Shown here: in pieces, positions 1 through 13,082 of the stretch | How positions within the stretch are numbered: the first letter of the stretch is position 1 | Layout of the letters: each line of letters opens with the position of its first letter | Origin: Candidatus Thorarchaeota archaeon | GTDB taxonomy: Archaea; Asgardarchaeota; Thorarchaeia; Thorarchaeales; Thorarchaeaceae | Length of the DNA stretch: 13,082 nucleotides | Assembly (NCBI GenBank): GCA_029858305.1 | Contig: JAOUFI010000059.1 | Location: 1 to 13,082, forward strand | Direction: 5' to 3' | The notes under the pieces: generated by a model | Told to the model about the DNA's origin: nothing | The model's input: the letters and a program-made list of their open reading frames with translations, nothing else | The model's database searches: none | Position numbers and translations under genes: made by a program

Positions 1-47
1 CAGAAGGAGTTCCTATCCAAATTCTCAGAGGTTTTCAGCTAGAATGA
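1..47 (+). CDS. 3' end of a gene entering the window; resembles the C-terminus of coenzyme F420-0:L-glutamate ligase (CofE) family proteins
   Basis: Frame from position 3 reads EGVPIQILRGFQLE-stop (TGA 45-47), similar to the E-x-x-P-h-x-h-h-R-G motif near the end of CofE proteins. It overlaps the stop of the convergent gene. Only 14 codons are visible. Confidence 0.45.
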   Translation, partial: EGVPIQILRGFQLE

Positions 48-608
48 GAGTGGTTTGCAGAGACATGCTCTCATCTTAAGCTGAGGAAATGATTGTGTAT
101 TTGTTGGTTGTAGCACCCATGCTGTATCGGCACCTCGTCCTGTTCCTGCAATACACACCACGTCACGATCTGTTGGAACGAGACCTGCATCTGCAGCCAT
201 CATTGCAATCTCTGCGCACACTTTAGTGCCTTGACCAAACGTTCGAAGAGCCACTGCTATGATTTCCGTTGATTGCCATCCCCCGAGTTGAACTCGAATT
301 CCTCGTGCAACGCCAGCGAATGCATGAGTAGAGGTAAGAATTTGAGCCCCCTCATCATACAATTTCTCTCTTTTCTCTTGACTTAATTCATTCTCATTTG
401 GTTTAACAAATCCAGTCTGGTGAGTAACAATAATGACAGTCTTATCCTTAAATTTCCTCGCCGCAGCTAATCCTGTTGTTCCCTCGGTTGTTGCTACGAT
501 AATATGTTCAATCGATTTATTTGATTCAAGAAAGTTTCGGACAATTTCTAGGACCTTGTCAGTATGTTCTTGAGATGACTCTTCAAAATAGAAGGTTTCC
601 ATTTTCAT
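39..608 (-). CDS. Stand-alone pyruvate kinase C-terminal (alpha/beta) domain protein, conserved archaeal/bacterial family
   Basis: Motifs IIVATTEGTTG, VTHQTGF, LRTFGQGTKVCAEIAMMAADAG and IAGTGRGADTA are typical of this family. Confidence 0.85.
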   Translation of the reverse strand: MKMETFYFEESSQEHTDKVLEIVRNFLESNKSIEHIIVATTEGTTGLAAARKFKDKTVIIVTHQTGFVKPNENELSQEKREKLYDEGAQILTSTHAFAGVARGIRVQLGGWQSTEIIAVALRTFGQGTKVCAEIAMMAADAGLVPTDRDVVCIAGTGRGADTAWVLQPTNTQSFPQLKMRACLCKPLSF

Positions 609-647
609 AATGTAGTTATTGTTAACTCTCCTACTTGAGACTTCCTT

Positions 648-1094
648 CTAGGACTCACCAATCTGTTTTGCTCGAACGAACCACTCTATGACTGCAAAAG
701 CCATCAGAACTATTACTGCAAAGTAGAAATCTACGGCACCATTGGTTATTGTAGAAACAACCCATGCTGCTAATACTGCGACAACAAACGCTGCGACCAG
801 ACGAATCACATAATATTGGAAACGGTCATTATTTGTTGATTGCTCAGATTCTACGATTTGCTCTAATTCATACTCCTCTGCAATATCCTCCGGTGTACCG
901 ACCCCATTAAGTACATCCTGAATTAGACTTACCTGACTTTCTGTTGGATTATTCCTTATTTTTTCTGTTAAAGCTTCATAGATATGAGATCTAAGATCAG
1001 CAATTAGATCTTCAGCGGCAAAGCTATCTGGAAGAAGCCGAGATGTCTTCTTGATATAATCTTCAATTATTCTCTCAGTTTCACTATCAATCAT
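648..1094 (-). CDS. HAAS/DUF1700-like signalling domain protein with two C-terminal TM helices (PadR partner)
   Basis: IEDYI...DLIADLRSHIYEAL...VLNGVGTPEDIAEEY matches the HAAS pattern (E/D-L-x-x-H-I...G-x-P-x-x-I-A), and the C-terminus has two hydrophobic segments. Start moved to ATG 1094 (MIDSE), which has GGAGG upstream and overlaps the padR stop. Confidence 0.75.
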   Translation of the reverse strand: MIDSETERIIEDYIKKTSRLLPDSFAAEDLIADLRSHIYEALTEKIRNNPTESQVSLIQDVLNGVGTPEDIAEEYELEQIVESEQSTNNDRFQYYVIRLVAAFVVAVLAAWVVSTITNGAVDFYFAVIVLMAFAVIEWFVRAKQIGES

Positions 1095-1452
1095 TTCCCA
1101 GAACCTCCAGCTTTTCAAATACATTACCTACAAGTACAGTGAGCTGTCTGTAGACACGGTCTCCTTCTCCAGTCAAGACGTAGACTTTTCTACTTGGTCC
1201 CGAGTCCGACTTCTCATCATATACATTGAGAAGTCTTTCCTTTCTGAGTCGATGAAGAATCGGGTATAGTGTTCCTTCTTTAACCTGTAGAAGTCCGTCT
1301 GTTCGTTGTTCCAACTCACGAGCAATACCATATCCATGAATTCCTGATTCATGACGTTTCACTATAGCAAGTACTGCGTATTGAAGAACACCTCTTCTAA
1401 ATTCTACCTTCCAAGTTTCCTCAAAACTGGGTCCCTTTTGCAATAGAACCAA
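1087..1452 (-). CDS. PadR-family winged-helix transcriptional regulator
   Basis: RRGVLQYAVLAIV, HGYGIARELE, EGTLYPILHRL and RKVYVLTGEG are canonical PadR motifs. The TTG start is uncertain (1452 or 1443). Confidence 0.92.
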   Translation of the reverse strand: MVLLQKGPSFEETWKVEFRRGVLQYAVLAIVKRHESGIHGYGIARELEQRTDGLLQVKEGTLYPILHRLRKERLLNVYDEKSDSGPSRKVYVLTGEGDRVYRQLTVLVGNVFEKLEVLGND

Positions 1453-1506
1453 TCCTCTCAGGTGTTCTGAAACAGGTTTACGCAGGTGTCCTTAAGGTTG
1501 TCTATC

Positions 1507-2877
1507 TTAGACAAGGTCTGCATCATGTCGTCTACCTTGAATCAGGGACCTGAACTCTCTCCAGATAGTAGATGAATATTGTCTTGGCTCCCTGATAAGC
1601 AGATAGAAGAATGATGCTACAAAACGTAGGATTCCACTCAGGATGAGCATCAAGAATACTGCGAGGTATTCACTACTGAAAACAACCAACAGCAGCTGAC
1701 CCAAGAGACCTGCCAATAATGAGCCCAAGAGATAAACAAGCCCTGTGAATGTGTTGAATACAGCAATATGTGAACCTCTCTCTGTAGCTGGGGCAATATC
1801 ATAGATATAGGCAGTAATTGCATTAAATGCTGAAGCTGTACAAAATCCTGCTAGAATATTCGCAGCATACACAATCCAGACATTCCACGCAAAAGCATAC
1901 ATTATGGGGACTAGGAACAAGAATCCTCTTCCCAATAGAATCAATGGCTTTCTACCAACTCGGTCGCTTAGTCGCCCGAAAGGTATGGTGAAAATTACTG
2001 TTGAGGTTGTCATGAGAGCAGAGGCTATTGCAATTTCAAGGATTGAATTTCCCAGCCACTCTCTCTGAACAACAATAAAATATGGCCATGCCATTGACAT
2101 AGCGAAGGAGAAGAACACTGCAACAAAACTGAATCTTCTGAAATCACCAGGGCGTGATAGAAGTTTAAGCATTGGGGGAAATCTTTTTGGCCCATCATGT
2201 TTCAGAGGTTTTTCCTTGATTGATAGAGAGAGTAGTGAGGATAATATTCCTATAACCGCAGTAAGGAAGAATGGGATATAGTATGTTTCTCTCCAAGACT
2301 CTACTGATGGAAAGATGACAAGTCCAAAATCGCCAAAGGATGATCTCAATAAAGGTAGAATACCAGGAATCCCGGCCAAAATGCCAGAGATCATCGTTGC
2401 CACAAGCGAAGCAACATTAGTAATCATTCCTAATTTTCCAAGTTGGTCTCCTCTATTCTTCTCTCCCATGAGACCTCCTATTAATGATAACCAAGTAGGA
2501 ATCTGTATACTGAATAGAATAGACTGGATTGCATACATAAGTATCATATCGATTGGAGTTGCAGCCCATAGGAACAGGTAAACAAAAGTGAGCCCCATCA
2601 TCGTCCCAAAAGCAACAAATGCCTTTGCATGACCTGCTCTGTCTGATGCTGCACCCCAGGCGGGCTGAAGAACCGTTGGAGCAACATTTCCTACACTTCT
2701 GAATGCGCCAAGCTGAGTAAAGTTTAATGTTCCATAGAGGTTTGTCTGCATATCCACAAGATATGTTTGAAGGAAAGGAGCATGAAGACCCAAGGCAAAT
2801 TGAGTCAAAGCGCCAACAACGAATGCCTTCGCTGGTAGTTTTGGTTCTTCAATGGTGACAAAGGTCTCTTCAGTCAA
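1507..2877 (-). CDS. MFS transporter
   Basis: About 12 hydrophobic segments, with MFS motif A in both halves (WGAASDRAGH; FGRLSDRVGRKP). TTG start. Confidence 0.9.
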   Translation of the reverse strand: MTEETFVTIEEPKLPAKAFVVGALTQFALGLHAPFLQTYLVDMQTNLYGTLNFTQLGAFRSVGNVAPTVLQPAWGAASDRAGHAKAFVAFGTMMGLTFVYLFLWAATPIDMILMYAIQSILFSIQIPTWLSLIGGLMGEKNRGDQLGKLGMITNVASLVATMISGILAGIPGILPLLRSSFGDFGLVIFPSVESWRETYYIPFFLTAVIGILSSLLSLSIKEKPLKHDGPKRFPPMLKLLSRPGDFRRFSFVAVFFSFAMSMAWPYFIVVQREWLGNSILEIAIASALMTTSTVIFTIPFGRLSDRVGRKPLILLGRGFLFLVPIMYAFAWNVWIVYAANILAGFCTASAFNAITAYIYDIAPATERGSHIAVFNTFTGLVYLLGSLLAGLLGQLLLVVFSSEYLAVFLMLILSGILRFVASFFYLLIREPRQYSSTIWREFRSLIQGRRHDADLV

Positions 2878-3017
2878 TGCGAATTCGCCTTAGGCAGTGG
2901 CGGCAATCAGTTCCCCTAATAACTGTAATTCTGCATACCACTCACTCATATGGTCGTAGACCGTCAAACTATTATTCACCCAGCTTTGAGCTAGAGCAAG
3001 GTTGTGAAAGCAGAAAT

Positions 3018-4127
3018 ATGCTCGATGAATCGATATATCGATCGAGAATTATTCAAATTCAGAAGCAATTGAATGATTCGGATACGGACTTCATGCTTTT
3101 GACTCCTGAGGCTAATTTTCAATATCTTACAGGATATCCCCATCAAATGAGAGAACGACTTGTTGCCCTTCTCCTTAGAAAGGGAGCCGAACCGGAGCTC
3201 ATTGTTCCCGCATTCGAGGAATCTAATCATTCTTCTCAAACGTGGATAAAGGAAATCATCCCATGGGAGGAGGATGAAAGTCCATATGGCATAATTGCTG
3301 AATTGGTTGGAAAACGCGATGATGGTCCCACAGCTCTTCTAGATGAGAGTCTCCCCCTTGGCATCTATTGGTTATTAGAGAAAGCGTTTGGCAAGTTCAA
3401 GAAGGTGCTTTCAATTACCCCTACTATGAAATCTCTCCGAATTATAAAATCAGAGCATGAAGTTGCTTTATTGAGGAAAGCAGGACACATCATTGACGAT
3501 GCGGTGATGAAAGCTTTCAGAGCATCGCAGATTGGGATGACTGAACTACAGGTCCGACAGATAGTACAAGAAGAGGTCATTCGTCAAGGTGCGACTCCTT
3601 CATTTGCTGCAATTCAATTTGGTAAGAATAGTGCCTTTCCCCACGCTGATTCAAGCAATAGGGAGCTTAGAAAGGGTGATGTTATCTTAATGGACTGTGG
3701 ATGTTCACTGGATGGCTATAACACTGATATGACCCGGGTTGGTGTTCTGGGTGAGCCATCAGAGGATATTGAGTTAGTATATTCTATTGTAAGAAAGGCT
3801 CAAGAAACTGCAATAGAGAAAATCTCACGTGGCGTTGTTTGCGGGAATGCAGATGGAATTGCTCGACGTGTTATTGAGGAGGCTGGTTATGGAGACTACT
3901 TTACTCATCGCTTGGGCCATGGAATCGGTCTTGAGGTGCATGAACCACCTTATCTTGTCCGCGGAAATGCAGAAGAACTAGGTGTTGGAATGTGTCATAG
4001 TATTGAACCTGGCGTCTATTTAGAAGGGCAGTTTGGAATTCGGATTGAAGATCTAGTCTACATTCGTGAGGATGGCCCTGAGGTCATAACCTATTCCCCA
4101 AAGGACCTGATACTATTGAATCCGTAG
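3018..4127 (+). CDS. pepQ: M24B family Xaa-Pro dipeptidase/aminopeptidase P (prolidase-like)
   Basis: Creatinase-like N-domain (NFQYLTGY, ERLVALLL) and metal-ligand motifs MDCG, YNTDMTR, HRLGHGIGLEVHE, SIEPG and GIRIED. Start placed at ATG 3018 (MLDES), preceded by AGGTTGTGA. The ORF-track extension to 2877 would fill the divergent promoter region. Confidence 0.9.
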   Translation: MLDESIYRSRIIQIQKQLNDSDTDFMLLTPEANFQYLTGYPHQMRERLVALLLRKGAEPELIVPAFEESNHSSQTWIKEIIPWEEDESPYGIIAELVGKRDDGPTALLDESLPLGIYWLLEKAFGKFKKVLSITPTMKSLRIIKSEHEVALLRKAGHIIDDAVMKAFRASQIGMTELQVRQIVQEEVIRQGATPSFAAIQFGKNSAFPHADSSNRELRKGDVILMDCGCSLDGYNTDMTRVGVLGEPSEDIELVYSIVRKAQETAIEKISRGVVCGNADGIARRVIEEAGYGDYFTHRLGHGIGLEVHEPPYLVRGNAEELGVGMCHSIEPGVYLEGQFGIRIEDLVYIREDGPEVITYSPKDLILLNP

Positions 4128-4133
4128 AGATCA

Positions 4134-4745
4134 CTAAGTATCTTTACCATTTTCTGTTGTCGGATTTTCATCAGATTTCTCTGATTTACTAGTATCCTGT
4201 TCTTTCTTTTCATCCTCTGACCGTTTCTTCATAGCCTCTGCAGATTGTCGGATAAGTTCGGTCATGATGATAGAATAGATTGCCGGAAGTGTTGCGTCTG
4301 TTTCAGTCCTCTCTTTATACTCCTGTTCTGCAAGATTCCTTGCTGCTTGCAGAACTTCCTTGCTGATTTCTCCATGCCCTACTCCGGGACAATCCTTACT
4401 ACTAAGGTAGTATTTTTCTCCATTAAACTCAAGCGGATATGTTCTGCAAGAAATTGGTCTTGAATACCTAATTTCGCAACCATTTGCTTTCTCGTTGTAG
4501 AAGATGCAACAAGTACTCTCTGGCTTTTCTTCTAGAGGTTTTCGAGCCATTTCTAAAACGAGTCCGTCTTCCTCGCTTGTTGGCATCTTCATTGACACAC
4601 CTGGTATGATATTCATAAGATAGCCTTGAGCAGTCCATCTACCCAGGTCTCCAAGTGTAACAGTCACTTGAGGTCTGATATGGCAGGCTTTCGTTGTACA
4701 CTTTTGTTCTAGACATTTGAAGTTGTACTTTGATTTCTCAGACAT
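4134..4745 (-). CDS. YkgJ-like (CxxCxxCC family) Cys-cluster protein, putative Zn/Fe-S binding, with acidic low-complexity tail
   Basis: FKC-x4-C-x4-C, CCIFY, CEIRYSRPISCRTYP and DCPGVG. The likely start is ATG 4745 (MSEK), preceded by GGTGA-N5. Confidence 0.8.
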   Translation of the reverse strand: MSEKSKYNFKCLEQKCTTKACHIRPQVTVTLGDLGRWTAQGYLMNIIPGVSMKMPTSEEDGLVLEMARKPLEEKPESTCCIFYNEKANGCEIRYSRPISCRTYPLEFNGEKYYLSSKDCPGVGHGEISKEVLQAARNLAEQEYKERTETDATLPAIYSIIMTELIRQSAEAMKKRSEDEKKEQDTSKSEKSDENPTTENGKDT

Positions 4746-4919
4746 ATACTTCACCGGAGCGTAGTGATTGAGGCGTTCTGTTTATGGACAGACTTTAACG
4801 TTTTCGAAACAGCTAAAACCTCCCTTTTTACTTACACAAGTCGGCAGGTTTTTGTATAGCATTAAAACGTTTGACCCTCGCCTCAAACATTATCCCTGTT
4901 TTGACTCGGAGCATTCAAA

Positions 4920-7736
4920 ATGGCACAGAAATCTTGGTACGATAATGATGTCGAGCATGTCCTGAAACAACTTGATACTTCTGTTGATGGTCTGTCTCAA
5001 GAAGAAGCTGAAATCAGATTGCAGCAATATGGACCAAACGAGCTTTTGGAAACTGGTGGAATAAGTCCTCTGAGGATGTTCATACAGCAATTCATGGATC
5101 CTATGGTCATGATTCTAATGATTGCAATTTTAATATCGTTATTTACGTCGATATTAGGTGTGGAAGAAGAGAGTGGAATTATCGATGCCATTGTCATCTC
5201 TGCTATTGTGATTTTCAATGCAGTCTTCGGTTTCGTCCAAGAATACAAGTCTGAGCAGGCCCTAGAGGCTCTAAAACAGATGGCGGCTCCAAAAGCACGA
5301 GTCAAGAGGGATGGTCTGTGGACTATAATTGATTCTCGAGATATTGTCCCTGGTGATCTGATAGGGCTCGAATCGGGTGATCTTGTAGCTGCTGATGGTC
5401 GCGTTATCTATGCAGTTGGCTTTTCCGCAGACGAAGCCCCTCTGACAGGTGAATCAGTTTCTGTTCGTAAGGTAGTTGATCCCATTCACTTGCATTCACC
5501 TGTCGTCGGTGATATGAAGAACATGGTCTTTCAGGGCACATCAATAACAGCTGGTAAAGGAAATGCAATTGTTACATCTACAGGGATGAAAACTCAATTT
5601 GGTAAGATTGCGGAGCTTGTCCAAGAAAGCGACAAGTCGATGACACCTCTCCAGGAAGACCTTGAAGATCTAGGTAAGAAACTTGGCCTTCTTATCATTG
5701 CGCTTTGCGCGATTGTTCTTGCTGCAGAAATAATCAAGAATGTTTCTGATAGCCTTGTAGAAGAATTGTTGGCAGCGATTGCACTAGCAGTGTCTGCCAT
5801 CCCAGAAGGTCTTCCTGCTGTTGTTACCATTACACTTGCTATTGGAGTACAACGTATGGTTGCACGAAACGCTATTGTTCGTCGATTGCCATCTGTGGAA
5901 ACACTTGGCTCGACGACTGTTATTTGTTCAGACAAGACTGGAACCATCACCAAGAATGAGATGACTGCAACCACAATTTTCACGAATGGGATGACAATAT
6001 CAGTAAGTGGTGTTGGATACAATAGGGATGGAGCTTTCACTCGCGCAAGCGAATCCTTTGACATTCTTTCAGACCTGCATGCAAGAAAACTCTTAGAGAT
6101 TGGTCAACTTTGCAGTAACTCACTACTTCAAGACGAACCAACAAAGAAGTCTGATTGGACCATTGTTGGAGATCCGACAGAGGGTGCACTACTCGTACTA
6201 GCTGAAAAGGCAGGCCTTACATACAAAGAAACAATGGCAAGATACACAGAAGTATCTGAAATCTCCTTCGACTCTGCACGAAAGCGGATGACATCAATCA
6301 ACAAAGAAACAGATGGACAACTCGTTGCCTGTACAAAGGGTGCTCCTGAGGTTCTTCTACCCCTCTGCACGAGTATCTATGAAAATGGGGAGATTATACC
6401 CCTCACACAAAAGATGCATGATTCAATTATTGGAATAAGTGCTGGGTTTGCTGAGAATGCACTCCGTGTTCTGGCTTTTGCATATAGACCATTAGAGTCT
6501 GAGATACCTGATTGGGAACCTGAGAAAGTTGAGCGTGACCTCATTTTTGTAGGAATTGTAGGAATGATGGATCCTCCTAGGGCAGAGGTTAATGATGCTA
6601 TCAAGCTCTGCAAGAAAGCAGGCATTCGCCCCATCATGATAACAGGAGATCACAAGCTGACTGCTCGCGCAATTGCTGTGGAAGTTGGTCTGATTGATAG
6701 GGATGGAGAGGTCCTTAGTGGTGTGGATCTCGATCAATTATCTCCCAAGGAATTTAATGAGACTGTCATGAGGTGCAATGTATATGCTCGAGTAGCACCC
6801 GAACACAAGCTAAGAATTGTGACAGCTCTAAAAGCGAATAATGAAATCACTGCCATGACGGGGGATGGCGTGAATGATGCTCCTGCAATAAAAGCATCAA
6901 ATGTTGGTATCTCTATGGGTATCAGAGGATCTGACGTGACAAAAGAGGCGTCGGATGTTATTCTAACAGATGATAATTTTGCAACAATTGTATCAGCTAT
7001 TGAAAAAGGGCGTGAGATCTATTCAAACATTCGCAAGTTTGTTCGTTTCTTGCTCTCAGCCAACTTTGATGAAGTGTTCCTCATATTCACTATAATCATG
7101 TTAGGTTTGCCCTTACCAATTACAGCAATACAGATCCTATGGTTGAACCTGGCTACAGATGGTTTCCCAGCACTAGCTCTAGGTGTCGACCCACCTGAGC
7201 CTGGAGTCATGAATCGTCCCCCACGGAAACCAGGCGCAAAGATGATGGACCGTGGAATGGGCTCATTTATTGTAGTTGCAGGCTTCGTCGCCTTTCTGGC
7301 ATCAGTGACCGTTTTCATGTCAACTCTGACCATCTATGGTGGATGGATTCCTGGCATAACTGGTCCTGTTGTGGATTGGCACACAGATATCTCAAGTGTA
7401 ACAGGAGTTGGTTGGGAGTATATCCTGACCCATGCAAGATCCGCCGTGTTTGTGAGTGTAGTTACATTCGAGCTTCTGTTTGTGTGGAACTGTAGGGACG
7501 AGTACCATCCTGTATGGAAGACTCAGGTACGTGGATCCAAGGTGCTGATGGGCGCTGTGGCTCTATCAGTTGTTTTGACTTTATTGACTATCTATTTTCC
7601 ACCCATGGCAGCTCTCTTCGAAACTGTACCACTAAACAGTATTGATTGGGCGATAGTGATATTGACAAGTGTCCCAGCCTTGTTGATTCCACCCCACATA
7701 ATCTTTGGCCATCACAAAGAGAAACAATTTGACTAG
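4920..7736 (+). CDS. P-type IIA cation (probably Ca2+)-transporting ATPase
   Basis: LTGES (A domain), AIPEGLP (M4), CSDKTGT phosphorylation site, KGAPE, DPPR, MITGD, TGDGVNDAPA, and QILWLNLATDG (M6). Confidence 0.95.
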   Translation: MAQKSWYDNDVEHVLKQLDTSVDGLSQEEAEIRLQQYGPNELLETGGISPLRMFIQQFMDPMVMILMIAILISLFTSILGVEEESGIIDAIVISAIVIFNAVFGFVQEYKSEQALEALKQMAAPKARVKRDGLWTIIDSRDIVPGDLIGLESGDLVAADGRVIYAVGFSADEAPLTGESVSVRKVVDPIHLHSPVVGDMKNMVFQGTSITAGKGNAIVTSTGMKTQFGKIAELVQESDKSMTPLQEDLEDLGKKLGLLIIALCAIVLAAEIIKNVSDSLVEELLAAIALAVSAIPEGLPAVVTITLAIGVQRMVARNAIVRRLPSVETLGSTTVICSDKTGTITKNEMTATTIFTNGMTISVSGVGYNRDGAFTRASESFDILSDLHARKLLEIGQLCSNSLLQDEPTKKSDWTIVGDPTEGALLVLAEKAGLTYKETMARYTEVSEISFDSARKRMTSINKETDGQLVACTKGAPEVLLPLCTSIYENGEIIPLTQKMHDSIIGISAGFAENALRVLAFAYRPLESEIPDWEPEKVERDLIFVGIVGMMDPPRAEVNDAIKLCKKAGIRPIMITGDHKLTARAIAVEVGLIDRDGEVLSGVDLDQLSPKEFNETVMRCNVYARVAPEHKLRIVTALKANNEITAMTGDGVNDAPAIKASNVGISMGIRGSDVTKEASDVILTDDNFATIVSAIEKGREIYSNIRKFVRFLLSANFDEVFLIFTIIMLGLPLPITAIQILWLNLATDGFPALALGVDPPEPGVMNRPPRKPGAKMMDRGMGSFIVVAGFVAFLASVTVFMSTLTIYGGWIPGITGPVVDWHTDISSVTGVGWEYILTHARSAVFVSVVTFELLFVWNCRDEYHPVWKTQVRGSKVLMGAVALSVVLTLLTIYFPPMAALFETVPLNSIDWAIVILTSVPALLIPPHIIFGHHKEKQFD

Positions 7737-8575
7737 GTTGGAAGCCTCTTCTCCAACCAAGATGCCATATCACTTAGGACTAGGTCTTGCTCCGGTTCAA
7801 CATGCAGTTCATGATAGAGTCCTTCATAGAGCTTCCATGTTTTGTCTTTTGAGCTCAGTCTATCAAAAAACTCCTTGCCTCTGGCAGGACTGACTGCGGT
7901 ATCTAGACCTGCCTGTTGAAGCAGCACGGGTAACTGAATGTATGAAGCTGATTTGAAAGCGTCGTCTGAGGATTTTAGTGCCTGAATGCCAAATCGTGGT
8001 GTCACCATCTCAAATCTCAAAGGATCTGTTTCGTGCTCCTTTATGATACTGGGACTTCGGGTTAGCTCGTCATATTTGAGATCACTGTTAACATACTGTT
8101 TCACGTTTAGTAGGGATAGGAGATGACCTGCAGCCTTTTTACCCCAACTGATATCAAGTGTCTGACTTACTGCAGGACACTGAAGGATGAGCCCATCAAT
8201 ATCAAGTGGATATTTTATGATATAGCGAATTGCGCTTATACCCCCTAACGATGACCCGAAAAGGAATGTTATCTTGTTGAGATATCTATCCTTAACCTGC
8301 ATAATCAAATTCTGGATATCTTCAACATACTCATCAAAATTCATAACATGACCCTTCAAACCGGAATAATGTCCAAATCCACGCATGTCTGGAATAAAAA
8401 CAGCTATTCCGCGTTCAGCAAAGTATTGACCTACATTTTTGAAATCGCCAGCATGGCTACCAAGACCATGGAGTGCAATAAGTAGAGCTCTCGGATTATC
8501 GTTATCAGGACGCCAAAGGGCCATGAACATATGCGTTCCATCATACCCGATGTAGTTGGTTTCCTCGTATTGCAT
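7733..8575 (-). CDS. Alpha/beta hydrolase, lysophospholipase/monoacylglycerol lipase family
   Basis: HGLGSH oxyanion motif, DMRGFGH, nucleophile GSSLGG, acid in AGLD and His in LYHELH. The likely start is ATG 8575 (MQYEE) after GGTG. Overlaps the ATPase stop convergently. Confidence 0.9.
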   Translation of the reverse strand: MQYEETNYIGYDGTHMFMALWRPDNDNPRALLIALHGLGSHAGDFKNVGQYFAERGIAVFIPDMRGFGHYSGLKGHVMNFDEYVEDIQNLIMQVKDRYLNKITFLFGSSLGGISAIRYIIKYPLDIDGLILQCPAVSQTLDISWGKKAAGHLLSLLNVKQYVNSDLKYDELTRSPSIIKEHETDPLRFEMVTPRFGIQALKSSDDAFKSASYIQLPVLLQQAGLDTAVSPARGKEFFDRLSSKDKTWKLYEGLYHELHVEPEQDLVLSDMASWLEKRLPT

Positions 8576-8632
8576 ATACACCACTGCATGCTTTGGATAT
8601 GTTCTGTTATTTATCTTAATGTAAAAGAGAAG

Positions 8633-8655
8633 AAGATGACCCTTTGGGTCATCTT
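8633..8655 (-). terminator. Perfect 10-bp hairpin followed (on - strand) by a pyrimidine/T-rich tract; probable terminator of the hbd gene
   Basis: AAGATGACCC-TTT-GGGTCATCTT lies 10 nt past the hbd stop, and the - strand continues CTTCTCTTTT. Confidence 0.65.
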
Positions 8656-8665
8656 ATCAATTAAA

Positions 8666-9550
8666 CTAGAATCTCATTGGTTTTGGCTCTTCGCCTGAAT
8701 AATCATAAAAACCTCTTCCAGACTTCCGACCAAGCCAACCAGCTCTGACCATCTTCCGTAGTAAAGCTGGCGCTCTATATTTGCTGTCCTTGAACTCATC
8801 TACAAAGTAATCGCTTATGTAAAGCGCTGTATCAAGACCAACAAAGTCAAGTAATGTTAGTGGGCCCATAGGCCAGTTTAGACCCAATTTAATAGCTAGG
8901 TCCATGTCTTCTACAGTAGCCACACCTTCTTGAATAGCAAAAACCGCTTCAATGAGAGCTGGTACTAGTAATCTATTGACGGCAAAGCCTGGTGCCTCAT
9001 TGACTATTACCGTCTTCTTCCCAACTTTGTGTGAAACATCCTCGATAGCTTTTACTGTTGCATCGGCTGTAGCTTGACCCCTGATTATCTCGACAAGACC
9101 CATGACAGGCACAGGATTGAAAAAGTGCATACCAATGAATTTGTCAGGTCTCTTCGTGACCGCGGCCATCTGCGTGATACTTATACTGGACGTATTGGAG
9201 GCAAGAATCGTATGTTTCGGGGCTGCTCCATCGACTTCCTTCCAAGTATCAAGTTTGAGTTTGACAATCTCGGGAATTGCTTCTATTACTAAGTCTGCAT
9301 CTTTTACAGCATCCTTCAGGTCAAGAACCCCTTTGATTCTTCCCAAGATTGCGTCTGCCTCATCCTGAGTCATCTTGCCCTTCGATACACCTCGGTCAAG
9401 ATTCTTCTTGATGGTCGTTATTCCATTATCCACGAATTTCTGCTCAATATCGCGCATTTTGACCTCATAACCAGCTTGAGCGCAGACATGGGCTATCCCA
9501 TTGCCCATCTGTCCTGCACCCAACACTGCAATCTTCTTGATCTCCATCAT
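8666..9550 (-). CDS. hbd: 3-hydroxybutyryl-CoA / 3-hydroxyacyl-CoA dehydrogenase
   Basis: Rossmann GAGQMGNGIA, VIEAIPE, LASNTSS, GMHFFNPVPVM, PGFAVNR, MGPLTLLDFVGLD and LGRKSGRGFY. GAGGCGG RBS upstream. Confidence 0.95.
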   Translation of the reverse strand: MMEIKKIAVLGAGQMGNGIAHVCAQAGYEVKMRDIEQKFVDNGITTIKKNLDRGVSKGKMTQDEADAILGRIKGVLDLKDAVKDADLVIEAIPEIVKLKLDTWKEVDGAAPKHTILASNTSSISITQMAAVTKRPDKFIGMHFFNPVPVMGLVEIIRGQATADATVKAIEDVSHKVGKKTVIVNEAPGFAVNRLLVPALIEAVFAIQEGVATVEDMDLAIKLGLNWPMGPLTLLDFVGLDTALYISDYFVDEFKDSKYRAPALLRKMVRAGWLGRKSGRGFYDYSGEEPKPMRF

Positions 9551-9674
9551 ATACCGCCTCGTAATCTCTGTGAGAGATGTTCTTCGCTCTTTATAGCTAC
9601 TAAATATGTCTGTCTGTTGATGAGGGACTCTATCGATGTTTGTCTAAATGAAACAGTAATGCTTCTCAATGCAC

Positions 9675-10304
9675 CTATAGTCTCTCATATCGAAATGTAC
9701 AGCGTTTGCCTCCTGATGCTATGGTTTCATATCGAGTGAATTTTATCCATTTTACCAAATAGTTGGCTAGCATGTCATCATAATCACACAGAATCGGTCC
9801 TAGCTCAGGTCGACCCGCTTCTCGAAGGATATCGAAGTAGAGACATTTCTGAATATCAAATCCAAAGCATTGGTCATCTTGTTGAATTTCGAGGACTTTG
9901 AAGAACTCATTATCATAATTTGCTCTGTTTCCCTTTCTTATCCACTCTATAAAAGCTCCCCAAGGATCGACACTCTCCTCGAGATGCCGAACCTCACTTT
10001 CGAAGAATGTCTGTAGCATTTCTTTATAGATACTAATGACAGACACTTTAAGTTGGGAGTATGATGCCTTTATCTCCCTTAAAGTATCATCAAGAGCCAT
10101 TACAAAGAGTGAATTAATACCATGCCTTTTTGCTAGGTGGATCGGCATCATGTGTTTGTAGTTATTATAATGTATCCTGAATTGCCTATCGTACAAACTA
10201 TGGAGTGCATCCCCTTTCTGCTCACCAAATAGCCTATGAAGCTCCCTACCTGTTAAAAGTGAAAAGTAATCTATGAGCTGTTGTATTTGATTGTCCTCAG
10301 TCAT
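9675..10304 (-). CDS. L-2-amino-thiazoline-4-carboxylic acid hydrolase-like family protein (function uncertain; possibly ligand-binding)
   Basis: The C-terminal FDIQKCLYFDIL...PELGPILCDYD...FTRYETIASGGKRCTFRY is the family signature with three Cys. Start moved to ATG 10304 (MTEDN), with GAGG upstream. Confidence 0.75.
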   Translation of the reverse strand: MTEDNQIQQLIDYFSLLTGRELHRLFGEQKGDALHSLYDRQFRIHYNNYKHMMPIHLAKRHGINSLFVMALDDTLREIKASYSQLKVSVISIYKEMLQTFFESEVRHLEESVDPWGAFIEWIRKGNRANYDNEFFKVLEIQQDDQCFGFDIQKCLYFDILREAGRPELGPILCDYDDMLANYLVKWIKFTRYETIASGGKRCTFRYERL

Positions 10305-10340
10305 GGTTCCTCGCCCTCTTGTTGGCACTTTTAGGAGTTT

Positions 10341-10425
10341 GGGATGGTCACAAATTGTGACTCCCTTGTGTGACCACAAGAAGTGGCTTTGCTATATATA
10401 CTGTTTCTAACTGTTACTTCTTGTG
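10341..10425. promoter_or_regulatory. Divergent promoter region: TATA box (TATATATA 10393-10400) framed by a 10-bp inverted repeat, plus nested palindromes (putative operators)
   Basis: CACAAGAAGT (10375-10384) and ACTTCTTGTG (10416-10425) are exact reverse complements. GTCACAA-A-TTGTGAC lies at 10347-10361 and CTTGTG-TGAC-CACAAG at 10365-10380. The TATA box ends 32 nt before ATG 10433. Confidence 0.55.
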
Positions 10426-10432
10426 AAAAATC

Positions 10433-10537
10433 ATGGCTCTAACAACTAACAACGAAACTTTTGCGAAGAATAACGCAATCCGAAGTGTTCCCCGCACTCA
10501 AGCTGTTGCTTATGCTTTCATTACACGTGTGAGGTAA
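10433..10537 (+). CDS. Micropeptide A (34 aa) MALTTNNETFAKNNAIRSVPRTQAVAYAFITRVR
   Basis: Hand translation. Paralogous to micropeptide C (same length, MALxTN start, R-x-x-A-h-A-Y-A-aromatic motif, ends AGG-TAA). Positioned for near-leaderless translation from the upstream TATA box. Confidence 0.7.
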   Translation: MALTTNNETFAKNNAIRSVPRTQAVAYAFITRVR

Positions 10538-10543
10538 TCTCCC

Positions 10544-10672
10544 ATGACACATACTGAGAATCATATCTCTGTGTTCTATTCAGATCCCACTTCAATAGCC
10601 AAGTGGTCACCGAGTGACCATGGATATGGTCATTCTTGCTCAGAAGTAGTAAAACCTGTGACCATCATATGA
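10544..10672 (+). CDS. Small ORF B (42 aa) MTHTENHISVFYSDPTSIAKWSPSDHGYGHSCSEVVKPVTII
   Basis: ATG lies 6 nt after the stop of A, with GAGGT (10531-10535) 8 nt upstream. The ORF fills the gap to C but overlaps strong palindromes, so coding status is uncertain. Confidence 0.4.
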   Translation: MTHTENHISVFYSDPTSIAKWSPSDHGYGHSCSEVVKPVTII

Positions 10673-10688
10673 TAGGTTGTGAATCATC

Positions 10689-10793
10689 ATGGCTTTAGAT
10701 ACTAACTCACATAATCGGAACAGGAAATACGAATCTCCACGTAATATTCAACGTGCAAAAGCATTAGCCTATGCTTATGCGTACAAGAGGTAA
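10689..10793 (+). CDS. Micropeptide C (34 aa) MALDTNSHNRNRKYESPRNIQRAKALAYAYAYKR
   Basis: Hand translation. Preceded by AGGTTGTGAA, the same element found upstream of the peptidase ATG 3018. Paralogous to A and D. Confidence 0.72.
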   Translation: MALDTNSHNRNRKYESPRNIQRAKALAYAYAYKR

Positions 10794-10798
10794 TTCAG

Positions 10799-10879
10799 AT
10801 GAATACTGACCAGAGGACAAAGAGACCTACAACCATCACCTCCACCCGTGCTATTGCAGAGGCTTACTTCAGAAGGTAG
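10799..10879 (+). CDS. Micropeptide D (26 aa) MNTDQRTKRPTTITSTRAIAEAYFRR
   Basis: ATG lies 5 nt after the stop of C, with GAGGT upstream. Shares A-h-A-x-A-aromatic...R-stop with A and C and ends AGG-TAG. Confidence 0.65.
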   Translation: MNTDQRTKRPTTITSTRAIAEAYFRR

Positions 10880-10885
10880 TTGATT

Positions 10886-11011
10886 ATGATTTTCGACAAT
10901 CTCTATCCCTTTCGAGAGGATTACTGCGTCGTACAAAATGTTTATAATGTAAACGGTTTATATTACAAATGGTTTGTACCACAAACTTATATGTGTTTGA
11001 CTGAATCATAA
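10886..11011 (+). CDS. Small ORF E (41 aa) MIFDNLYPFREDYCVVQNVYNVNGLYYKWFVPQTYMCLTES
   Basis: ATG lies 6 nt after the stop of D, with AAGGT upstream. Aromatic-rich with two Cys, and overlaps an AT-rich hairpin. Confidence 0.4.
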   Translation: MIFDNLYPFREDYCVVQNVYNVNGLYYKWFVPQTYMCLTES

Positions 11012-11026
11012 CAAAGGTGAATGATA

Positions 11027-11137
11027 ATGACTCTACGACTGACTTCAGACAAGCCCTGCTTGACATGGGAGAATAGGTCGATAAAGGTCCAGTCGTTTGG
11101 GGTATTATGTTATGGGAGTCAGACAATATCACAATGA
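11027..11137 (+). CDS. Small ORF F (36 aa) MTLRLTSDKPCLTWENRSIKVQSFGVLCYGSQTISQ
   Basis: Strong archaeal-type RBS AGGTGA (11015-11020) 6 nt upstream of ATG 11027 (an in-frame ATG also lies at 11021). Confidence 0.4.
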   Translation: MTLRLTSDKPCLTWENRSIKVQSFGVLCYGSQTISQ

Positions 11138-11185
11138 GCCATGATGTTTCAACTTACGCTTACACCGGATAAATCTCCTATCTCC

Positions 11186-11221
11186 GCAGCGGTCCCGGTA
11201 GTGTGATCACGGGGCCGCTGC
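11186..11221 (+). other. GC-rich 12-bp stem-loop (RNA structural element, processing/stability or termination signal)
   Basis: GCAGCGGTCCCG-GTAGTGTGATCA-CGGGGCCGCTGC forms 11 Watson-Crick pairs plus one G-U pair on the + strand. 26 of 36 nt are G/C in otherwise AT-rich surroundings. Confidence 0.65.
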
Positions 11222-11244
11222 TCCAAAATGGAGTGCTGATAGAA

Positions 11245-11361
11245 ATGAATCCTATTACAAACAACCTATGGCTTTATTCCATATCTCAGTCAAATAGACC
11301 TGAGAACTCTATCCCTCATTGTTCACTTCAGTGTCTTTTTCAGAGGAGTGATAAAAGATGA
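11245..11361 (+). CDS. Small ORF I (38 aa) MNPITNNLWLYSISQSNRPENSIPHCSLQCLFQRSDKR overlapping the MFS start
   Basis: GGAGTG (11230-11235) lies 9 nt upstream of the ATG, and its TGA overlaps the MFS ATG in an ATGA arrangement. Confidence 0.3.
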   Translation: MNPITNNLWLYSISQSNRPENSIPHCSLQCLFQRSDKR

Positions 11362-12878
11362 GTCGAATGAAATCTTTTCTTGGCTTACCAGAGGCAACTG
11401 AGAAGGTTCTTAGATTAGCCAAGATTATGGCTGTACTAGGTCCACTTGCCAACTTTACCTTTGTACTATCTACAACATTCTATGTAATCTTTGTAGCTGA
11501 GGCTTTGGGTGGCGGCCCTGGCATGTATTTGCAGGGCATGGGCCTTGTTGGCACGCTTGTTGTCATTCAAATGGTTGTTCAGACGATTCTTGATTACCCA
11601 ACTGGAGCAATCGGAGACTGGATCGGACAAAGATGGGTAGTATCTTCAGCAGCACTATGTTTCGCTCTGTCTTTCTACATGCTCTCCTTTGTCACGACGA
11701 CCACCCCATTCTGGTTTCTGGTAATCATCTATGTATTAGCAGGACTTGCTCAGAGTCAGCAGAGCGGTGCATGGGGCGCTTGGTTTGATAATAACTATCG
11801 AGTTGCAATGCCCGGGGATTCGGATCGAAAGCAGTACGGTGTTTTCTGGGGGCGTATGGGCATGATGATGCAAGTTGTTGCAACAGCTTCCCTCATTCCT
11901 GGGAGTGTGCTTGCTGTTGTCCTATCACGACCTTGGGTCTTTCAGTTTCAAGCTGTCTTAGCAGTCGTACTGGCCTTGATCTCCTTCAGATTAGTCCGGG
12001 ACTTTCCAGAGGTAGAGGCACAGCGTGAAAAACGCCCTGAAATGGGACAGTATATTTCAATATTGAAGGGAGGAGTAGGTTTTCTCTTCAAATATCCCTT
12101 TGTACGGTACATAACCATAGGCGGAATGATTGCCACTAGTAGTATCATGGTATGGGGTAATCTGATTCTCTTTCCGATGTATTATTTGTACCTCATAACT
12201 GACGTTGCAGTGGCGGGATTTAGAACCCTCCTTTTCATGCCTGGGATTTTTGCTCAGGAGCGATCCGGTATCTGGTCACGCAGATTCGAACCTAAGAAAT
12301 GGATTCCACGGTTTAGATTGATCCAGACATGTGGCTTTGTCTTTTTCTGGGTATTTGCAACTGTCATGTTTCTATTCCCTCCTGTTGCTAGTGAATCTGC
12401 GAATATCATCTCAATCTACTGGCCATTCACCGGAGTTGAGCTATTAACTCTCCCACTAGAGAATCTTCTACCAATTGGACTTATCTTTACAACATTTGTT
12501 GCCACGTCATTCTTCGGGGGCTTTGCCGACATACTAACACAGAGAGTGTTATTGGATGTTATTCCAAACCGAATTCGTAACAGCATGTACTCACTACTTC
12601 CGACAATTGCAACCGTATTTGCTATTCCTCAAATTGCTCTCTTTGGCTGGTTGATTACTCTTATTGGATTTCCTCTAACTCTGGCAAGTTGTGGGGTAGT
12701 ATCTCTCATTGGGGTAGTCCTAATCGTTCACGGTTTTAGACATGAGGTTCCCAAAGCTGAAGAAGCCACCTGGTCATCCCCAGCTCCAGAAGTGCAACCT
12801 AACGACGTAATCGCTGAGTCTGAAGTTGTTGCTGAACTCCCAGTATTGACCATCATTGACGAACCTACTGATGAGTGA
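11358..12878 (+). CDS. MFS transporter with acidic C-terminal tail
   Basis: About 12 TM segments, DYPTGAIGDWIGQR (motif A variant), QQSGAWGAWFDN and IPNRIRNSMYSL. RBS GAGGAGTGA at 11343-11351. Confidence 0.9.
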   Translation: MSRMKSFLGLPEATEKVLRLAKIMAVLGPLANFTFVLSTTFYVIFVAEALGGGPGMYLQGMGLVGTLVVIQMVVQTILDYPTGAIGDWIGQRWVVSSAALCFALSFYMLSFVTTTTPFWFLVIIYVLAGLAQSQQSGAWGAWFDNNYRVAMPGDSDRKQYGVFWGRMGMMMQVVATASLIPGSVLAVVLSRPWVFQFQAVLAVVLALISFRLVRDFPEVEAQREKRPEMGQYISILKGGVGFLFKYPFVRYITIGGMIATSSIMVWGNLILFPMYYLYLITDVAVAGFRTLLFMPGIFAQERSGIWSRRFEPKKWIPRFRLIQTCGFVFFWVFATVMFLFPPVASESANIISIYWPFTGVELLTLPLENLLPIGLIFTTFVATSFFGGFADILTQRVLLDVIPNRIRNSMYSLLPTIATVFAIPQIALFGWLITLIGFPLTLASCGVVSLIGVVLIVHGFRHEVPKAEEATWSSPAPEVQPNDVIAESEVVAELPVLTIIDEPTDE

Positions 12879-12897
12879 GTGATAATAAAGAATACCT

Positions 12898-12940
12898 GAA
12901 GTCATCATTCTGATGGCTTCTTCTTTATTCCTTCTATTTC
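12898..12940 (+). terminator. Hairpin plus pyrimidine/T-rich tract; probable terminator of the MFS gene
   Basis: GAAGTCATCA-TTC-TGATGGCTTC (10 bp, one G-U pair) is followed by TTCTTTATTCCTTCTATTTC, about 20 nt after the stop. Confidence 0.65.
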
Positions 12941-12996
12941 AGTCACAAGAGGAAAGTTAATACATGCCTGCGTGAAACCTGCCTCGGTGTTTTGGT

Positions 12997-13082
12997 TTGA
13001 GTGATAGACCTGGATTTCTTATGGTAACCCATTCAGGGTCGGGCCTTCAAACAATGGACTATGAAAGAAAAATGGTTCTTGA
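12997..13082 (+). CDS. Possible 5' end of a gene running out of the window (MSDRPGFLMVTHSGSGLQTMDYERKMVL...)
   Basis: Frame is open to the window end from TTG 12997, with GGTG 7 nt upstream and an AT-rich GAAAGTTAATA further upstream. Too short to identify. Confidence 0.3.
   Translation, partial: MSDRPGFLMVTHSGSGLQTMDYERKMVL

What the first reader, a model, noticed from the sequence alone, without database searches (positions are those of the whole stretch)
10433..11361. Hidden array of closely packed small ORFs leading into an MFS transporter: candidate undescribed micropeptide operon
Seen in sequence: the ~930 bp the ORF track leaves essentially empty is tiled on one strand by ATG-initiated ORFs of 34, 42, 34, 26, 41 and 36 aa, separated by only 6, 16, 5, 6 and 15 nt. 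Each ORF after the first has an AGGT-containing RBS-like element. After a GC hairpin, a 38-aa ORF overlaps the MFS start. A TATA box precedes the first ORF and a terminator follows the MFS gene. Inference: this is a polycistronic peptide cassette. Options include exported signalling or antimicrobial peptides handled by the MFS, intracellular regulatory peptides, or a multi-uORF leader controlling the transporter. No RiPP-modifying enzyme is visible in the window, and I do not recognise the peptides as a known family.
Basis: partly seen in the sequence, partly recalled or inferred. Interest (0 to 1): 0.85.

Follow-up and report, generated by a model that had tools for sequence, protein, structure and literature searches.

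The report
Conserved micropeptide operon in Thorarchaeota
The "empty" stretch before this transporter gene holds real, evolutionarily conserved genes for tiny basic peptides of a so far unnamed family that is found throughout one class of Asgard archaea, always behind the same promoter; what the peptides do is still unknown.

Summary
On the + strand, 10433-11137 holds six ATG ORFs of 34, 42, 34, 26, 41 and 36 aa with gaps of 6, 16, 5, 6 and 15 nt. A 38-aa ORF (11245-11361) overlaps the MFS start. No simulated sequence (0 of 5000) and no random genome window (0 of 5000) gave such a chain.

ORFs 1, 3 and 4 are paralogues of one peptide family: about 32 aa, net charge +5, and a conserved C-terminal helix. 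The family has 14 copies at 6 loci in this genome. It occurs in 77 of 87 genomes of the class (Thorarchaeota) and in 0 of 16 genomes outside the genus in a first sample of relatives, 15 of them from other classes of the phylum. Synonymous codon variation and in-frame dN/dS of 0.30-0.46 show selection on the protein. ORF 6 is a second coding micropeptide (dN/dS 0.25).

ORF 2, ORF 5 and the hairpin region are conserved at nucleotide level without a coding signature. They look like a repeat array of protein-binding type, a palindrome, and an RNA hairpin with compensatory changes.

A shared promoter module precedes the first ORF of arrays in every genus sampled. Some arrays are free-standing units, so the peptides are probably products in their own right, here co-transcribed with the transporter. 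Function is unknown. No Pfam, NCBIfam, Rfam or PDB match was found.

The parts
10347..10361 (.). Palindromic operator-like site (two 6-base half-sites, 3-base spacer), upstream of the TATA box. A further half-site lies at 10370-10376.
   Evidence: Read. The same arrangement precedes the first ORF of arrays at C50, C119 and C205 and at 19 of 20 loci from other genera.
10393..10401 (+). TATA box of the shared promoter module. It ends 31 nt before the ATG of o1, so the mRNA is expected to have almost no leader (inference).
10421..10427 (+). Conserved 7-base motif 5 nt before the ATG of o1, repeated at 10677-10683 before o3.
   Evidence: Direct repeat D1. Conserved before first ORFs, and before the o3 orthologues.
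10433..10537 (+). o1 (P1), 34 aa, family member of the 'first in array' type.
   Evidence: HMM E = 8.8e-16. Orthologue in 22 of 22 leaders. In-frame dN/dS 0.46, against 0.90 and 1.26 in the shifted frames.
10544..10672 (+). o2 (P2), a 42-codon open frame with an SD site and a start codon. Its 3' half (10604-10664) is an invariant array of three direct 6-base repeats about 11 nt apart, a conserved 7-mer and an inverted copy of the repeat. Probably a protein-binding element on DNA or RNA. Translation is not excluded.
   Evidence: Open in 22 of 22 leaders. No codon periodicity (0.336/0.328/0.373) and dN/dS 0.79. 0 of 13 predicted pairs covary. The motif clusters only here in the genome. The same element is present in 6 of 7 MFS_3-type leaders.
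10689..10793 (+). o3 (P3), 34 aa, family member.
   Evidence: HMM E = 1.4e-14. dN/dS 0.39, against 0.84 and 1.24.
10799..10879 (+). o4 (P4), 26 aa, a short family member of the type ending in F-R-R.
   Evidence: Match at E = 7.8e-7. Orthologue in 21 of 22 leaders. dN/dS 0.30, against 1.94 and 0.91.
10886..11011 (+). o5, 41 codons, overlapping a 27-nt-arm palindrome (10928-10954 / 10956-10982). Probably not a gene.
   Evidence: I1. Similar peptides are read on both strands. The open frame differs between genomes. No periodicity, dN/dS 0.78.
11027..11137 (+). o6 (P6), 36 aa (38 aa from the ATG at 11021). A second conserved micropeptide with Cys residues, unrelated to the main family.
   Evidence: Found in 14 of 22 leaders. 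dN/dS 0.25, against 1.10 and 1.42, with third-position change 0.54. A relative sits in the C119 leader.
11162..11221 (+). An invariant 24-nt box (11162-11185) followed by a 13-bp GC hairpin (11186-11221) with a conserved 8-base loop motif (11201-11208). A 21-codon ORF (11141-11206) crosses it but shows no coding signature.
   Evidence: the hairpin is present in 17 of 17 sequences, and by my count of the per-pair table 4 of its 13 pairs carry a both-sides change. P7 periodicity 0.207/0.261/0.276. Several orthologues lack a start codon.
11245..11361 (+). o7, a 38-aa upstream ORF whose stop overlaps the MFS start. The position is conserved, the sequence is not.
   Evidence: 17 of 22 leaders have an ATG ORF of at least 15 aa ending between -11 and +12 of the MFS start. 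The window's peptide is unlike the common type. That type shows no periodicity (0.269/0.316/0.310, 6 sequences).
11358..12878 (+). MFS transporter, 506 aa, with an SD site 8-12 nt upstream.
   Evidence: Pfam MFS_1 at E = 2.4e-18. No NCBIfam family. A match at E <= 1e-60 in 28 of 28 genomes of the genus, with best matches at 73-90% identity listed for 23 other genomes.
12898..12940 (+). Terminator-like imperfect hairpin followed by a T-rich run after the MFS stop.
   Evidence: Read by eye. No program was run on it.

Best explanation
SHOWN. The stretch 10347-11361 is the front part of an operon that is conserved in Thorarchaeota. A promoter module (palindromic operator-like site, TATA box, conserved motif just before the ATG) is followed by a chain of closely spaced small ORFs and then an MFS transporter gene.

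Three of the ORFs (o1, o3, o4) belong to one multi-copy family of peptides of about 32 aa. The peptides are basic, hydrophilic and helix-prone, and they evolve under selection on the amino-acid sequence. o6 is a second coding micropeptide.

Between the ORFs lie conserved non-coding elements: a repeat array inside o2, a palindrome inside o5, and a hairpin with compensatory changes. The last small ORF ends at the transporter's start codon.

INFERRED.
- The first ORF is translated from an almost leaderless mRNA.
- Each later ORF uses the SD site that is built into the last codons (Arg-Arg-stop) of the ORF before it, so ribosomes pass from one ORF to the next and finally to the transporter.
- The family peptides are gene products that act in trans inside the cell, as small basic helical effectors or binders. 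This follows from the fact that the same promoter-plus-peptide cassette also occurs as a free-standing unit. Examples are the type-D peptide, which has its own hairpin and T-tract and is followed by a new TATA box, and the array that is convergent with a zinc-ribbon membrane protein gene in 20 genomes.
- In this window the peptides are co-expressed with the transporter, under one transcription factor that recognises the shared half-sites in the promoter and possibly the related repeats inside o2.

What the peptides bind is not known.
For: Family and its spread.
- 14 matches at 6 loci in the own genome.
- 24 of 24 other genomes of the genus.
- 77 of 87 genomes of the class, 15 of 17 genera, always in open frames of 29-67 aa without stops among the rows listed.
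- 20 confirmed loci among one genome per species of 185,579 species: 17 titled Thorarchaeota, 1 Promethearchaeota, 2 'uncultured archaeon'.

Coding signal.
- An invariant Ala uses all four codons (29/23/7/7).
- A conserved Ser uses both codon boxes, Arg uses five codons, and all three stop codons occur (66 distinct copies).
- In-frame dN/dS is 0.46, 0.39, 0.30 and 0.25 for o1, o3, o4 and o6, against 0.84-1.94 in the shifted frames.

Synteny.
- The same ORF series lies upstream of the orthologous MFS in 22 leaders.
- It also precedes the same MFS type in two other genera.

Promoter module..

Free-standing units.
- One search shows a hairpin with 9 compensatory pairs overall, a T-rich tract, and then a TATA-like box 27-30 nt before the next gene.
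- The array is convergent with a conserved 200-aa membrane protein in 20 genomes of 4 genera (coordinates compared; protein conservation).

Coupling. SD 5-mers sit before o2, o4, o5 and o6. A terminal small ORF ends at the MFS start in 17 of 22 leaders.

Peptide properties. Median charge +5, GRAVY -0.67, no hydrophobic segment. Model helix at residues 8-33, mean pLDDT 63.
Against: - There is no expression or peptide data. No RNA run was listed, which is not evidence either way.
- Action in trans is inferred only from gene arrangement, and no partner has been identified.
- In the MFS_3-type loci the last family peptide stops 5 nt before the transporter start in 4 of 7 loci. That is what a cis-acting leader would look like.
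- The strongest conservation lies in the 13 residues before the stop codon, as in known arrest peptides.
- The terminal Arg-Arg may be conserved for the SD site and not for the peptide.
- The transcription factor is hypothetical. The elements in o2 and the hairpin could equally act on RNA.
- The structure model is of low confidence.
Confidence: 0.45

Rival explanations
1. Cis-acting multi-uORF leader. The family peptides are nascent-chain sensors (arrest or attenuation peptides). Their translation, stalled or not by some small molecule or translation inhibitor, decides whether ribosomes and RNA polymerase reach the downstream gene. The same tunnel-active C-terminal motif is reused in front of different genes of one regulon.
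For: - Conservation is concentrated in the last 13 residues up to the stop codon.
- The array lies at the 5' end of the transporter operons. The peptide stop is 5 nt before the MFS_3-type start in 4 of 7 loci, and a terminal uORF ends at the window-type MFS start in 17 of 22 leaders.
- A conserved hairpin and other elements lie between the peptides and the MFS.
- In type-D loci the peptide stop sits in a hairpin that is followed by a terminator-like hairpin and T-tract. This is the layout of a classical attenuator.
- Genes near arrays include a Mef/EntS-like drug:H+ antiporter and an AAC(6')/spermidine-acetyltransferase-like GNAT, and a tRNA-editing domain protein. From recall, genes of these classes are under leader-peptide control in bacteria.
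Against: - Arrays convergent with another gene in 20 genomes (one search compared) have no downstream gene to control.
- In type-D loci the next gene has its own TATA-like box.
- The N-terminus (Met-Ala-Leu) and an Ala-x3-Ala spacing are also conserved. A tunnel sensor does not need these.
- No pair of alternative hairpins was found.
- The hairpin at 11186-11221 is not followed by a T-tract.
- Ribosome-mediated attenuation has not been described in archaea, as far as I recall.
Confidence: 0.25
2. Exported peptides. The family members are leaderless secreted signalling or antimicrobial peptides, often an A plus B pair. The MFS transporters are their exporters or immunity proteins, and the shared promoter is the target of the regulator of this system.
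For: - Tandem small genes of two recurring types, A then B.
- The peptides are cationic and rich in aromatic residues at the C-terminus.
- Two unrelated MFS families, and a membrane protein, are the most frequent neighbours.
- Several dispersed operons share one regulated promoter. From recall, this resembles the plantaricin regulon and the aureocin A70 and PSM-alpha operons.
Against: - The peptides are hydrophilic, with no amphipathic or hydrophobic stretch of membrane-active type (GRAVY -0.67; median of the most hydrophobic 15-aa window -0.06).
- There is no signal or double-glycine leader and no ABC exporter or peptidase in the window.
- The family is conserved across a whole class under purifying selection, not patchy and fast-evolving.
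- Other neighbours (hemerythrin, aminotransferase, 110-aa cytosolic protein) do not fit.
Confidence: 0.15
3. Not genes. The ORFs are by-products of a repeated regulatory DNA or RNA element, and conservation is at nucleotide level only.
For: - o2, o5 and the hairpin region do behave this way.
- The promoter module is more conserved than the ORFs.
- The terminal codons double as SD sites.
Against: - For o1, o3, o4 and o6, third codon positions change 1.3-1.9 times as often as first and second positions, and dN/dS is 0.25-0.46 in frame only.
- Conserved residues use many synonymous codons.
- The listed matches, the best 150 in each, are all stop-free and 29-67 codons long.
Confidence: 0.04

Closest known systems
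Bacterial leader (attenuator or arrest) peptides in front of efflux and resistance genes, such as the mef, erm, cat and cmlA leaders, and the TnaC/SecM type of arrest peptides (recalled, not tested by any search)
   Same: Short ORFs lie in the 5' region of a transporter operon. Conservation is strongest next to the stop codon. The ORFs are tightly coupled to the downstream start. A conserved hairpin is nearby. One partner transporter scores against Mef and EntS models below their cut-offs.
   Different: Here there are several paralogous ORFs in series. The same peptide family sits at 6 loci per genome in front of unrelated genes, and also in free-standing units. No alternative terminator/antiterminator pairing was found. 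The host is an archaeon.
Operons of several leaderless small peptides: aureocin A70 (aurABCD), PSM-alpha, garvicin KS, and two-peptide class IIb bacteriocins (recalled)
   Same: Tandem paralogous genes of about 20-35 codons, each with its own SD site. No signal peptide. Cationic. A membrane transporter lies next to them. A small-x3-small spacing is present in a helix.
   Different: These peptides are hydrophilic. The transporter is an MFS and not an ABC type. The family is conserved class-wide under purifying selection.
Conserved-peptide upstream ORFs and multi-uORF leaders of eukaryotes (GCN4, CPuORFs; recalled)
   Same: Several upstream ORFs lie in series before a main ORF. Some are conserved at the peptide level and others only in position, as with o7.
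   Different: SD-based coupling instead of scanning. A polycistronic prokaryote-type operon. The family is also free-standing.
Small arginine-rich RNA-binding peptides such as the N-terminal motif of phage lambda N (recalled; a resemblance in composition only)
   Same: About 20-35 aa, basic, helical, with an aromatic residue. A conserved RNA hairpin with an invariant loop motif lies in the same leader.
   Different: No sequence relation was tested or claimed. The hairpin occurs only in the window-type MFS leaders, whereas the peptides occur at all loci.

Membership tests
Any described protein or RNA family | A significant match to a curated model | tested here: not met
   Pfam: none of the window's small ORFs matched at E <= 0.01; the one listed match, o5 against WG_beta_rep at E = 0.037, is far below that family's cut-off. 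PDB sequences: 0 at E <= 1. Rfam: 0 at gathering score for the window, and only two chance-level rows at E about 0.8-0.9 for 10300-11450. Six clusters looked up in the protein collection carry no name. NCBIfam, PHROGs and PADLOC were not run on the peptides.
Ribosome-dependent attenuator or arrest leader peptides | A short translated ORF in the 5' leader of the regulated gene | tested here: inconclusive
   Met at the two MFS loci. Not met at type-D loci, where a terminator-like hairpin and a new TATA-like box follow. Not met at arrays convergent with another gene (one search compared).
Ribosome-dependent attenuator or arrest leader peptides | Mutually exclusive RNA structures (terminator/antiterminator or RBS-sequestering) that respond to ribosome position | tested here: inconclusive
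   Single conserved hairpins were found. No alternative pairing was searched for systematically. No T-tract follows the hairpin at 11186-11221.
Ribosome-dependent attenuator or arrest leader peptides | Stalling of the ribosome on the peptide | not testable with these tools
   This needs toeprinting or ribosome profiling.
Leaderless multi-peptide bacteriocins and PSM-like peptides | Amphipathic or hydrophobic membrane-active helices | tested here: not met
   GRAVY median -0.67. The most hydrophobic 15-aa window has a median of -0.06.
Leaderless multi-peptide bacteriocins and PSM-like peptides | Tandem paralogous small genes with a dedicated exporter or immunity gene | tested here: inconclusive
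   Tandem genes are present. MFS genes follow at two of six loci in this genome. No ABC exporter is present.
RiPP precursor peptides | A modifying enzyme encoded next to the precursor genes | tested here: not met
   Neighbours in the window are an ATC_hydrolase-domain protein, 3-hydroxyacyl-CoA dehydrogenase, an S33 hydrolase, a P-type ATPase and others. Neighbours at the other loci are hemerythrin, GNAT, aminotransferase and MFS. None is a known RiPP maturase. The 108-aa, 200-aa and 218-aa proteins next to other arrays and the 206-aa ORF at 4134-4754 matched no family and remain unknown.
Type I toxin small proteins | A hydrophobic transmembrane peptide with an antisense RNA | tested here: not met
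   No hydrophobic segment. An antisense RNA was not testable.
Major facilitator superfamily (the downstream gene) | Match to MFS_1 above the cut-off | tested here: met
   Pfam MFS_1 at 66.6 bits, against a cut-off of 33.4. No NCBIfam subfamily.

The most novel reading that the evidence does not exclude
Thorarchaeota carry a regulon in which one ribosome-sensed peptide motif (the conserved C-terminal 13 residues before the stop codon), placed behind one shared promoter, gates efflux, acetyltransferase and other stress genes. This would be an attenuation or arrest-peptide system in Asgard archaea. A variant of the same reading is that the peptides are the first peptide signals described in archaea, exported by the linked MFS pumps.
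Probability: 0.2. Interest if true: 0.85.

Novelty: new variant of a known kind. Interest (0 to 1): 0.62.

Why it matters
Asgard archaea are the closest known relatives of eukaryotes. Almost nothing is known about their small proteins or about how they regulate genes after transcription starts.

This finding provides four things:
- a class-wide family of translated micropeptides that has no name in the sources consulted and appears in only part of the gene calls;
- a sharply defined promoter and operator module that marks a regulon;
- two further conserved cis elements (a repeat array and a hairpin);
- a clear case of chained translational coupling.

Together these give concrete, testable handles (peptides, operator, hairpin) for work in enrichment cultures or in heterologous archaeal hosts. 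The finding also shows that intergenic 'gaps' in MAG annotation can hide conserved genes.

Tried and rejected
Programs and searches that gave nothing.
- tRNA and Rfam scans of the window found nothing relevant.
- Recoding of stop codons was considered and rejected. The six ORFs end in TAA, TGA, TAA, TAG, TAA and TGA (read), and the family uses all three stops.
- The search for related loci with the full alignment failed because it had no conserved stretch. A narrower alignment worked.
The step was dropped and the representative library was used instead. There, 4 of the 49 hits are unrelated repeat proteins (P0001, P0008, P0045 and P0047 were read).
- The look-up of sequencing runs listed no RNA holder.
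- Complex prediction on o1 with o3 gave no verdict (score 0.02). This is no evidence either way.

Ideas tested and not borne out.
- RNA structure for the o2 element: 0 of 13 pairs covary in 16 and in 24 sequences. A structured RNA is not supported and not excluded.
- I suspected a tRNA gene between the C50 array and the hemerythrin gene. ARAGORN and Rfam did not find one, so I make no claim.
- One tblastn with the upstream ATC_hydrolase gene used a mis-framed query. Its hits are not used.

Literature. Three searches and one look into a 2026 preprint on archaeal bacteriocins (passages only) found nothing on this family. Only search listings and abstract starts were seen for the other papers. 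Supplements were not opened.

Rows dropped. L067 and L069 were left out of the leader analyses because the contig ends cut off the upstream region. L006 was left out as a duplicate of L002. Several loci are the same place in one genome (for example L019 = L033, L012 = L031, L010 = L034, L008 = L027, L007 = L026), so the cluster sizes overcount.
Full report
OBSERVATION

The + strand between the divergent upstream gene and the MFS gene holds ATG ORFs at these positions:
- 10433-10537 (34 aa)
- 10544-10672 (42 aa)
- 10689-10793 (34 aa)
- 10799-10879 (26 aa)
- 10886-11011 (41 aa)
- 11027-11137 (36 aa)

The gaps are 6, 16, 5, 6 and 15 nt. A 38-aa ORF at 11245-11361 overlaps the MFS ATG at 11358. 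A GC hairpin has arms at 11186-11197 and 11210-11221. A TATA box lies at 10393-10401. A hairpin plus T-rich run follows the MFS stop (read by eye).

SD-like 5-mers precede o2, o4, o5 and o6, and a 4-mer precedes o3. o1 has none. In this genome 27% of 1385 long ORFs have such a 5-mer at -18..-4, against 7% at a control position.

A chain of six such ORFs was reached in 0 of 5000 Markov simulations (largest chain 4) and in 0 of 5000 random windows of this genome (largest chain 5).

THE ORFS ARE NOT ALL OF ONE KIND

o1, o3 and o4 are paralogues. They share the N-terminus and a C-terminal block. A tblastn search, a pattern scan and an HMM search of the whole 3.04-Mb assembly found the same peptide at five more loci:
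- C50, three in tandem with gaps of 7 and 6 nt
- C119, three plus relatives of o2 and o6, ending 8 nt before the ATG of another MFS gene (5 nt before an alternative GTG start)
- C205, two
- C32, one
- C155, two

Every pattern hit lies in a frame of 35-40 codons between stops (7 of 7 hits).

SPREAD OF THE FAMILY

A profile of 14 copies found 4-13 matches in each of 24 of 24 other genomes of the genus. It found none in the 16 other genomes of that sample: one from another family of the same order and 15 from other classes of the phylum.

A class-wide search found matches in 77 of 87 genomes and 15 of 17 genera. The listed matches are stop-free frames of 29-67 codons.

A pattern scan of one genome per species of 185,579 prokaryote species gave 32 stretches. 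Of these, 20 were confirmed: 17 in records titled Candidatus Thorarchaeota, 1 Promethearchaeota archaeon and 2 uncultured archaeon. The organism is therefore a member of the Thorarchaeota (Asgard archaea).

In 1.84 billion representative proteins the profile found 49 hits at E <= 0.001. The four I read among the long ones are unrelated repeat proteins. The rest are 29-103 aa, mostly 29-41. Six that were looked up carry no name.

CODING TEST

In 66 distinct copies:
- the invariant Ala uses GCT, GCA, GCG and GCC (29, 23, 7, 7);
- the conserved Ser uses both codon boxes;
- the penultimate Arg uses five codons;
- all three stop codons occur.

The window's MFS has a match at E <= 1e-60 in all 28 genomes of the genus. 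The best matches, at 73-90% identity, are listed for 23 other genomes. I analysed 22 leaders: the window plus 21 loci. Two loci that are cut by contig ends were dropped.

| Element | Pairwise change at codon positions 1/2/3 | In-frame dN/dS | dN/dS in shifted frames |
|---|---|---|---|
| o1 | 0.39/0.31/0.50 | 0.46 | 0.84-1.94 (range for these four) |
| o3 | 0.43/0.33/0.53 | 0.39 | as above |
| o4 | 0.30/0.32/0.56 | 0.30 | as above |
| o6 | 0.34/0.29/0.54 | 0.25 | as above |
| o2 | 0.336/0.328/0.373 | 0.79 | no contrast |
| o5 | 0.336/0.337/0.373 | 0.78 | no contrast |
| 21-codon ORF over the hairpin | 0.207/0.261/0.276 | 0.84 | no contrast |

The first four elements are coding. The last three show no periodicity.

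For o5, different frames are open in different genomes. It also overlaps a palindrome with 27-nt arms. o6 is found in 14 of 22 leaders, o4 in 21 of 22, and o2 in 22 of 22.

o7 is conserved in position only. In 17 of 22 leaders a small ORF ends between -11 and +12 of the MFS start, but the window's peptide is unlike the common type, and that type shows no periodicity.

NON-CODING ELEMENTS

Hairpin. The hairpin at 11186-11221 is present in 17 of 17 aligned leaders. It has a conserved loop motif and is preceded by an invariant 24-nt box. The run predicted 21 pairs in all, 8 of them with a both-sides change. By my count of the per-pair table, 4 of the hairpin's 13 pairs carry such a change. It is not followed by a T-tract.

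Repeat array in o2. The 3' half of o2 holds three direct 6-base repeats about 11 nt apart, a conserved 7-mer and an inverted copy of the repeat.
- These motifs are invariant in 24 sequences, and none of the 13 predicted pairs covaries.
- The 7-base form of the repeat occurs 324 times in the genome. Its only cluster of three or more sites is here.
- The same element sits in 6 of 7 leaders of the other (MFS_3-type) transporter.
- Invariant, phased repeats without covariation point to a protein-binding site on DNA or RNA. This is an inference.

PROMOTER MODULE

The 90 nt before the first ORF of the arrays at C62, C50, C119 and C205 are one conserved module: a palindrome of two 6-base half-sites with a 3- to 5-base spacer, a further half-site, a TATA box, and a conserved 7-mer 5-6 nt before the ATG. 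The same module precedes the first ORF at 19 of 20 loci fetched from other genera.

The TATA box ends 31 nt before the ATG. With the usual archaeal spacing, the transcript would then start about 8-10 nt before the ATG. This is inferred from recalled spacing rules and is not measured.

CONTEXTS

Among the loci at hand, the nearest same-strand downstream genes cluster as follows. Several loci are duplicates of one place, so these counts are upper bounds.

| Downstream gene | Loci |
|---|---|
| 110-aa protein of unknown family | 9 |
| The window's MFS type | 8 |
| MFS_1/MFS_3 transporter that scores against EntS, Mef and Tap models below their cut-offs | 7 |
| GNAT acetyltransferase about 850 nt away | 5 |
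| Hemerythrin-domain protein | 2 |

Two contexts show free-standing units.

1. Type-D loci. The peptide's stop codon lies in a hairpin. A second GC hairpin and a T-rich tract follow. Then a conserved TATA-like box lies 27-30 nt before the ATG of the 110-aa gene. This holds for 8 sequences, with 9 of 36 pairs showing compensatory change.

2. Convergent pair. The A-plus-B array of the C205 type is convergent with a 200-aa protein that has a zinc-ribbon-like Cys motif and hydrophobic C-terminal segments. That protein is conserved at 38-82% identity. Comparing the coordinates with those, this convergent pair occurs in 20 genomes of 4 genera.

PEPTIDE PROPERTIES

Median length is 32 aa, net charge +5 (range 3-8), GRAVY -0.67 and pI 10.3, with no hydrophobic segment. 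AlphaFold2 run on 25 aligned sequences gives one helix over residues 8-33, with mean pLDDT 63 and 74 for residues 21-30. Two Ala residues four positions apart are invariant or nearly so.

INTERPRETATION

What is shown: a conserved operon with a defined promoter module, four coding micro-ORFs, three non-coding conserved elements, and a small ORF that ends at the transporter start.

What is inferred:
- Leaderless translation of o1.
- SD-mediated coupling from ORF to ORF, because the last codons of each family member (Arg-Arg-stop) form the SD site of the next.
- Control by one factor that binds the shared half-sites.

The same cassette also stands alone. I therefore judge it most likely (0.45) that the peptides are products acting in trans, and that the transporter is co-expressed with them.

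The main rival (0.25) is a cis-acting chain of leader peptides. It fits the conservation next to the stop codon, the 5-nt coupling to the MFS_3-type gene and the attenuator-like layout of type-D loci. It does not explain the convergent and terminated units.

Exported peptides (0.15) fit the neighbouring transporters. They do not fit the hydrophilic sequence or the class-wide purifying selection.

A purely non-coding reading (0.04) is contradicted.

COMPARISON AND NOVELTY

No curated family matches. Three literature searches and one preprint look-up found no description of this family.

The genetic layout resembles bacterial leader-peptide systems and operons of several leaderless peptides. Both comparisons are recalled and not tested, and defining features of each are unmet or untestable (see the membership table).

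I rate the finding as a new variant of a known kind: a multi-micropeptide operon and leader. It differs by being an Asgard-archaeal, class-wide, multi-locus family tied to one promoter module.

LIMITS

- All evidence is comparative.
- No RNA run was listed.
- The complex prediction gave no verdict.
- Related genomes are not independent samples.
- The HMM-based selection of stop-free frames makes 'open in all' partly true by construction.

Noticed in passing
G000 C50 8565-8752, C119 34713-34900, C205 96914-97104: The promoter module and the first peptide gene are almost identical between three loci of this one genome (peptides differ by 0-1 residue between C50 and C119). Orthologues in other species differ more. 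This suggests gene conversion or recent copying between loci.
   Followed up: partly
L001 about 4030-4147, minus strand (G000 C50 about 9029-9146): By eye, a stretch between the peptide array and the hemerythrin gene looks like the 3' half of a tRNA with an encoded CCA. ARAGORN and Rfam did not call it.
   Followed up: yes
L004 4040-4076 and the aligned loci: The 110-aa protein of unknown family downstream of type-D peptides has a conserved TATA-like box 27-30 nt before its ATG. It is probably translated from a leaderless mRNA.
   Followed up: partly
L003 4349-4948, minus strand (G000 C205 97348-97947): A 200-aa protein with a Cys-x2-Cys motif and hydrophobic C-terminal segments has no Pfam or NCBIfam match. 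It is present in 72 of 87 genomes of the class, with up to 8 matches in one genome. Its nearest copy is convergent with a peptide array in 20 genomes.
   Followed up: partly
protein P0036: A 103-aa predicted protein from another assembly joins an N-terminal piece, similar by eye to my own reading of the start of the window's upstream ATC_hydrolase-domain gene, to a family peptide. It may be a local rearrangement or a gene-calling artefact.
   Followed up: no
orthologues of the window MFS in G008, G024, G012: Three otherwise full-length orthologues carry one in-frame stop each (TAG, TAG, TGA). These could be sequencing errors, pseudogenes or something else. They were not examined.
   Followed up: no
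window 648-2877, minus strand: A PadR-family regulator (1087-1452), a HAAS/DUF7087 membrane protein (648-1124) and a second, unrelated MFS_1 transporter (1507-2877) lie together. This looks like an ordinary PadR-controlled efflux unit.
   Followed up: no
window 4134-4754, minus strand: A 206-aa ORF with no Pfam match at E <= 0.01.
   Followed up: no
G000 C205 97204-97311; protein P0023: A third small ORF of 35 aa follows the A-plus-B pair at the C205-type locus. By eye, its C-terminal residues recur in P0023, where it is fused to a B-type peptide. It may be another conserved micropeptide.
   Followed up: no

Follow-up and report, generated by a model that had tools for sequence, protein, structure and literature searches.

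A lineage-wide family of basic micropeptides encoded in many copies in the genomes of one Thorarchaeota family

Introduction

Work on Asgard archaea has concentrated on their eukaryote-like proteins, and the small proteins of these organisms are still almost entirely unannotated. In a 13,082 nt stretch of DNA from a Candidatus Thorarchaeota archaeon (the whole of which, positions 1 to 13,082 of contig JAOUFI010000059.1 in assembly GCA_029858305.1, is referred to here as the window), three short open reading frames, A, C and D, appear to encode basic micropeptides with similar C termini. Are these genuine protein coding genes, as a preliminary description of the sequence proposed, and if so what might such small proteins do? 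All three lie on the forward strand, and their coordinates, sequences and start contexts were found to be as first described:

pepA, 10433-10537, + strand: 34 aa; family member with the tail variant ...AYAFITRVR; profile E value 7e-15
pepC, 10689-10793, + strand: 34 aa; canonical tail ...ALAYAYAYKR; profile E value 5.9e-15
pepD, 10799-10879, + strand: 26 aa; '...A-Y-F-R-R' subtype; profile E value 5.9e-07

Results

Distribution of the family

All three genes genuinely belong to a hitherto undescribed family of basic proteins, around 30 residues long and present in many copies per genome. A profile constructed from ten seed members identified 14 paralogues over six loci in this genome (E values 1.8e-18 to 0.011), A, C and D being three of them, which bears out the original suggestion that they are related through duplication. 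The seeds came from a search of the whole genome with a regular expression for the C terminal segment, in which just ten of the 142,207 segments between stop codons (12 aa or longer) matched, all ten being in four loci. A degenerate DNA pattern of 39 bases, representing T-[DE]-A-x-x-Y-A-Y-x-[YF]-R-R-stop and worth around 42 bits by our own estimate, matched no more than 28 stretches when 596 Gb of prokaryotic sequence was searched, 21 of which were from Candidatus Thorarchaeota and seven from entries labelled 'uncultured archaeon'. As the regular expression, the profile and the 596 Gb pattern search all agree, chance can be excluded.

The peptides are confined to a single GTDB family of Thorarchaeota, within which they are found lineage-wide and are vertically inherited. 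The early concern that the motif might be absent from related organisms does not hold, as it is present in 72 of the 85 genomes and 14 of the 16 genera of this family, with between one and 14 matches in each genome that has it, and synteny is retained across species for each type of locus. By contrast, none of the 224 genomes from the 29 other families of the phylum contained the peptides. No match was found to Pfam-A for ten members (E up to 10) or to NCBIfam for 37 (E up to 1), the ESM Atlas returned no usable match to the peptides, and neither of the 34 aa peptides of the window (A and C) is present in a collection of 15 billion proteins, where relatives are represented by five cluster representatives, all of them unnamed; gene callers mostly overlook these genes. 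Nor is the family described, supplementary lists aside, in the titles and opening lines of abstracts of the literature on Thorarchaeota or Asgard small proteins, small ORFs, microproteins, RiPP precursors and metatranscriptomes, and a full-text search for four of the peptide motifs, including as parts of longer words, found no papers.

Sequence conservation and codon usage

The family has the consensus MAL-x-x-N, followed by a variable basic linker and then S-T-[DE]-A-[LIV]-x-[YH]-A-Y-x-Y-R-R-stop. Its members are 22-37 aa long, with a median net charge of +5, a pI of 10.3 and a median GRAVY of -0.7. The division into a variable, polar and basic N terminal part and a conserved C terminal segment, originally recognised from three sequences, applies throughout, with the linker being conserved between orthologues and divergent between paralogues. 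The C terminal segment consists of an S-T-[DE] N-cap, an Ala-x-x-x-Ala ridge with flanking Tyr residues and an Arg-Arg end; AlphaFold2 predicts, at moderate confidence, that residues 17-33 of the pepC product form a helix (block pLDDT 78-87, with a mean pLDDT of only 70 and a pTM of 0.31). The N terminal MAL, found in 87 of 112 distinct peptides, had been overlooked in the preliminary description, as had the 14 copies per genome and the shared promoters and operators described below.

These genes are coding and under purifying selection. Across 117 unique members, the invariant Ala is encoded by all four of its codons (GCT 60, GCA 36, GCC 12 and GCG 9), so that the case for selection on the peptide, first made from synonymous differences between A, C and D, remains true of the much larger sample. 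Conservation does not disregard codon position, as it might have done in a DNA repeat: third positions in the motif have entropies of 0.9-1.9 bits, whilst positions one and two of the invariant Ala have none. The dN/dS ratio is 0.47 for pepA, calculated with orthologues from ten other species, and 0.35 for pepC, with orthologues from ten species. It is therefore very improbable that the loci represent a DNA repeat or regulatory RNA element whose ORFs are not translated. An element of this kind could account for the recurrence of a promoter region of around 80 nt, with 81-82% identity between copies, at four loci, and for the RNA- or DNA-level constraints on the AGG-stop ending and the orfB region (see below); however, substitutions track codon position, frame and length are kept in 118 unique genes, with an open reading frame in 112 distinct peptides, dN/dS is below 0.5, and Rfam has no match in positions 9500-12000 of the window at E values up to 1.

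Codon usage resembles that of the genes for EF-1alpha and ribosomal proteins, in a comparison of 14 short genes with only four reference genes. The fraction of codons ending in C is 0.65 in the peptides, 0.56 in the four translation genes and 0.33 in the genome for Asn; the corresponding values are 0.61, 0.57 and 0.36 for Tyr, and 0.68, 0.47 and 0.40 for Ile, whilst AAG accounts for 0.79, 0.67 and 0.51 of Lys codons. Together with the consensus TATA boxes, this bias suggests the micropeptide genes are heavily translated. Among sequencing runs, the stretch was found in 24 DNA or contig data sets and in no RNA data set, a result that is silent on expression.

Promoters and translational coupling

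The micropeptide genes are predicted to form short polycistronic operons with strong TATA promoters and at least three types of palindromic operator. In the window, these elements and the ORF that overlaps one of them are:

P1 operator (predicted), 10347-10375, + strand: palindrome GTCAC-N5-GTGAC (10347-10361) with a third half-site, GTGACC (10370-10375)
P1 TATA box, 10393-10400, + strand: TATATATA, 33 nt before the start of pepA; invariant in 11 orthologues
Putative ribosome-binding site, 10422-10427, + strand: TGTGAA, weakly Shine-Dalgarno-like, 5 nt upstream of the pepA ATG
orfB, 10544-10672, + strand: 42 aa; starts 6 nt past the pepA stop codon, with its 3' half over the GGTCAC/GTGACC repeats of P2
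P2 promoter/operator, 10605-10676, + strand: GGTCACCGAGTGACC (10605-10619), further TGGTCA, CTCAGAA and TGTGACCA, then the TATA-like ATATGATA
P3 promoter/operator, 10971-10994, + strand: palindrome GGTTTGT-ACC-ACAAAC, then TTATATG

The P1 operator lies upstream of the TATA box and is kept in 11 orthologous loci; the element is also found 5' of the peptide clusters on contigs C50, C119 and C205, making four peptide loci in all. The only other copy of P2 in the genome is on C119, 5' of an orfE-like gene, a third peptide and an MFS transporter gene. Three sites in the genome fit the P3 pattern, one of which serves as promoter for the two C155 peptides and matches P3 almost perfectly along some 24 nt. 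The TGTGAA motif recurs 5' of pepC, at 10678-10683, and related GGTGAA elements are present 5' of orfE and of the C32 and C155 peptides.

Within the operons the genes are closely spaced: for 38 of the 40 internal cistrons, 4-8 nt separate the stop from the next start codon, and most of the peptides that appear to be final are also followed, no more than about 9 nt on, by ATG or GTG. In 99 of 117 members the last Arg is encoded by AGG, as opposed to 13% genome-wide; together with the stop codon, this AGG appears to double as a Shine-Dalgarno site for the cistron that follows: pepD, for instance, starts 5 nt past the pepC stop, and the AGG that is the last codon of pepC occupies the Shine-Dalgarno position. 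Clusters of the C50 type (a set of three in the present genome, and of either two or three at each of five further loci) instead end in a conserved hairpin and T-run with no downstream cistron, and their last Arg codon is CGC or CGG. Hence the Arg-stop ending is conserved, as originally noted, but not purely at the protein level, being in part an RNA-level signal. The use of CGC or CGG by the terminator-ended clusters also led us to prefer a Shine-Dalgarno role for AGG over the idea that, as a rare codon, it signals stalling. All three stop codons are used by family members. Clusters of the C155 and C205 types face convergent genes.

The translationally coupled orfB, lying over operator repeats, had been passed over in the preliminary description. 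ORFs of this type (..SER..W..SDP..WSPSGH..) are found in seven of 11 window-type loci and three of six C119-type loci; as the remaining four window-type loci have an interrupted frame or none, the stronger signal in this region is that of the repeats being conserved as DNA.

Neighbouring genes

Four further features of the window surround the peptide cluster:

ATC_hydrolase-like gene, 9675-10304, - strand: divergent; Pfam PF14196, E value 1.2e-17
orfE, 11021-11137, + strand: 38 aa; second small-ORF family (..KPCLT.ENRS..VQSFG..)
Conserved RNA hairpin, 11186-11221, + strand: in the MFS gene 5' region; 13 bp stem and invariant GUGUGAU loop core
MFS transporter gene, 11358-12878, + strand: 506 aa; Pfam MFS_1, E value 2.4e-18; syntenic with the peptide cluster

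The MFS gene is found downstream of the peptides in orthologous loci of two genera, g1 and g29. The hairpin in its 5' region has 98.6% of alignment cells paired and five pairs with compensatory changes, and none of 500 shuffles reached its covariation score. Differences between orthologues of orfE fall at third codon positions; the gene has a paralogue on C119 and is absent from five of the 11 orthologous loci. The probable start of the ATC_hydrolase-like gene is the ATG at 10304, although the mechanical ORF extends to 10379. With tblastn, it had matches in all ten g1 orthologous loci that were fetched, one of them truncated by a contig end, and none in four g29 loci. A 103 aa sequence, P0023, joins the N terminus of an ATC_hydrolase-like protein, at 'MAL', to one of the peptides, which raised the idea that the ATC_hydrolase-like gene and pepA had undergone an inversion; however, the inverted repeat is just 8-11 nt long and the sequence derives from a single 524 bp contig, and it could be a rare inversion or a chimera of the assembly.

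Peptides of the pepD subtype are also found immediately 5' of a DHA3 MFS gene in C119-type loci, with the transporter gene starting 4-6 nt past the peptide in six loci. The loci L016, L022 and L023 have operons of two peptides and a DHA3 (Mef/EntS-like) MFS gene with gaps of 4-5 nt. The transporter of the window and the DHA3 one are unrelated (BLASTP E value 0.18), and belong to an estimated total of about 30 MFS genes in this genome, where there are 39 Pfam MFS_1 matches, several per gene. MFS genes are near the peptides at two of the six locus types in this genome and not at the other four, and the two linked loci are not fully independent, since both have the orfB, P2 and orfE modules. Clustering of 387 neighbouring ORFs from 53 loci yielded neighbours that were all locus-specific, including an HTH protein, a methyltransferase, a GNAT protein, desulfoferrodoxin, MFS transporters and an ATC_hydrolase-like protein. 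Co-folding of the C119 DHA3 transporter (35-row alignment) with the pepD-type peptide encoded upstream (8-row alignment) gave no answer (score 0.00, controls not folded) and counts neither for nor against binding. A tRNA-like 3' end noticed by eye on the opposite strand beside the C50 cluster was discounted, as ARAGORN detected no tRNA in positions 5800-6800 of L055.

Discussion

Possible functions

Our preferred reading, held tentatively and with a probability of around 0.45, is that the peptides would act in trans as abundant small proteins, docking through the conserved C terminal helix on a cellular partner common to them all, with specificity for each paralogue supplied by the linker. Action in trans is favoured over action in cis because the C50-type clusters end in a terminator-like hairpin, whilst those of the C155 and C205 types face convergent genes. 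As links to MFS efflux transporters recur, the partner may be a transport-related protein or pathway, a ribosome or nucleic-acid partner being the next candidate; the identity between P3 and the C155 promoter is counted as support for the MFS link. In bacteria, proteins under 50 aa such as AcrZ, MgtS, MntS and SgrT are co-regulated or co-transcribed with transporters and bind them in trans. These are mostly hydrophobic transmembrane helices, whereas the micropeptides appear to be soluble polycations, for which binding to an MFS transporter is hypothetical. We count it against the trans model that the coupling, the near-exit-tunnel length and the aromatic C terminus with its Arg-stop ending would suit a cis-acting arrest peptide equally well.

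The family may instead encode sensor or arrest leader peptides, the nascent chain, still wholly inside the exit tunnel, halting the ribosome at the stop codon, perhaps when a small molecule or ribosome-targeting compound is present, and so gating downstream genes such as those for MFS efflux pumps. Such a stall would gate translation of the following cistron because its Shine-Dalgarno site and start codon are 4-8 nt away, as they are in 38 of 40 internal cistrons and in the peptide-peptide-DHA3 operons. Bacterial mef-type and other efflux genes are under leader-peptide control. The 22-37 aa length, the aromatic C terminus ending in Arg-stop and the use of all three stop codons give the genes a layout like that of SpeFL, a 34 aa leader with an N terminal sensor and an aromatic C terminal effector, which is reported to stall with Arg34 in the P site at a stop codon of any type and to have an antiporter as its operon partner (bioRxiv 10.1101/604074). 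SpeFL- and TnaC-type leaders are around 24-34 aa long, with a polar, basic N terminal part and an aromatic-rich C terminal part ending in Arg-stop, tolerate any stop codon, and are coupled upstream of transporter or enzyme genes, as are the peptides at some loci: a coupled downstream ORF is present in C119-type loci and, as orfB, after pepA, but not in C50-type clusters, where nothing follows the hairpin. Unlike these bacterial leaders, to which they have no sequence similarity, the peptides are archaeal, arranged in tandems of two or three and present in 14 copies per genome; their highly-expressed-type codon usage would be unexpected in leader peptides, conservation extends to the N terminal MAL and, among orthologues, to the linker, and the MFS gene of the window has its own promoter, P3, and 5' hairpin. 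To our knowledge, control by nascent-peptide arrest has no precedent in archaea. We regard cis-acting arrest as unlikely, and as slightly more doubtful the specific proposal that these are the first archaeal nascent-peptide ribosome sensors, multiplied to over a dozen copies with paralogue-specific 'sensor' linkers, whose stalling at the stop codon would respond to various small molecules or compounds that target ribosomes and gate the closely coupled cistrons downstream, two unrelated MFS pumps included.

A less probable suggestion again is that the peptides are exported, either as leaderless, multi-peptide bacteriocin-like archaeocins or as RiPP precursors whose Tyr-rich C terminus would give rise to a small modified peptide, the MFS proteins providing export or immunity. 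Efflux-type MFS genes are downstream of the peptides in two locus types, and multi-precursor RiPP systems likewise have numerous scattered copies in which the ends are conserved and the middle varies. The family, with its tandems of two or three cationic paralogues lacking a signal or leader, shares this layout with the multi-peptide leaderless bacteriocins (about 27-44 aa), which are encoded by two to four tandem paralogous genes; aureocin A70, garvicin KS and the cereucins are cationic, 27-34 aa long, and have a pI of 10.3-11 and a charge of +2 to +5 (PMC6131525). However, the GRAVY of such bacteriocins is 0.0 to +0.7 in Table 2 of the same source, making the micropeptides far more polar than an amphiphilic bacteriocin; no homology was detected between the two. 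In addition, conservation is deep, syntenic and orthologous across the Thorarchaeota family, whereas accessory genes are typically patchy; no maturase or modifying enzyme common to several locus types was present among the 387 ORFs around the 53 loci, nor was an ABC exporter or immunity gene found to recur across locus types; only eight of 112 peptides contain Cys; and a polycation of 3-4 kDa seems an unlikely MFS substrate.

Whether they serve as transporter partners, as ribosome- or RNA-binding factors or as translational sensors, the micropeptides are probably an abundant and lineage-defining component of these cells, and at 26-34 residues are easily synthesized, making them a clean test case.

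A candidate TrmB-type operator

The shared operators would define candidate regulons for uncultured archaea, with possible regulators in an HTH protein encoded divergently from the C155 peptides and a 112 aa winged-helix protein encoded on C101. The P1 operator has the same TCAC-N5-GTGA core and spacing as the TGM motif of TrmBL1, TATCAC-N5-GTGATA, and lies upstream of the TATA box, the position from which TrmBL1 is described as activating transcription (PMC4706686). With its core palindrome near a promoter, P1 is thus a candidate TrmB-type site at the sequence level, although the flanking bases differ and the targets of the TrmB/TrmBL1 regulon are sugar-metabolism genes rather than micropeptides. 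A TrmB-family gene adjoins the C155 peptide locus.

Members and distribution of the micropeptide family

The genes pepA, pepC and pepD (A, C and D) belong to a real, strongly constrained and lineage-restricted family of micropeptide genes whose operons follow a defined grammar and whose operators are shared. All three open reading frames have exactly the coordinates and lengths assigned to them in the preliminary description, and the start context said to be common to A and C was recovered as a near-identical TTGTGAA-N6-ATGGCT. Genes for a 3-hydroxyacyl-CoA dehydrogenase, an S33 hydrolase and a P-type ATPase form their upstream flank; the other relevant features are as follows.

Features of the window around the peptide genes
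9675-10304, minus strand: ATC_hydrolase-like gene, divergent neighbour of the peptide cluster
10347-10361: P1, palindrome GTCAC-N5-GTGAC, with a further GTGACC, and TATATATA at 10393-10400
10433-10537, plus strand: pepA, 34 aa
10544-10672, plus strand: orfB (B), 42 aa, starting 6 nt past the pepA stop
10605-10676: P2, GGTCAC/GTGACC repeats within orfB
10689-10793, plus strand: pepC, 34 aa
10799-10879, plus strand: pepD, 26 aa, starting 5 nt past the pepC stop
10971-10994: P3, palindrome GGTTTGT-N3-ACAAAC with TTATATG, ahead of orfE and the MFS gene
11021-11137, plus strand: orfE, of a second small-ORF family
11186-11221: RNA hairpin
11358-12878: MFS transporter gene, downstream of the peptides

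Of 142,207 stop-to-stop segments from the 3.04-Mb genome, a regular expression for the C terminus matched ten, all located on the window's own contig (C62) and contigs C50, C119 and C205; a profile built from these ten (alignment A1) found 14 members at six loci, adding C32 and C155. The motif is not a chance occurrence, and three copies were an undercount. In the consensus, M-A-L-[TA]-[TK]-N is joined through a variable, basic linker to S-T-[DE]-A-[LIV]-[TA]-[YH]-A-Y-x-Y-R-R-stop; peptide A bears the tail variant A-Y-x-T-[VF]-[VK]-R, and D the A-Y-F-R-R subtype.

The motif proposed from the window alone extends to related genomes: all 24 other genomes sampled from the genus have 4-14 profile matches each, and the family is found in 72 of 85 genomes, representing 14 of 16 genera, of the same GTDB family. 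There was no match in the one genome from the only other family of the order, nor in an even sample of 224 genomes from 29 other families of the phylum, these genomes being samples of their groups, many of them incomplete, to which the absence applies. A degenerate DNA pattern of the motif, carrying an estimated 42 bits of information, matched 28 stretches among 185,579 prokaryotic species genomes, titled 'Candidatus Thorarchaeota archaeon' (21) or 'uncultured archaeon' (7). Profile searching of 1.84 billion protein representatives gave 36 matches at E <= 1e-3, mostly 29-37 aa long, and the representatives looked up had no names attached. The peptides had no match in Pfam or NCBIfam, the sequences of A and C were absent from a 15-billion-protein collection, and searches of the literature turned up no account of the family.

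Selection on the encoded peptides

The fetched loci yielded 137 members, 118 of them unique, of which 117 were anchored on the motif. The central Ala is invariant in all 117, encoded by GCT (60), GCA (36), GCC (12) or GCG (9), and the Thr preceding it is present in 114, with a third-position entropy of 1.53 bits. Third positions of the nine motif codons range from 0.94 to 1.94 bits, while entropy is 0 bits at the first two positions of the invariant Ala codon and at the second of the near-invariant Thr codon, and just 0.17 bit at the first Thr position. The 11 orthologous loci give median dN/dS values of 0.47 (A) and 0.35 (C). It is the protein that is under selection, as had been suggested in place of a DNA repeat, and the DNA is not conserved irrespective of codon position; a purely non-coding explanation is contradicted by both the codon-position pattern and the dN/dS values. 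The constraint covers the whole peptide, including the MAL start (87 of 112 distinct peptides) and linkers that are conserved between orthologues and differ between paralogues, such as N-x-K-Y-E-x-P-R-x-I-Q in six of 11 C orthologues.

These 112 peptides are 22-37 aa long (median 32) and rich in A, T, R, K, Y, S and N, with a median net charge of +5, pI of 10.3 and GRAVY of -0.7. AlphaFold2 predicted helices at residues 7-13 and 17-33 of peptide C from a 37-row alignment, with moderate confidence (mean pLDDT 70; 87 for residues 21-30 and 78 for 31-34). S-T-[DE] would form a helix N-cap, and the two most conserved residues a small-residue Ala-x-x-x-Ala ridge with Tyr on its flanks and Arg-Arg at its end; we infer that this is the type of surface that packs against another helix.

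Operon grammar and codon usage

Of the 40 internal cistrons, 38 are followed by a start codon 4-8 nt past their stop, and 39 have AGG as last codon. AGG ends 99 of the 117 anchored members, but only 13% of the Arg codons of 1,229 long ORFs are AGG, as are five of 50 in EF-1alpha, S7, L30e and L7Ae. Even most 'cluster-final' peptides are followed within about 9 nt by an ATG or GTG, the next ORF being orfB (after A), a 35-aa ORF (C205-type loci) or the MFS gene (C119-type). The exception is the C50-type clusters, which end in a conserved hairpin and T-run, and in which CGC or CGG encodes the final Arg. Since AGG precedes coupled cistrons and CGC or CGG these terminators, having Arg at the end reflects selection on the protein, whilst the choice of AGG (in AGGTAA, AGGTAG or AGGTGA) is a signal in the RNA, which would most simply be the Shine-Dalgarno site for the cistron that follows. 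Elsewhere in the peptides, codon usage resembles that of highly expressed genes, although the samples are small, which suggests heavy translation.

Codon fractions in the peptides, the four translation genes and the genome, respectively
Asn AAC: 0.65, 0.56, 0.33
Tyr TAC: 0.61, 0.57, 0.36
Ile ATC: 0.68, 0.47, 0.40
Lys AAG: 0.79, 0.67, 0.51
Ala GCT: 0.47, 0.53, 0.33

A 38-43-aa ORF similar to orfB, which is coupled to pepA, occurs in seven of 11 window-type and three of six C119-type loci. Its 3' half consists of the operator repeats, conserved whatever the frame, and orfB may combine overlapping coding and operator functions. The 37-38-aa orfE family (KPCLT.ENRS..VQSFG; start context GGTGAA-N-ATG) has a paralogue on C119, on the minus strand of the fetched locus L056, between P2 and the third peptide. 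The orfE orthologues differ at third codon positions, and orfE is missing from five of 11 orthologous loci.

Promoters and operators

A promoter region of about 80 nt, containing P1, is common to C62, C50, C119 and C205 at 81-82% identity. The mechanically called ATC_hydrolase-like ORF (9675-10379) begins at a TTG at 10379, but the conserved protein starts from the ATG at 10304 (MTEDNQ), leaving a 128-nt divergent promoter region with the P1 operator inside. The core TCAC-N5-GTGA of P1 and its spacing match the TrmBL1 motif, TATCAC-N5-GTGATA, of which sites upstream of the promoter activate (PMC4706686). A TrmB-family gene adjoins the C155 locus, and P1 may be under a TrmB-type regulator. One more P1-type site in the genome (G000:C101:38916, plus strand), comprising GTAAC-N5-GTGAC, a further TGTGAC and a TATATA box, lies upstream of a gene for a 371-aa protein and directly after a 112-aa gene, by eye winged-helix regulator-like, which is a candidate for the P1 regulator.

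The only other genomic copy of P2 is on C119. The P3 palindrome occurs at only three sites in the genome; the promoter of the C155 peptide pair (G000:C155:21712) has a nearly identical 24-nt operator and TATA element, suggesting that one regulator might serve both this pair and the window's orfE and MFS gene. A divergent 253-aa HTH-like gene adjoins the C155-type copy of P3 in 13 loci.

Genomic contexts and the link to MFS transporters

Clustering of 387 neighbouring ORFs from 53 loci distinguished several locus types, each syntenic from species to species, which suggests vertical inheritance as opposed to mobility.

Locus types
Window type (11 loci, genus g1): S33 hydrolase, HCDH and ATC-like gene on one side, then pepA-orfB-P2-pepC-pepD-P3-(orfE)-hairpin-MFS; in a shorter form (four loci of genus g29) neither an ATC-like match nor a D-type peptide was detected
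C119 type (six loci): peptide-peptide-(orfB-P2-orfE)-D-type peptide-DHA3 MFS; three are plain tricistrons with 4-5-nt gaps
C205 type: desulfoferrodoxin upstream; convergent 200-aa gene and GNAT downstream
C155 type: divergent HTH-like gene; convergent methyltransferase and TrmB-family genes
C50 type: EF-1alpha and a 139-aa zinc-ribbon-like gene upstream; terminator past the peptides
Further type, absent from this genome: between a large upstream gene, whose first residues look by eye like a family-X DNA polymerase, and a 152-aa gene

Downstream of the three C50 peptides (minus strand), L055 ~6376-6456 resembles by eye the 3' part of a tRNA that has a CCA end and a long variable arm; within L055 5800-6800, ARAGORN detected no tRNA.

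Beyond belonging to one superfamily, the window and C119 MFS proteins have no relationship to each other (BLASTP E 0.18). The C119 protein matches the DHA3 model TIGR00900 at 2.3e-64, but its 218 bits fall below the curated cut-off of 319.6; matches to EntS and Mef models are weaker. As the genome has an estimated 30 or so MFS genes (39 Pfam MFS_1 matches, several per gene), an MFS gene as the next co-directional gene at two of the six loci is unlikely by chance, roughly of the order of 1e-3, the two loci sharing modules and hence not being fully independent.

In the window, the hairpin (context 11160-11245) lies some 140 nt ahead of the MFS start. Its stem is 13 bp long, 98.6% of cells are paired and five pairs show compensatory changes; none of 500 shuffles reached its covariation score. 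The loop core GUGUGAU and a preceding CTCCTATCTCC are invariant, three orthologues have an extra inserted hairpin, and Rfam gave no match. The hairpin is a candidate cis-regulatory 5' UTR element of the transporter.

Possible functions

Our preferred reading, at a probability of about 0.45, is that the peptides would be abundant, trans-acting small proteins docking through the C-terminal helix. It is favoured by the clusters without a downstream cistron, the codon usage and the constraint on the whole peptide. Given the MFS links, the leading guess for a partner would be something transport-related, and the next the ribosome or a nucleic acid. The main rival, an arrest peptide like SpeFL or TnaC, would account for the length, aromatic C terminus, Arg-stop ending, indifference to the stop codon and tight transporter coupling; terminator-ended clusters, copy number and codon bias fit it poorly, and we consider it unlikely. 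Less probable still are exported bacteriocin-like or RiPP peptides: these have the same tandem, cationic, leaderless layout, but the family is less hydrophobic and its synteny deep, and recurrent maturase, exporter or immunity genes were not found among the surveyed loci.

A chimeric relative

One relative from the protein library, P0023, is a chimeric ORF of 103 aa on a public contig of 524 bp, in which about 68 ATC-like N-terminal residues run into a family peptide at its 'MAL'. Such a fusion would follow from an inversion between pepA and its divergent ATC-like neighbour; the shared inverted repeat is only 8-11 nt long (beginning ATGGCTCT). P0023 could represent a rare inversion or an assembly artefact.
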